In this document: positions 1 to 16,785 of the stretch, one piece after another
Numbering within the stretch: position 1 is the first letter of the stretch
How the letters are laid out: every line of letters begins with the position of its first letter
Origin: a virus
Length of the DNA: 16,785 bases
Reading direction: 5' to 3' (one strand)
UHGV virus genome: UHGV-0061980
Position numbers and translations under genes: made by a program
The notes under the pieces: generated by a model
What the model was told of the DNA's origin: nothing
The model's database searches: none
Seen by the model: only the letters and a program-made list of their open reading frames with translations

Positions 1-159
1 GCAAGTTTGCGAGGGTGATCGGAGTAATCAGTGAATAGCTCACCACCTACAATGACGTCATAACCATGATTTCTGGTTTTCTGACGTCCGTTATCTGTTC
101 CCTCTGACCACGCCAGCATATCGAGGAACGCCTTACGTTGATTATTGATTTCCACCATC
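1..159 (-). CDS. R: Endolysin R (lambda-type transglycosylase), N-terminal part only; gene continues beyond the window edge
   Basis: Reverse-complement translation from the ATG at 159 reads [52 protein letters not shown], which matches the lambda R N-terminus as I recall it. The start overlaps the S stop, as in lambda. Confidence 0.9.
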
Positions 160-465
160 TTCTACTCCGGCTTTTTTAGCAGCGAAGCGTTTGATAAGCG
201 AACCAATCGAGTCAGTACCGATATAGCCGATGAACACGCTCGTTATATAAGCGAGGTTGCTACTTAGTCCGGCGAAGTCGAGAAGGTCACGAATGAACCA
301 GGCGATGATGGCGCACATCGTTGCGTCGATTACTGTTTTTGTAAACGCACCGCCATTATATCTGCCGCGAAGGTACGCCATTGCAAACGCAAGGATTGCC
401 CCGATGCCTTGTTCCTTTGCCGCGAGAATGGCGGCTAACAGGTCATGTTTTTCTGGCATCTTCAT
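142..465 (-). CDS. S: Holin S (lambda S105/S107 type), 107 aa
   Basis: Translation [39 protein letters not shown]... matches lambda S from memory, including the Met1-Lys2-Met3 dual-start motif. Sits immediately upstream of R. Confidence 0.95.
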
Positions 466-763
466 GTCTTACCCCCAATAAGGGGATTTGCTCTATTTAA
501 TTAGGAATAAGGTCGATTACTGATAGAACAAATCCAGGCTACTGTGTTTAGTAATCAGATTTGTTCGTGACCGATATGCACGGGCAAAACGGCAGGGGGG
601 TGTTAGCGCAACCTCTTGCCACCCGCTTTCACGAAGCCAGCCATTGCGCTGGTTTTCTTTTATGCAAAGCACACCGCACCGTAGCCACAGCGGATAAGGT
701 GATTATTTTTGTCTGTCTGGTATTTGGCTTGATGTGCTTTCAGAAAGGTCGTGATTAAAACGC

Positions 764-798
764 AAAAAGCCCCGAGCTATTAACTCAGGGCTTTATTT
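764..798. terminator. Intrinsic terminator between Q and S (tR'-like); the hairpin is flanked by A-run and T-run, so it could act in both directions
   Basis: Stem GCCCCGAG (769-776) pairs with CTCAGGGC (784-791) with one G-U wobble and a 7-nt loop, followed by TTTATTT on the plus strand and preceded by AAAAA (a U-run on the minus-strand transcript). Confidence 0.6.
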
Positions 799-827
799 AA
801 CGAGTGCATTTATCCATCGTTAGGTCA

Positions 828-856
828 AATTTACCCAACTTTATTCAAAAAGTCAA
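828..856 (-). promoter_or_regulatory. Late promoter pR' (sigma70 -35 TTGACT, 17-bp spacer, -10 TAAATT) with the qut region just downstream of Q
   Basis: Minus strand reads TTGACT-N17-TAAATT (plus coordinates 851-856 and 828-833), about 45-70 bp after the Q stop. This resembles lambda pR' as I recall it. Confidence 0.6.
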
Positions 857-898
857 TATTATGCCGTTAATATGTTGCCATCCGTGGCAATCATGCTG

Positions 899-1522
899 CT
901 AACGTGTGACCGCATTCAAGATATTGTCTGCAATTGACTCTTCCTTGTGGCATTGCACCACCAGAGCGTCATACAGCGGCTTAACAGTGCGTGACCAGGT
1001 GGGTTGAGTAAGGTTTGGGATTAGCATCGTTACAGCGCGATATGCGGCGCTTGCTGGCATCCTTGAATAGCCGACACCTTTGCATCTTCCGCATTCTTTC
1101 TCAACAACTCTCCCCCACTGCTCTGTTTTTGCTATATCAACCGCACGGCCTGTACCGTGACAATCTCTGCATCTTGCACCCGGCGTCGCGGCACTACGGC
1201 AATAATCCGCATAAGCGAATGTTGCGAGAACTTGCAGTACCTTTGCCTTAGTATTTCCTTCGAGCTTTGCCACACCACGGTATTTCCCCGATACCTTGTG
1301 TGCAAATTGCATCAGATAGTTGATAGCCTTTTGTTTGTCGTTCTGGCTGAGTTCGTGCTTACCACAGAATGCAGCCATTCCAAATCCGGCCTGTGATTGT
1401 GCCATCCCCATAGCAGCCATCACATCAGTACCGGAAAGAGAGTCAGAAGCCGTAGCCCGTGGTGAGTCGCTCATCATCGGGCTTTTTGGCGAATGAAATT
1501 TAGCTACGCTTTCGAGTCTCAT
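899..1522 (-). CDS. Q: Late-gene antiterminator Q (lambda-type), 207 aa
   Basis: The ORF translation MRLESVAKFHSPKSPMMSDSPRATASDS...CRDCHGTGRAVD... matches lambda Q over its full length from memory, including the zinc-binding Cys cluster. Confidence 0.95.
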   Translation of the reverse strand: MRLESVAKFHSPKSPMMSDSPRATASDSLSGTDVMAAMGMAQSQAGFGMAAFCGKHELSQNDKQKAINYLMQFAHKVSGKYRGVAKLEGNTKAKVLQVLATFAYADYCRSAATPGARCRDCHGTGRAVDIAKTEQWGRVVEKECGRCKGVGYSRMPASAAYRAVTMLIPNLTQPTWSRTVKPLYDALVVQCHKEESIADNILNAVTR

Positions 1523-1707
1523 GGTCTTCCCCTCTTGCCCTGTCTGACCATCAGGACGCCGTTAACTATTACGTGACGCTCACCTTTGCTGTCTCGGTTG
1601 TACTTGAGCACTGTTCCTCTTGCACAGGAAAGCATCCTCGCCACTTCGGTCTGACTGCCTCGTGTCTGGATAAGAAGCTCTGGTATCGTTTGAATTGTGG
1701 CGTTCAT
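1519..1707 (-). CDS. ninH: NinH-like small DNA-binding protein, 62 aa
   Basis: The core GSQTEVARMLSCARGTVLKY...HVIVNGVLMV resembles lambda NinH (...NQTEVARRLKCSRGTVRKY...AIVNDVLMV). ATGA start/stop overlaps with both neighbours; position immediately upstream of Q. Confidence 0.6.
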   Translation of the reverse strand: MNATIQTIPELLIQTRGSQTEVARMLSCARGTVLKYNRDSKGERHVIVNGVLMVRQGKRGRP

Positions 1708-2066
1708 GCGCTCTCCAGTTCGGTGATTTTTATTCCAAGCCGTCCGCCTGGTACTTTCACACCACGAATTACGCGAATGTCATCGAATTGCTCGTCGTCT
1801 TCCGCAAATCCGGCGTGGATAAGGGAATCGAGTAAACCTTTCAGGATGTTATCGAGGTCGCGGCGGCGGGAGTCTGGAACGTCTGCGATTACTTTGATGC
1901 GGAGTCGTGATTTGGTGAAAATGTCTAACTTGAGTTGGCGGATGATTTGCTGAACGTCTTTTCGGTATTTCTGGCCTTTATCGCTGATGTAGTATTGGCT
2001 TCCCCGTCTTCGCCAGTAGGTGTTCACCGACGGCGGGTATGGAAGCACAAACTGATATTCGTTCAT
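1704..2066 (-). CDS. rusA: RusA-family Holliday junction resolvase, 120 aa
   Basis: Length and motifs (PPSVNTYW...DRRRRDLDNILK...DDEQ...GGRLGIKITE) match RusA of DLP12/phage 82 type. Nin-region context. Confidence 0.85.
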   Translation of the reverse strand: MNEYQFVLPYPPSVNTYWRRRGSQYYISDKGQKYRKDVQQIIRQLKLDIFTKSRLRIKVIADVPDSRRRDLDNILKGLLDSLIHAGFAEDDEQFDDIRVIRGVKVPGGRLGIKITELESA

Positions 2067-2353
2067 GGCTTAATCTTCCCCTCCTTCAGCAGTATCGCCT
2101 GCGTCCTGATTACGCCTTCGAGGTGGCAAAGTCTGGCGTCTTTGTTGTCGAGGTTATGGGTGCGTCGGTCGATTTCATCGTGACACGCGCTACAAGCCCA
2201 TGCGCCGATCAGGTCGTCAGGCTTCATTCCCGTTCCGCAAATTCCAGCCATCCTGTAATGTGCCAGAACTGTAGTTTCAGGATTACCATTGCATACGCCG
2301 TAAATACGTACCTGGCATTCTCTGCCGCGTGCTTCTTTGCGTAGATTAGCCAT
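2063..2353 (-). CDS. ybcO: YbcO-like (DUF1364) protein, 96 aa, Cys/His-rich putative nuclease
   Basis: RGRECQVRIYGVCNGNPETTVLAH...CGTGMKPDDLIGAWACSACHDEIDRRTH closely follows E. coli DLP12 YbcO as I recall it. ATGA coupling to rusA. Confidence 0.75.
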   Translation of the reverse strand: MANLRKEARGRECQVRIYGVCNGNPETTVLAHYRMAGICGTGMKPDDLIGAWACSACHDEIDRRTHNLDNKDARLCHLEGVIRTQAILLKEGKIKP

Positions 2354-2558
2354 TTACCTTCCCTCGCAATTGAAGAATTGACTGAAGGTCTTTTTTAATA
2401 AATATGCGAGTGCGAATTGAGCAGTAGTTTTCCTTCATTCTGGCGTAGTAATAGTCTTTTCTTTGCTTAAGCTTGTTGGCATCCGCTGTCATCCAGTCTT
2501 TTACAGCAAACTTAATTAACCAGCGGTGGCAGAGATACCATTTCAGGTAATCATTCAT
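2346..2558 (-). CDS. Hypothetical nin-region protein, 70 aa
   Basis: Open reading frame with an ATGA start overlap on the NinF stop and a stop overlapping the ybcO start. No family recognised. Confidence 0.4.
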   Translation of the reverse strand: MNDYLKWYLCHRWLIKFAVKDWMTADANKLKQRKDYYYARMKENYCSIRTRIFIKKDLQSILQLRGKVNG

Positions 2559-2727
2559 CGTCTTCTTCCTCGTACATTGAACTATTCGGATCGCTCATCA
2601 GTTCTGCGCAGCAGTGCTCACACACGTGAACTTCCAGCACATGCAGCTTCTGACCGCAGTTAGCGCACGTTAAAGCTCGCTCGACGCTTTCTTTCTGGTA
2701 TTGAAGGGATTGGGATTGGCTAAGCAT
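2551..2727 (-). CDS. ninF: NinF, 58 aa (below the ORF-track size cutoff, found by manual translation)
   Basis: Manual reverse-complement translation gives [58 protein letters not shown], which matches lambda NinF from memory. Confidence 0.7.
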   Translation of the reverse strand: MLSQSQSLQYQKESVERALTCANCGQKLHVLEVHVCEHCCAELMSDPNSSMYEEEDDE

Positions 2728-3085
2728 TATTAGCGACCTGCATCATGAGAAAGACAATCATGGCAGCGCGGAGTGGGTTTTCATCTTGAGTCATATGATA
2801 TGGGGTACTATCACTGCCAACTTTTCTATGCGCTGCCTTCCATAATCCATTTTCTGGCGCTGGAATAATGCCAATTCTGTTCTCTACGATAATCGGCTCT
2901 GCGTCTGACGGGCTTTTACAGTAATCAACCGTTTTTATTGCATAACCAGTTTCGTCATCCCACTCAACACCAACGATTGATGTTCCCAACTTTGCGATTT
3001 CGCAATCTTCGGGAGCAAATCCACAGCAAATTGCCACTCGCTTGTTAATTTCAAAATCACTTAACTGTGAATAATCCATTGTCAT
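2720..3085 (-). CDS. NinX-like (DUF2591-type) nin-region protein, about 121 aa, start placed at the internal Met (MTMDYSQL...)
   Basis: The ATG at 3085 forms an ATGA overlap with the NinE stop; the longer ORF extension would overlap NinE. Family assignment is from memory of lambdoid nin regions and is uncertain. Confidence 0.45.
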
Positions 3086-3258
3086 TTCCTCGCACGATAT
3101 CTTAGCCACCGGATATCCCACAGGTGGGCTGTGTAATTGAAGGTTTTTACGTCAGATTCTTTTGGGATTAGCTTGCGTTTATTTCTGGAGCGTTTCGTTG
3201 GAAGGTATTTGCAGTTTTCGCAGATTATGTCGGTGAAACTTCGTCGCTGTCGCCTCAT
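3082..3258 (-). CDS. ninE: NinE, 58 aa
   Basis: [58 protein letters not shown] matches lambda NinE as recalled. The ATG at 3258 overlaps the methyltransferase stop. Confidence 0.75.
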
Positions 3259-3782
3259 GCCGCCCTCCTGACGCCCTGCCCGATCGCCATCAATGCCGCT
3301 TTGGATACGGTAGTAAACATCCGTCGAGGACTGATGAACGGTCGCCAAATCAGCAGCATGGAGCCTTTGCTGTTTCCCTTCTTCTCCAGCCCTGTCGATG
3401 GTTCGATAAAATTAATCCGTCCATCAGTGATAATACGAACTTCGTCAACACTCTCCAGAGCCTTGCTGAACCATCCGACTGACATATCCTCTGGCACAAG
3501 CATAACTACCGTCTGTCGCTGTTGTATGCACTGCTCAGCGGCTTTTTCCACCCACGGCCTGATATTGCTGTACGGTGGGTTATTCCAGATTGCACCGTGG
3601 CTTACCCACTCAGAATTGAGCGCGTCGTCGGCCTCAGTTAGCCAGTGAGCACACAGAGCATTTTTGTCGCTCGCTGCCGAATCCAGCCAGAATCCAAACT
3701 CAATATCCAGTGCATCAAAAAGCCAAAGCGGCGTTTGCCAGCAGTCCTTGTCGTGTGCTGGCGTATTTGATTTGATAGTCAT
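3255..3782 (-). CDS. Phage Dam-like DNA N6-adenine methyltransferase, about 175 aa
   Basis: Catalytic NPPY motif ([14 protein letters not shown]) and a [15 protein letters not shown]-terminal region typical of the phage Dam family. Start at the internal Met ([13 protein letters not shown]), which is ATGA-coupled to the ninB stop. Confidence 0.75.
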
Positions 3783-4219
3783 GCAGCCCGATCTCCCCAT
3801 CTCGCTTTCCACTCCAGAGCCAGTCTCGCTTCGTCTGACCACTTAACGCCACGCTCTGTACCGAATGCCTGTATAAGCTCTAATAGCTCCGCAAATTCGC
3901 CTACACGCATCCTGCTGGTTGACTGGCCTATTACCACAAAGCCATTCCCGGCAAGGTTAGGAACAACATCCTGCTGCTTTAATGCTGCGGTAAACACACA
4001 CTTCCAGCTTTCTGCATCCAGCCAGCGACCATGCCATTCAACCTGACGAGAGACGTCACCTAAGCAGGCCCATAGCTTCCTGTTTTGGTCTAAGCTGCGG
4101 TTGCGTTCCTGAATGGTTACTACGATTGGTTTGGTTGGGTCTGGAAGGATTTGCTGTACTGCGTGAATAGCGTTTTGCTGATGTGCTGGAGATCGAATTT
4201 CAAAGGTTAGTTTTTTCAT
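3779..4219 (-). CDS. ninB: NinB recombination protein (lambda Orf146 type), 146 aa
   Basis: MKKLTFEIRSPAHQQNAIHAVQQILPDPTKPIVVTIQERNRSLDQNRKLWACLGD... matches lambda NinB from memory. Start taken at MKKL, 6 codons inside the listed ORF. Confidence 0.9.
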   Translation of the reverse strand: MKKLTFEIRSPAHQQNAIHAVQQILPDPTKPIVVTIQERNRSLDQNRKLWACLGDVSRQVEWHGRWLDAESWKCVFTAALKQQDVVPNLAGNGFVVIGQSTSRMRVGEFAELLELIQAFGTERGVKWSDEARLALEWKARWGDRAA

Positions 4220-4232
4220 GACTTCCCTCTCC

Positions 4233-4267
4233 CCCAAATAAAAAGGCCTGCGATTACCTGCAGGCCT
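4233..4267 (-). terminator. Intrinsic terminator between the helicase gene and ninB (tR2-like, expected to be read through under N antitermination)
   Basis: Perfect 8-bp stem AGGCCTGC/GCAGGCCT with an 8-nt loop, followed on the minus-strand transcript by UUUUAUUU. Confidence 0.6.
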
Positions 4268-4292
4268 GTTATTAGCTCAGTGATGTAGATGG

Positions 4293-5669
4293 TCATACGT
4301 CAGCCCCTTGTGCATATCGTCTGCCACGCGCAGCAGGTGCATTTGATGCTGTGCAAATCTGTCTGGCTTCATCCTGGTCACATGCAACAAAGTGTCCGTT
4401 ACAGAACCGCTGGTAAACCGTACCAAGCGAGCCAAAACGGTTTTTCGTCACGATGATTTCAGCAAATGGCGCGGCGCTACTGCTCTCGTCATATACCGCT
4501 TCCCGATAGAGCATGATGATTGAGTCTGCGTCCTGTTCAATGCTTCCTGAATCACGCAAATCTGCGTTTGTCGGGCGTTTGTTTGGTCGCTTCTCAACAT
4601 CGCGCGAAAGTTGACTTAGGGAGATAACAGGCGTTTTCAGGTCTTTCGCCATCGCCTTCAGGCTTCCGGAGATGTGAGCAATTGCGAGGTCGTTGCGGTC
4701 TGCTTTCGGCTTCTCAATCAGGCCAAGATAATCCGCCATGATGAGTGACAGGTTTGGATTTTCCTGTTTGTGCCGTTCTGCGATTGATCGTATTTCTTCG
4801 ACCGATAACCGCGAGGCATCGACTACCCATACATCCAAATCTGCAAGCTGACTCATGCCGTTAGCAACACGTGCCCAGCCTTCGTCATCCATCGCTGCAG
4901 GATTTCGCAGCACACTAACCGACATCCTCCCGGCGTTGGCAATGCTTCGCTCTGCAATCTGCAATGCGCTCATTTCCATTGAGAAAATCAATACTCCGCG
5001 CCGGACGTCAGAACCAGGAATAACACGACTTGCAACGCCTTCGGCAATCTTCAGCGCCAGTTCGGTTTTCCCCATACCAGGACGAGCGGCGATTATCACC
5101 AGGTCTTCCGCGTTCATCCCTCCGGTGATGGCGTCAAGTTCTTCGATTCCGGTCTTCAGGGTATCGGACTCTTCTCCGTTCCTCAGACGCCTGTCAAGCG
5201 TGTCAGTGTAGTCAGTTATGATTTCCCCTAACCGTACAGGTTTAACCTCGTCACGGGGCTTTCTGATGGCTGAAAGACGCTTTACAAGTTCATCCATCGC
5301 CTGACTCGATGCGTCGATGGTTCCGCTCTGAATTGGTTCACGCATTTCATCCATGATTTCCAGCACCAGACGGCGGTGATAGTTATCCGCGACCATTCCG
5401 GCATATCCCTTCAGGTTTGCGGAACTCGGGCAGTTTTTGCTGGTCATCAGGATTGACGTGAAATGCTCCTCTCCGCACGCCTCGGCAACCATCAGCGCGT
5501 CGATTAGGTTTCTGTTTCGCGCCTGCTTGCGGATAACCTCGAAGGCTTTCCGGTAGAGCGGTATTGAAAACGCTTCCGGCTCAAGCGTTGCCAGAACGTC
5601 ACTGGCAATTGGTGTTAATCCACCAATCAGCAGGCCACCGATAACGCTCGCTTCGATATCCTGTTTCAT
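4293..5669 (-). CDS. DnaB-family replicative helicase (P22 gene 12-like, occupying the lambda P position), 458 aa
   Basis: Walker [10 protein letters not shown], a DnaB-like N-terminal domain and a C-terminal RecA-like core ([18 protein letters not shown]). ATGA overlap with the upstream O-like gene. Confidence 0.9.
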
Positions 5670-6613
5670 GCAATCCCCCTGTCTGCAAACTTCCCTTCCC
5701 GAACTCCCGTTAACGAATCTTCCCTCAGCAGGTAATCAAAATCTGCCGTCCAGCCCGTGTCGTTGTCTCCGAAGTAAAACGGCTTGGCCTGATGCACAAA
5801 CGCCCTGACATACGCTCTGAAACCGTCCACGTTTGGCGTTTTCAGTTGCGGGATGATTTTCTTCAGGCGGCGTTTGCGTTTCTCGTTGACCGCAACAGCG
5901 TGTGGAAGCCTGTCACCGACTTCGGTGTTGTAGGCGTTCAGGAAGGATTCGTAGTCGATTCGTTCTGCCTTGCGACGTTCAGGTTTAACCTGCCCATCGC
6001 CTCCCCCATTGGGGGGTAGGGGGGTATTATTTATATTCTTGTTAATACCTTCTTGTTCATGATGTGCGGTTGTTTGTGCGGCTTCATGTGCGCTTTCATG
6101 TGCGGCATGTACGCTGAAAGCCGCGCCATTACTGGCTTCATCATGTGCGGCATCATGTGCGGTTGTTTGTGCGGCTTCATGTGCGGGGGAATTGTCCATT
6201 TTTTGAGCGTATTCATGGTAATTTGTGATGGTGATCACACGACCTTTTTGCTTCTCTCCATCAATGGAGATCATCCCCTCTTTCACAAAAACCTGAAGCA
6301 TCCGCTCAACCTGATCACGGCTTGCCGGCTTGCCATGCCTGTCGCATAACTGAAGACCTAAATCAGCTGCTGTCACAACCAGTTGACCGGGTTGCAGATG
6401 CCATTCATGACCTTTGAAATTCGCTTTGTATGGCTTTCTGGCGGCATTCAGGAGAAGGTTTTCCCACAGGGTGCGAAGATAAACATCTTTCGCCCATGAC
6501 TGTTTCAGAATGCTCCGGTACAACGGAATGTAACCAGTTTTCTGGTTCTCCATCCTGTTGCTCCTGCGCTCGTGTGCGGCGCTGAAATCGTAGATTTTTG
6601 CTGTATTGCTCAT
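5666..6613 (-). CDS. Replication initiator, O-like / P22 gp18-like, about 315 aa, with the origin embedded in its central linker
   Basis: The N-terminus [10 protein letters not shown]... resembles the lambda O N-terminus (MTNTAKILNF). The central low-complexity His/Ala-rich linker is encoded by the iteron array. Position between cII and the helicase. Confidence 0.8.
6003..6200. repeat. Putative replication origin: array of about 8 CATGTGCG(G/C)-type iterons (roughly 6060-6196), including two ~33-bp direct repeats, next to an AT-rich tract (6025-6058) and a G/C-rich palindromic block (6003-6024)
   Basis: Repeats seen directly: TGTGCGG at about 6063, 6074, 6109, 6154, 6166, 6178 and 6190, plus TGTGCGC at about 6097. 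ATGTGCGGTTGTTTGTGCGGCTTCATGTGCG occurs twice. The layout (iterons then AT-rich tract in the direction of transcription) parallels ori-lambda inside O. Confidence 0.6.
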
Positions 6614-6615
6614 CA

Positions 6616-6888
6616 CTACCTGCCTTGACGAAAGACCTTAAGAACATCGTTAAACTGACTTACGGATATGTCTTCTTTGATCAGCTTTTCCAGAAATGCG
6701 TTTGGAATGAACGTATATCCCTCCTCTTTTGGTAGAGACGGGAGCAACGCCCTCGCCTCAGCCTTCAGAAGCTCAGTTCTGGCAACTTTCACAAAAGAGA
6801 TTTGAGTTCTTTCATCAATGGAACGAAGGAAGCGCAAACGCTTAGCTTCTTTGTGTGTATCAGGTGGATTAAAGCCTTTGTTTCGCAT
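6616..6888 (-). CDS. Hypothetical protein, 90 aa, inserted between cII and the O-like gene
   Basis: Internal ATG at 6888 is preceded by GAGGTAATTAT (a good SD); the longer ORF extension overlaps cII in another frame. Its stop overlaps the O-like start. No family recognised. Confidence 0.5.
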   Translation of the reverse strand: MRNKGFNPPDTHKEAKRLRFLRSIDERTQISFVKVARTELLKAEARALLPSLPKEEGYTFIPNAFLEKLIKEDISVSQFNDVLKVFRQGR

Positions 6889-6899
6889 ATAATTACCTC

Positions 6900-6964
6900 G
6901 TTGGATGTTATTAAAATTCCATTTGTATTTGATCAGAACGCTCGGTTGCCGCCGGGCGTTTTTT
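6900..6964 (+). ncRNA. oop: OOP-like antisense RNA, about 65 nt, complementary to the 3' end of cII
   Basis: Perfect -10 TATAAT at 6888-6893, transcript expected to start near 6900 (GTTGGATG..., like lambda OOP GUUGAUAG...). Terminator CGCTCGG/CCGGGCG (6939-6958, one G-U) followed by TTTTTT. The 3' half matches lambda OOP as recalled. Confidence 0.55.
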
Positions 6965-7204
6965 ATTGGTGAGAATCGAAGCAACTTGTCGTGCCAATCG
7001 AGCCATATCGTCGTCAACGACGCCCCATTCAAGAACAGCAAGCAGCATTGAGAACTTTGGAATCCAGTCCCTCTTCCACCTGCTGATCTGCGACTTATCA
7101 ACTCCCACAGCTTCCGCTGTCTTCTCAGTTCCAAGCATTGCGATTTTGTTAAGCAACGCACTCTCGATTCTTAGAGCCTCGTTGCGTTTGTTTGCACGAA
7201 CCAT
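6911..7204 (-). CDS. cII: Transcriptional activator CII (lambda-type), 97 aa
   Basis: MVRANKRNEALRIESALLNKIAMLGTEKTAEAVGVDKSQISRWKRDWIPKFSMLLAVLEWGVVDDD... is nearly identical to lambda CII from memory. Start at the ATG at 7204, not at the upstream ORF extension. Confidence 0.95.
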   Translation of the reverse strand: MVRANKRNEALRIESALLNKIAMLGTEKTAEAVGVDKSQISRWKRDWIPKFSMLLAVLEWGVVDDDMARLARQVASILTNKKRPAATERSDQIQMEF

Positions 7205-7262
7205 ATGTAAGTATTTCCTTAACAAATAAGAAGTTATGCGCATCAACTTATGCGCGTTGTAT

Positions 7263-7305
7263 TCCCGCATTTCGGCGGGAATGAGGACCATGACTGTTAA
7301 AGAGC
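7263..7305 (-). promoter_or_regulatory. nutR: boxA (GCTCTTTAACA) plus boxB hairpin (UCCCGC-CGAAAU-GCGGGA) on the rightward (minus-strand) transcript between cro and cII
   Basis: boxA-like element at 7295-7305 and a 6-bp stem hairpin at 7263-7280. The identical boxA and boxB sequences recur upstream of N (nutL). Confidence 0.6.
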
Positions 7306-7312
7306 AATTTGC

Positions 7313-7498
7313 TTATGCCGCTTTGCGGTAAGCGCTTTCTTGATACTTCAGGGCGCCAGCTGTAACGACTTCCAGTCGATAGGCGTCTTTCTCTGGGATG
7401 ACTTCCTTCCACTGAGAGACTGCTGCGTCGCTAATGCCTAACGCTTTAGCTACAGCACGCTGGGTTCCGAAGTGGTCGATAACATCTTTCTTGTACAT
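7313..7498 (-). CDS. cro: Cro (P22-type), 61 aa
   Basis: MYKKDVIDHFGTQRAVAKALGISDAAVSQWKEVIPEKDAYRLEVVTAGALKYQ... is nearly identical to P22 Cro as recalled. Divergent from the repressor gene across the operator region. Confidence 0.95.
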   Translation of the reverse strand: MYKKDVIDHFGTQRAVAKALGISDAAVSQWKEVIPEKDAYRLEVVTAGALKYQESAYRKAA

Positions 7499-7512
7499 AG
7501 ACTCGCTCCGAA

Positions 7513-7578
7513 ATTAAAGAACACTTAAATTATCCACTAAAGGAATCTTAAGTCAAGTTTATTTAAGATGTCTTAACT
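7513..7578. promoter_or_regulatory. Right operator region with three 18-bp P22-type operator palindromes (7513-7530, 7536-7553, 7561-7578), overlapping PR and PRM
   Basis: Sites ATTAAAGAACACTTAAAT, ACTAAAGGAATCTTAAGT and ATTTAAGATGTCTTAACT are imperfect palindromes built on the ATTTAAG/CTTAAAT half-site. PR on the minus strand: -35 TTGACT (7551-7556), -10 ATAATT (7528-7533). The c2 ATG directly abuts the third operator. Confidence 0.8.
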
Positions 7579-8229
7579 ATGAAAACTCAATTGATGGGAG
7601 AGCGCATTCGCGCTCGGAGAAAAGAACTCAAGATCAGGCAGGCCGCACTTGGAAAGATGGTCGGCGTGTCTAATGTTGCCATATCTCAGTGGGAACGCTC
7701 TGAGACAGAGCCAAATGGAGAGAATCTTCTCGCCCTGGCTAATGCGTTGAAGTGTTCCCCTGACTATCTGATGAAAGGAGAGGAAAGTCTTTCAAACATT
7801 GCCTATCACAGTAGGCATGATCCAAGAGGGTCATACCCTCTGATTAGCTGGGTGAGCGCAGGATGCTGGATGGAAGCTGTAGAACCATATCATAAGCGTG
7901 CAATAGATAACTGGTACGATACAACCGTAGACTGTTCAGAAGATTCGTTTTGGTTGGACGTGAAGGGAGACTCAATGACGGCTCCGGCCGGTCTCAGTAT
8001 CCCTGAAGGAATGATAATACTCGTCGATCCTGAAGTAGAGCCGCGTAACGGGAAACTGGTAGTTGCAAAGCTCGAAGGAGAAAACGAGGCAACTTTCAAG
8101 AAGTTAGTTATTGATGCAGGCAGGAAGTTTCTAAAACCACTTAACCCACAATATCCGATGATCGAGATCAACGGAAACTGCAAAATCATCGGCGTAGTTG
8201 TCGATGCAAAACTAGCAAACCTTCCATAA
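7579..8229 (+). CDS. c2: Prophage repressor, P22 c2-type (LexA-like S24 peptidase C-terminal domain), 216 aa
   Basis: The translation is nearly identical to the P22 C2 repressor as recalled (QLMGERIRARRK.LKIRQAALGKMVGVSNVAISQWERSETEPNGENLLAL...). HTH N-terminal domain; autocleavage elements GDSM and the downstream Lys are present. Confidence 0.95.
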   Translation: MKTQLMGERIRARRKELKIRQAALGKMVGVSNVAISQWERSETEPNGENLLALANALKCSPDYLMKGEESLSNIAYHSRHDPRGSYPLISWVSAGCWMEAVEPYHKRAIDNWYDTTVDCSEDSFWLDVKGDSMTAPAGLSIPEGMIILVDPEVEPRNGKLVVAKLEGENEATFKKLVIDAGRKFLKPLNPQYPMIEINGNCKIIGVVVDAKLANLP

Positions 8230-8231
8230 GG

Positions 8232-8253
8232 GGGGCATTCGCCCATTTTTTTT
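8232..8253 (+). terminator. Weak intrinsic terminator candidate after the repressor gene
   Basis: Short GGGC/GCCC stem with a 4-nt loop immediately followed by an 8-T run. The stem is weak, so this is tentative. Confidence 0.35.
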
Positions 8254-8296
8254 ATTTCCTTTAAAAATCAAAGCCAAACTTAAGTTACGAAAGAAA

Positions 8297-8350
8297 ATTT
8301 AAGTTTTCTTCAAAAATACTCTTGACCATTAATTAAAGAGATCTTAAATT
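8297..8350 (+). promoter_or_regulatory. Left operator / pL region: operator palindromes at 8297-8314 and 8332-8349; pL -35 TTGACC (8322-8327), 17-bp spacer, -10 TAAATT (8345-8350)
   Basis: AATTAAAGAGATCTTAAATT closely matches the OR site AATTAAAGAACACTTAAATT. The operator overlaps the -10, and the promoter points at N. Confidence 0.7.
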
Positions 8351-8396
8351 TAAGCCATCAGCAGGACGCTGGTAGCCAAACGGAACAGATTGGCAG

Positions 8397-8437
8397 GCTC
8401 TTTAACATTGATGGGATTGTCCCGCCGAAATGCGGGA
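8397..8437 (+). promoter_or_regulatory. nutL: boxA GCTCTTTAACA (8397-8407) plus boxB hairpin TCCCGC-CGAAAT-GCGGGA (8420-8437)
   Basis: Same boxA and boxB sequences as nutR, located between pL and N. Confidence 0.6.
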
Positions 8438-8544
8438 ACCAAAGAGTAGTTGGCTTTGGGGTGACGTGAAGTGCAGCTGCACGACGGCAACTGGAAGATA
8501 AGCACCCGGCGCGTCACCGCCAAAGTCAATCATCGGAGGTCAAC

Positions 8545-8844
8545 ATGACAGTAGTCATTACATATCTGGCTGACGATAACGCCAGAAATCGCCGCAGAGC
8601 ACGCAGACAGGCTCAACGTGAACAGGCAATGCAAGAGCAGCGACTGGCGCGAAAAATTGCGCTAAAGCTCTCTGGTTGCGTCAGAGCAGATAAAGCAGCA
8701 TCACTCGGAAGCCTTCGCTGTAAGAAAGCAGAAGAAGTCGAGCATAAACAGAACCGTATTTACTACCGCAAGCCACGCAGTGAAATGGGTGTGACTTGTG
8801 TTGGTCGCCAGAAAATAAAATTAGGCAGCAAACCACTTATTTGA
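8545..8844 (+). CDS. N: Antitermination protein N (phage 21 / lambda-family type), 99 aa
   Basis: Arg-rich N-terminal motif (NARNRRRARRQAQREQ) and a C-terminus RIYYRKPRSEMGVTCVGRQKIKLGSKPLI that resembles lambda N (...GITCSGRQKIKGKSIPLI) and phage 21 N as recalled. GGAGG SD 5 nt upstream; downstream of pL/nutL. Confidence 0.85.
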   Translation: MTVVITYLADDNARNRRRARRQAQREQAMQEQRLARKIALKLSGCVRADKAASLGSLRCKKAEEVEHKQNRIYYRKPRSEMGVTCVGRQKIKLGSKPLI

Positions 8845-8855
8845 GAGGAATTAAT

Positions 8856-9479
8856 ATGTCATCAATCCGCTTAACTACGAGAATGAAAGAGGAAATCGCT
8901 CGTAACGCTTTAATTAAGTCTGGGGTTTTCACTGAACTTGAAGAAGTAACAAAGTTAAAGAACCAGCTTGCACTTGACGCCAGAGTTATTGCGTTTGGCG
9001 GTAAAAAGAAAACTGAGGAAGTGGATCAGTTATCATCCAAGTTGGTAGCTATAAGTGAAGAACTTGAAAAGATGGGATGTTCATTTTACTCATACGATGT
9101 TAGTTCTACTTCAATTTATCTGACTGTATCTGGCAGAAGGGTTGGATGGCATTCATATGGGAAAGACGGCAACGGCGAAGATATATTGCTCCCTACTCCG
9201 ACCAAAGATAAATGCATGTTTAGCGCAGAACACGAAATAACAAAAAGGTTTGATGAAATCTGCGCATTGCAACAAAAACTTGAAGCCAAGAAAAAGGATA
9301 TCGAATCAAATGTATGGGCTGCTTTGAACTCAGTCACAACAGTTAAGCGACTTATTGAAGTTTGGCCTGAAAGCAAAGAATTGCTACCAAAAGAAGCAGA
9401 TAAAGCAAGTACAGCACTTCCTGCTTTACGGGTAGAAGATTTGAATAAGATGATTGGACTTCCTTCCGAGGCCGCATAG
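8856..9479 (+). CDS. Hypothetical protein, 207 aa, first gene of a low-GC insert after N; function unknown
   Basis: ATG at 8856 preceded by GAGGAA; the start MSSIRLTTRMKEEI lies 20 codons inside the listed ORF, which otherwise overlaps N. About 38% G+C by manual count on the first 120 nt versus about 50% in N. No transmembrane-like hydrophobic stretch; no family recognised. Confidence 0.6.
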   Translation: MSSIRLTTRMKEEIARNALIKSGVFTELEEVTKLKNQLALDARVIAFGGKKKTEEVDQLSSKLVAISEELEKMGCSFYSYDVSSTSIYLTVSGRRVGWHSYGKDGNGEDILLPTPTKDKCMFSAEHEITKRFDEICALQQKLEAKKKDIESNVWAALNSVTTVKRLIEVWPESKELLPKEADKASTALPALRVEDLNKMIGLPSEAA

Positions 9480-9494
9480 TCGGCCTTTATTTTT
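9469..9494 (+). terminator. Intrinsic terminator immediately after the 207-aa gene
   Basis: Stem AGGCCG/CGGCCT with a 6-nt loop containing the TAG stop, followed by TTTATTTTT. Confidence 0.6.
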
Positions 9495-9613
9495 GGCACT
9501 AACAACAGAATAAACACTGCACTGTGTATTCATTCCAACGAGTGAATACACGGAGCAATGTCGCTCGTAACTAAACAGGAGCCGACTTGTTCTGATTATT
9601 GGAAATCTTCTTT

Positions 9614-9640
9614 GCCCTCCAGTGTGAGGGCGATTTTTTA
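9614..9640 (+). terminator. Second intrinsic terminator, directly upstream of the 122-aa gene's RBS
   Basis: Stem GCCCTC/GAGGGC with a 6-nt loop, followed by GATTTTTTA. Confidence 0.55.
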
Positions 9641-9659
9641 TCTATGAGGATATGAATAG

Positions 9660-10028
9660 ATGTCAAACATCAAAAAATACATCATTGATTACGACTGGAA
9701 AGCATCAATAGAAATTGAAATTGACCATGACGTAATGACAGAGGAAAAACTTCACCAGATTAATAATTTCTGGTCAGACTCTGAATACCGACTCAATAAA
9801 CACGGCTCTGTATTAAATGCTGTATTAATCATGCTGGCGCAACATGCTCTGCTTATAGCAATTTCAAGCGACTTAAATGCATATGGTGTTGTGTGTGAGT
9901 TCGACTGGAATGATGGAAATGGTCAGGAAGGATGGCCTCCAATGGATGGTAGTGAAGGAATAAGAATTACCGATATCGATACATCAGGAATATTTGATTC
10001 AGATGATATGACTATCAAGGCCGCCTGA
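9660..10028 (+). CDS. Hypothetical strongly acidic protein, 122 aa; function unknown
   Basis: Clean ORF with GAGGA upstream. About 22 Asp/Glu versus about 8 Lys/Arg by manual count. Very AT-rich (about 28% G+C in the first 60 nt by manual count). No family recognised. Confidence 0.6.
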   Translation: MSNIKKYIIDYDWKASIEIEIDHDVMTEEKLHQINNFWSDSEYRLNKHGSVLNAVLIMLAQHALLIAISSDLNAYGVVCEFDWNDGNGQEGWPPMDGSEGIRITDIDTSGIFDSDDMTIKAA

Positions 10029-10100
10029 GCGCGGCGTTACCGCATACCAATTACGCTTCACTCGAGGCGTTTTTCGTTATGTATAAATAAGGAGCACACC

Positions 10101-10226
10101 ATGCAATATGCCATTGCAGGGTGGCCTGTTGCTGGCTGCCCTTCCGAATCTTTACTTGAACGAATCACCAGTAAATTACGTGACGGATGGAAAAGAGTTG
10201 AGGTCTTATTATGCGCAATGAAATAG
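10101..10226 (+). CDS. cIII: CIII (lambda-type FtsH inhibitor), short 41-aa variant (below the ORF-track cutoff)
   Basis: MQYAIAGWPVAGCPSESLLERITSKLRDGWKR matches the lambda CIII N-terminus and central helix as recalled; the C-terminus diverges and is shorter. Strong SD AAGGAG upstream. Confidence 0.8.
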   Translation: MQYAIAGWPVAGCPSESLLERITSKLRDGWKRVEVLLCAMK

Positions 10227-10363
10227 CCATTAATCACCAGATGCTTCGTGCTGCACAGAACAAAGCAGTAATAGCCAGATTTATTGGTGATTCAAAAATG
10301 TGGCTTGAAGCAAATAAAGCGATGAAATCAGCTATCAACCTTCCGTGGTATCGCAGGAAATGA
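10211..10363 (+). CDS. kil: Kil-like host cell-division inhibitor, 50 aa
   Basis: Manual translation MRNEIAINHQMLRAAQNKAVIARFIGDSKMWLEANKAMKSAINLPWYRRK. The IA.FIGD.KM core resembles lambda Kil as recalled. Overlaps the cIII 3' end; same position as lambda kil. Confidence 0.5.
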   Translation: MRNEIAINHQMLRAAQNKAVIARFIGDSKMWLEANKAMKSAINLPWYRRK

Positions 10364-10444
10364 GTTTTACAGATAACTGGTCAGACGAAGAATTCATTCG
10401 TCAGATGAACAAAATGCTCAATCAGCACAAAGAACAGGAGAAAG

Positions 10445-10756
10445 ATGATGATTCTGACTCTGAATGATAAGCGTGAAATATCGCAAATAATCGCAAGTTT
10501 TACTGATGAAGATTACGAGCGAATCAACAGTGAAGTTGTTCGCCTCTGCAAACGTTGCGACCCAATAAGCGAAATGCTTCGCTCATATAAACCAGATGAA
10601 CACACTAAGGACGCTATCGACTGGCTGGAAGATGATGATTGTAACTATCAGGAAAAAGCCGCTGAATGGTTCTGGGATGCAATAACCGAAAGAGTTAAGG
10701 CTGAATATGCCTTCGCAATATTCAAACGCAGACACATTTATGGAGAAGCAGCATGA
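10445..10756 (+). CDS. Hypothetical acidic protein, 103 aa, immediately upstream of recT (the positional equivalent of lambda gam)
   Basis: AGGAG SD upstream of ATGATG; ATGA overlap with the recT start. Net acidic. No family recognised. Confidence 0.55.
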   Translation: MMILTLNDKREISQIIASFTDEDYERINSEVVRLCKRCDPISEMLRSYKPDEHTKDAIDWLEDDDCNYQEKAAEWFWDAITERVKAEYAFAIFKRRHIYGEAA

Positions 10757-11664
10757 GCAATATCGTTGAATTCGTTAAACAGCAGGAGCAGTTATTCTGC
10801 GGAGCATTGACTGAACAGACGGTGACATGGGCTAAGGAAAGCCAGTTTGCAATTCAGTATTTCCAGAAAAATGATTACCTGGCTAAAACAGCACTGGCAA
10901 ATCCAACCAGCGCACAGAACGCCATCATCAATGTTGCGGCGATCGGCATCACCTTAAACCCTGCAAGCAAACTGGCTTATCTGGTTCCGCGCGATGGCAT
11001 GGTTTGCCTTGATATCAGCTATATGGGATTGCTCCATATTGCAATGGAGTCTGGTGTTATCTCATGGGGTCAGGCAAAACTTGTTCATGCTAACGATACC
11101 TATGAGTCAAACGGGCTTGATAAAGCACCAACCCATAAATACAACGCCTTCGGTGATCGTGGTGATATCGTTGGCGTTTACTGCACAGTTAAGACGCCAG
11201 CAGGTGATTATCTAACGGAAGAGATGAGTCTGGCTGAAATTGAGGCTGTAAGGAAAACAAGCAAGGCAGCATTCAGCGATAAAGGACCATGGGTAAATCA
11301 CTGGAATGAGATGGCGCGAAAGACGGTCGTAAAGCGTGCAAGCAAGTATTGGCCTAAGGCATCACGTCTTGATAGTGCTATTCACGTACTAAACGAAGAA
11401 GAAGGTGTGTGGACTGAACCAGTTATGCCGCATAAATCAGAGGAAGATATCCGCGAAGATGAACGGAAACGCCAGCAGGAAATAACGGAAAAAGCACAAC
11501 TTCTTTGTGATGAAATGGCTCAGGCTGAAAACATGGATGATTTGAAGAGATATTTTGCAGAAGCATATCGCCTGACATCTGGAATGAAATTGCAGCAGAA
11601 CGTACAAGCCATTTACATAGAATGCAAAGCGAAACTGGAGGTTGCCAGTGAGCAAACTATATGA
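10753..11664 (+). CDS. recT: RecT-family single-strand annealing recombinase, 303 aa
   Basis: The motif GPWVNHWNEMARKTVVKRASKYWP matches the conserved RecT region (Rac RecT GPWVTHWEEMAKKTAIRR...KYLP as recalled). Size and position fit the phage recombination module. Confidence 0.85.
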   Translation: MSNIVEFVKQQEQLFCGALTEQTVTWAKESQFAIQYFQKNDYLAKTALANPTSAQNAIINVAAIGITLNPASKLAYLVPRDGMVCLDISYMGLLHIAMESGVISWGQAKLVHANDTYESNGLDKAPTHKYNAFGDRGDIVGVYCTVKTPAGDYLTEEMSLAEIEAVRKTSKAAFSDKGPWVNHWNEMARKTVVKRASKYWPKASRLDSAIHVLNEEEGVWTEPVMPHKSEEDIREDERKRQQEITEKAQLLCDEMAQAENMDDLKRYFAEAYRLTSGMKLQQNVQAIYIECKAKLEVASEQTI

Positions 11665-12130
11665 AATTGCCAATGAATACGCAAAATTGATGGATTCAGA
11701 TTTAGAACCAGAGATGATTGCTGACACAATAGAAGGCATGGAAGGAGAATTTACCGATAAAATAGAACAACTTCTTTCCGTCATTAAAAATGAATCTGGT
11801 TATGCCGAACGCCTCAAGGAAGAGGCAAAGTCACTGAATGAGCGAGCCGCAGTAATTCAAAATAAGATTGACAGCATCAAATCATATATAGCGTCATCGC
11901 TTGAAATGGTTGGCAAGAAAAATATTCGAGCAGGTATTCACCAGGTAACAATCCGCAAACCGTCAGAAATTGTAGAAATAATCGACTCAAGCGCCCTTCC
12001 TCCTGAATACGTTGAGTTTGAAACGACAATTAAAGCCGACAAACTGGCAATCAAGCACCAACTAAAAGCAGGAATAAATATTCCCGGTGCTCAACTCAAG
12101 GTTGGGAAACCTTCACTTCTTATCAAATAA
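11648..12130 (+). CDS. Gp157-like (Siphovirus Gp157 family) protein, about 160 aa; GTG start
   Basis: GGAGG sits 6 nt upstream of the GTG at 11648; the listed ORF begins at an upstream TTG. Coiled-coil-like sequence of a size and position (directly after recT/erf) typical of this family; assignment from memory only. Confidence 0.45.
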   Translation: MSKLYEIANEYAKLMDSDLEPEMIADTIEGMEGEFTDKIEQLLSVIKNESGYAERLKEEAKSLNERAAVIQNKIDSIKSYIASSLEMVGKKNIRAGIHQVTIRKPSEIVEIIDSSALPPEYVEFETTIKADKLAIKHQLKAGINIPGAQLKVGKPSLLIK

Positions 12131-12141
12131 CGGTATCGCCT

Positions 12142-12456
12142 ATGAAAAAGACTCCATGGGAGAAATGGGAAGTCGATTTCTTGCGCGAAGTATCGGCGAC
12201 AATGCCAGTTGAAGTTATTGCTGAAAAACTGGAAAGGACTGAAAAAGCAGTTATGGCGAAAGCAACAAGGATTGGCGCTGACATTGTTAGCCGACTTCGT
12301 GGAAGACGCTGGACAAGAGCAGAAGTATCACTTTTCGGTAAGTTCTCCGCAGAAGAAATAGCAATTGCAACCTGCCGCTCAATTTATTCAGTAAGGGCTA
12401 TGCGATACAAGCTAAAAAAACTCGATGAAGAAAGAGCAGGCATACGAATAAATTAA
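12142..12456 (+). CDS. Hypothetical DNA-binding protein, 104 aa, with two tandem helix-turn-helix-like repeats
   Basis: Internal repeat W-x3-EV-x2-(L/F)...SA-x-E(I/V)-x-IA...R...(A/S)V-x-A seen twice (residues about 6-45 and 57-95), a pattern typical of Myb/SANT- or GcrA-like HTH modules. Confidence 0.5.
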   Translation: MKKTPWEKWEVDFLREVSATMPVEVIAEKLERTEKAVMAKATRIGADIVSRLRGRRWTRAEVSLFGKFSAEEIAIATCRSIYSVRAMRYKLKKLDEERAGIRIN

Positions 12457-12472
12457 CATGGAATAATTAACA

Positions 12473-12754
12473 ATGAAGCTAAACATCGACCTCGGCAAAT
12501 ACGTTATCACCGGAACCAAACACGATCTGATTCTTAGCGAAAGAGGAATTATCAAAGAAGGCGAGAATGCAGGGAAAGAAACACTAAGTCGTATCGGTTA
12601 TTACAGCAAGTTTGAGCATCTGGTTAAAGAGTTATGCAACCGTGAAATCCTGTTATCTCAGGCGCAGACGCTACAGGATATTCAGCAGCATATCGAGACT
12701 TTAGGTGTGTCACTTAGCATGGCTATTGACCAGTTCGTTGAGAGTAAATCATGA
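12473..12754 (+). CDS. Hypothetical protein, 93 aa
   Basis: Clean ORF on the operon strand; its stop overlaps the next start (ATGA). No family recognised. Confidence 0.5.
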
Positions 12755-12915
12755 GAGGACTTGCATACAATCCCGGCATTCTTCCGGCAGAAATGATTAT
12801 TCGCCAACGCGTAAAGCCAATGCCATCGAGAGAGGAATTACTTAAGCAAAACTCGTTTCCATCAGTGAATCAAAACAAATATCTGAATGCGATGTGGCGG
12901 AGTGGGAAGAAATGA
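12751..12915 (+). CDS. Possible small coupled ORF, 54 aa (below the ORF-track cutoff)
   Basis: ATGA overlap with the upstream stop and with the downstream start ([54 protein letters not shown]). Supported only by this coupling geometry. Confidence 0.3.
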
Positions 12916-13475
12916 AACAAATGTCACTAATTGAGATGGATAGTTTTCTGAAAGGTAAATGCATCCCACGAGATTTAAAGGTTAACGAAACAAACGCTGA
13001 ATATCTGGTGCGTAAATTTGCTGAAGCGGAGGCCAAGATTTCGGCTCTGTCCGAAGACCACCAGAAAGCGATTGAGTCAATTAAGCAGGCTGATGCGGCT
13101 GTTAAGTTGGCACACGAGAAGTTTTCGGCGCTGGCAGCGGAGAATGCCTCAATGAAGCTGTTTATCAGGGGCTGTTGCTACGTGTTTGATGGCCAGCAGG
13201 ATGAAATATCTGATGCGTATATCTGCGCAACAGACGGAGGGATGCCGCAAATTCCAGCCACCGACGCTTTCCTGGCTGAAGTTCGGGCGCAGGGCGTGGA
13301 TGCTGCTATAGAAGCTGCAAAAAATCTGGTGGCCCAAGAATATGAGTATAAGGATTTCAAAGCGGCGCAGAGTGATTGCTGTATGCACCCTGGTTCAGAC
13401 CTGGTAGGGAAGGTTGAAATGACTGAGTGGTTAGTTGACTTTGCTGCCCAGCTTCGCAAAGGAGGCAACCAGTGA
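12912..13475 (+). CDS. Hypothetical protein, about 187 aa, with a coiled-coil N-terminus and a Cys-containing C-terminus
   Basis: ATG at 12912 follows GGAG; an alternative GTG start at 12894 has no SD. Its stop overlaps the GTG start of the Ea22-like gene. Confidence 0.5.
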
Positions 13476-14050
13476 GCGAAATTAATTACCAGGCACTGCG
13501 TGAGGCGGCGGAACGTGCAATTCCAGCAATGGAACGCCTGTTAATGTTGCCAGCTGATGATGATTTGATAAGTGAACAGGAACTTAAAGATTACGGTGTG
13601 GATATTGATGCGCTCAACGCCTTCAAATTTCTGGCCGGACCAGAAACCGTGCTGGCGCTGCTGGATGAACGGGAAAGAAACCAGCAATACATAAAACGCC
13701 GCGATCAGGAGAACGAGGAAATTGCGCTAACGGTAGGGAAGCTGCGTGTTGAGCTGGAAGCCGCAGAGAAGCGCATTGCAGAACTGGAAACACGGGAAAT
13801 AAAACCAGCCAAAGGTGAAGTTCTTGTCGTTGTTTCTGGTTTTACTGGTTGCGGAAAAAGCGCCATTGCCGGGGAAATAGAAATTGCGATGAAGGCTATT
13901 GGTGTACCGGTTCAGAGGACTAATGGCGATGCGGAAAAGCGCATGACAGGAGCTGACTGGCTGACAGCGATTGAGATGTACAAACCAACAGTGCGCATCG
14001 TGGAAGTTAATGTGCCACGCGCCGCTGGCATCAAGGAGGAGTCTGAGTGA
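13472..14050 (+). CDS. Ea22-like (Ead/Ea22 family) protein, 192 aa, with a C-terminal Walker-A-like motif
   Basis: [14 protein letters not shown]... and LALLDERERNQQYIKRRDQENEEIALTVGKLRVELE match lambda Ea22 as recalled. GGAGG SD before the GTG start. The C-terminus contains VLVVVSGFTGCGKS (G-x4-GKS). Confidence 0.7.
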   Translation: MSEINYQALREAAERAIPAMERLLMLPADDDLISEQELKDYGVDIDALNAFKFLAGPETVLALLDERERNQQYIKRRDQENEEIALTVGKLRVELEAAEKRIAELETREIKPAKGEVLVVVSGFTGCGKSAIAGEIEIAMKAIGVPVQRTNGDAEKRMTGADWLTAIEMYKPTVRIVEVNVPRAAGIKEESE

Positions 14051-14541
14051 TGGTCATTTCACCTATAACGCTGAAAGCGGCGCAGGAATTTATCGCACAG
14101 CACCACCGACACAATAAACCACCAGTGGGGCATAAATTCAGCATTGGTCTGAGAAATAATGCCGGAGAATTGATAGGTGTGGCGACAGCTGGTCGACCTG
14201 TTGCACGACATTTCGACGATGGATTAACGCTTGAAGTAAATCGCACATGTACCACAGGAGAACGCAACGCTAACAGCGCGCTTTATGGTGCTATCTGGCG
14301 GGCAGCAAAAGCTATGGGTTATCAACGTTGTATTACGTACACCCAGGCAGATGAATCAGGAGCATCTCTTCGCGCAGTTGGTTTTGTTCGTGTGAAAGAG
14401 CTTCCTCCAAGAAAAAGCTGGGCGGAATCAAGCGTCGCCCTGCGGAGTAAACGCGATCCGGTCGGAAACGGTGGTATTCCTCGTGTGCTCTGGGAAATCA
14501 GGAGAATGAGTACCACTGGCATTGGCATCAAAGGAGGGTGA
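14050..14541 (+). CDS. Conserved-looking hypothetical protein, about 163 aa (HHRH motif; possibly an acetyltransferase-like fold, unverified)
   Basis: ATG at 14050 overlaps the Ea22-like stop (TGATG); AGGAGG upstream. Fold assignment is a guess from motif spacing only. Confidence 0.5.
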   Translation: MVISPITLKAAQEFIAQHHRHNKPPVGHKFSIGLRNNAGELIGVATAGRPVARHFDDGLTLEVNRTCTTGERNANSALYGAIWRAAKAMGYQRCITYTQADESGASLRAVGFVRVKELPPRKSWAESSVALRSKRDPVGNGGIPRVLWEIRRMSTTGIGIKGG

Positions 14542-14542
14542 T

Positions 14543-14830
14543 ATGGCAACTTTGCAGGAATTAATCGACCTGACGCCAGAACAGGAAAAAGCGTGGAATC
14601 GCCTTGTGAAGGCTGTAAAGGATTTCAGGGCAGCCGGAGGAAAGTTTTATAGCGTCCTGGACACGCTGAGCGCATACAACGGCGAGCACGTTGCCAGCAT
14701 TGATAACGATAAGGGCTACCACACTGCAAGCGTTTATATGCCTAGCATTGATGCGCCAGGGCTAACCAGTTGGGCTGATGATTGGCACGGCATCACGCTG
14801 AAAGATGGCGTTGAAGTGGATGAGGACTAA
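14543..14830 (+). CDS. Hypothetical protein, 95 aa, with an acidic C-terminus
   Basis: GGAGG sits 5 nt upstream of the ATG at 14543; the listed ORF begins at an upstream TTG. Confidence 0.5.
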   Translation: MATLQELIDLTPEQEKAWNRLVKAVKDFRAAGGKFYSVLDTLSAYNGEHVASIDNDKGYHTASVYMPSIDAPGLTSWADDWHGITLKDGVEVDED

Positions 14831-14833
14831 CAC

Positions 14834-15088
14834 ATGACAACTTTAACCGACAAAGAAATGATTAAAGAAATCAAAGAACGCATAGGCAGCCTGGACGTGC
14901 GAGACAATATTGAGCGCCGGGCTTATGAAATTGCTCTGGCATCGCTGGAAGAGAATCCGGTGGCATGGCTGCATTCAGACAATGGCTTAGGTATTCCGGC
15001 AATAACGAGGAGTAAAAACATTGCTGACAGTTGGTTATCAAAGGGTTGGTATGTTCAGCCGCTATATATGCCAAGCCAGTGCCAGTAG
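14834..15088 (+). CDS. Hypothetical protein, 84 aa; its N-terminal module is paralogous to that of the 246-aa protein at 15847
   Basis: GAGGACTAACAC-ATG start context is nearly identical to that of gene 15847 (GAGGATTAACAC-ATG). N-termini MTTLTDKEMIKEIKERIGSLDV...EIALASLEE versus MTTITKERIELFIKNPLENGLT...RIALASLERE. Confidence 0.45.
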   Translation: MTTLTDKEMIKEIKERIGSLDVRDNIERRAYEIALASLEENPVAWLHSDNGLGIPAITRSKNIADSWLSKGWYVQPLYMPSQCQ

Positions 15089-15105
15089 TACCTGAAGAAA
15101 AACCA

Positions 15106-15639
15106 ATGCCTAACCCTCTTAGCATGTACGCGGTCGATGCTGTTGCCGCTATTGCAGAGGTGAGAGGCTGGAACGCCTGCCGCGCGGCTATGCTTCATGC
15201 CGGAAACTTTCGGGAAAACGCGAATTCGTCAACCAATAATTTTCGGGAAATTTCGGAAACGTCAACCAACTCTCCGGTAATTCCTGGTGAGGTGTTGTCC
15301 GCAATCCTGAAATTTGCCAGAGTTCGTGCTGATTTCGATGATTTTGACGGCGACAGGCGAGGTATCGGTGATTGTCTGGATGAGGCTGAGCAAGAGCTTA
15401 TCGTTACCATTAACAAATATGCCAGTCAGTTGGCAGCAGAACCGATAGCGACTAATGACGTTCGAGAGCAGCAGACAGCCGTTCCGCCAGTTCCTGTAAT
15501 ACAGGCTGATGTCGCGCAAGCAATTGAAAATCTCAGGCAGAAGTTAGTGGAATGCAATCGCTATAACTACTGCGCAGATGCAGTTAAGGGCGTAGAGGAT
15601 GCCTGCCACGCTGCCATGCTTCAGGGAAAAAGAGAGTGA
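15106..15639 (+). CDS. Hypothetical protein, 177 aa if started at the ATG at 15106; may instead be the frameshifted 3' part of the 14834 gene
   Basis: The frame is open from 15031 but the first ATG is at 15106. Contains an imperfect ~33-bp tandem repeat (15207-15269) encoding FRENANSSTNN/FREISETSTNS. Confidence 0.4.
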   Translation: MPNPLSMYAVDAVAAIAEVRGWNACRAAMLHAGNFRENANSSTNNFREISETSTNSPVIPGEVLSAILKFARVRADFDDFDGDRRGIGDCLDEAEQELIVTINKYASQLAAEPIATNDVREQQTAVPPVPVIQADVAQAIENLRQKLVECNRYNYCADAVKGVEDACHAAMLQGKRE

Positions 15640-15640
15640 T

Positions 15641-15850
15641 ATGGCTATTGCCGCAAGTTACACCATGCATCTCTATTGTGATTGTCGCCAGTGTACGGAA
15701 GGTGTATATCCAGTGCCAGACTTCGGTGAGTATATCGGTACGTCATGGTCTGGTTGTGCAAAAGAGGCCCGTAAAGACGGGTGGCGAATAAGCAAAGACA
15801 AAACACGTACTTTTGCGCCCGGGCATAAAGTTTTGAGGATTAACACATGA
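15641..15850 (+). CDS. Small Cys-rich hypothetical protein, 69 aa
   Basis: The ATG at 15641 lies 1 nt after the upstream stop; its stop overlaps the next start (ATGA). Cys pattern C-x-C-x2-C...C suggests possible metal binding. Confidence 0.4.
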   Translation: MAIAASYTMHLYCDCRQCTEGVYPVPDFGEYIGTSWSGCAKEARKDGWRISKDKTRTFAPGHKVLRINT

Positions 15851-16579
15851 CCACTATTACCAAAGAACGTATTGAATTGTTCATTAAAAATCCGCTTGAA
15901 AACGGGCTTACTCGTGGCGAACAAATGGAACTAGCACGAATTGCACTGGCATCACTGGAACGCGAACAGATTCGCCACGAGCATGCCAAATGGTCTGACT
16001 CCACATTTGGCTGCGTTGGCCCCATTGGTCCACTGAAACACCTCTCAAAAGAGGCACTGGAAGCCGCAGCCGAACCAGACGATCTTAGCGAGTGGGCTGA
16101 TATGCAGTTTCTGTTGTGGGATGCACAGCGCCGTGCTGGCATCAGCGATGCTGAAATTACCGTTGCTATGGAAGATAAATTGAAGATCAACATGGAGCGC
16201 CAGTGGCCTGAGCCAAAAGATGGTGAGCCTCGCTTGCACATTAAAGAACCCGGCAACTCTCCGGTAATTCCGGATGGTTTATCCACGGTATGCGCTGAGG
16301 CTTATCAGGTTGTAGGAGTTATGGCAGATGCGCTTGGTGTATTCGGTGATGCAGCAGTACAGAAAGTTCTGGATAACCTGTCACAGCAAAAACTTGTTCA
16401 CAGAGATGTGCTGCCGTTCTCGCTTCCGGTAACTCCGGATGGTTGGGTTATGGTTCCTAAACAGGTAACGCCGGAAATCAGCAACGCGATAAACGTTGTG
16501 GGTCAACGCTGTACATGCGGAAATTGCTCTCAGCGGTTGTGGGATTTATTACTCGACGCCACACAGCAAGGAGTTAACC

Positions 16580-16587
<8 letters not shown>
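15847..16587 (+). CDS. MazG-like nucleotide pyrophosphohydrolase-domain protein (DUF550-like dATP/dGTP diphosphohydrolase type), 246 aa
   Basis: The central region HLSKEALEAAAEPDDLSEWADMQFLLWDAQRRAGISDAEITVAMEDKLKINMER fits the MazG-type E-x2-E ... E-x2-D signature. GAGGA SD upstream. Confidence 0.55.

Positions 16588-16785
<198 letters not shown>

Follow-up and report, generated by a model that had tools for sequence, protein, structure and literature searches.

The window, a stretch of 16,785 nucleotides from the virus genome UHGV-0061980, carries two genes between the antitermination gene N and cIII. Gene 1 (8856-9479, + strand) begins with ATG, has a GAGG Shine-Dalgarno sequence 7 nt upstream, and encodes a 207-aa protein of the Pfam family Nmad5 (PF18757; E 1.2e-71, 241.5 bits where 27 is the cutoff, all 206 profile positions covered) and of phrog_1965 (E 6e-84). 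Gene 2 (9660-10028, + strand) encodes a 122-aa protein identical in 122 of 122 residues to Ea10 of phage lambda (NP_040621) and matching DUF2528 (PF10800; E 2e-47, 160.6 bits, cutoff 22). Both open reading frames were found where an earlier note had placed them, and the full-length family HMM matches identify them as real genes. That note had called the pair undescribed and unassignable to any lambda function. The first description does not hold, as both families are already in Pfam and PGAP names both genes routinely, and the second fails for gene 2, since that gene is ea10 of lambda. Gene 1 is functional, because its dN/dS is 0.33 across 58 intact unique copies, and dispensable, because an IS3-family element splits the copies in O121 Stx2a prophages.

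The low G+C content reported for both genes stands, but the values were imprecise. Gene 1 computes to 40.1% (40%, not 38%) and gene 2 to 38.2%, with 32.5% rather than 28% in its first 120 nt; N has 48.0% rather than about 50%, and the window 47.1%. The interval 8856-10028 (1173 nt) has 39.6% G+C, where windows of the same size have a minimum of 39.2% and a mean of 47.1% (sd 3.5%). The AT-rich tract extends beyond both genes to about 12.9 kb and takes in kil (40.5%), orf103 (41.7%) and gp157 (39.5%). Three properties ascribed to the proteins were borne out. Ea10, an abundant early protein of lambda, is acidic (22 D/E against 8 K/R, pI 4.28), while the gene 1 protein lacks membrane segments (19-residue hydropathy at most 0.61) and is helical in its N-terminal part in the structure model. 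Elsewhere, the window contains a weak Mom-like match, a dATP/dGTP pyrophosphohydrolase gene and a Dam methylase gene.

Transcription signals from N to cIII

Promoters and terminators were called by consensus scans, not from transcript data. Ahead of N and gene 1 there is a single promoter-like site on the + strand, a pL-like candidate at 8322-8350 (TTGACC, 17 nt, TAAATT), located between a cI-like repressor gene (7579-8229) and N. The N gene (8545-8844, + strand) encodes 99 aa and is N-like by its phrog_271 match (E 4e-36); its match to Pfam N_peptide is weak, and PGAP calls its homologues N peptide. Only 11 nt separate the N stop from the gene 1 start. The scans found no + strand promoter-like site from 8350 to 10366 and no terminator between N and gene 1 or anywhere before 9468.

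The first terminator after pL (9468-9497, + strand) forms a hairpin overlapping the stop codon of Nmad5, and the lambda-like backbone supplies the right arm and the T-run. It is one of three + strand terminator-like hairpins, at 9468-9487, 9612-9633 and 10053-10070. The second, with its T-run, constitutes the lambda tL2-region terminator (9612-9641, + strand; a GCCCTC hairpin and T6), which matches lambda exactly, and the third the ea10-cIII terminator (10053-10078, + strand), which is identical in lambda. In number, the four terminators in the region are not above the shuffled expectation of 2.4 ± 1.6.

The two genes had been described as bracketed by terminators in the classic moron arrangement. 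The downstream hairpins are present, but none lies upstream of gene 1, and the unit is not bracketed because the 11-nt gap between N and gene 1 holds neither a terminator nor a promoter-like site. A moron would be expected to carry its own promoter and an upstream terminator, and both are lacking here; what the locus does have is a downstream terminator and atypical G+C (38-40% against 47%), and the low G+C spans the whole accessory region. Because Nmad5 lacks both a promoter and an upstream terminator, its transcription probably starts at pL together with that of N. Nmad5 would then be an immediate-early lytic gene with its own ribosome-binding site, the transcript would end at the first terminator (9468-9497), and the gene would not be expressed as a lysogen moron. 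A similar placement is found elsewhere: in Serratia and Providencia prophages, Nmad5 genes of 42-47% identity directly follow the repressor gene or N, and this position recurs in 5-6 further Nmad5 clusters.

A mosaic joint between Nmad5 and a lambda segment

Positions 9482-10193 of the window align without gaps to phage lambda 34082-33371, with 12 mismatches (98.3% identity over 712 nt). The homology begins 2 nt past the Nmad5 stop codon, which sets the mosaic junction at 9481/9482, and the differences from lambda just after the junction are three substitutions at 9499, 9500 and 9503. Next comes a spacer (9504-9643, + strand; fold z-score -5.2) that is 100% identical to lambda 34060-33921. In lambda, this region between ral and ea10 encodes the Hfq-binding small RNA PreS/LPR1, which ends at tL2a (bioRxiv 10.1101/2024.10.31.621285). 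Identity to the ral-ea10 spacer and a GC hairpin with a U-tail mark the spacer as that of PreS/LPR1; Rfam, which holds no PreS/LPR1 model, gave no match to it. An RNA of about 88 nt would span approximately 9554-9641 if it ended at the 9612-9633 terminator, both ends in the window being predicted. An AgvB-type anti-sRNA, suggested by AACAACA and AAACAC motifs in the spacer, was considered and rejected, given that the segment is the lambda ral-ea10 spacer and is blank in Rfam.

The gene ea10 differs from its lambda counterpart by two nucleotides, both synonymous, and keeps its lambda synteny in the ungapped alignment, with the terminator and small-RNA spacer ahead of it and cIII directly behind. 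The cIII gene (10101-10226, + strand, 41 aa) was assigned from its open reading frame and the lambda alignment, and PGAP names a 126-nt homologue CIII. Its mRNA thermoregulator lies at 10088-10146 (+ strand; Rfam RF01804, Lambda_thermo, 88.5 bits, E 8e-21). Lambda-type sequence stops inside cIII at about 10194, and the kil gene beyond is of another type. The window and the lambda tL2-ea10 region thus have in common the order terminator, small-RNA spacer, terminator, ea10, terminator, cIII, together with the cIII thermosensor. Nothing of substance differs apart from the few substitutions and the end inside cIII.

Gene 2, its terminators and the spacer are therefore lambda backbone at 98% nucleotide identity and not part of a two-gene insert. 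Compared with lambda, Nmad5 is the only swapped-in element, and it takes the place of sieB-orf28-ral. In other E. coli prophages that share this downstream backbone, the slot holds sieB, ral and a 140-aa ORF, sieB and ral, sieB alone, or an 83-aa ORF; prophages bearing Nmad5 also show ral plus Nmad5, or Nmad5 plus an extra 0.5-kb gene. The suggestion that exclusion and anti-restriction cargo is swapped here thus proved sound, the slot lying between N and the conserved PreS/ea10 segment. Because its contents vary among prophages, gene 1 can be said to sit where exclusion and anti-restriction genes travel.

Nmad5 has in common with lambda sieB-orf28-ral this slot between N and the conserved spacer and the character of swappable, non-essential accessory cargo, but no sequence or fold similarity. 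Lambda SieB is a membrane protein encoded on the opposite strand, whereas Nmad5 is soluble, is encoded in the pL direction and lacks a promoter-like site. Searches of Pfam and PHROGs gave no Ral homology for either protein, and Pfam, PHROG and PADLOC searches for a SieB-like protein returned only the Nmad5 and DUF2528 matches. Furthermore, ral can accompany Nmad5, as it lies upstream in 10 of the 78 close loci whose upstream sequence is 900 bp or longer. An antisense ORF (9116-9517, 133 aa) was also considered as a sieB-like gene and rejected; it has no family match and a composition like antisense noise.

Genome surveys separate the two genes further. Among 5,426 complete E. coli genomes in RefSeq, Nmad5 is present at 97-100% identity in 211, the PreS and ea10 segment in 2,250, and both contiguously in 56. 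Close Nmad5 loci in IMG/VR have ea10 downstream in 11 of 65 cases and the PreS spacer in 60 of 65. The closest Nmad5 copies run straight to cIII, whereas here the PreS spacer and ea10 intervene; both a copy with 100% nucleotide identity and phage mEp235 have cIII directly after Nmad5. Nmad5 and ea10 assort independently. What looked like a two-gene cargo module is explained by lambdoid mosaicism: the region is an ordinary mosaic joint within the leftward early operon (pL) of a lambdoid prophage of E. coli.

This leaves the region as ordinary, already-catalogued sequence. It carries little weight as a discovery, since Pfam and RefSeq already list both genes and cultured phages (lambda, mEp235 and Stx phages) carry them. 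Its remaining value is an annotation gap: a large Nmad5 family, found in an immediate-early position in E. coli prophages, those with Shiga toxin among them, and tied by one experimental link to the Tmn defence system. Settling the function of Nmad5 or Ea10 would be useful, but the window gives no special handle on either.

The Nmad5 family and its genomic contexts

The 207-aa protein is, by its sequence, a typical stand-alone member of Nmad5, a phage family of 2,313 clusters at 50% identity whose copies RefSeq labels 'Nmad5 family putative nucleotide modification protein'. The products of mEp235_037 (phage mEp235), of HK244 gene 01 and of the RefSeq E. coli genes match the HMM end to end and have the same C-terminal motif. 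Copies at 97-100% identity also occur in Stx1a and Stx2a phages, in a like position after N or after N and Nun. The context from which the family takes its name is absent here: N lies on one side of the gene, the lambda spacer and ea10 on the other, and no 5-hmdU kinase, hydroxymethylase or aGPT-pyrophosphorylase gene is adjacent. That context is a contextual feature, and membership of Nmad5 by sequence does not depend on it.

Conservation is concentrated at the C terminus. The family motif WPE..ELLP...LPAL.V.DLN..IGLP is present in the 207-aa protein, and close relatives do not vary at W170, P171, E172, L176, P178, N197, G201 or P203. A set of 48 diverse members has only 8 invariant columns, of which seven fall in the C-terminal 45 residues; the W, P, E, L, P and N of the motif are invariant in this set, and the invariant columns include no His, Asp or Cys of catalytic type. 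The AF2 model (pLDDT 85) consists of long helices and a small sheet, with the conserved C-terminal tail modelled at low confidence. This predicted fold matches no solved enzyme. For both proteins, sequence and profile searches of the PDB returned nothing meaningful, and PADLOC and NCBIfam scans that also covered two neighbouring proteins gave no match; a BFVD search with Nmad5 returned only its unannotated relatives.

In other phages, the neighbours of Nmad5 are repeatedly genes of DNA metabolism. The order DUF2800 PD-(D/E)XK nuclease, Enc34-type ssDNA-binding protein, Nmad5 and family-A DNA polymerase is found in about 20 of 78 diverse loci and covers 9-11 of 32 Nmad5 clusters. The N4-like phage Pollock has PolA, ThyA, Nmad5, a PD-(D/E)XK protein like N4 gp42, and primase, while Pseudomonas phage Amjad_SA has a DUF3799 nuclease, Nmad5 and AAA_24. 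Yuavirus LKO4 has a 5-hmdU DNA kinase, Nmad5, a pyrimidine hydroxymethylase, three further genes and DNA pol I, and in M6-like Yuaviruses nmad5 lies beside the 5-hmdU DNA kinase in a thymidine hypermodification cassette (PMC9476957). This wider context points to replication and recombination modules, not to defence islands.

The sole experimental paper on the family ties it to a defence system. In Dhillonvirus, mutations that escape Tmn map to nmad5 and are K->E substitutions, deletion of nmad5 gives no escape, and the gene is reported as toxic to clone (PMC11846954). The Nmad5 proteins of Dhillonvirus and the M6-like Yuaviruses have the Pfam domain in common with the 207-aa protein and are 32-35% identical to it over the C-terminal 85-100 residues. 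They differ in setting: the Dhillonvirus protein is longer (381 aa), has an additional N-terminal part and is encoded among head genes, and the Yuavirus gene adjoins the 5-hmdU DNA kinase, neither of which contexts is found in the window. Local alignment to the 207-aa protein is too loose for mapping of the Dhillonvirus escape site, K296E or K216E.

Candidate functions of Nmad5 and Ea10

Nmad5 is most likely a non-catalytic accessory of phage DNA metabolism, acting in replication or recombination, or in the post-replicative modification of bases that some phages carry out. The protein would work through protein-protein contacts, plausibly by way of its conserved C-terminal tail, and is probably neither an enzyme nor a superinfection-exclusion factor. 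Function is the weakest step of the explanation and is inferred; the link to replication and recombination is guilt by association. Against it, the lambdoid Nmad5 is not adjacent to replication genes but occupies the sieB/ral slot, and the Tmn-escape mutations and cloning toxicity are explained at least equally well by an activity directed at the host or its defences. The explanation as a whole, which combines mosaic anatomy, expression from pL and an accessory role in DNA metabolism, is rather more probable than otherwise.

The exclusion or counter-defence reading that had been proposed is partly supported: the slot and the Tmn link speak for it, the two-gene module and the moron arrangement do not hold, and the wider context points elsewhere. 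A counter-defence role is possible, though unproven, for Nmad5 alone. Such a counter-defence or host-takeover protein, made directly after induction or infection, would bind a component of host immunity or a nuclease and neutralise or evade it, and would explain why Nmad5 travels in the ral/sieB slot, where sieB and ral are the alternative contents. Its immediate-early place beside N is consistent with this, as are the K->E escape substitutions, the failure of deletion to give escape and the reported toxicity in Dhillonvirus; the conserved tail, modelled at low confidence, suggests a conserved binding partner. However, in the Tmn study Nmad5 behaved as a protein sensed or altered rather than a demonstrated inhibitor (PMC11846954), PADLOC gave no match, and the protein resembles neither Ral nor SieB nor an inhibitor of solved structure. 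Many unrelated phages hold the gene between those for an SSB and a polymerase, which is atypical for anti-defence genes, and the 10 loci with ral alongside argue against a simple ral replacement. A simple substitute for Gam or Abc2 as RecBCD inhibitor was rejected, since Nmad5 co-occurs with lambda Gam in 6 of 46 cases and with Abc2 in 33 of 46. On balance, a counter-defence function is a minority prospect.

A related proposal, for which our expectation is low, is that Nmad5 represents a widespread and hitherto unrecognised immediate-early class that docks its C-terminal tail onto a conserved host or phage component of DNA replication or repair. If true, it would explain at once the placement in polymerase, SSB and nuclease operons, the toxicity and the mapping of Tmn escape, and would give Nmad5 two roles, one as an accessory to replication and one as a determinant in the sensing by defence.

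It is improbable that Nmad5 belongs, as an enzyme or otherwise, to a pathway by which phage DNA is marked with modified bases. The Yuavirus cassette favours this, and the Dam, weak Mom-like and dATP/dGTP pyrophosphohydrolase genes of the window leave room for a modification-related role. Nevertheless, the window encodes no hydroxymethylase, 5-hmdU kinase or aGPT-pyrophosphorylase, and most family members found belong to phages without such cassettes. The fold is not enzyme-like and presents no conserved set of catalytic residues, and the Mom-like match falls below Pfam's threshold and is absent from a prophage with an identical Nmad5.

Hardly credible is the original proposal of a single undescribed module for exclusion or counter-defence, made up of both genes, in which the acidic 122-aa product acts as a DNA mimic: the genes are adjacent in the window, low in G+C and placed in an accessory region, and Ea10 is acidic, but the co-occurrence counts have already largely refuted it by the independent assortment of the genes, the second is ea10 with lambda flanks, two terminators and a small-RNA region lie between them, and Ea10 of lambda is non-essential with no reported restriction phenotype (PMC10695390). 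Fold comparison lent no support to mimicry, as Ea10 is acidic like the mimics Ocr and ArdA yet resembles no known mimic in structure or sequence. The preferred reading, a mosaic joint, would have Ea10 retain its non-essential early role of lambda. On a weaker reading, Ea10, encoded beside the FtsH inhibitor cIII, might be a soluble SPFH-like (HflK/C, stomatin) protein that acts on the HflKC-FtsH complex.

Gene order and base composition of the early region

The window covers the immunity and early region of a lambdoid prophage of E. coli, its + strand reading in the direction of pL. The minus strand carries a lambda-type holin fragment, a Q-like antiterminator, nin genes, a Dam methylase, a DnaB-type helicase, an O-like protein, cII, and cro. 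On the + strand lie a cI-like repressor (7579–8229) and N (8545–8844), which opens the leftward operon; after N come gene 1 (a 207-aa ORF), gene 2 (a 122-aa ORF), cIII, kil, RecT, Gp157, and further accessory genes. RecT and the Siphovirus Gp157 protein, labeled 'Mu Gam-like end protection' in PHROG, make up a recombination module (10753–12130, +) with no recognizable exonuclease gene downstream. The O-like replication protein (5666–6616, −) has a duplicated His/Ala-rich stretch of 10 residues, which probably overlies origin repeats.

Both ORFs are present where the earlier note had placed them, at 8856–9479 (207 aa) and 9660–10028 (122 aa). A 227-aa, TTG-initiated version of gene 1 was rejected, as its homologues all begin at ATG (MSSIRLT). 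Both genes are AT-rich, as had been counted by hand, although those figures were somewhat off: G+C is 40.1% in gene 1 and 38.2% in gene 2, compared with 48.0% in N and 47.1% in the window, and the first 120 nt of gene 2 reach 32.5% rather than about 28%. The 1173 nt from 8856 to 10028 have 39.6% G+C, near the lowest value for any segment of that size (minimum 39.2%, mean 47.1%, sd 3.5%). The AT-rich tract takes in kil, orf103, and gp157 as well, reaching about 12.9 kb, and low G+C therefore does not mark off a two-gene insert. Terminator-like hairpins are found at 9468–9487, 9612–9633, and 10053–10070, so the proposed bracketing by terminators holds downstream but not between N and gene 1, where none was found. 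Nor was a promoter-like site found on the + strand from 8350 to 10366. The unit is thus not bracketed and has no moron-defining promoter, and the moron arrangement is absent.

Identity of the two genes and their spacer

Gene 2 had been read as having no assignable lambda function. This is refuted by direct comparison with NC_001416, in which 122 of 122 residues of its product are identical to lambda Ea10; judged by sequence, gene 2 is lambda ea10. The protein belongs to Pfam DUF2528 (E 2e-47), the family under which a lambda essentiality study lists ea10 (PMC10695390). Positions 9482–10193 align with lambda 34082–33371 without gaps and with 12 mismatches, the terminators at 9612–9641 and 10053–10078 are exact copies of lambda sequence, and the lambda cIII thermoregulator lies at 10088–10146 (+; Rfam RF01804, 88.5 bits). 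Because the lambda-type sequence stops within cIII, at about 10194, cIII is 41 aa here. The left edge of homology falls 2 nt past the gene 1 stop codon, 5 nt from the end of ral in lambda; relative to lambda, then, gene 1 alone differs, in place of sieB-orf28-ral.

Between gene 1 and ea10 lies a spacer (9504–9643, +) 100% identical to the lambda ral-ea10 spacer, in which Hfq RIL-seq placed the Hfq-dependent lytic-cycle small RNA LPR1/PreS (bioRxiv 10.1101/2024.10.31.621285). This RNA, of about 88 nt, is cut to about 68 nt, has its 3' end at tL2a, and activates dnaN translation (bioRxiv 10.1101/2024.10.31.621285). The RNA of this spacer has strong structure (z = −5.2) and is covered by no Rfam family. 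A perfect 14-bp hairpin (9522–9553, +; CUGUGUAUUCAUUC...GAGUGAAUACACGG), kept in lambda, lies directly 5' of the presumed small-RNA body and might be a processing site.

Lambda Ea10 is an early protein, abundantly made and non-essential, with the legacy label 'putative ssDNA-binding' (PMC10695390, PMC3961180, PMC3224144). Its acidity was borne out here (22 D/E versus 8 K/R, pI 4.28), and no support was found for reading it as a DNA mimic. Ea10 was modeled with confidence (pLDDT 92.5, pTM 0.84), and its secondary structure reads beta-beta-alpha x4-beta. A possible resemblance of the predicted fold to SPFH proteins, of the HflK/C and stomatin type, is intriguing because ea10 adjoins cIII, whose product is an FtsH inhibitor, but hhalign comparison with E. 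coli HflC and HflK gave 0.1% probability, and the resemblance is no more than a weak lead.

On profile evidence, gene 1 encodes an Nmad5-family protein: its full length matches Pfam PF18757 (E 1.2e-71), and it also matches phrog_1965. Its homologues already carry the PGAP label 'Nmad5 family putative nucleotide modification protein'. Both genes are thus known family members (Nmad5 and DUF2528/lambda Ea10), not undescribed ones. The Nmad5 family is very large, counting 2,313 clusters at 50% identity (E <= 1e-3), and most of its members stand alone at about 200 aa; the gene 1 product, as noted before, is without membrane segments. The gene occurs in 211 of 5,426 complete E. coli genomes at 94–100% nucleotide identity, and also in phage mEp235 and in Stx1a and Stx2a phages. 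Close copies are under purifying selection (dN/dS 0.33), with 58 of 60 unique sequences intact. An IS3-family element splits the gene throughout one lineage of Stx2a prophages in E. coli O121:H19 (e.g., NZ_CP022407), and Nmad5 is therefore dispensable in those prophages.

Independent assortment of Nmad5 and ea10

Genes 1 and 2 are not a module. The PreS and ea10 segment is found in 2,250 genomes (1,459 at a coverage of at least 80%), yet it is contiguous with Nmad5 in only 56, of 211 genomes with Nmad5 in total. Of the IMG/VR loci with a close Nmad5 copy, 65 have 1.5 kb or more of sequence downstream; the PreS spacer is present in 60 of these and ea10 in only 11. A nucleotide-identical Nmad5 copy (NZ_CP069445) and mEp235 both show N, a Nun-like gene, Nmad5, and cIII, without ea10. 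Conversely, prophages with an ea10-cIII-kil-gam-bet-exo backbone hold either sieB with ral and a 140-aa ORF, sieB with ral, sieB alone, or an 83-aa ORF in the slot between N and the PreS/ea10 segment, and ral lies upstream of Nmad5 in 10 of 78 Nmad5-bearing loci. Comparison of the N-cIII junction across prophages thus upholds a variable cargo slot for gene 1 but not for gene 2. What stands of the earlier interpretation is a real cargo slot holding gene 1, while the module, the moron, and the undescribed status fall away, and no evidence was found for the DNA mimic. In 15 of 60 close loci (e.g., locus L008, 4688–5158), Nmad5 is followed, before the PreS spacer, by an additional gene of about 0.5 kb; its 156-aa product has no Pfam match, and the gene is a further unannotated resident of the slot.

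Context and possible function of Nmad5

Gene context was surveyed at 78 diverse viral loci from 32 Nmad5 clusters. At about 20 loci (9–11 clusters) the genes follow a common order, with a 297-aa ORF, a DUF2800 PD-(D/E)XK nuclease, an Enc34-type ssDNA-binding protein, Nmad5, and a family-A DNA polymerase. One such replication operon is at L097 1251–6764, with about 20 alike among loci L094–L173, in many unrelated phages. PD-(D/E)XK nucleases adjoin Nmad5 in N4-like and other phages too. In another group, the gene directly upstream codes for a cI-like repressor at 20 loci and for an N peptide at 10, which is the first-gene-of-pL position seen here; Serratia and Providencia prophages show it as well, at 42–47% identity. 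N4-like phage Pollock has PolA, ThyA, Nmad5, an N4 gp42-like PD-(D/E)XK protein, and primase, while Pseudomonas phage Amjad_SA has a DUF3799 nuclease, Nmad5, and AAA_24.

The AlphaFold model of Nmad5, built from a 22-sequence alignment (pLDDT 85, pTM 0.70), predicts three long helices (8–72), a small beta region (86–121), a long helix (127–158), short helices, and a low-confidence C-terminal tail (183–207; window 9402–9476). No other part of the protein is as conserved across the family as this tail. Across 48 members (26–40% identity) 8 columns are invariant, 7 of them in the C-terminal 45 residues, which contain the motif WPE..ELLP...DLN..IGLP (tail portion LPAL.V.DLN..IGLP). The pattern, typical of a docking motif, suggests that the modeled tail serves docking rather than forming an active site, and that its partner is conserved.

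The reading we favor is that Nmad5 would be a non-catalytic accessory of phage DNA metabolism, expressed early and acting via protein contacts; its mechanistic part is tentative, falling well short of even. The main rival, somewhat less probable still, is a counter-defence or host-takeover protein. Dhillonvirus mutants escaping Tmn have a K->E substitution in nmad5, and reverting it brings sensitivity back; deletion of nmad5 gives no escape, and attempts to clone the gene failed, apparently owing to toxicity (PMC11846954). A true modification enzyme is a good deal less likely. The family was named after the Yuavirus 5-hmdU DNA kinase cassette (PMC9476957), and Yuavirus LKO4 carries the kinase, Nmad5, hydroxymethylase, three more genes, and Pol I. 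The window itself encodes a Dam methylase (3255–3842, −; E 9e-65), a dATP/dGTP pyrophosphohydrolase domain protein (15847–16587, +; E 8e-42), and a weakly Mom-like protein (14047–14541, +; 23 bits, under Pfam's threshold), and none of the three was found linked to Nmad5. A role as a simple substitute for RecBCD inhibitors was rejected because Nmad5 is found together with lambda Gam (6/46) and Abc2 (33/46).

Follow-up and report, generated by a model that had tools for sequence, protein, structure and literature searches.

Expression of the delayed-early genes in the leftward (pL) operon of phage lambda, which are ea10, cIII, kil and the recombination genes, depends on read-through of the terminators tL2a and tL2b. 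Such N-dependent read-through is standard biology of the pL operon, with polymerase stopping at tL2a without N and passing it with N. Enterobacterial hosts themselves make a second type of RNA relevant here, the Hfq-dependent small RNAs (sRNAs) processed from the 3' untranslated regions of mRNAs, with CpxQ and SroC as examples. The two themes meet in lambda, in an sRNA found between ral and ea10 that was named LPR1 or PreS and whose 3' end is the terminator tL2a (Silverman et al., bioRxiv 10.1101/2024.10.31.621285). Northern blots detect LPR1 as bands of 88 nt and 68 nt that are enriched by Hfq, and it is expressed in the lytic cycle only, being absent in lysogens. PreS activates translation of dnaN and represses alaS, as confirmed with compensatory mutants; it raises host DnaN and phage DNA replication, and deletion of its seed with the terminator left intact lowers phage yield (bioRxiv 10.1101/2024.10.31.621285). 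The final version of this work is cited as Mol Cell 2025;85:4678 in PMC13502914.

Other sRNAs of lambdoid prophages in pathogenic E. coli, including AgvB, AsxR, the Pas sRNAs, StxS and HnrS, are likewise Hfq-associated, short and terminator-ended; AgvB, AsxR and StxS are placed in the late PR' region, unlike PreS. AgvB/AsxR, the Pas sRNAs and HnrS were considered and set aside as models for the locus described here. The CA-rich stretch at 9499-9517 resembled the GcvB-target mimic of the AgvB/AsxR anti-sRNAs, but these RNAs belong to the PR' moron region, and the Rfam models for AgvB, AsxR, Esr41 and STnc100 have no match in the window, by which we mean the whole 16,785-nt stretch of virus genome UHGV-0061980 that was analyzed. 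PasA, PasC and PasD of EPEC are located near lysis and Q genes and PasB among structural-protein genes, and HnrS is a different, 66-nt multicopy sRNA.

By its sequence, the 180-base gap between the 207-aa and 122-aa genes of the window is a near-exact copy of the lambda ral-ea10 spacer. We conclude with high confidence that this stretch of the leftward early operon corresponds to the ral-ea10 spacer of lambdoid phages, holding the Hfq-dependent PreS/LPR1 that ends in tL2a and is presumably cut from pL transcripts. The locus is thus one already known from lambda, tL2a together with the Hfq-bound sRNA PreS (LPR1), and is real but ordinary.

The early operon around the gap

Transcription through the gap likely originates entirely from a putative pL-like promoter found by consensus scan (TTGACC-17-TAAATT, 8322-8350, + strand), which lies between a cI-like repressor gene (7579-8229, Peptidase_S24 and HTH) and an N-like gene. 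A nutL-like site read by eye follows at 8397-8437 on the + strand, with a boxA-like GCTCTTTAACA at 8397-8407 and a boxB-like hairpin, TCCCGC-CGAAAT-GCGGGA, at 8420-8437. The N-like antiterminator gene (8545-8844, + strand) encodes 99 aa with an arginine-rich N terminus, NARNRRRARRQAQ; its match to Pfam N_peptide is weak (E 8.7e-4, below cutoff), and homologues are annotated as N in CUS-3 and N7. The gene order continues with a 207-aa Nmad5-family gene (8856-9479, + strand; Pfam Nmad5, E 1.2e-71), PreS, an ea10 homologue of 122 aa (9660-10028, + strand; Pfam DUF2528, E 1.8e-47) and cIII, the start of which is overlapped by the cIII thermoregulator element (10088-10146, + strand; Rfam RF01804, 88.5 bits, E 7.9e-21). 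A preliminary description of this DNA regarded both genes bordering the gap as inserts. This holds for the Nmad5 gene, which is foreign to lambda, sits where lambda has sieB, orf28 and ral, and is the only true insert relative to lambda. The 122-aa gene, in contrast, is no insert but lambda ea10, found at the site that it normally occupies.

The two intrinsic terminators first placed at the ends of the gap were both confirmed. The first, at 9468-9494 on the + strand, consists of the hairpin GAGGCCG-CATAGT-CGGCCTT followed by TATTTTT; its stem (9468-9474/9481-9487) has 7 pairs, 5 of them G-C, its loop contains the TAG stop codon of the 207-aa gene, and its T-rich tail extends to 9494. With a minimum free energy (MFE) of about -11 kcal/mol and a z of -2.1 (6 of 200 shuffles fold equally well), terminator 1 is real, yet only moderately unusual. 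The strength of this hairpin differs between phages: it is much better here (-11 to -12 kcal/mol) than in lambda, where the equivalent reaches -6 kcal/mol and is no better than shuffles. Lambda and the window share a mosaic junction made up of the 3' arm and the T tract of this hairpin. As the first intrinsic-terminator-like site past pL on the + strand, it probably acts as the first N-dependent barrier.

The second terminator (9612-9639, + strand) has an 8-pair stem (9612-9619/9626-9633) followed by six T residues at 9634-9639, and stands 20 nt before the ATG of the 122-aa gene at 9660. It folds at -12.9 kcal/mol (z -4.1, none of 200 shuffles as good), maps to lambda 33930-33925 and carries the label tL2a in the GenBank records of O276 and Sf6, the name also given to the LPR1 terminator by Silverman et al. 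(bioRxiv 10.1101/2024.10.31.621285). It forms the 3' end of PreS and presumably its Hfq-binding module. Beyond ea10, a third terminator-like hairpin (10053-10075, + strand; -9.2 kcal/mol, z -3.6) maps to about 33494 of lambda and is one that we take to be tL2b on the lambda map. The terminator-like pattern is frequent in the window, with 25 matches against 17.3 +/- 4.1 in shuffles, so the pattern alone is weak evidence, and it is homology and literature that carry the identification.

The preliminary description also proposed that the 122-aa gene is reached only by N-modified read-through or from an undetected promoter, a gating of the kind seen for kil. Dependence on N is supported in general terms by the pL-like, nutL-like and N-like elements upstream and by a consensus scan that found no sigma-70-like promoter at 9496-9613. 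A special, kil-like gating of this gene is not: tL2a and tL2b control the delayed-early part of the pL operon as a whole, and not just ea10.

PreS in the ral-ea10 spacer

Sequence comparison aligned window 9476-10193 with lambda 34087-33371 at 98.2% identity, with the homology starting at window 9476-9484 and with no differences at all across 9503-9643. Within this region, the 88 nt at 9553-9640 (+ strand) are 100% identical to lambda PreS (LPR1). The boundaries of PreS were taken from the cloning, in-vitro-transcription and deletion primers in Table S5 of Silverman et al. (bioRxiv 10.1101/2024.10.31.621285), whose LPR1 construct, GAGCAATGTCGCTCGTAACT ... CCTCCAGTGTGAGGGCGATTTTTTA, is matched in full by the window; the 5' end at G9553 rests on the authors' construct boundaries and northern sizes, and the processed form of about 68 nt would begin near 9573. 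Given this identity, the preliminary description was right in its alternative reading of a small RNA with its end at the second terminator, except that the RNA does not fill the segment between both terminators, as its start is at 9553, the 3' foot of a hairpin. That description had called for folding of 9460-9650, and all three features are indeed present there and fold well, with a z of -5.4 for the whole segment.

The seed region of PreS, UUGUUCUGAUUAUUGGAAAUCUUCUUU, occupies 9587-9613 on the + strand, so placed that the published mutants M1 and M2 fall at 9592-9594 and 9602-9604 and the published 18-nt seed deletion at about 9588-9605. Paired with E. coli MG1655 dnaN at -47..-11, the seed gives a duplex of -29.5 kcal/mol, compared with -14.0 +/- 3.1 for shuffled seeds (none of 1000 as good), and the M1 mutation weakens it to -18.1 kcal/mol. 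These values come from a seed-only test, used instead of RNAduplex on full-length PreS and dnaN, which is meaningless because it ignores intramolecular structure. Processing to 68 nt was also considered as a way of exposing the seed, but the predicted accessibility of seed block 1 rises only from 0.28 to 0.41, too small a gain to support this.

The window has the same 88-nt sequence as the lambda PreS locus, at the same site of the pL operon immediately before ea10, and the same terminator, seed and upstream hairpin; what differs is the upstream neighbor, an Nmad5-family gene in place of ral, orf28 and sieB, and the immunity region and N, which are here of the phage-21/CUS-3 type. PreS resembles CpxQ- and SroC-type sRNAs in sharing a terminator with the upstream transcription unit, in having no recognizable promoter of its own and in giving rise to a shorter processed form. 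It differs from them in that its parent transcript is that of an antiterminated phage operon, in which polymerase normally continues past the terminator of the sRNA, and in that a hairpin of conserved structure abuts its 5' end. Rfam 15 holds no family for PreS. Covariance models run over 9300-9800 gave no match at threshold, the best being RyhB, which scored 18.3 bits where the threshold is 55 and matched the terminator only, and permissive thresholds yielded chance-level matches only (mir-137 on the hairpin, RyhB on the terminator).

A mosaic block and its hairpin

The sequence occurs in 330 phage records, Stx-converting phages among them, and in about 41% (2239 of 5426) of the complete E. 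coli genomes. Hairpin, PreS and tL2a move as a single mosaic block among lambdoid phages. In 120 sampled records, homology breaks off at 9469-9530 on the left side and at 9639-9653 on the right side, or else exactly at 9553, the junction seen in EC05 and GN25; no breakpoint lies within 9554-9638, save for a 36-base remnant in H232 with homology to 9509-9544. The seed is invariant or nearly so among phages with unrelated flanking genes.

The left edge of the minimal conserved block is the hairpin (9519-9556, + strand), which as RNA has a 14-bp stem (9522-9535/9540-9553) with the loop CAAC and is extended to 9519-9556 by two more pairs across an A.A mismatch, with GCAC/GAGC as the basal pairs. 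Its MFE is -20.2 kcal/mol (z -6.7, none of 200 shuffles as good), and no inverted repeat in the DNA of the whole window is longer, its 22-nt arms (9514-9535/9540-9561) being 82% complementary. The inverted repeat at 9524-9551 of the preliminary description is therefore present, but its size of 9 bp was an understatement of what is really a 14-bp RNA hairpin at 9522-9553. The last four bases of the hairpin are the first four of PreS. In phage HK022/O276, the left arm carries an IS903 element.

Salmonella phages of the P22/ST104 type carry a diverged PreS-like element that is 80-84% identical over window 9553-9610. In the same position as PreS, it follows the accessory genes that come after the N homologue and precedes gene 17 and c3; it also shares the first 19 nt and, save for two changes, the first seed block, and has a hairpin abutting its +1; unlike PreS, its second seed block, its terminator and the sequence of its upstream hairpin are all different. 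The element is without a name in the literature that we found.

Hairpins of three unrelated sequences, the lambda, P22 and ST104 types, are found at this one place, and PreS +1 is where each of them ends. The basal GCAC/GAGC pairs are kept in all three, and the five base-pair differences between the P22 and ST104 types are all fully compensated, the pairs having been read from individual folds since the MAFFT alignment had misplaced those stems by one column. All copies seen of the lambda-type hairpin have the same sequence, which leaves no room for a covariation signal within that type. A scan of species genomes with the ea10 protein, meant to supply diverse loci, yielded little besides lambda DNA of 100% identity in unrelated taxa, and these loci, being spike-in or marker contamination, were useless for covariation.

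The block has been annotated before in another capacity. The records of Sf6 and HK542 label exactly this DNA as "bsq4; boundary sequence" (Sf6 bsq4 corresponds to window 9519-9631), and records of this group, CUS-3-type ones included, treat it as a recombination junction without an RNA product. Conservation might then reflect mainly a homologous-recombination linker for module exchange among lambdoid phages and not RNA function, consistent with the clustering of breakpoints at both block edges and the many different flanking genes. However, a linker needs no structure, yet the hairpin has been kept through complete sequence replacement with compensatory changes, the complementarity of the seed to dnaN is far above chance, and seed deletion lowers lambda yield; we consider it unlikely that linkage is the main cause. 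The two roles are compatible, as recombination may exploit sequence conserved for RNA function.

The main reading of the preliminary description was that the gap holds tandem terminators only, which make ea10 and later genes N-dependent, with an incidental inverted repeat and no functional RNA. Both hairpins with their T tracts are real, tL2a is a named lambda termination site, and a pL-nutL-N-like arrangement lies upstream. Terminators by themselves leave unexplained the conservation of the 60 nt upstream of the tL2a stem and a seed that stays nearly constant whatever its flanks, and the 88 nt ending at tL2a are a characterized Hfq-bound sRNA with validated targets, for which a seed-deletion phenotype with the terminator intact is already reported in lambda. 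That the gap is purely a termination region is very unlikely.

We give equally little credence to PreS being an independent gene, with a promoter of its own overlapping the hairpin, G9553 as the transcription start and the palindrome as an operator in the DNA to which a protein of the phage or the host binds. The coincidence of the 5' end with a sharp homology boundary, exactly 9553 in EC05 and GN25, would suit such a gene, and an operator for a dimeric protein would also present a palindrome with mirrored changes. Against this, 9496-9613 has no sigma-70-like -10/-35 pair, the best hexamers by eye matching 6 of 12 positions; the supposed -10/-35 positions are occupied by three unrelated sequences; LPR1 is not expressed in lysogens and comes on when pL is derepressed; and the G.U pairs of the stems (here U9523.G9552 and U9533.G9542) pair only as + strand RNA, not in a DNA palindrome. 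PreS is thus presumably made from pL and not from its own promoter. It is scarcely credible that the segment encodes, instead of or besides a regulatory RNA, the 29-aa peptide MSLVTKQEPTCSDYWKSSLPSSVRAIFYL (ATG at 9558 to TGA at 9645-9647): the ORF exists and a gene caller annotated it in phage phi367, but its only Shine-Dalgarno-like GGAG (9552-9555) is separated from the ATG by just 2 nt and hidden in the base of the hairpin, it crosses the terminator stem, its 3' end shifts with T-run indels among phages, and the P22-type homologues change sequence regardless of frame.

Three hairpin versions at one place, each ending at PreS +1, point to an RNA processing determinant, a role that we infer from sequence comparison, and the hairpin probably directs formation of the PreS 5' end. 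RNase III is one candidate, for which roughly two turns of double-stranded RNA with the cleavage site inside the helix are expected. The lambda-type helix spans 17 positions (16 pairs and the A.A mismatch), or 22 at 82% if extended, while the P22 and ST104 helices have only 11 bp and 3 basal pairs; in every type, PreS +1 is part of a base pair, at position 13-14 of the helix when counted from the loop. A literature search found neither an RNase III or processing site near tL2 nor the sequence itself.

PreS production and early-operon sRNAs

After induction, transcription from pL (about 8322-8350) would run through nutL, N and the Nmad5 gene. Unmodified polymerase would stop at terminator 1, with any leak stopping at tL2a and the next terminator, and N-modified polymerase would pass all terminators, allowing expression of ea10, cIII, kil and the recombination genes. 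PreS would be cut out of pL transcripts, with a 5' end, G9553, at the base of the stable upstream hairpin and a 3' end, formed by the tL2a hairpin and U tail, that would bind Hfq. N-modified polymerase should ignore tL2a, and under antitermination the 3' end could be generated either by partial termination or by trimming back to the hairpin. The single-stranded seed at 9587-9613 would then pair with mRNA at the dnaA-dnaN junction and open the dnaN ribosome-binding site, with more beta clamp and in turn more phage DNA replication as the expected outcome; the same seed would also repress alaS.

More tentatively, and with somewhat less than even confidence, we suggest that hairpin, PreS and tL2a are a self-contained mobile "sRNA cassette" in which the hairpin is an obligatory processing determinant, and that the hairpin versions and the P22-type sRNA define a wider sRNA family with different seeds. 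A double-strand-specific or structure-guided nuclease would cut at the base of the helix, releasing PreS from the antiterminated transcript of pL, and the 3' end of the upstream mRNA would at once be capped by the hairpin. The cassette would be a new proposal only if Mol Cell 2025;85:4678 gives no account of PreS biogenesis.

The finding matters mainly for annotation, since records list nothing at this position, or only "terminator" or "boundary sequence", and Rfam 15 offers no model. Recognition of the block as PreS implies that many prophages, those of Shiga-toxin phages included, carry an sRNA that boosts host replication. The comparison makes one modest addition, namely that hairpin, PreS and tL2a form one mosaic block with three hairpin versions abutting PreS +1, and provides a testable handle on how an sRNA is produced from an operon whose polymerase ignores terminators. 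P22-type phages carry a diverged relative of PreS with a different second seed block, and, should the cassette proposal hold, the three interchangeable hairpins together with this sRNA would represent a larger family of sRNAs in the early operons of lambdoid phages, whose members differ in their seeds.

Lambda PreS between an Nmad5-family gene and ea10

A lambdoid prophage makes up the window, and its leftward early operon runs along the + strand. The gene for a LexA-like cI repressor (7579-8229) is followed on that strand by a pL-like promoter (8322-8350), boxA-like and boxB-like elements of a nutL-like site read by eye (8397-8437), an N-like gene (8545-8844) whose product begins with an arginine-rich stretch, a 207-aa Nmad5-family gene (8856-9479; Pfam E 1.2e-71), a 122-aa DUF2528 gene (9660-10028), and the lambda cIII thermoregulator (10088-10146; Rfam, 88.5 bits). 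The immunity region and N resemble those of phage 21, CUS-3, N7, and mEp235. Because positions 9476-10193 match lambda 34087-33371 at 98.2% identity, with 9503-9643 identical in the two, the 122-aa gene is ea10 at its native position and not one of two insert genes, as the preliminary description had it; the Nmad5 gene alone is foreign, standing in place of lambda sieB, orf28, and ral. Homology to lambda stops near 10193, inside a cIII-like ORF (10101-10226) of 41 aa, versus 54 aa in lambda, whose C terminus differs and at whose start the thermoregulator is intact. An antisense ORF of 133 aa (9116-9517, - strand) inside the Nmad5 gene, listed in the HK542 record as hypothetical protein HK542c101, is probably a gene-caller artefact. 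The hairpin following ea10, at 10053-10075, corresponds to lambda ~33494 and is presumably tL2b.

The element in the gap between the Nmad5 gene and ea10 is already known. It was described by Silverman, Nashef, Bruner, Noy, and Melamed (bioRxiv 10.1101/2024.10.31.621285; the published version is cited in PMC13502914 as Mol Cell 2025;85(24):4678), whose RIL-seq during lambda infection yielded an Hfq-enriched RNA, LPR1, renamed PreS, that lies between ral and ea10 with tL2a as its 3' end. In that preprint, northern blots revealed two bands, one of ~88 nt and a stronger, processed one of ~68 nt, seen within 10 min of thermal induction and not in lysogens, and PreS always occupied the sRNA position in chimeras. 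PreS activated a dnaAN-gfp fusion >4-fold and repressed alaS ~2-fold, both verified with compensatory mutants; furthermore, deletion of the seed reduced lambda DNA replication and spontaneous phage yield, the yield defect disappearing in an hfq-deletion host.

The published LPR1, GAGCAATGTCGCTCGTAACT...GAGGGCGATTTTTTA according to the cloning, T7-template, and deletion primers (Table S5 of the preprint), is identical at every base to the 88 nt at 9553-9640. The preliminary description had proposed, as an alternative, a small RNA from the segment between two terminators; its 3' end at the second is borne out, and its start is the foot of a hairpin, not the first terminator. On the window, published mutations M1 and M2 fall at 9592-9594 and 9602-9604, and the seed deletion at ~9588-9605. 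Positions 9583-9613 form a duplex of -29.5 kcal/mol with MG1655 dnaN -47 to -11, a value matched by none of 1000 shuffled seeds (-14.0 +/- 3.1 kcal/mol), and the M1 change reduces it to -18.1 kcal/mol. A 29-codon ORF (9558-9647; MSLVTKQEPTCSDYWKSSLPSSVRAIFYL), also called by PHANOTATE in phage phi367, covers PreS and its terminator; its Shine-Dalgarno site is badly spaced (2 nt) and hidden in the hairpin base. DNA of ea10 and PreS that is 100% identical to lambda also occurs in assemblies of unrelated taxa (related loci L003-L016 and L019-L022), including Pseudoxanthomonas, Enterococcus, Shewanella, Chromatium, Bradyrhizobium, Neobacillus, Kitasatospora, and Paenibacillus; several of the matches lie on low-coverage contigs of about 48.4-48.5 kb, and the apparent source is lambda DNA used as a control or marker that has contaminated public genomes.

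Terminators flanking the element and probable dependence on N

Sequence checks and folding confirmed both terminators and the inverted repeat described at 9460-9650, the full 191-nt segment folding with a z of -5.4. Terminator 1 is a 7-pair hairpin (9468-9474/9481-9487) followed by TATTTTT, with the TAG stop of the 207-aa gene in its loop (-11 kcal/mol, z -2.1; 6 of 200 shuffles equal or better). In terminator 2, six T (9634-9639) come after a hairpin of 8 pairs (9612-9619/9626-9633), and the ATG at 9660 is 20 nt further on (-12.9 kcal/mol, z -4.1; matched by 0 of 200 shuffles). Because terminator-like patterns are not rare in the window (25 matches versus 17.3 +/- 4.1 in shuffles), identification was based on homology. 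Terminator 2 corresponds to lambda 33930-33925, is called tL2a in the PreS preprint, and is so labelled in the O276 and Sf6 GenBank records. The 3' arm and T tract of terminator 1 (GGCCTTTATTTTTGGCA) are common to lambda and many other phages, and its 5' arm is the end of whatever gene stands upstream. The lambda homology junction lies inside terminator 1 (window 9476-9499; lambda locus L001, 1262-1300; HK106 locus L024), and the 5' arm joined to the common 3' arm and T tract comes from Nmad5, ral, or a 366-423-nt ORF, with the stop codon in the loop.

The quality of terminator 1 varies amongst phages. The hairpin is good in the window and CUS-3 (-11 to -12 kcal/mol), better in ral-carrying HK106 (-15 kcal/mol), and eroded in N7 and one Salmonella phage; lambda's own equivalent is weak (-6 kcal/mol, with shuffles doing as well), two base differences from HK106 degrading it. 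HK97-type phages lack terminator 1, and a 471-nt gene separates it from the hairpin in phi367 and in one ST131 prophage, so it is a separate and dispensable element. The inserted gene is HK97 gp45-like (phi367 L031, 1263-1733; E. coli ST131 ZH063 L033, 1304-1774) and divides the gap into two intergenic regions.

In lambda, tL1 follows N, whereas the N-like and Nmad5 genes of the window are 11 nt apart with no terminator-like site between them (8545-8856); this prophage would express N together with a putative nucleotide-modification protein before antitermination. Terminator 1, the first intrinsic-terminator-like site past pL, is probably the first N-dependent barrier, in which case N and the Nmad5 gene would be the only N-independent pL products. 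A need for N-mediated read-through to express ea10 is consistent with the standard lambda picture; the whole delayed-early operon is gated in this way, with ea10 not singled out. Of the preliminary interpretation, the small-RNA alternative and general N-dependence survive, whereas a second insert and a gating peculiar to the 122-aa gene are not supported.

A mosaic block with exchangeable 5' hairpins

Matches to a 261-nt query occur in 330 phage records and in 2239 of the 5426 complete E. coli genomes, where a single genome has as many as 6 copies. Homology edges were located in 60 phage and 60 E. coli records, evenly spaced down the rankings. In these 120 records the left edges fall at 9440 (same Nmad5 gene), 9469, 9476, 9482, 9501, 9509, 9519, 9530, or exactly 9553, and the right edges at 9639-9641, 9653, or further where ea10 is present; none has a junction within 9554-9638, save a 36-base remnant (match H232, homology 9509-9544). 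The minimal common block, 9519-9641, is all the homology that HK97, Stx1a phages, phi367, and one ST131 prophage share with the window. Its upstream neighbour may be ral, Nmad5, an HK97 gp45-like gene, or a 366-423-nt ORF, and its downstream neighbour ea10, cIII, or others; Sf6 and HK542 annotate it as 'bsq4; boundary sequence'. Substitutions concentrate in the terminator loop and just 3' of the stem, the stems and seed being almost invariant.

A 14-bp RNA stem (9522-9535/9540-9553, loop CAAC) has the 9-bp inverted repeat as its core and grows to 9519-9556 by two more pairs past an A.A mismatch (-20.2 kcal/mol, z -6.7; matched by 0 of 200 shuffles). In DNA it is the longest inverted repeat of the 16.8-kb window (22-nt arms, 82% complementarity). 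G9553, the PreS +1, is the final paired base of the stem, and GAGC (PreS nt 1-4) pairs with GCAC at 9519-9522. Three versions of the hairpin occupy this position: the lambda type, CUGUGUAUUCAUUC-CAAC-GAGUGAAUACACGG (14 pairs, -20.2 kcal/mol), the P22 type, UAUAGCAGAUU-UACG-AGUCUGCUAUG (11 pairs, -13.4 kcal/mol), and that of ST104-type Salmonella phages, UAAUGACCAUU-UUAAU-AGUGGUCAUUG (11 pairs, -13.6 kcal/mol), each folding better than nearly all shuffles. The P22 and ST104 stems have a common frame and differ at five base pairs, with both sides changed each time. All types retain the flanking GCAC and GAGC, which places PreS +1 in a pair at the foot of the helix in every case, 13-14 positions away from the loop. 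Furthermore, every stem type contains G.U pairs, which form only in + strand RNA and argue against a DNA operator. Hairpin and sRNA types recombine freely: in the E. coli prophages EC05 and GN25, homology to the window begins exactly at 9553, joining the P22 hairpin to lambda PreS, and ST-29 combines the P22 hairpin with an ST104 body. In HK97 and P22, the hairpin begins a few bases 3' of the upstream gene's stop codon.

A diverged PreS homologue (80-84% identity over window 9553-9610) is present in P22, ST104, and ~85 Salmonella phage records in the corresponding position, upstream of c3 and flanked by ORF67 and gene 17. Its first 19 nt are nearly those of lambda PreS, and seed block 1 reads UCGUUCUGGUU in place of UUGUUCUGAUU, where the A-to-G substitution would leave a G.U pair with the E. 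coli dnaN sequence; the second seed block and the terminator (UGCCGCUC-UAUAU-GGGCGGCA plus UUCUUUUU) differ. This sequence and its own hairpin (P22 locus L035, 901-1010; also L036, L040, L041, and L042) carry no annotation at the site in these Salmonella phage records.

Formation of the PreS ends

The preprint names no PreS promoter and leaves biogenesis undiscussed. We infer that the hairpin is an RNA structure helping to define the PreS 5' end: cleavage might occur at the base of the helix, or the hairpin might cap the upstream mRNA as a nuclease frees PreS. RNase III is one unproven candidate; the lambda-type helix is near two helical turns if the imperfect 22-nt arms are counted, whereas the 11-bp stems of the P22 and ST104 types are short for this enzyme. 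The 3' end poses a real puzzle, because polymerase must pass terminator 1 to make PreS, whereas the terminator at which PreS ends is one that N-modified polymerase is expected to disregard. This end may stem from an unmodified or incompletely modified fraction of polymerase, or may result from trimming back to an Hfq-protected hairpin.

The pattern of hairpin replacement and the P22-type relative add modestly to what is known, and the published paper may or may not already contain them. In HK022 (match H163) and its hybrid O276 (L032, 221-1144), IS903 lies inside the left arm of the hairpin and homology picks up again at 9530, so that the hairpin is destroyed with PreS and tL2a intact, making these two phages a natural test case for the role of the hairpin.

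Follow-up and report, generated by a model that had tools for sequence, protein, structure and literature searches.

The region at positions 10445-12130 of the DNA analysed here (hereafter the window, 16,785 nucleotides of the virus genome UHGV-0061980) is the homologous-recombination (Rec) module of a P22/lambda-like prophage, HK140/Gally in sequence type and carried in the N-antiterminated early-left operon. It consists of an acidic 102/103-aa protein, a RecT-family single-strand annealing protein and a Gp157 protein, and it carries no exonuclease gene. Taken as a whole, this identification, together with the mechanism that we propose below, is probably the best explanation of the data. Of its genes, only the small acidic one 5' of recT is uncharacterised.

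The module sits 3' of N and kil. On the plus strand, kil (10211-10363, 50 aa; Pfam Lambda_Kil PF06301 at 1.7e-20) is followed by a very acidic 35-aa ORF (10360-10467), which overlaps the start of p103 (10445-10756), then by recT (10753-11664, 303 aa), gp157 (11648-12130, 160 aa, Sipho_Gp157) and p104 (12142-12456), a gene for a basic tandem-HTH protein of 104 aa that belongs to phrog_323 and is called abc1 in Gally. The ORF located 5' of kil (10101-10226) starts with MQYAIAGWPVAGCPSESLLERI, which we take to be lambda CIII-like; its counterpart is annotated as CIII in Louie and carries a Lambda_CIII domain in the related locus L191. The homologues of p103 begin at the second ATG (10448), which gives a protein of 102 aa. 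The gp157 ORF can be read from a TTG (11642-12130, 162 aa) but the GTG at 11648 appears the likelier start because the homologues are 160 aa long. An ATGA at 10753-10756 joins p103 to recT, recT and gp157 overlap by 17 nt (11648-11664), and no terminator-like site was found on the plus strand between 10100 and 12900. p103, recT and gp157 are real genes rather than chance ORFs: the trio described in the initial annotation is confirmed by the ORFs and by the family matches.

The RecT protein matched Pfam PF03837 over residues 31-217 (E 2.9e-32, 112.3 bits for a cut-off of 24) and phrog_148 (3e-92), which places it by profile in the RecT family, and its residues 4-219 are 59% identical to phi80 RecT. 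No solved structure was found for it by phmmer at E<=1e-3. The following gene had been proposed to encode a Gp157-like protein and this assignment stands: the match to PF05565 is full-length (residues 5-162 against positions 1-162 of the 162 of the profile; E 2.4e-37, 128.9 bits for a cut-off of 28.6), phrog_253, labelled "Mu Gam-like end protection" in PHROGs, is matched at 5e-54, and tblastn reaches Sfi21 gp157 itself at 1e-9.

Over positions 9500-13000, the window is 97-98% identical in DNA to HK140, mEpX1, Kapi1, Gally and Louie, with two or three aligned segments covering 72-83%, and at the protein level p103 and Gp157 share 98-99% identity with their HK140/mEpX1/Gally-type counterparts. 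HK140, mEpX1 and Gally contain the same genes, in the same order and at the same early-left position, likewise with no exonuclease; they differ from the present module in essentially nothing, the flanking ea-region genes being mosaic and a DUF5405 gene being present in only some copies of the module. The module is thus a nuclease-free lambdoid Rec module of the P22 functional type and HK140 sequence type because: (i), RecT and Gp157 are present, (ii), no nuclease or SSB domain was found and, (iii), it is nearly identical to HK140. An exonuclease-free RecT and MuGam module is already catalogued, HK140 being the exact type, and the arrangement is therefore not new: it is named both by Zheng, Casjens, Davidson, Amundsen and Smith (Zheng et al. 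2025, PMC12315714), who give this RecT the type label "SAP-4" and describe HK140 as SAP type 4 plus MuGam with no nuclease and no SSB, a combination of the P22 functional type, and by Misson et al. (2023, PMC9928086), who call the recT-gam-abc1 genes of Gally "the recombination module". The initial annotation missed that the arrangement was already in the literature. Lambdoid phages often have Rec modules without a nuclease: the nuclease gene is missing from 84 of 246 Enterobacteriales Rec modules, and the P22 functional class, which has an anti-RecBCD function plus a SAP only, numbers 46 phages (PMC12315714).

A RecT without a recognisable partner exonuclease had been noticed initially, and this is upheld by Pfam scans of 30 selected window ORFs on both strands, in which searches for YqaJ, RecE/DUF3799, lambda Exo and SSB domains matched nothing; the sole nuclease-type matches in the window were RusA and YbcO, both in the nin region. 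Two options had been offered, an exonuclease outside the window or a dispensable one. Three points could speak for a cognate exonuclease lying further along, or for a decaying remnant that has lost it: the window stops at 16785, short of int, RecT is normally paired with an exonuclease, and sister p103-RecT-YqaJ modules exist. However, the annotated complete genome of HK140, a plaque-forming phage with the same module, contains no Exo, RecE or YqaJ gene anywhere, and the repressor-to-int stretch of Gally, Louie and one E. coli prophage has none either. Homologues of six probe exonucleases and of HNH were also absent within 3.5 kb in 80 IMG/VR loci, most of which keep the order 35aa-p103-RecT-Gp157-p104; these loci were picked via Gp157 and are all 96-99% identical, and thus show prevalence rather than independent conservation. 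The order is further kept in the loci L013 and L191, whose p103 proteins are only 40-50% identical, and the C-terminus of RecT is a distinct conserved type and not a degraded Exo type (see below). We therefore consider a lost or off-window exonuclease extremely improbable; an exonuclease beyond the window is refuted for the module type by HK140 and its relatives, and "dispensable" was the correct option. As the same module lacks an exonuclease in HK140, Gally and Louie, the sequence comparisons indicate that the enzyme is truly missing from this type and not merely out of view. In this respect the module is not a two-component RecET/lambda Red system: neither the window nor the relatives named above have an adjacent exonuclease gene, and the RecT C-terminus is not of the exonuclease type.

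The lambda Red (gam-bet-exo), phi80 (gamL-recT-exo) and Rac (racC-recE-recT) modules occupy the same operon position and also have a gene of roughly 90-105 aa directly 5' of the recombinase. They differ in that they encode a 5'-3' exonuclease where Gp157 is found here, and in that the C-terminus of their RecT/Beta is the one that goes with an exonuclease partner. In the window, the last part of RecT (about residues 220-303, 11410-11661 on the plus strand) is of another type, which we call the G type. In a multiple alignment it is only 8-16% identical to the C-termini of exonuclease-partnered RecTs, and BLASTP of the last 80 residues against six such C-termini gave nothing at 1e-3, while the annealing domains of those same RecTs are 45-64% identical. 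By BLASTP, these 80 residues match only other Gp157-partnered RecTs (39-76%). One C-terminal type is thus common to the three of three Gp157-partnered RecTs, and a second to the six exonuclease-partnered ones, including L194, which has the exonuclease-type C-terminus although its annealing domain is that of a different RecT subfamily. In these alignments the C-terminus tracks the downstream partner (Gp157 or exonuclease) independently of the annealing domain, a correlation drawn from few independent lineages. We infer that residues ~220-303 may form a partner-docking domain; alternatively, the Abc1-like protein or some host factor could be what docks there and gives rise to the correlation. 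A RecT tail that tracks the partner gene offers a testable handle on how an annealer is coupled to an exonuclease or to an end-protection protein, and this coupling is relevant to why RecT systems transfer poorly from one host to another.

What Gp157 does in place of an exonuclease is suggested by its relationship to Mu Gam (PF07352), a Ku-like end-binding inhibitor of host nucleases. The two proteins are of similar size and each lies adjacent to an Abc1/gp9-family HTH gene. Their profile match is weak, co-linear and in the C-terminal part: hhalign gave E 0.046-0.07 at first and 6e-4 with greater alignment diversity, from diverse Gam and Gp157 sequences that were collected individually (P 6e-4, probability 28%), and the score of 29.6 was reached by none of 400 column- or block-shuffled controls (maximum 22.4). 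Mu Gam and Gp157 are nevertheless separate Pfam and PHROG families, with no direct Pfam or PHROG match linking the two, true Mu Gam was found by tblastn only in Mu-like transposable phages, and the end binding of Gp157 is putative. The comparison supports a remote similarity that is weak but real, below a confident family assignment. A PDB sequence search with the Gp157 profile gave chance-level matches only, and an AF2 model shows a long helix and a C-terminal beta domain (pLDDT 78). We found no experiment on any Gp157 protein in a literature search. The initial annotation associated the family with phage resistance, a phenotype that reportedly came from cloned Sfi21 origin-region DNA. This link is not the relevant point: annotation and Zheng et al. 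2025 (PMC12315714), who name the protein "MuGam" and type it as anti-RecBCD, treat it as an end-protection/anti-RecBCD component of the MuGam type, and its gene is called "gam" in the Gally paper (Misson et al. 2023, PMC9928086). As it is treated in this way, the downstream gene is, by analogy, more likely to be the anti-RecBCD gene than the upstream p103.

Gp157 also accompanies annealing proteins in more distant phages. In Firmicutes phages, Gp157, Mu Gam homologues, DUF1351 and DUF2483 share a slot beside erf or sak4 (PMC8093625), and in the Gp157-Sak4/Erf-SSB modules of Sfi21, A25, LP-101, phiNM2 and VLCpiS13b, Gp157 lies beside an annealing protein with no cognate exonuclease, as it does here. 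Unlike here, these modules of Firmicutes and enterobacterial phages anneal with Sak4 or Erf and usually include an SSB; Gp157 is 5' of the annealing gene in the Firmicutes examples and 3' of it in the window and in the Klebsiella phage VLCpiS13b.

A further possibility is that Gp157 is a cryptic nuclease that replaces Exo. A Foldseek search with the Gp157 model does list a few PD-(D/E)XK/RecB-like phage proteins, at ranks 14, 42 and 48 (E 0.02-2.6), and the Gp157 of Vibrio phage D53 weakly matches the C-terminal part of phrog_434, "RecE-like exonuclease" (E 0.006). However, the positions conserved among 17 diverse family members (L4, Y5, D26, T27, K38, E59, D113, P118, D131, G142 and G147) make up no D...(D/E)xK, HNH or other catalytic motif, the phrog_434 match is confined to positions 244-336 of 372, which presumably lie outside the RecE/YqaJ-type nuclease core, and the D53 Gp157 adjoins a separate exonuclease gene, which argues against any general replacement. 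We thus regard a nuclease activity of Gp157 as very unlikely.

We propose that RecT would anneal complementary single strands that come not from a cognate 5'-3' exonuclease but from host nucleases or helicases, or from ssDNA at replication forks and rolling-circle tails. Like Mu Gam, Gp157 would bind double-stranded ends and shield concatemeric or linear phage DNA from RecBCD. Filling the slot held by Exo or YqaJ in sister modules, it would probably be the physical partner of RecT, docked on the partner-specific C-terminal domain, and the Abc1-like HTH protein would act as an accessory factor, as in P22. If Gp157 docks in this way through a swapped RecT C-terminus, the module would represent an "end-binder plus annealer" mode of recombination without dedicated resection. 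No biochemical test of these module proteins was found in the literature searched. An end binder that blocks RecBCD is expected to hinder resection too, and the source of ssDNA for RecT is thus a difficulty for the mechanism. HK140 has 4 top-strand Chi sites, a hint that its block on RecBCD may be incomplete. In a rec+ host the module is dispensable, since Gally deleted of recT-gam-abc1 still produces transducing particles (PMC9928086).

The P22 module, arf-erf-abc1-abc2, is likewise nuclease-free and combines an annealing protein, an anti-RecBCD function and an HTH protein of the Abc1 family (phrog_323); it also comes after cIII-kil, with a small acidic ORF in front. P22 uses Erf rather than RecT for annealing, and its anti-RecBCD function is supplied by Abc2, a RecC-binding protein that redirects RecBCD. 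Abc2 (PF11043) was not found here: no ORF of the module had a Pfam match to it, and neither p103 nor the DUF5405 protein gave anything against Abc2 by BLASTP or hhalign. The slot of Abc2 holds instead the putative Mu-Gam-like end binder and, by this comparison, RecBCD is probably handled differently than in P22.

In the early-left operon, p103 lies directly 5' of the gene for the annealing protein and occupies the position of lambda gam (cIII-kil-35aa-p103-recT here, cIII-kil-gam-bet-exo in lambda). It is from this position that an anti-RecBCD or DNA-mimic role, as initially suggested, might be argued. That the upstream gene is acidic and in the gam position, as initially annotated, is borne out by this order and by its composition (23 D+E, 15 K+R, net charge -8, pI 4.7). 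p103 matched phrog_3486 at 1.8e-58; it has few relatives (27 clusters when grouped at 90% identity, 54 representatives at 50%), Pfam matched neither p103 nor any of 36 family members and showed no recurring family at E<=10, and searches of the main text of PMC12315714 and PMC9928086 found no mention of the gene. The AF2 model is all-helical, with five helices (pLDDT 75; 58-68 for residues 31-70), and a PDB sequence search with the p103 profile gave only chance-level matches. A conserved, unstudied, acidic protein of roughly 100 aa thus heads RecT/RecE modules: p103 is immediately 5' of a gene in every context examined, this gene encodes a RecT or a RecE-like protein in 14 of 14 readable contexts, and the commonest setting is before a RecT-YqaJ/Exo pair (7 of the 13 contexts in which the partner gene further downstream could be read).

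p103 shows no significant similarity to lambda Gam, phi80 GamL, P22 Abc2 or RacC, and by sequence or profile it does not group with Gam/GamL: the PHROGs are different (3486 and 1050). By analogy, our best guess is an inhibitor of host nucleases that fills the gam slot or, failing this, a recombinase cofactor. As an inhibitor it would be an analogue of Gam from a new sequence family filling the gam slot, a small acidic protein or DNA mimic acting on RecBCD and perhaps SbcCD, with Gp157 providing a second, end-binding protection. This proposal is tentative. The gene order parallels that of lambda, the protein is acidic, gamL is directly 5' of the related recT in phi80, the p103-RecT-YqaJ/Exo modules have no other annotated anti-RecBCD gene, and HK639, which carries both GamL and MuGam, provides a precedent for two such functions (PMC12315714). 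ENT47670 and Midgardsormr38 have no Chi site on either strand, nor has the SEN22 class in Table 1 of Zheng et al., which fits the rule that Chi is missing from phages that encode an anti-RecBCD function (PMC12315714); however, zero sites in a genome of 40-50 kb is close to the random expectation (about 0.8 per strand) and Chi counts are therefore a weak test. A local match to lambda GamS, DDDCNYQEKAAE against DDDVEFQERMAE, has an hhalign P of 0.008 and its score was reached by none of 150 residue shuffles, but it is 19 columns long and came out of one comparison among several. Profile comparisons were not significant with GamL (E 0.013 for a single sequence, 0.13 with a 53-sequence alignment) or with Gam and GamL combined (E 0.15), and Foldseek with the moderate-confidence model gave no PDB match at E<=10, including Gam (2UUZ/5MBV) and Abc2 (8B1T).

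The gene p103 also precedes RecE-like genes, which fits a recombinase cofactor equally. Such an accessory or regulatory subunit, with a role like that of P22 Arf and no action on host nucleases, might bind RecT or RecE-like proteins, or set stoichiometry through translational coupling; it is a possibility that we likewise hold with considerable doubt. In all 14 contexts the RecT or RecE-like/DUF3799 gene overlaps p103 or abuts it within a few bases, this neighbour is constant whatever the third gene, and in SEN22 and the locus L014 the partner is RecE-like without any RecT. A single binding interface is not obvious, however, RecE-like proteins being unrelated to RecT, and the annealing-domain family of the partner RecT varies, that of L194, L196 and L009 differing from the type in the window. 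Moreover, p103 shows no similarity to Arf or to any known mediator, and the Foldseek matches to T4 UvsY are at E>3.

If p103 were indeed an inhibitor of host nucleases, the ENT47670, Midgardsormr38 and SEN22 types, now scored as having no anti-RecBCD function, would have one, the classification of phages as RecBCD-evading or RecBCD-dependent would change, and p103 could be a useful helper for recombineering. It is tempting to go further and to speculate that p103 is an unrecognised family of host-nuclease inhibitors and that, in the same module, a Ku/Mu-Gam-like end binder has replaced the exonuclease as the docking partner of RecT; we put forward this combined view only as a conjecture that is rather unlikely to hold in full.

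Two small proteins flank the trio. The 35-aa ORF, which matched phrog_17766 (7.6e-16) and phrog_2123 (5.3e-10), may be an Arf-like peptide, as weakly suggested by an N-terminal SDEEFI motif shared with P22 Arf (BLASTP E 0.007 in a single comparison), which itself belongs to another PHROG, phrog_2445. Most of the 80 IMG/VR loci have it, as do Louie, where it is annotated, and SEN22, where it is not; ENT47670 has a shorter related ORF. On the other side, p104 belongs by profile to the Abc1/Mu gp9 family: phrog_323 is matched by p104 at 2.6e-19, by P22 Abc1 at 1.3e-23 and by Mu gp9 at 5.2e-29. The Gally annotation would make it a close Abc1 homologue, which we reject: there is no pairwise BLASTP match between p104 and P22 Abc1, and the evidence is limited to phrog_323 and a BLASTP match to Mu gp9 (8e-5), which supports a remote relationship with Abc1. 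Most of the 80 IMG/VR loci have p104 directly after Gp157.

The window covers the immunity and early region of a lambda/P22-like prophage. The minus strand, read from about 7500 to 140, carries cro, a replication O gene and the genes for a DnaB-type helicase, NinB, Dam, NinX, YbcO, RusA, antiterminator Q and a holin, and the plus strand carries the cI/C2-type repressor gene (7579-8229) and a rightward early-left operon, in which N-like, Nmad5-domain, DUF2528, cIII and kil genes precede the RecT module and ea-type genes. Terminator-like hairpins on the plus strand (9468, 9612 and 10053) occur only upstream of cIII and none was found on this strand between 10100 and 12900; we therefore read cIII through the DUF2737 gene as one transcription unit.

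The genes of the module are tightly packed: those for an acidic protein (p103; net charge -8, pI 4.7; 10445-10756, plus strand; 103 aa, probably 102 aa from the second ATG; phrog_3486 at 1.8e-58), a RecT-family annealing protein (10753-11664, plus strand; PF03837, 2.9e-32) and Gp157 (ORF 11642-12130, plus strand) overlap one another, and a gene for a basic, Abc1-like protein of 104 aa (12142-12456, plus strand) lies just downstream. Because its homologues have 160 aa, Gp157 likely starts at GTG 11648; it is a full-length member of the Sipho_Gp157 family (PF05565, 2.4e-37). The initial annotation, which had placed a RecT without recognisable exonuclease between an acidic 103-aa protein and a Gp157-like protein, thus proved accurate: Pfam scans of 30 selected window ORFs from both strands detected no YqaJ, lambda Exo, RecE/DUF3799 or SSB domain. 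A very acidic 35-aa ORF (10360-10467, plus strand) overlaps the start of the p103 gene. Its N-terminal SDEEFI motif resembles that of P22 Arf, which belongs to a different PHROG; phage SEN22 has a near-identical, unannotated ORF and phage ENT47670 a shorter related one.

The suggestion that the exonuclease might lie outside the window is contradicted by the relatives. The region 9500-13000 is 97-98% identical, where aligned, to the complete phages HK140, mEpX1, Kapi1, Gally and Louie, and no exonuclease was found in the whole annotated HK140 genome, among the annotated genes from repressor to int in Gally and Louie, or in an E. coli prophage from the repressor gene to int and the flanking icd. 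The order 35-aa ORF, p103, RecT, Gp157, Abc1-like protein recurs in most of 80 IMG/VR contigs retrieved through Gp157; within 3.5 kb, none of the 80 has a relative of the six exonucleases and one HNH used as probes. Being nearly identical to the window, these contigs speak for prevalence and not for independent conservation. Gene content, gene order, family membership and the lack of a phage exonuclease are all direct observations. In Louie, the otherwise near-identical module has an HNH endonuclease gene (L002 6699-7166) between recT and gp157, probably a mobile homing-type insertion.

The module is real but ordinary, its type having already been described. In a survey of the Rec modules of 325 lambdoid phages (Zheng, Casjens, Davidson, Amundsen, Smith, Genome Res 2025, PMC12315714), HK140 exemplifies annealing-protein sequence type 4, without phage nuclease or SSB and with a 'MuGam' anti-RecBCD; a nuclease gene is missing from 84 of the 246 Rec modules of Enterobacteriales, and the 'P22' functional class (46 phages) consists of an anti-RecBCD and an annealing protein only. 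Misson et al. (PLoS Pathog 2023, PMC9928086) named recT-gam-abc1 of Gally 'the recombination module' and still obtained particles able to lysogenise after its deletion. In a survey of Firmicutes phages, one and the same slot beside erf or sak4 holds Gp157, Mu Gam homologues, DUF1351 or DUF2483 (PMC8093625). Taken together, these three studies therefore make a RecT without cognate exonuclease beside Gp157 an established module type, and the interest of the present one lies in the unstudied p103 family and in a correlation of RecT tails with partner genes.

The p103 family is small (27 clusters at 90% identity; 54 representatives at 50%) and confined to Enterobacterales-type phages, its listed members being mostly about 100 aa long. 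It has no Pfam domain, and p103, modelled with moderate confidence as five helices, matched no solved structure by sequence or fold. In 15 of 15 contexts with differing p103 sequences, the gene lies directly upstream of the next one, overlapping it or within a few bases, and this next gene encodes a RecT or RecE-like protein in all 14 readable contexts, which agrees with the gam position initially assigned to p103. RecT and then YqaJ/Exo follow in seven contexts (ENT47670, Midgardsormr38, L009 and L193-L196), RecT and Gp157 in three (the window type, L013 and L191), a DUF3799 (RecE-like) protein in two (SEN22 and L014) and a 281-aa protein of an 'exonuclease' PHROG, then Gp157, in one (L011); one contig ends after RecT, before a third gene (L010), and another 44 codons into the gene after p103 (L192). 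Most often, therefore, p103 fills the gam slot of a lambda-Red-like trio, and the HK140 type looks like such a trio in which the RecT tail and the exonuclease were exchanged for another tail, Gp157 and the Abc1-like protein. The 281-aa protein (L011 3818-4663) has no Pfam match and matches phrog_2489 (8e-92) over its C-terminal part only; it may be a nuclease-less 'RecE-2' protein as mentioned by Zheng et al.

The RecT tails support a co-variation with the partner gene. The first ~220 residues of the window RecT are 59-60% identical to phi80 RecT, and the last ~80 are not alignable. Among twelve RecTs encoded downstream of a p103 homologue or GamL, a small sample from few lineages, (i) all three with Gp157 next (window, L013, L191) have one C-terminal type in common (39-76% identity), (ii) six with YqaJ/Exo next have another (45-95% identity), including L194, despite its annealing domain of a different RecT subfamily, and (iii) the exonuclease-partnered L196 and L009, of a further subfamily, have a third. 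No cross-type BLASTP match between tails was found at 1e-3. The metagenomic L010 RecT (387-1265) looks like a natural chimera: its annealing domain is closest to the Gp157-partnered group (71-75% identity), its last 80 residues form a tail of the exonuclease-partnered type, and the contig stops short of the partner gene. Lambda Beta binds Exo through its C-terminal domain, and the pairing of RecE with RecT is partner-specific. The simplest reading is that the tail would be a docking module, which in the HK140 type would bind Gp157 or perhaps a host factor or the Abc1-like protein. Domain shuffling in annealing proteins has been mentioned as likely, without analysis (Zheng et al., PMC12315714); the tail-partner correlation is a new detail.

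Gp157 was compared with Mu Gam. The two families, PF05565/phrog_253 and PF07352/phrog_491 respectively, have no direct HMM link. Profile-profile comparison gave E 0.046-0.07 with shallow alignments and 6e-4 (HHsuite probability 28%) with more diverse ones, to which Gp157 sequences of Bacillus, Vibrio, Klebsiella, Listeria, Streptococcus and Staphylococcus phages and Gam sequences of Rhodobacter, Rhizobium, Haemophilus and Pseudomonas phages had been added. The match is co-linear and strongest over the C-terminal 60 residues, and its score of 29.6 was reached by none of 200 column-shuffled (maximum 19.1) or 200 block-shuffled (maximum 22.4) controls, which supports Gp157 as a putative remote homologue of Mu Gam. 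The Gp157 model (pLDDT 78), in which a very long helix leads into a small beta-rich domain, yielded no informative match in fold searches; a few phage PD-(D/E)XK/RecB-like proteins were among the weak Foldseek matches. No catalytic-type motif is conserved among the 17 diverse Gp157 proteins compared, which speaks against a hidden nuclease. In Vibrio phage D53, Gp157 (L180 2860-3363) is encoded just downstream of an exonuclease gene and weakly matches a RecE-like exonuclease PHROG, in the C-terminal part of the latter; a Gp157-like domain may be present in some nucleases.

The Abc1-like protein belongs to phrog_323, together with P22 Abc1 and Mu gp9 (BLASTP 8e-5 to the latter). In four unrelated settings, an HTH gene of this type adjoins a gene for end protection or anti-RecBCD function: beside gp157 here, abc1-abc2 in P22 (HTH gene at L004 26970-27254), gp9-gam in Mu (L005 1483-1782) and, by annotation only, Rhodobacter phage RcWaterboi (L181 1134-1499). 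This recurrence suggests that the two genes form a functional pair; the module has no counterpart of P22 Abc2. The probable mechanism is that RecT anneals single strands made by host enzymes or exposed during replication, that Gp157, a putative end binder docked to RecT, shields DNA ends from RecBCD, and that the Abc1-like protein assists. Such capping would also tend to limit resection as a source of RecT's single-stranded substrate. The four Chi sites of HK140 (2143, 13519, 15106 and 16201) are all on the top strand, in the correct orientation, against an expectation of about 0.6 per strand, and the bottom strand has none; this is surprising in a phage to which an anti-RecBCD function is attributed. 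P22 and the window have no Chi site.

Chi sites also bear on p103, for which we entertain, as a rather doubtful possibility, a role as host-nuclease inhibitor. ENT47670 and Midgardsormr38 (our counts) and the SEN22 class (Table 1, PMC12315714) have p103, no recognised anti-RecBCD gene and no Chi site, as would fit an unrecognised inhibitor; however, zero is close to random expectation in these phages. Comparisons of p103 with a GamL alignment (E 0.13) and with Gam and GamL combined (E 0.15) were not significant, and no similarity to Abc2 or RacC was found. A 19-column acidic motif common to p103 and lambda GamS (P 0.008; 0/150 shuffles; one of several comparisons) is a lead, not evidence. That p103 is instead a recombinase cofactor is an equally tentative proposal.

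Directly after the N-like gene, a 207-aa protein (8856-9479, plus strand) consists entirely of an Nmad5 ('nucleotide modification associated domain 5') domain (PF18757, 1.2e-71; phrog_1965, unknown function). The ea region encodes a 164-aa protein (14047-14541, plus strand) with a sub-threshold Mom-family match (PF25680, 6e-5), annotated as 'XF1762 family' in RefSeq relatives, and a 246-aa protein (15847-16587, plus strand) with a dATP/dGTP pyrophosphohydrolase domain (PF04447, 8e-42); these two are possible nucleotide-metabolism or modification genes.

Follow-up and report, generated by a model that had tools for sequence, protein, structure and literature searches.

The gene located at positions 13472 to 14050 (+ strand) of the window, a 16,785-nucleotide stretch of the virus genome UHGV-0061980, encodes a 192-residue protein which, judging by its sequence, is an Ea22-family member whose C-terminal domain (CTD) has been replaced. 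The domain found in its place is a mini P-loop module (aa 115-182; 13814 to 14017, + strand), recognized as autonomous from cluster counts, residue conservation and standalone proteins, and it is a discrete, mobile and strongly conserved phage domain. CTD swapping in Ea22 proteins is already known; the literature searched gave no description of the mini P-loop CTD itself. We propose that the module may be an oligomer-dependent mini P-loop head for a putative phosphate-bearing or nucleotide ligand, carried on an Ea22 coiled-coil scaffold, a proposal that we consider about equally likely to be right or wrong.

Gene coordinates and operon context

The open reading frame begins with GTG and ends with a TGA stop codon (14048 to 14050), and a Shine-Dalgarno sequence, AGGAGG (13460 to 13465, + strand), can be read 6 nt 5' of the GTG. 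The start overlaps the stop of the upstream gene (GTGA, 13472 to 13475) and the stop overlaps the start of the next gene downstream, indicating that the Ea22-family gene is a translationally coupled operon member. The upstream gene (12894 to 13475, + strand; 193 aa; phrog_614/phrog_368) is a paralogous modular gene, and in family protein P0001 the N-terminal module of this gene is joined to a mini P-loop module. The downstream gene (14047 to 14541, + strand; 164 aa) is a Mom-like DNA-modification or 'XF1762 family' gene (phrog_1384, E=7.6e-42), and its match to PF25680 (E=6e-5) lies under that model's cut-off. An AAGGAGG sequence within the C-terminal tail codons (IKEE) of the Ea22-family gene (14033 to 14039, + strand) is the Shine-Dalgarno sequence of this downstream gene, which starts at GTG 14047 or ATG 14050. 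Comparable junctions are present in L002, phiV10 and lambda. The RefSeq annotation shows a Mom-like/XF1762 gene together with this CTD allele in another prophage as well, one unrelated to that of the window.

The surrounding genes are replication genes O and P, cI (7579 to 8229), RecT (10753 to 11664), a Gam-like gene (11642 to 12130) and then accessory genes; cI, RecT and the Gam-like gene lie upstream of the Ea22-family gene and on the same strand. The phages closest to the window are Kapi1, Gally, CUS-3 and HK140. A genuine accessory gene of the early region, it belongs to a P22/HK97-like lambdoid prophage and sits in the pL operon 3' of recT and the gam-like gene, in the equivalent of the lambda exo-xis block.

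The Ea22 scaffold and its exchanged C-terminal domain

The Ead/Ea22 region (aa 2-104; 13475 to 13783, + strand) matches PF13935 with 107.8 bits against a cut-off of 27 (E=8.3e-31), and the protein as a whole falls into phrog_250 (aa 1-188, E=1.8e-66), a group of unknown function. This region consists of a variable N-terminal segment followed by a conserved helix, ERERNQQYIKRRDQENE...LTVGKLRVELE, which it has in common with lambda Ea22 (NC_001416 29847-30395; UniProt P03756). A first-pass annotation, made from the sequence without database searches, had matched the N-terminal two-thirds of the protein to lambda Ea22. The match itself holds (BLASTP E=3e-32; 49% identity over 138 columns, 41 of them gaps), but it covers aa 1-120 only, against lambda 1-115, so that the lambda-conserved part amounts to approximately 60% of the protein, slightly less than had been claimed.

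In lambda, too, the gene follows the recombination genes within the early pL accessory block and starts with GTG, and the protein has the MSEIN...QALREAAE N-terminus and is built to the same overall plan, with an N-terminal region that varies, a coiled coil and a CTD that can be exchanged (PMC10834534). The window protein differs from lambda Ea22 in having an insertion of approximately 20 aa near its N-terminus and a shorter coiled coil, in ending with ...IKEESE rather than with the K/RGE tripeptide, and above all in its CTD, which is another, unrelated domain. Its long single helix (aa 57-107; 13640 to 13792, + strand) is a predicted coiled-coil oligomerisation segment, with pLDDT values of 76-89 in an AF2 single-sequence model. 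Lambda Ea22 was found experimentally to be a coiled-coil tetramer with dimeric CTDs (PMC10834534).

The divergence of the last 70 or so residues from lambda Ea22, noted at first pass, was confirmed: the BLASTP alignment stops at aa 120, and when the NMR-solved, dimeric alpha/beta lambda CTD (aa 102-182) was compared with the module family, hhalign gave a probability of 0.13%, indicating that the two are unrelated. The lambda CTD is also devoid of GxxxxGK[ST], as the annotation had stated, and hhalign speaks against its 'FLVVRHPGKT...' segment as a degenerate relative of the module. A domain swap had been suggested on these grounds, and a replaced CTD is indeed what is seen. The exchange is, however, no special event, since variable, exchangeable CTDs are the documented rule among Ea22 proteins (PMC7093339, PMC10834534), and for the same reason the lack of a lambda-type CTD does not exclude membership of the family. 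A mini P-loop CTD appears to be absent from the Ea22 proteins that have been studied by experiment (lambda, 933W, Phi24B, P27); Stx-phage records match the window gene over approximately the first 290 nt only, and no Stx phage was among the 17 phage records found by tblastn to bear the module. Although phiV10 gp48 is described in its record note as a DUF550 pyrophosphohydrolase fusion, current Pfam gives only Ead_Ea22 for it.

The mini P-loop module

From its N-terminus, the module is composed of a strand, the Walker A motif (GxTG[SC]GKS), a helix, a second strand, a GDxEK loop, a second helix and a final strand ending in Glu. Both motifs of the first-pass annotation, VLVVVSGFTGCGKS (aa 117-130) and VRIVEV (aa 174-179), are present in the 192-aa reading frame exactly as claimed. 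Walker A itself reads GFTGCGKS (aa 123-130; 13838 to 13861, + strand) and follows the hydrophobic strand EVLVVVS (aa 116-122). G123, G126, G128, K129 and S130 are invariant in 135/135 aligned family members, as are A131 and E135, and each of G134, E137, E155, T159, D162, W163, P172, V174 and E178 is kept in at least 132 of the 135. Of 356 family cluster representatives, which range down to approximately 45% identity, 350 retain Walker A; the G-x4-GKS motif after VLVVV that first drew attention to this gene is no artefact, and selection on it is strong. The VRIVE segment (aa 174-178; 13991 to 14005, + strand) is a hydrophobic strand ending in E178, and a strand at 173-181 is predicted only in the single-sequence AF2 model, here of low confidence. 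V174 and E178 each occur in 134/135 aligned members, as would be expected of a Walker-B-like residue in the case of E178, and VRIVE is, as the annotation had suggested, a putative Walker-B-like element. Strand 2 is followed by the G-D-A-E-K loop (aa 152-156; 13925 to 13939, + strand), the counterpart of the APS kinase DGD motif in the alignment. Almost every family member has E155 and K156. In the standalone subfamily the DGD portion is not maintained. The invariant acidic residues E135 and E137 on helix 1 are foreign to P-loops and could indicate some other function, such as a protein-binding surface.

The module is not confined to this gene: the family comprises hundreds of protein clusters (430 at 50% identity and 372 at 90% identity), and 364 of 5,426 complete E. 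coli genomes carry it. In 155 domain matches its place in the protein was C-terminal in 133, N-terminal in 12 and internal in 10. Standalone module proteins of 71-88 aa occur, with complete examples of 72 aa; the median length of standalone proteins is 79 aa, and 73 of 88 have 100 aa or fewer. Hosts span the Alpha-, Beta- and Gammaproteobacteria (e.g. Mesorhizobium, Burkholderia and Escherichia), and the phages concerned are of lambdoid, Mu-like, BPP-1-like, P1/D6-like and jumbo types. The genes are always located in early accessory regions, those of distant taxa included, and in several phages their neighbours are RecT/Gam, Sak4-like, SbcC-like, exonuclease, DNA polymerase or methyltransferase genes. 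The neighbourhoods compared revealed no conserved partner gene beyond this generic phage early-region context.

Database labels of module proteins are limited to 'ead/Ea22-like' and, once, 'ATP-binding protein', and JGI auto-names for homologues include APS-kinase-like, dA/dC kinase and uridine kinase. No curated Pfam or NCBIfam model covers the module, the matching PHROGs are of 'unknown function', and no description of it was found in the literature searched. Ten long fusion partners gave no Pfam domains, and hence no functional hint from architecture. PADLOC defence and anti-defence models matched only the coiled coil (E=0.015-0.024), and the module alone gave nothing. VarioGold VG_p38, a 98-aa 'AAA+ ATPase' (PMC9658991) considered as a candidate member of the family, was absent from the tblastn matches among phage records.

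Weak sequence matches of the module point to P-loop families, APS kinase being the closest. The segment EVLVVVSGFTGCGKSAIAGEIEIAMKAIGVPVQRTNGD aligns with residues 28-65 of E. coli CysC (hhalign probability 95.3%, 38 columns, 37% identity), ending at the (N/D)GD, and the comparison with a full-size kinase domain gave 96.4% over 29 columns. Pfam APS_kinase was matched by 45 of 48 members and AAA_16 by 47 of 48, both below their cut-offs; the APS_kinase scores of 14.7-16.7 bits, against a cut-off of 21.1, concern profile positions 3-40 of 152. Similarly, NCBIfam CysC models scored 13-16 bits against cut-offs of 139-715, and all matches to curated P-loop families lie under cut-off and span only about 40 residues. 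The module shares with APS kinase (CysC, PF01583) strand 1, Walker A, helix 1, strand 2 and the DGD motif, as well as a basic residue 4 positions past the Gly of the GD pair (K156 here, R68 in CysC). Beyond the DGD motif everything is unrelated or absent: the module lacks strands 4 and 5, the lid and the APS or ATP base-binding elements, and has approximately 70 aa where APS kinase has approximately 175-200. By sequence comparison, the first 38 or so residues of the module are homologous to the N-terminal strand/P-loop/helix/strand/DGD segment of APS-kinase-type enzymes. Adenylate kinase was rejected as the closest kinase (hhalign 1.7%). PDB sequence and profile searches yielded nothing significant, and the best PDB profile match, HasAp (E=0.009), has no P-loop and was regarded as a chance match.

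SIMIBI-class NTPases (FtsY/Ffh, MinD/ParA, MobB) also gave weak matches, in sequence and in structure, over the strand/P-loop/helix/strand/Asp segment. They are nucleotide-dependent dimers, and in this respect a useful analogy for a module paired by a coiled coil; the similarity is, however, not significant, and the module is far smaller and has neither G4/G5 nor the deviant Walker A lysine.

In the AF2 single-sequence model of the full-length protein, the C-terminal region has a pLDDT of 40-63, which is usable for topology only, and shows a beta-alpha-beta-alpha-beta arrangement with three predicted strands. Two AF2 models concur on helices at 129-142 and 160-170. AF2 monomer models of the module had no recognisable fold, and a structure search with the domain model returned no structural match. 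Foldseek matches to the full-length single-sequence model were nearly all P-loop NTPases at the top, none significant (best E=0.055), and they serve as no more than a hint, in part since the Walker A letters themselves raise the 3Di+AA score.

A proposed ligand-binding head and its alternatives

To our knowledge, P-loop kinases and NTPases have at least approximately 150 aa and five strands, 150 aa or so being the size of the smallest characterised P-loop enzymes. No three-layer alpha/beta/alpha core with at least five strands is found here; the conserved unit has approximately 65-70 aa and three predicted strands, which excludes a complete P-loop NTPase. More comparable in size are designed minimal P-loop proteins (the Tawfik-lab 'phosphate-loop protein', PDB 6c2u/6c2v, and the de novo ATPase PL2x4_2, PDB 9jix), which are likewise very short beta-(P-loop)-alpha-based units and whose function depends on oligomerisation. 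Designed proteins of this kind turned up among the weak matches, both by sequence and by structure; PDB 9jix matched the full-length model with a Foldseek probability of 0.94 over 76 columns (E about 0.1), a resemblance at the level of motif and topology that is not statistically significant. The designed proteins are artificial, whereas the natural module is acidic and has the additional invariant residues E135, E137, E155, T159, D162 and W163. Designed polypeptides of 40-110 residues bind NTPs as oligomers (bioRxiv 10.1101/2020.07.30.228619), making an oligomeric mini P-loop physically plausible.

The protein has three parts: the Ead/Ea22 N-terminal region, the long predicted coiled-coil helix, and the module of approximately 65-70 residues in place of the lambda CTD. 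The module may be a reduced P-loop in which K129/S130 and E178 hold a ligand that carries phosphate, the best candidate being a nucleotide together with Mg2+. Its sheet and binding site would be completed only by self-association, given that there are just three strands and that the first of them is hydrophobic throughout; in the window protein the Ea22 coiled-coil tetramer could bring this about, and in other proteins homo-oligomerisation. Such a head would probably act not as a conventional kinase or ATPase, but as a ligand-binding or sequestering head, or a nucleotide-dependent switch, in the early interplay of phage and host. Its affinity and specificity for nucleotides are uncertain, since strands 4 and 5, the lid and a base-recognition element are lacking. 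More tentatively, and with less confidence than in the proposal itself, the module might be a natural, autonomous P-loop protein of approximately 65-70 residues, well below half the length of the smallest characterised P-loop enzymes, that binds nucleotides or nucleotide-derived signals as a dimer or tetramer, deployed early by phages of many types, for instance to soak up a nucleotide messenger or NTP pools or to act as a switch for either, and a living counterpart of the 'P-loop prototypes' that model the origin of NTPases.

If the module does bind nucleotides as an oligomer, it would represent a phage domain family that is new, widespread and not yet curated, and the first biochemically interpretable effector domain for the poorly understood Ea22 and exo-xis proteins, with K129A, S130A and E178Q as the obvious point mutants for a lysis-lysogeny or counter-defence role. 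It would also be a natural test case for the minimum functional size of a P-loop, a question for which only designed polypeptides have been used until now. If nucleotides are not bound, it would be one more exchangeable Ea22 C-terminal module.

The alternative that survives best, though we think it unlikely, is that of a protein-interaction or decoy domain, derived from a P-loop kinase, in which nucleotide binding has been lost and the loop and acidic surface bind, mimic or poison a host protein such as a P-loop enzyme or defence protein. Proposals in the Ea22 literature that CTDs act on or bind host proteins (PMC7093339, PMC10834534) favour such a domain, as do the family-wide acidity of the module core (mean net charge -3.3, range -7 to -1 in members examined), the invariant E135/E137 and the THADW segment, which are not standard NTPase features, the early accessory region as a typical place of host-takeover and anti-defence genes, and the lack of a fold of its own in the AF2 monomer. 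However, the invariant Walker A glycines, K129 and S130, together with E178 after a hydrophobic strand, are precisely the residues that phosphate/Mg2+ binding requires, and one would hardly expect to meet them by coincidence in a surface made for docking alone; conservation across Escherichia, Burkholderia and Mesorhizobium is also easier to account for by a universal small-molecule ligand than by a specific host protein.

Two further readings are improbable, to a similar degree. The first is the stronger one of the first-pass annotation, namely that a complete, catalytically competent NTPase or kinase domain has been fused to Ea22. Walker A, the Walker-B-like hhhhE and the DGD-like loop would suit it, as would the 'ATP-binding protein' and kinase names given to homologues, but the textbook domain was not borne out: kinase similarity ends after the 38 CysC columns, the APS_kinase scores stay under cut-off, a structural match is absent, and whole proteins of 71-75 aa exist, so that a canonical monomeric domain is effectively refuted by size alone. 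In the second, the oligomeric module would bind the phosphate backbones of ssDNA or RNA and act in DNA transactions. Designed beta-(P-loop)-alpha polypeptides do, as oligomers, bind ssDNA and promote strand separation (bioRxiv 10.1101/2020.07.30.228619), and the module adjoins recombination, replication and modification genes in several phages. In every member examined, however, the domain is net acidic, unlike typical nucleic-acid binders, and the neighbourhood is that of a generic early region in which no conserved partner was seen.

The window's own allele has one unusual residue. Codon AGG (13916 to 13918, + strand) encodes R149 at a site where nearly every relative has an aromatic residue (W in 279, Y in 49, F in 11 and H in 7 of 350 scored relatives, and R in none), and for this reason the allele could be impaired. 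Neither this residue nor the appearance of GxxxxGK[ST] in 0.3% of composition-preserving shuffles of the 192-aa protein rescues the reading of a chance motif or a decaying, functionless remnant, by far the least probable of all and already refuted by the conservation data, with the motif and about 20 other positions invariant or nearly so in 135 aligned sequences from three proteobacterial classes, standalone genes in the family and its many clusters at 50% identity. The R149 allele itself recurs: E. coli strain 20Y000092 has a 100% identical copy, which lies in a different prophage context.

Gene context and relation to lambda Ea22

The phage is lambdoid and P22/HK97-like, with best matches to phages Kapi1, Gally, CUS-3 and HK140, and the window is its early region. 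The O protein and a DnaB-like helicase (P) are encoded on the minus strand, while the plus strand carries the cI repressor (7579-8229), followed in the leftward operon by RecT (10753-11664), a Mu-Gam-like gene (11642-12130) and then small accessory genes. From this gene order, the Ea22-like gene takes the place of ea22 in the lambda exo-xis block. The ORF call located it at 13472-14050 on the plus strand, as in the first-pass annotation, with a GTG start and a product of 192 aa.

Pfam Ead_Ea22 (PF13935) matches aa 2-104 of the product at 107.8 bits (cut-off 27), and the lambda Ea22 sequence aligns to aa 1-120 with 49% identity, although the window protein has an insertion of approximately 20 aa after the common N-terminus and a shorter coiled coil. 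The alignment stops at "...LVV". The lambda C-terminal domain (CTD) contains no Walker A and was unrelated to the window C-terminus in a profile comparison (0.13% probability). The first-pass annotation, which had described a lambda-like N-terminus with a different C-terminus and had taken lambda Ea22 to lack a Walker A motif, was correct in outline on the first point, and the second was borne out by the real lambda sequence. Its proposal of a domain swap stands insofar as the CTD has been replaced, but this is not a noteworthy event, since CTD variation from phage to phage is already in the Ea22 literature: the proteins are described there as consisting of an N-terminal region that varies, a coiled coil and a phage-specific CTD (PMC7093339, PMC8614690, PMC10834534). 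None of these three papers mentions a P-loop, Walker motif or ATP for Ea22. The Stx-phage Ea22 genes that have been studied match only the first ~290 nt of the window gene. Ea22 variants were reportedly defined by Tong et al. in 2020 (ACS Omega).

The lambda CTD begins "QFLVVRHPGKT" (Ea22 aa 110-122, region 1540-1570 of the lambda locus L001), a hydrophobic strand and GKT that are superficially P-loop-like and sit at the very point at which the window protein ("EVLVV") ceases to align. The profile comparison ruled this segment out as a relative of the window C-terminus, and the likeness therefore seems coincidental, or may mark a shared recombination junction.

A mobile C-terminal module

The window protein's C-terminal portion, referred to here as the mini P-loop module, is an autonomous, mobile and conserved domain. 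It contains VLVVVSGFTGCGKS (aa 117-130) and VRIVEV (aa 174-179), the latter a putative Walker-B-like strand. Because a Walker-A match arises in 0.3% of composition shuffles of the window protein, the motif alone is weak evidence, and the case stands on conservation. Walker A is kept in 350 of 356 family proteins. An alignment of 135 sequences from both subfamilies showed G123, G126, G128, K129, S130, A131 and E135 to be invariant, with G134, I136, E137, A142, G144, E155, T159, D162, W163, P172, V174 and E178 each present in at least 132, I138 and A161 in 130-131, Y170 in 126 and K156 in 124.

A search with aa 104-192 returned 372 clusters at 90% identity; the name is "ead/Ea22-like family protein" in almost all of them and "ATP-binding protein" in one. 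With aa 108-192 as query, an exhaustive HMMER search of 50%-identity representatives gave 430 proteins at E<=1e-3 (339 at E<=1e-10). The ~75 matched residues were C-terminal in 133 cases (proteins of 110-623 aa), near the N-terminus in 12 and internal in 10. Pfam found no domain in ten long fusion partners, which are modular and rich in Ala/Pro linkers; CxxCxGxG-like zinc-ribbon motifs occur in some. Proteins of 400-620 aa in Betaproteobacterial prophages (P0216, P0246, P0263 and the product of locus L008, 1694-4240) end in the module and are made up of short segments and Ala/Pro-rich linkers, several with CxxCxGxG or CPxC zinc-ribbon-like motifs and none with a Pfam domain; they resemble small "polyvalent" early proteins.

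When one genome per species was scanned, the module turned up in Escherichia, Mangrovibacter, Chania, Serratia, Methyloversatilis, Pandoraea, Sulfuriferula, Methylobacterium, Mesorhizobium, a Burkholderiales MAG and an Acetobacteraceae MAG. A match 93% identical to the window protein lies on a 3-kb contig (L003) of a MAG labelled Collinsella, a label outside Proteobacteria. Distant lineages have the module either as a gene of its own or at the N-terminus of a short protein (77 aa at locus L009 and 88 aa at locus L011, for example), and the smallest members, at 72 aa, are the module alone. The Sulfuriferula copy as query yielded 88 clusters of median length 79 aa, 73 of them no longer than 100 aa and none with a Pfam domain; every automatic JGI name given to them (APS-kinase-like, dA/dC kinase, uridine kinase, HypB-type GTPase, ABC ATPase) is a guess at a P-loop protein. 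The module is rare among isolated phages (17 of 50,697 records), and 364 of 5,426 complete E. coli genomes carry it, in chromosomes and plasmid prophages.

All neighbourhoods viewed were phage early regions, and no conserved partner gene was found across them. Integrase, DNA methyltransferase, Sak4-like, SbcC-like and DNA polymerase genes lie nearby in Pandoraea, Mesorhizobium, Sulfuriferula and Methyloversatilis; in Burkholderia phage BcepC6B the module is in an exonuclease/DUF2815/methyltransferase/polymerase cluster, in Mu-like prophages it is in the semi-essential early region from MuA/MuB to GemA, and further neighbourhoods are strings of small ORFs. Besides an Ead/Ea22-like gene, the Betaproteobacterial Variovorax phage VarioGold encodes a 98-aa early-region product, VG_p38, annotated "AAA+-type ATPase / P-loop ATPase family" (PMC9658991). 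VG_p38 might be a further P-loop early protein of very small size; it was absent from a module tblastn of phage records.

Kinship with P-loop proteins and possible role

Pfam gave sub-threshold matches of the window protein to APS_kinase (aa 117-154) and AAA_16, and the NCBIfam matches, all sub-threshold, were mostly to APS-kinase models, the few other P-loop proteins including 2-phosphoglycerate kinase, MinD, MrpORP and gluconokinase. When 48 diverse members were scanned singly, AAA_16 was matched by 47 and APS_kinase by 45 (best E = 5e-5), and the remaining weak matches were nearly all from the P-loop clan (for example AAA_18, AAA_30, nSTAND, KTI12, PRK, AAA_33, CbiA, ParA). Against E. coli CysC the family profile matched residues 28-65 (38 columns, 37% identity) with a probability of 95.3%, the common elements being strand 1, Walker A, helix 1, strand 2 and the DGD motif. 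Past the DGD position no similarity to known families was detected. A full-size kinase domain found incidentally at locus L015 matched the profile with 96.4% probability over 29 columns; adenylate kinase gave no significant match. The module thus consistently resembles, in sequence, the front end of a P-loop domain.

The Ea22 family, its modularity and its CTD swapping are already known, and module sequences are in the databases under a generic name; neither Pfam nor NCBIfam has a curated model, and the matching PHROGs are of "unknown function". As far as we found, the literature describes neither that one recurrent Ea22 CTD is an autonomous Walker-A domain of ~70 aa, akin to the N-terminal third of APS kinase, nor the wide occurrence of this module as a standalone phage early protein.

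Both AF2 predictions were monomer models. The single-sequence prediction placed strands at 116-124, 147-151 and 173-181 and helices at 129-142 and 160-170, with pLDDT of 40-63. The highest-ranking Foldseek matches of the full-length model were FtsY/SRP54, MobB, thymidylate kinase, KaiC and PL2x4_2, a de novo ATPase, none of them significant (best E 0.055). With three strands and two helices, the module is firmly far too small for a canonical P-loop NTPase, lacking strands 4 and 5, the lid and the base-recognition elements.

The conserved set (Gly-rich loop, Lys, Ser and strand-end acidic residue) would comprise exactly the elements with which P-loop proteins hold triphosphate and Mg2+, and a kinase-like GD-x-E-K loop is also conserved. 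Both faces of strand 1 (V-L-V-[TV]-V) are hydrophobic; as an exposed edge of a three-stranded sheet this strand may pair with another subunit, and the need for such a partner would explain why the AF2 monomer did not fold. Lambda Ea22 forms a tetramer in which the CTDs are dimeric (PMC10834534), and designed P-loop polypeptides of 40-110 residues bind NTPs only as oligomers (bioRxiv 10.1101/2020.07.30.228619). These precedents favour an oligomer-dependent phosphate- or nucleotide-binding head with a role in early phage-host interplay, to which we give an even chance. A protein-binding or decoy surface, to which the invariant, non-canonical E135, E137 and THADW segment would point, seems rather improbable. 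Binding of a nucleic-acid backbone is very doubtful, as the module is net acidic in every member (mean net charge -3.3).

Coupled neighbours and gene junctions

A Shine-Dalgarno sequence, AGGAGG, can be read on the plus strand 6 nt 5' of the GTG. This start codon shares bases with the stop of the ORF before it (GTGA), as does the TGA of the Ea22-like gene with the start of the next, so that the three genes are translationally coupled. The upstream ORF (12894-13475, plus strand; 193 aa; phrog_614/368/14548, no Pfam match) is another modular gene in the style of Ea22. The N-terminal module of this ORF is joined, with nothing between, to the mini P-loop module of protein P0001, which also has the "SKLNEQREYYEGVI.DGSKRIA" coiled-coil segment of lambda and is a clear example of module shuffling among such genes. 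The downstream gene (14047-14541, plus strand; 164 aa) is Mom-like (phrog_1384, E=7.6e-42; RefSeq "XF1762 family protein"), its match to Pfam Mom (E=6e-5) being under the Pfam cut-off. Elsewhere in the accessory block, a 93-aa ORF (12473-12754, plus strand) matches DUF5405 (PF17399; 25.6 bits, cut-off 21.6 bits) and phrog_154, whose label, "replication initiation protein", looks unlikely for it.

The window protein has R149 (codon AGG, 13916-13918) at a position where R occurs in none of the 350 other scorable family proteins, 279 of which have W and the rest Y, F, H or an aliphatic residue; a single T-to-A change converts TGG to AGG. The allele recurs in E. coli strain 20Y000092, where a phiV10-like prophage has a copy with 100% identity over 204 nt, and is therefore not a sequencing error private to the window. 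In that unrelated prophage it adjoins the same XF1762 gene (locus L026, 3737-4228), the block lying between replication protein P and terminase, which suggests that the XF1762 gene travels with the 3' part of the Ea22-like gene as one mosaic block.

A C-terminal K/R-G-E tripeptide is conserved in Ea22 and has been called "of unknown significance" (PMC7093339). Tail/Shine-Dalgarno junctions are found at 14018-14050 in the window, 4244-4263 in locus L002, 2720-2739 in locus L017 and 1348-1372 (minus strand) in lambda. In L002 and phiV10 the K/R-G-E codons (aaa gga g..) form the Shine-Dalgarno for the closely coupled gene that follows. The variant tail of the window protein, IKEESE, contains AAGGAGG at 14033-14039, 7 nt before the Mom-like gene start, and lambda has the identical junction "ggcattcgcatcaaaggagagtga". 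Since these codons spell the Shine-Dalgarno of the following gene, the supposed protein motif may instead be a conserved gene junction, combining a Shine-Dalgarno with a recombination boundary.

Follow-up and report, generated by a model that had tools for sequence, protein, structure and literature searches.

A 163-residue protein encoded in the early-left operon of a lambdoid prophage is a member of XF1762, a sister family of shorter proteins to the phage Mu DNA-modification enzyme Mom

The open reading frame at 14050-14541 of viral genome UHGV-0061980, of which we analyzed a stretch of 16,785 nucleotides (the window), encodes a 163-aa protein that is almost certainly a member of the XF1762 family with a GNAT fold. 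Within the GNAT superfamily, this family stands beside Mom as a sister group of shorter proteins, and the protein is probably a nucleic-acid-modifying accessory enzyme. The reading we prefer is that it modifies DNA in the service of anti-restriction, to which we assign a probability of roughly 0.45. The relevant precedent is phage Mu, whose Mom enzyme chemically masks DNA against restriction enzymes. Mom is a GNAT that takes glycine from Gly-tRNA(Gly) and attaches it to the N6 position of adenine in dsDNA, giving a product that rearranges to N6-carbamoylmethyl-adenine, and it was recently shown to represent a new enzyme class, in which a GNAT uses charged tRNA for DNA hypermodification (PMC13219725). 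As a sister family that is much larger and whose members are shorter, XF1762 has gained in interest as a whole since that finding.

Family assignment and predicted fold

The first-pass annotation, made from the letters of the sequence, could not place the protein in a family. Public profile collections readily do so: the NCBIfam equivalog model NF045478, "XF1762 family protein", matches residues 3-136 over profile positions 2-130 of 143 with 202.6 bits against a cut-off of 50 (E 2.3e-60), and PHROG 1384, "Mom-like DNA modification protein", recognizes the 163-aa protein at E 1.7e-41 and Mu Mom at E 7.8e-84. The XF1762 family forms a short branch of PHROG 1384, exemplified by phi1026b gp66, ZF40 gp36 and Kapi1_007. 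In RefSeq, the label "XF1762 family protein" is already carried by E. coli genes at 95-99.6% nucleotide identity, and phage homologs such as phi1026b gp66 and ZF40 gp36 are labeled "Mom-like DNA modification protein". The assignment is therefore not a discovery, the sequence family being already named and already called Mom-like in public databases; our literature search found no paper naming XF1762 and nothing on a short Mom-like family.

The sole Pfam match of the protein is Mom (PF25680), at 22.9 bits (E 7.7e-5) where 27.1 bits are needed to pass the gathering threshold; of the 202 profile positions, the match takes in only 3-112. Several other members of the XF1762 family exceed that threshold (27.3-32.5 bits), such that the family straddles it. 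Among 150 family representatives, 64 match Pfam Mom at E ≤ 1e-4 and none matches another GNAT family.

The AlphaFold2 model of the protein (pLDDT 91.2, pTM 0.83) displays the GNAT order of elements, β1-α1..β2-β3-β4-α3-β5-α4-β6-β7. When the model was compared with the PDB by Foldseek, Mom (8bv8) gave the top query-normalized TM-score, 0.69-0.70, among the 50 matches listed. Within a viral structure library, Mom and the Mom-endonuclease fusions of jumbo phages come next after the protein's own family (E about 1e-8), and proteins named as generic GNAT acetyltransferases begin at about 5e-6. The jumbo-phage proteins have the Mom-type GNAT domain in common with the XF1762 protein, their structural matches lying at E 6e-9 to 4e-8. 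They measure 500-700 aa and carry a fused restriction-endonuclease-fold domain (Iyer et al. 2021, PMC7824862), whereas the XF1762 protein has neither a nuclease domain nor a nuclease neighbor.

Comparison with Mu Mom

By itself, sequence comparison ties the protein only weakly to Mom. A pairwise BLASTP with Mu Mom falls short of significance (E 0.3), even though EVNR is already paired with ELNR in its local alignment, and searches of PDB chains with the sequence and with the family profile retrieved neither Mom nor any GNAT. Recognition of the kinship needed profile-profile and structural comparison. A profile-profile comparison by hhalign of a 44-sequence alignment of the XF1762 family with a 22-sequence alignment of Mom gave E 5.2e-4 over 120 columns, at a probability of only 31%. 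The motifs that it aligns are listed with their coordinates in Table 1.

Table 1. Features of the window and of the XF1762-family gene. Residue numbers are those of the 163-aa protein unless marked Mom; fractions give conservation among the 44 aligned family members.
Feature	Position	Strand	Remarks
Lysis genes, Q, nin region, P, O, cII, cro		-	
Repressor gene	7579-8229		pL early-left operon runs on the + strand from here onward
pL early-left operon		+	kil, RecT, Gp157, ea-type accessory genes
Ea22-like gene, 192 aa	13472..14050	+	upstream; Pfam Ead_Ea22 E 8.3e-31, residues 2-104
Shine-Dalgarno AAGGAGG	14033..14039	+	strong; 10 nt before the ATG, within the last Ea22-like codons; read from sequence
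TGATG stop/start overlap	14048..14052	+	Ea22-like gene / XF1762 gene
XF1762-family (Mom-like GNAT) CDS, 163 aa	14050..14541	+	including stop codon
A11			43/44; aligned to Mom A50 by hhalign
HHRH (H18-H19-R20-H21)	14101..14112	+	H19 43/44, R20 44/44, H21 42/44
E62-V-N-R65	14233..14244	+	end of strand β4; aligned to Mom E108-L-N-R111
R72-N73-A-N-S76	14263..14277	+	start of helix α3; aligned to Mom R120-N121-S-E-S124
E102-S-G104-A-S-L-R-A-V-G-F112	14353..14385	+	β5-α4 loop and helix α4 (GNAT motif B region)
β6-β7 connector, residues 119-144	14404..14481	+	basic, low confidence; W124 43/44, R135 39/44
95-aa gene, PHROG 2821	14543..14830	+	downstream; start 1 nt past the XF1762 stop

In Mom, R111 and S124 are essential, as are D149 and R151, and the H58A substitution drastically reduces activity (PMC13219725). 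The residue opposite R111 is R65, which is invariant in the family (44/44), S124 corresponds to S76 (41/44), and H58 is aligned with H19 of the HHRH motif, in which R20 falls opposite Mom Y59, H58 and Y59 both being active-site residues of Mom. E62 (43/44) and N73 (41/44) are paired with the conserved Mom residues E108 and N121, respectively, and G104, invariant like E102 (both 44/44), is paired with the invariant Mom G156. At Mom A148-D149 hhalign opens a gap and sets R151 opposite Q99; an alternative drawn by eye, in which the S-to-D spacing of 25 is kept, pairs D149 with D101 and R151 with S103. We infer that E102 may take the role of Mom D149/E150. Judging from the alignment, E102 and R108, the latter a mostly basic position (R or K in 39/44), may together substitute for D149 and R151 within a shorter β5-α4 loop.

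There are also differences from Mom. In the alignment, equivalents of R151, Y159 and W48 are not conserved, the residues opposite them being Q99, L107 (Leu in 41/44) and K9 (variable: R, K or A); in Mom, W48 is a dimer-interface residue and Y159 lies in helix α4 (PMC13219725). The XF1762 protein has 163 residues against the 241 of Mu Mom, and its β6-β7 connector, modeled at pLDDT 63-68, spans 26 aa; its length is 21-31 aa in 43 of the 44 family members (38 aa in the other), compared with 42-46 aa in the 22 Mom proteins. It is at this place that Mom carries an HTH-like insertion (about residues 175-209 in Mu), which cannot be deleted without loss of activity (PMC13219725). In the XF1762 protein this insertion is missing, the remainder forming a basic loop with a conserved Trp. 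The basic character of the two families is the same: the protein has a pI of 10.5, and the family median of about 9.9 equals that of Mom.

Locus organization and expression signals

The phage closest to the window is Escherichia phage Kapi1 (Lederbergvirus), which covers 66% of it at 95.7% identity, and the window is a segment of a P22-like/lambdoid prophage. The frame at 14050-14541 on the plus strand translates without a stop to 163 aa (MVISPITLKAAQEFIAQHHRHNKPP...). Its start overlaps the stop of the preceding gene, as the first-pass annotation had read, with the TGA (14048-14050) and the ATG (14050-14052) sharing one base; initiation at an in-frame GTG at 14047 instead would lengthen the protein by one residue. 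The identification of that preceding gene as Ea22-like was likewise borne out by Pfam (Table 1). On the other side, the Shine-Dalgarno sequence of the 95-aa gene sits within the 3' end of the XF1762 gene. A scan for promoters and terminators returned nothing above shuffled expectation and no site at the XF1762 gene, whose start region is not more stably folded than shuffled versions of it (z = -0.70) and shows no Com-type structure. Base composition shows no anomaly, and no tRNA genes were found in the window. The XF1762 gene is one plain cistron of the early-left operon, with no dedicated promoter or terminator and no hairpin at its start. Co-expression with the Ea22-like gene from the same polycistronic pL transcript, which had been proposed from the overlap, is plausible in view of the stop/start packing.

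This arrangement differs from that of the Mu module. In Mu, the control of mom involves an upstream com gene, a hairpin that occludes the start of translation, and late transcription from a promoter that depends on C and Dam; this late expression is so elaborately controlled because mom is toxic. The XF1762 gene, in contrast, has no com-like upstream gene, start hairpin or late promoter, and lies in an early operon instead.

Distribution and genomic neighborhoods

Relatives of the protein are abundant. At E ≤ 1e-3 it matches 3775 clusters at 90% identity and 3248 clusters at 50% identity, 2127 of the latter at E ≤ 1e-10, and the family, with more than 3000 clusters at 50% identity, ranges over phages of Proteobacteria, Actinobacteria and Cyanobacteria. 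By megablast over at least 80% of the gene, copies were found in 144 of 5426 complete E. coli genomes (2.7%), with 131 placements on chromosomes and 20 on plasmids. Relatives occur in 32 of 50,697 phage records, the hosts of which include Escherichia, Pectobacterium, Burkholderia, Pseudomonas, Mycobacterium, Microbacterium, Streptomyces, Synechococcus and Pelagibacter. Given the thousands of matching clusters and the E. coli copies, the frame is a real gene and no chance ORF; conservation among relatives, on which the first-pass annotation had made its view of the gene depend, is that of a conserved accessory gene.

To survey neighboring genes, we used 80 viral contigs collected with a 10-sequence close alignment, mostly relatives at 65-99% identity. 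An Ea22-like gene lies upstream in 33 of the 80 loci, nearly all of them the closest enterobacterial relatives (≥88% identity), and the immediate flanking ORFs, which fall into 31 upstream and 35 downstream clusters, include no conserved partner gene. In most of these contigs the XF1762 gene overlaps the upstream gene by 1 nt or follows it by at most 8 nt, whatever that gene may be. The settings vary accordingly. In Kapi1 the gene stands behind a different, short Ead/Ea22 gene with an 8-nt gap; in UTI89 it belongs to a P2-like prophage, behind the replication gene and parM; another copy is carried by a 93-kb plasmid, where small accessory genes of phage type surround it; and in Pectobacterium phage ZF40 it lies between lysis and terminase genes. 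Other contigs carry it between a terS-like gene and terL, or ahead of SNF2 helicase, polymerase or primase genes, and a close relative of the window's prophage lacks it. The downstream 95-aa protein follows the XF1762 gene in only 1 of the 80 viral contigs and is no conserved partner. Neither this protein, nor Nmad5, nor the C-terminal module of the Ea22-like protein tracks with the XF1762 gene. Because the upstream gene differs among relatives, the Ea22 neighborhood denotes no functional partnership, and co-occurrence with Ea22-like genes scarcely extends beyond close kin; the adjacency is local and incidental, without functional meaning. The Ea22-like gene of the window has, as a separate observation, an unusual C-terminal module.

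In 15 of 81 loci, a DUF550 gene lies downstream at a distance of 0.3-1.4 kb. It was considered as a system partner and rejected: all 15 loci are close enterobacterial relatives, which we read as lambdoid mosaicism.

Links to DNA modification are seen repeatedly. Family members are recurrently fused or adjacent to DNA methyltransferases: fusions were found with a C5 DNA methylase and with a D12 N6-adenine methylase, the latter fusion protein on 6 contigs. Further fusions involve PAPS-reductase domains (twice), polyvalent-protein domains, a resolvase/recombinase, RepA_N and an ssDNA-binding domain. Moreover, in Burkholderia phage phi1026b the homolog and a DNA methyltransferase gene have 4 nt in common, and in one prophage Lar and a C5 methylase lie just upstream of the family gene.

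Candidate function

We lean towards a nucleic acid as the substrate of the XF1762 protein. In our preferred reading, DNA modification for anti-restriction, a small, very basic, stand-alone GNAT-fold transferase would act alone, as Mom does. It would be translated from the pL transcript at prophage induction or phage infection, probably coupled to the upstream gene, and would bind nucleic acid by way of its basic β6-β7 loop and numerous conserved arginines. An activated donor would then give up an acyl or aminoacyl group to a base, in all likelihood at an exocyclic amine in DNA, and phage DNA modified in this manner would be shielded against host restriction. Since the protein lacks the CoA pyrophosphate motif, the donor would probably be an aminoacyl-tRNA, as for Mom, rather than acetyl-CoA. 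Several observations speak against DNA modification for anti-restriction. The insertion that is essential in Mom is missing, and R151 and Y159 are unconserved in the alignment. The activity of Mom is toxic and regulated in Mu, whereas the XF1762 gene is early and free of such control. Our literature search found no report of modified DNA for phages that carry the gene, such as Kapi1.

The first alternative is that the protein is an ordinary acetyl-CoA-dependent GNAT acetyltransferase engaged in host takeover or counter-defense. Its target would be a small molecule or a protein, for example a host defense or translation factor in the manner of RimI or the Naa enzymes. We regard this as unlikely. 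The canonical acetyl-CoA pyrophosphate loop, Q/RxxGxG/A (motif A, between β4 and α3), occurs in only 1 of the 44 family members; in the 163-aa protein the loop reads T-G-E-R-N-A-N-S, and Mu Mom, with HDDMPRNSES at that loop, is likewise without motif A. The position aligned with the usual α4 tyrosine is Leu. Neither the protein nor the 150 representatives matched any Pfam acetyltransferase family, Mom being the only match, and a nucleic acid is what the high pI, the arginines that never vary and the fusions to DNA methylases point to. The first-pass annotation had pointed to GxSLRAVGF as a possible acetyl-CoA-binding-like motif. Both this stretch (residues 104-112, nt 14359-14385) and the HHRH near the N-terminus (residues 18-21) are present as described, and the guess was right in so far as the fold is that of a GNAT. 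However, in the AlphaFold2 model GxSLRAVGF forms helix α4 and the start of strand β6, and together with the motif count this secondary structure rules it out as a CoA-binding motif.

A second alternative would keep the nucleic acid and change its kind. As an RNA-directed GNAT, the protein would slow or reprogram host translation early after induction, by acylating either the aminoacyl group of charged tRNA (as TacT/AtaT do) or a base of tRNA or rRNA (as TmcA does). FemX has a tandem GNAT architecture and the TacT/AtaT toxins are paired with antitoxin partners, whereas the XF1762 protein is a single domain with no conserved partner. These enzymes have the GNAT fold in common with it and, by analogy through Mom, possibly the use of the CCA end of charged tRNA, to which Mom binds (PMC13219725); no sequence-family match between them and the XF1762 protein was found. 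A relative of Mom without the HTH-like insertion could conceivably retain only the tRNA-binding half, the protein is basic, and the early operon also holds the host-directed gene kil. Against these points stand the lack of a conserved antitoxin-like partner, with neighbors that vary among phages, and the absence of TacT/AtaT-type GNATs among the best structural matches listed. The fusions and adjacencies of the family, moreover, are with DNA enzymes (methylases, resolvase, RepA_N, ssDNA-binding protein) and with no translation factors. We consider an RNA target quite improbable.

The region past the replication gene in P2-like phages is a hotspot for defense cargo, and it is in this variable region that UTI89 carries its copy. 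That the gene serves lysogenic conversion or defense, keeping out superinfecting phages by modifying host DNA, incoming DNA or some other target, nevertheless seems very unlikely: jumbo-phage Mom-endonuclease fusions have been interpreted as restriction-modification-like units (PMC7824862), but there is no endonuclease partner in the window or in most contexts, PADLOC-DB holds no model at E ≤ 0.01 for the 163-aa, Ea22-like, downstream 95-aa or Nmad5 proteins, and the XF1762 gene, being part of the pL-side operon that follows the repressor gene, would by analogy with lambda be expected to be repressed in the lysogen.

Returning to DNA modification, a more specific and decidedly tentative proposal is that the XF1762 family represents a minimal Mom, i.e. 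a stand-alone DNA-base acyl or aminoacyl transferase of about 150 residues that dispenses with the HTH-like insertion. Its donor might be charged tRNA or another activated acyl donor, and the base, sequence context and amino acid might differ from those of Mu. Were this so, common temperate phages such as Kapi1 would contain a widespread and so far undetected DNA hypermodification. If the protein is a DNA modifier, it would reveal the minimal catalytic core for Mom-type chemistry, show whether the HTH-like insertion matters only for the choice of target in Mu, and give the ea region of lambdoid phages, which is poorly understood, an anti-restriction role; if it is not, it would mark where the Mom lineage branches from ordinary acyltransferases. 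Experimental access is easy, given the E. coli prophages and the cultivable phage Kapi1.

Annotation of the present copy

For the frame at 14050-14541, the annotation "XF1762 family / Mom-like GNAT" (function predicted) is appropriate in place of "hypothetical". The copy in the window is an ordinary full-length member of the family, 98.8% identical to Kapi1_007, and nothing of substance distinguishes it. Its C-terminal tail of 12 residues, RMSTTGIGIKGG, is encoded by mosaic boundary sequence.

Modular insertion of the XF1762-family gene

The prophage of E. coli T309.Ta3 is among the closest whole-window matches, covering 69% of the window at 97.7% identity. It lacks the gene for the XF1762-family protein, a Mom-like GNAT, and the PHROG 2821 gene comes immediately after its two Ea22-like genes. 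The absence of the XF1762 gene from so near a match means that it behaves as an insertable cassette.

The ends of the Ea22-like and XF1762 genes feature a near-identical sequence (see table), which in each case serves as the Shine-Dalgarno source for the following gene. The corresponding peptide end, ...GI(K/R)(I/V)(K/E)GE, is common to unrelated upstream proteins of other phages. This element looks like a conserved boundary where lambdoid modules swap; it also accounts for the 12-residue C-terminal tail of the window's XF1762 protein. At the other end of the gene, megablast alignments to most E. coli XF1762 copies begin only at gene nucleotide 31 or 49, and alternative N-termini are found among these copies, e.g. 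MQISPVTLRVAKAFISRHHRHN. The alignment starts thus place a mosaic breakpoint within the first 10-16 codons.

Coordinates of features in the window and in compared loci (L-numbers; positions within each locus)
Feature	Location	Strand	Match or context
Nmad5 gene ('nucleotide modification associated domain 5')	window 8796-9479	+	Pfam PF18757, E 1.6e-71
Extra C-terminal module of Ea22-like protein, ~80 aa	window 13805-14047	+	Walker-A-like GFTGCGKS
TGGCATCAA(A)GGAGG, Ea22-like gene end	window 14026-14039	+	
TGGCATCAA(A)GGAGG, XF1762 gene end	window 14523-14537	+	
N-terminal part of XF1762 gene	window 14050-14098		
DUF550 gene (246-aa protein)	window 15847-16587	+	PF04447/DUF550 'dATP/dGTP pyrophosphohydrolase' domain, E 8.2e-42
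Region without XF1762 gene, E. coli T309.Ta3	L002 15576-17017		Prophage
XF1762 gene, E. coli UTI89	L091 3471-3962		P2-like prophage
XF1762 gene, plasmid pKY1497_2	L092 3454-3945		93-kb plasmid
gp66 region, phi1026b	L093 3995-5739		Burkholderia phage

Carriage by other mobile elements

Two further kinds of mobile element carry the same XF1762 gene at 96% nucleotide identity. In UTI89 it is placed after genes for a replication endonuclease, ParM and a ClpX-type zinc-finger protein, and in pKY1497_2 it is surrounded by DUF968, DUF551, ASCH and Pol III theta genes. In phi1026b, the XF1762-family gene is gp66, which runs 4 nt into the start of the gene for a 433-aa DNA methyltransferase; a ParB-like gene and replication genes come next. 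The original GenBank note on gp66 records similarity to NP_299051, presumably Xylella XF1762. Two cluster representatives of the family, P0300 and P0301, show an apparent frameshift midway through the GNAT domain. Both are probably pseudogenes or products of faulty assembly, and they were excluded from the alignment used for modelling.

Accessory genes of the pL operon

The DUF550 gene lies 1.3 kb 3' of the XF1762 gene, and its presence beside Nmad5 and the Mom-like GNAT gives the operon three nucleotide-related accessory genes. Of 81 related loci, 15 have a DUF550 gene downstream of the XF1762 gene at a distance of 0.3-1.4 kb, and all 15 are close enterobacterial relatives. Nmad5, whose true initiation codon probably lies 3' of the listed TTG, shares the pL operon with the XF1762 gene and is also present in the closest phage, Kapi1. 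Its occurrence is not tied to that of the XF1762 gene: the two were seen together in 4 of the 81 loci, although the 5-kb flanks of these loci barely extend to the Nmad5 distance. We read the grouping of these three genes as mosaic co-location rather than a demonstrated system. Elsewhere, missense mutations in nmad5 allow Dhillonvirus phages to escape the Tmn defence system (PMC11846954).

The C-terminal module of the Ea22-like protein matches PHROG 11761, and its matches to APS kinase and AAA_16 are weak and sub-threshold; at its length it falls short of a complete P-loop NTPase domain. This module and the XF1762 gene are found together in only one of the related loci (L004).

Follow-up and report, generated by a model that had tools for sequence, protein, structure and literature searches.

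Pfam family PF04447, formerly DUF550, now bears the name dATP/dGTP pyrophosphohydrolase (Pfam), and two enzymes are among the described systems closest to the gene studied here. MazZ of cyanophage S-2L (PDB 7ODY) is a (d)GTP-specific MazG-like pyrophosphohydrolase (PMC8342488). The assayed member of PF04447 is a DUF5664-DUF550 protein of Acinetobacter phage SH-Ab 15497, attributed to Zhou et al. 2021 in PMC12884076; the same paper describes DUF5664 itself as a dNTP pyrophosphohydrolase, so the share of DUF550 in the activity of the SH-Ab enzyme is not isolated. A different kind of precedent comes from Ea22 proteins, which are exo-xis region proteins of interchangeable blocks, with DUF551 as a portable domain (PMC10834534).

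The window analyzed here, the whole 16,785-nucleotide stretch of virus genome UHGV-0061980, holds a DUF550 gene in the early-left (exo-xis type) operon of a prophage and also carries repressor, N-like, RecT and Ead/Ea22 genes in Pfam scans. Positions 14900-16640 are 100% identical to the prophage beside icd in Escherichia coli ATCC 25922, and CFT073 likewise gives a 100% match. In the ATCC 25922 prophage this block is followed by ASCH, xis and int, adjoining icd; in the window the prophage homology stops inside ASCH and the integration arm is replaced. The 1.1-kb segment 15641-16740, which holds the DUF550 gene, finds a partial or full match in 2,402 of 5,426 complete E. coli genomes, and the gene, already annotated, is an ordinary one among the accessory genes of lambda-like E. 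coli prophages. Neither it nor its neighbors matched in an NCBIfam search, and the Ead_Ea22 profile (PF13935) did not match the ORF at 15847-16587, that match belonging to the neighboring gene 13472-14050. Taken as a whole, the DUF550 gene is probably intact, an accessory gene in the pL (exo-xis type) operon of a lambdoid E. coli prophage, with a DUF550/MazZ-homologous core and a modular build (Table 1).

Table 1. Features of the DUF550 gene and its surroundings (positions in the window)
Feature	Coordinates	Strand	Basis
Modular (EaA-like) paralogue, interrupted by a 1-nt deletion	14834..15639	+	PGAP, P0006, 2H10 comparison
Upstream 18-mer copy (NSPVIP), inside the frameshifted paralogue	15267..15284	+	Exact search
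Small intervening gene, 69 aa, Cys-rich, phrog_926	15641..15850	+	ORF list, PHROG
Translation-start block: GAGGA 15835-15839, ATG 15847, codons MTTIT	15834..15861	+	Second copy 14821-14848
DUF550 gene, complete CDS, 246 aa	15847..16587	+	ORF list
Module 1: N-terminal helical module, aa 1-38, ends in IALASLE junction	15847..15960	+	Own PHROG matches
Module 2: DUF550 / dATP-dGTP pyrophosphohydrolase domain, aa 42-137	15970..16257	+	PF04447 match, MazZ profile match, Foldseek
Junction 1: linker (G)NSPVIPDG, holds 18-mer 16254-16271	16254..16279	+	Repeats, block ends
Module 3: small helical module, aa 145-193	16280..16424	+	Separate phrog_28884 match
Junction 2: linker PVTPDGW, second linker-DNA copy in the same gene	16425..16446	+	Repeat D1
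Module 4: C-terminal 46 aa (VMVPKQVTPE...CTCGNC...), ends QGVNRG + stop	16447..16587	+	ORF list, relatives
Downstream ASCH-domain gene, truncated	16580..16753	+	Prophage homology ends about 16730

The original prediction read the gene as encoding a MazG-like/DUF550 protein from a signature of KEALEAAAE, LSEWAD and KLKINMER, and this assignment is borne out. PF04447 matches residues 42-137 of the 246-aa protein with E = 8.2e-42 over profile positions 1-96 of 97, scoring 141.8 bits against a Pfam gathering cut-off of 23. The canonical MazG profile, PF03819, gave no match at E <= 0.1 in the same Pfam search; of the two profiles named beforehand only DUF550 therefore stood, membership in canonical MazG was rejected, and the protein is MazG-like rather than MazG proper. 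A direct phmmer comparison of the protein with PDB sequences returned nothing at E <= 1; an hmmsearch of PDB with a small profile of the domain returned MazZ 7ODY as the sole match (E = 3.3e-11), covering the whole domain. The signature corresponds to catalytic elements of MazZ, with KEALE holding E69/E72, SEWAD E82/D85 and KLKINMER K111/N115/R118. The predicted metal ligands E69, E72, E82 and D85, together with R118, are at least 90% conserved in 145 sequences, and counterparts of MazZ E35, E38, E50, D53, R83, K76, N80, W85 and D60, whose roles are taken from PMC8342488, are present and at least 90% conserved; the HMMER alignment has a 2-residue gap beside the ExxE motif, and the equation of E72 with MazZ E38 rests on motif register. 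D92 is the counterpart of MazZ D60, the residue in touch with the 2-amino group of guanine (PMC8342488), and a guanine nucleotide would therefore be favored as substrate.

The AF2 model points the same way. It has pLDDT 76-87 over residues 11-120, with helices at 23-54, 60-75, 80-96 and 101-117 (pLDDT about 80-87), and the C-terminal 110 residues are poorly modelled (C-terminal modules, pLDDT < 50). The underlying alignment is uninformative for these modules and shallow for the core, because the domains of all 150 representative hits are at least 73% identical to the query; the same level of identity holds among 135 representatives of clusters that are less than 50% identical overall, which points to selection on the domain. 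In Foldseek against PDB, ranks 1-4 are chains of 7ODY (probability 1.00, target-normalised TM 0.61-0.66, rmsd 3.5 A), followed by 2GTA and 5IE9 (YpjD and Bacillus MazG), with weak E-values of 0.1 to 3.5; within that limit, AF2 and Foldseek both present a four-helix MazG-HisE fold. Residues 42-137 are, as judged from profiles and a predicted structure, a member of the MazG-HisE all-alpha NTP pyrophosphohydrolase superfamily, homologous to cyanophage MazZ.

MazZ is homologous over the whole domain and is the best structural match, at 27-29% identity, and its ligands E35/E38/E50/D53, R83 and D60 all have counterparts here; it stands alone, has about 100 aa and supplies PurZ, whereas the present protein has extra modules and no Z-DNA pathway nearby. 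The SH-Ab protein shares the same Pfam domain and, in alignment, E82, D85, D92, K111, N115, R118 and W120, but with 34% identity over 71 aa only and a PF04447 score of 33 bits versus 142 bits. It has an N-terminal DUF5664 and adjoins PurZ and DatZ in a Z-genome phage, in contrast to the present gene, which has neither as neighbor and sits among lambdoid shuffling modules instead. A Pfam scan of the larger ORFs of the window found no adenylosuccinate-synthetase or HD-phosphohydrolase family, and the annotation of the ATCC 25922 prophage shows no PurZ or DatZ in its early-left/integration stretch. A role in Z-DNA synthesis was therefore rejected.

By analogy with these distant relatives, a substrate and a biological role can be proposed for the DUF550 protein. 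The domain would oligomerize, E69/E72 and E82/D85 would bind two or three divalent cations with assistance from R118, and a (deoxy)nucleoside triphosphate would be converted into the monophosphate and pyrophosphate, the substrate most likely being a purine nucleotide (dGTP/dATP). The enzyme may act early after infection or induction, adjusting or cleaning the nucleotide pool. No result obtained here speaks for the earlier idea of an effect on alarmone pools. Work on the function of the lambdoid DUF550 clade did not turn up in text searches (EaA/P22/pyrophosphohydrolase; MazG with exo-xis).

The CDS is a chain of independently exchangeable DNA modules, namely an N-terminal helix, the catalytic domain and two small C-terminal modules, with junctions at IALASLE, GNSPVIPDG, PVTPDGW and QGVNRG/next-gene start. 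PHROG matches fall on separate segments of the protein. Module 1 by itself matches phrog_3323, phrog_10451 and phrog_660; among the matches listed it occurs alone (15833-15960) in P22-like phages and many E. coli genomes, and two relatives (P0002 and P0003) have other N-terminal modules on the same body. Module 3, for which AF2 confidence is low, stands behind unrelated N-terminal parts in three proteins (P0140, P0126 and P0144). Relatives are 98-99% identical up to residue 202 (PVTPDGW) and then continue into DUF551. No Pfam family matched module 4. At its stop codon there is an 8-nt overlap with the next gene, which starts at GTG. Upstream, the stop of the intervening gene overlaps the ATG of the DUF550 gene (ATGA).

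The gene at 14834 had been proposed as a paralogue sharing the first ~40 residues and the ribosome-binding context. The shared start context holds, with direct repeat D3 (14821-14848 versus 15834-15861) being 86% identical over 28 nt in the self-comparison; homology blocks, many at the least, begin at 15832-15847 among the matches listed in the phage and E. coli collections. The kinship of the N-terminal modules is supported by PHROG profiles and by a chimera: both N-termini match the same profiles at positions 1-50 (e.g., phrog_3323 at 1e-13 and 5e-11), and P0003 has a 14834-type N-terminus on this DUF550 body. At the pairwise level the similarity is weak, BLASTP of the N-termini aligning only IALASLE (8/16 identical, E = 0.003) with MTTxT also in common, and the word "duplicated" is an overstatement. 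Nor is the gene at 14834 separate from the gene that holds the upstream 18-mer, as had been assumed, the two being halves of one frameshifted gene. The halves are the ORFs 14834-15088 and 15031/15106-15639, with the deletion in a TA run near 15064-15070; PGAP calls the gene "frameshifted" in identical DNA, its pseudogene model ending at 15285, and P0006 matches 14834-15639 in two frames. No intact copy was found among the viral loci searched; phage 2H10 has one, gp31, which reads CTATATATAGCC where the window has CTATATATGCC.

An 18-bp repeat had been reported in this gene and the DUF550 gene, encoding NSPVIP in both, and exact-match computation verified the sequence, the positions and the peptide. 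The 18-mer, CAACTCTCCGGTAATTCC, occurs at 15267-15284 and 16254-16271 only, with no further copy even with 2 mismatches allowed, and both copies are read in the same frame in the two ORFs. Two matches were seen in 0 of 200 shuffles, and a chance repeat was rejected. Assembly collapse as the source was rejected as well, since many finished genomes contain the repeat and a typical assembly would hardly be misjoined over as little as 18 nt. With 91% identity the match can be followed over 23 nt (D4), and within the DUF550 gene 16425-16444 is 95% identical to 16260-16279 (D1). The commonest junction, GGC AAC TCT CCG GTA AYT CCG GAT GGT TGG, encodes GNSPV(I/T)PDGW and has the 18-mer at its core. 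The linker also contains a 5-bp inverted repeat, TCCGG-TAATT-CCGGA, which is too short to interpret.

The suggestion that this repeat marks module shuffling by recombination is upheld by its flanks, by the ends of homology blocks and by a deletion between the copies. The exact 17-mer is found in at least 120 viral contigs with at least 55 left and 60 right flank types, and with synonymous positions left free there are 74 left and 76 right flank classes, these loci being partly picked by the exact motif and phylogenetically related, so that the counts are not independent events. Blocks of homology end at 15267, 15284, 15959/60, 16279, 16424-16446 and 16568-16581 among the 60 matches listed for each of two collections, GenBank phages and the 5,426 E. 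coli genomes. At the upstream copy, block H75 begins at 15267 and block H98 ends at 15284; block ends fall at 16279 (H66 and H114-H119), block ends at 16446 and block starts at 16424-16425 accompany junction 2 (H104, H110-H112 and H127-H129), and blocks begin at 16568-16581, where module 4 meets the next gene. Contig L227 aligns to 14834-15284 and 16254-16730, its two alignments overlapping by exactly the 18-mer; this single assembled contig thereby lacks exactly 15285-16271 (987 bp), the crossover lying in the 18-mer, and P0144 is the resulting fusion protein. Unrelated flanks, coinciding breakpoints and recombinants, the three marks sought of a mosaic joint, were all found, the last of them in a single contig. 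These phages exchange protein modules at a widespread linker, of which the 18-mer is one copy. Recombination at the junctions gives rise to the many architectures of the relatives and, between the two copies, the 987-bp deletion; it is probably short-homology recombination of the phage RecT/Red-type kind.

A wider reading, which we put forward tentatively and regard as possible but rather doubtful, is that the ~30-nt linker and its sister joints are a maintained DNA-level "splice site" system for in-frame, high-frequency domain recombination in enterobacterial temperate phages, producing combinatorial early accessory proteins in which DUF550 is one interchangeable warhead. If true, the domains shuffled would include DUF550, hypervariable DUF551 cassettes and many others, and the resulting library would possibly serve as effectors in an arms race with host defenses. 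The opposite view of the 18-mer denies recombination any part and ascribes the identity to selection on a proline-rich interdomain peptide combined with E. coli codon bias. The motif does encode a plausible flexible linker, and E. coli prefers or often uses the codons CCG, AAC, GAT and GGT. Yet all 74 left-flank classes have TCT for Ser and CCG for the first Pro, Val is mostly GTA, and neither the Ser nor the Val codon is a preferred one; codon entropy at synonymous positions is about 0.2 bit in the linker, below the about 0.4-1.7 bit of invariant peptides of the catalytic domain at the same loci. Homology blocks stopping exactly at the motif in independent collections, and the precise inter-repeat deletion of L227, complete a case that largely refutes this explanation and leaves it very little probability.

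Whether the ORF yields a functional protein at all is a question raised by its surroundings. The window has a frameshifted neighboring paralogue, a truncated ASCH gene and a replaced integration arm, and in some genomes PGAP splits the ORF into a partial pseudogene of the first 42 codons and a remainder from an ATT start at 16024, all of which would fit an ORF that is decaying or chimeric, left over in a defective prophage, and that makes a shorter product from an internal start or none. Against this, the 741-nt frame at 15847-16587 is open, with an ATG start and a good Shine-Dalgarno sequence (GAGGA, 7 nt 5' of it); the gene is identical in at least 88 complete genomes; the catalytic residues are intact in a strongly conserved domain; and the AF2 helix at 23-54 runs unbroken across the IALASLE junction, the N-terminal module being continuous with the first helix of the domain. 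RefSeq phage ev017 has the same ORF annotated whole, as "DUF550 domain-containing protein" (YP_009909599.1); the PGAP split could nonetheless reflect an internal start. We consider a remnant very improbable. An intact enzyme acting on something other than dATP or dGTP has a better claim, and we judge it unlikely rather than remote. Its target would be a signalling nucleotide or a non-canonical one (oxidised dNTPs, (p)ppGpp and chain terminators made by host defenses are examples), and its role one of sanitising or counter-defense. Substrates vary greatly across the MazG superfamily, the protein shares little identity with the two assayed relatives, it matches the base-contacting residues of MazZ in part only, and the accessory early region and the relatives' hypervariable C-terminal domains suggest an arms race. 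No sequence feature points to such a substrate, however, D92 speaks for a guanine nucleotide, and searches of this protein in Pfam, PHROG and NCBIfam matched no defense or anti-defense family. An intact gene with a DUF550/MazZ-homologous core and a purine nucleotide as its most likely substrate remains the reading we prefer.

Taken alone, the gene contributes little, being common in prophages, already annotated and from a known enzyme family. The lambdoid DUF550 clade to which it belongs is very abundant with a strongly conserved catalytic core, and its name rests on distant enzymes of Z-genome phages, an annotation carried by thousands of genes. The 18-mer is a clean, quantifiable case of in-frame domain shuffling at a DNA-conserved linker, with a deletion product caught, and such shuffling sheds light on the diversification of accessory proteins in phages and accounts for the way automated annotation breaks these genes into pieces.

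Also close among known phage systems are P22 EaA and the "DUF550 domain-containing" or "Phage EaA" proteins of lambdoid and P22-like prophages, which occupy the same ea/exo-xis position and share the N-terminal module (blocks 15833-15959 match P22 and relatives), the domain and the linkers. Most close relatives end in DUF551 after PVTPDGW, whereas this allele has a 46-aa Cys-containing module. The mosaic Ea22 proteins likewise belong to the exo-xis region and are built from interchangeable blocks. No phage paper turned up in a text search for the linker peptide. Short conserved sequences at module borders were reportedly proposed as recombination sites of lambdoid phages in the HK620 and HK97 genome papers; compared with those boundary sequences, the joints described here lie inside a CDS, at the borders of domains, and encode a specific linker peptide.

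The DUF550 gene is built from exchangeable modules joined end to end, and its protein is matched piecewise by different PHROG profiles (residues 1 to 48, about 35 to 140, 145 to 195, and 190 to 210). Most of the closest database proteins are 98 to 99% identical to it up to residue about 202 (PVTPDGW), after which DUF551 replaces the 46-aa tail; other close proteins have the same body with a different N terminus up to IALASLE. One of the latter, P0003, carries an N terminus of the type found in the paralogous EaA-like gene upstream (14834 to 15639) on the DUF550-gene body. In P0126 and P0140 the tail modules follow N-terminal parts that are unrelated, and P0006 (348 aa) combines modules of the upstream-gene type with DUF550 in a single protein. 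There are 3,847 matches at E ≤ 0.001 among 1.84 billion cluster representatives, and in the best 150 of them the DUF550 domain starts anywhere from residue 1 to residue 311. Ends of similarity blocks, taken from two independent nucleotide collections, fall at 15832 to 15847 (start block), 15939 to 15967 (IALASLE), 16279 (end of the NSPVIPDG linker), 16424 to 16446 (PVTPDGW linker), and 16568 to 16581 (QGVNRG/start of ASCH) in the DUF550 gene and at 15074 to 15095 (KPVPVVPEE), 15267, 15284, and 15499 (in a degenerate PVPVIQ copy) in the upstream gene. Mosaicism of exo-xis proteins and portability of DUF551 have already been described (PMC10834534; PMC8614690). In relatives P0010 to P0120, DUF551 follows PVTPDGW and has DNA-invariant borders, WISCSERMP and THWMPLPEPP, around a hypervariable core of 50 to 80 aa; the rare codons ATA and CGA are used for WISCSERMP in all or almost all of the 80 copies. 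Dozens of versions occur in close relatives on a protein otherwise 98 to 99% identical, a pattern that resembles the swapping of cassettes between flanks that stay fixed; the window has no copy, and the corresponding junction is at 16425 to 16446.

An exact-match scan finds the 18-bp repeat of the original prediction, CAACTCTCCGGTAATTCC, at 15267 to 15284 and 16254 to 16271, reading N-S-P-V-I-P in both ORFs, with no third copy in the window even at two mismatches. In none of 200 dinucleotide-preserving shuffles was this 18-mer present twice, and the repeat reaches 23 nt at 91% identity (D4). Inside the DUF550 gene, TCCGGTAACTCCGGATGGTT at 16425 to 16444 encodes PVTPDGW and is 95% identical to 16260 to 16279 (D1). 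The exact 17-mer AACTCTCCGGTAATTCC is present in at least 120 IMG/VR contigs; when the adjacent 60 nt were clustered at 80% identity, the matches listed showed 55 left types, 60 right types, and 86 combinations. A scan with all synonymous positions free (GGNAAYWSNCCNGTNAYHCCNGAYGGNTGG) likewise gave at least 120 contigs; about 80% of the copies among the matches listed belong to three DNA versions. With one representative per left-flank class, again among the matches listed, the codons for Asn (AAC), Ser (TCT), and the first Pro (CCG) are the same in all 74 classes, and Val is encoded by GTA in 62. Codon entropy is about 0.2 bit in the linker (I/T codon excluded) versus about 0.4 to 1.7 bit in invariant DUF550-core peptides of the same loci. 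All these linker numbers are descriptive and not probabilities, as the exact motif was used to pick some of the loci and many of them are related. The 18-mer forms the centre of a linker whose DNA is conserved and widely shared. We found no paper naming this linker, and its analysis is a modest addition to knowledge of phage mosaicism. The linker DNA at 16260 to 16274 (and 16425 to 16439) reads TCCGG-TAATT-CCGGA, a 5-bp inverted repeat holding a TCCGGA site, and the upstream copy has CCTGG as its second arm; the inverted repeat is too short to interpret, and the sequence is very invariant. Directly 5' of the upstream 18-mer lies an imperfect 33-nt tandem duplication (15205 to 15269; NFRENANSSTN/NFREISETSTN, 78% identical).

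The suspected shuffling by recombination at this repeat is borne out directly by a deletion and its fusion protein, and also by the at least 55 left and at least 60 right flank types. P0144 (189 aa) is the upstream ORF through NSPVIP fused to residues 145 onward of the DUF550-gene protein. The contig encoding it, L227, comes from the Logan assembly of SRR21847797, belongs to the prophage type of the window, and aligns to 14834 to 15284 and 16254 to 16730. What these alignments have in common is exactly the 18-mer (L227 4237 to 4254), and L227 therefore has lost precisely 987 bp between the copies, with 15285 to 16271 absent; the variant is known from this one contig. For lambda Red, exchange across such short homologies is established. 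A RecT-family annealing protein is also encoded in the window (Pfam scan) and may promote exchange of this kind at the 18-mer.

The original prediction named the gene at 14834 as the paralogue of the N-terminal part and placed the other 18-mer copy in the upstream gene. The gene at 14834 and the ORF bearing the 18-mer are one frameshifted gene: ORFs 14834 to 15088 and 15031/15106 to 15639 are split where a TA run (near 15064 to 15070) has lost one base, the window reading CTATATATGCC and the intact gp31 in phage 2H10 CTATATATAGCC. A frameshift is also called by PGAP in the identical DNA, and P0006 aligns to the region across two reading frames. Escherichia coli ATCC 25922 and CFT073 and phage ev017 share this 1-nt lesion, which is therefore old and widespread. 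From ATG 15106, the remaining 177 aa form a PHROG family of their own, phrog_14306, and are possibly still expressed. Once restored, the gene is laid out like the DUF550 gene, with an MTT...IALASLE N-module followed by a core, a PVVPEE linker, a CRAAML segment, an NSPVIP linker, and C-terminal modules. Duplication of the N-module holds in part: compared pairwise, the two N-modules are only weakly similar, yet they match common PHROG profiles and are interchanged in relatives, and the start block with its ribosome site is repeated (14821 to 14848 versus 15834 to 15861, 86% over 28 nt; direct repeat D3).

Features of the DUF550 gene and its setting (Pfam scans covered the larger ORFs of the window)
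Feature	Position	Strand	Details
DUF550-gene ORF	15847-16587	+	ATG start, 246 aa, open frame; GAGGA 7 nt 5' of start
NCBI split pieces	locus L001 7014-7139 + 7191-7754 = window 15847-15972 + 16024-16587		"partial" pseudogene + WP_229023772.1 (187 aa, ATT start)
S24/HTH repressor	7579-8229		Pfam scan
Minus-strand genes	window	-	Pfam scan: holin, Q antiterminator, RusA, NinB/NinX, Dam, DnaB-like helicase, O-like replication protein
pL-type operon	window	+	Pfam: N-like, Nmad5, DUF2528, RecT, Gp157, Ead/Ea22-like; then genes of interest, ASCH-domain gene

The window at 14900 to 16640 is 100% identical to a prophage of ATCC 25922, with DUF4222, xis, and int coming after the block there, next to icd; the block is also present in CFT073. 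At least 80% of the region is present in 88 of 5,426 complete E. coli genomes, and part of the 1.1-kb stretch 15641 to 16740 is matched by 2,402 of them. In the RefSeq phage ev017, the same 741-nt ORF is a single CDS annotated "DUF550 domain-containing protein"; in ATCC 25922 and CFT073, the NCBI pipeline cuts identical DNA in two, giving a "partial" piece of 42 codons and a 187-aa protein whose start is placed at ATT 16024. Because the gene structure is mosaic, this split is probably an artefact of annotating such genes by protein-family evidence. The DUF550 gene is an ordinary one, its family assignment already in public annotation.

Other features of the window deserve mention. Lambdoid prophage homology extends to about 16730, within the ASCH gene, and this gives the gene an early end at 16753; the last ~55 bases (16728 to 16785) match P2-like tail-sheath genes on the opposite strand (Yersinia phage Tongde, Escherichia phage 520873), and the DUF4222-xis-int arm of ATCC 25922 is absent. 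Possible explanations for this break are a junction between two prophages, a deletion, and chimeric assembly. An Nmad5 protein (8796 to 9479; PF18757, "nucleotide modification associated domain 5," E = 1.6e-71) directly follows the N-like gene and is a second nucleotide-related accessory gene of the early operon. In the Ead/Ea22-like protein (13472 to 14050), the N-terminal part is the coiled coil typical of the family (PF13935, residues 2 to 104), and the C-terminal part has a Walker-A-like motif, GFTGCGKS, and a weak APS-kinase match, which suggest a P-loop domain as another swapped C-terminal module. A 164-aa ORF (14047 to 14541) has a sub-threshold match to the Mom family PF25680 (23.2 bits versus a cut-off of 27.1) and possibly encodes an acyltransferase-like protein that modifies DNA or nucleotides.

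The predicted MazG-like domain is present in its DUF550 form: PF04447 (formerly DUF550, now "dATP/dGTP pyrophosphohydrolase") matches residues 42 to 137 at E = 8.2e-42, and the canonical MazG profile had no match in the Pfam scan. The domain is ≥73% identical in 135 representatives of protein clusters that are themselves <50% identical overall; the catalytic core is therefore subject to strong purifying selection while its surroundings change. No paper assaying a lambdoid DUF550 protein was found. No PurZ or DatZ was found among the larger ORFs of the window, and the Z-DNA role of assayed relatives is therefore not applicable here.

Searching the PDB directly with the sequence gave no hit, and a small domain profile that included a homologue from SH-Ab 15497 found exactly one solved protein, MazZ of cyanophage S-2L (7ODY; E = 3.3e-11, profile positions 3 to 94 of 97). 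The AF2 model is confident at residues 11 to 120 (block pLDDT 76 to 87) and poor past residue 130. Its top four Foldseek matches in the PDB are 7ODY chains (probability 1.00, TM 0.61 to 0.66 per target, 27 to 29% identity), followed by Bacillus subtilis YpjD and a Bacillus MazG, all with weak E-values. MazZ binds three Mn2+ via E34/E35/E38 and E50/D53, requires R83, and touches the guanine 2-amino group with D60 (PMC8342488). The counterparts in our alignments are E69, E72, E82, D85, R118, and D92, plus K111, N115, and W120, all ≥90% conserved in 145 relatives. From family, fold, and residues, the domain would carry out Mg/Mn-dependent hydrolysis of (d)NTP to (d)NMP and PPi, with purine nucleotides the probable substrate. 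The assayed SH-Ab 15497 protein scores just 33 bits on PF04447 and also has DUF5664, itself a dNTP pyrophosphohydrolase according to PMC12884076; the family members that have been assayed are all distant, this one sharing 34% identity over 71 aa with the DUF550-gene protein.
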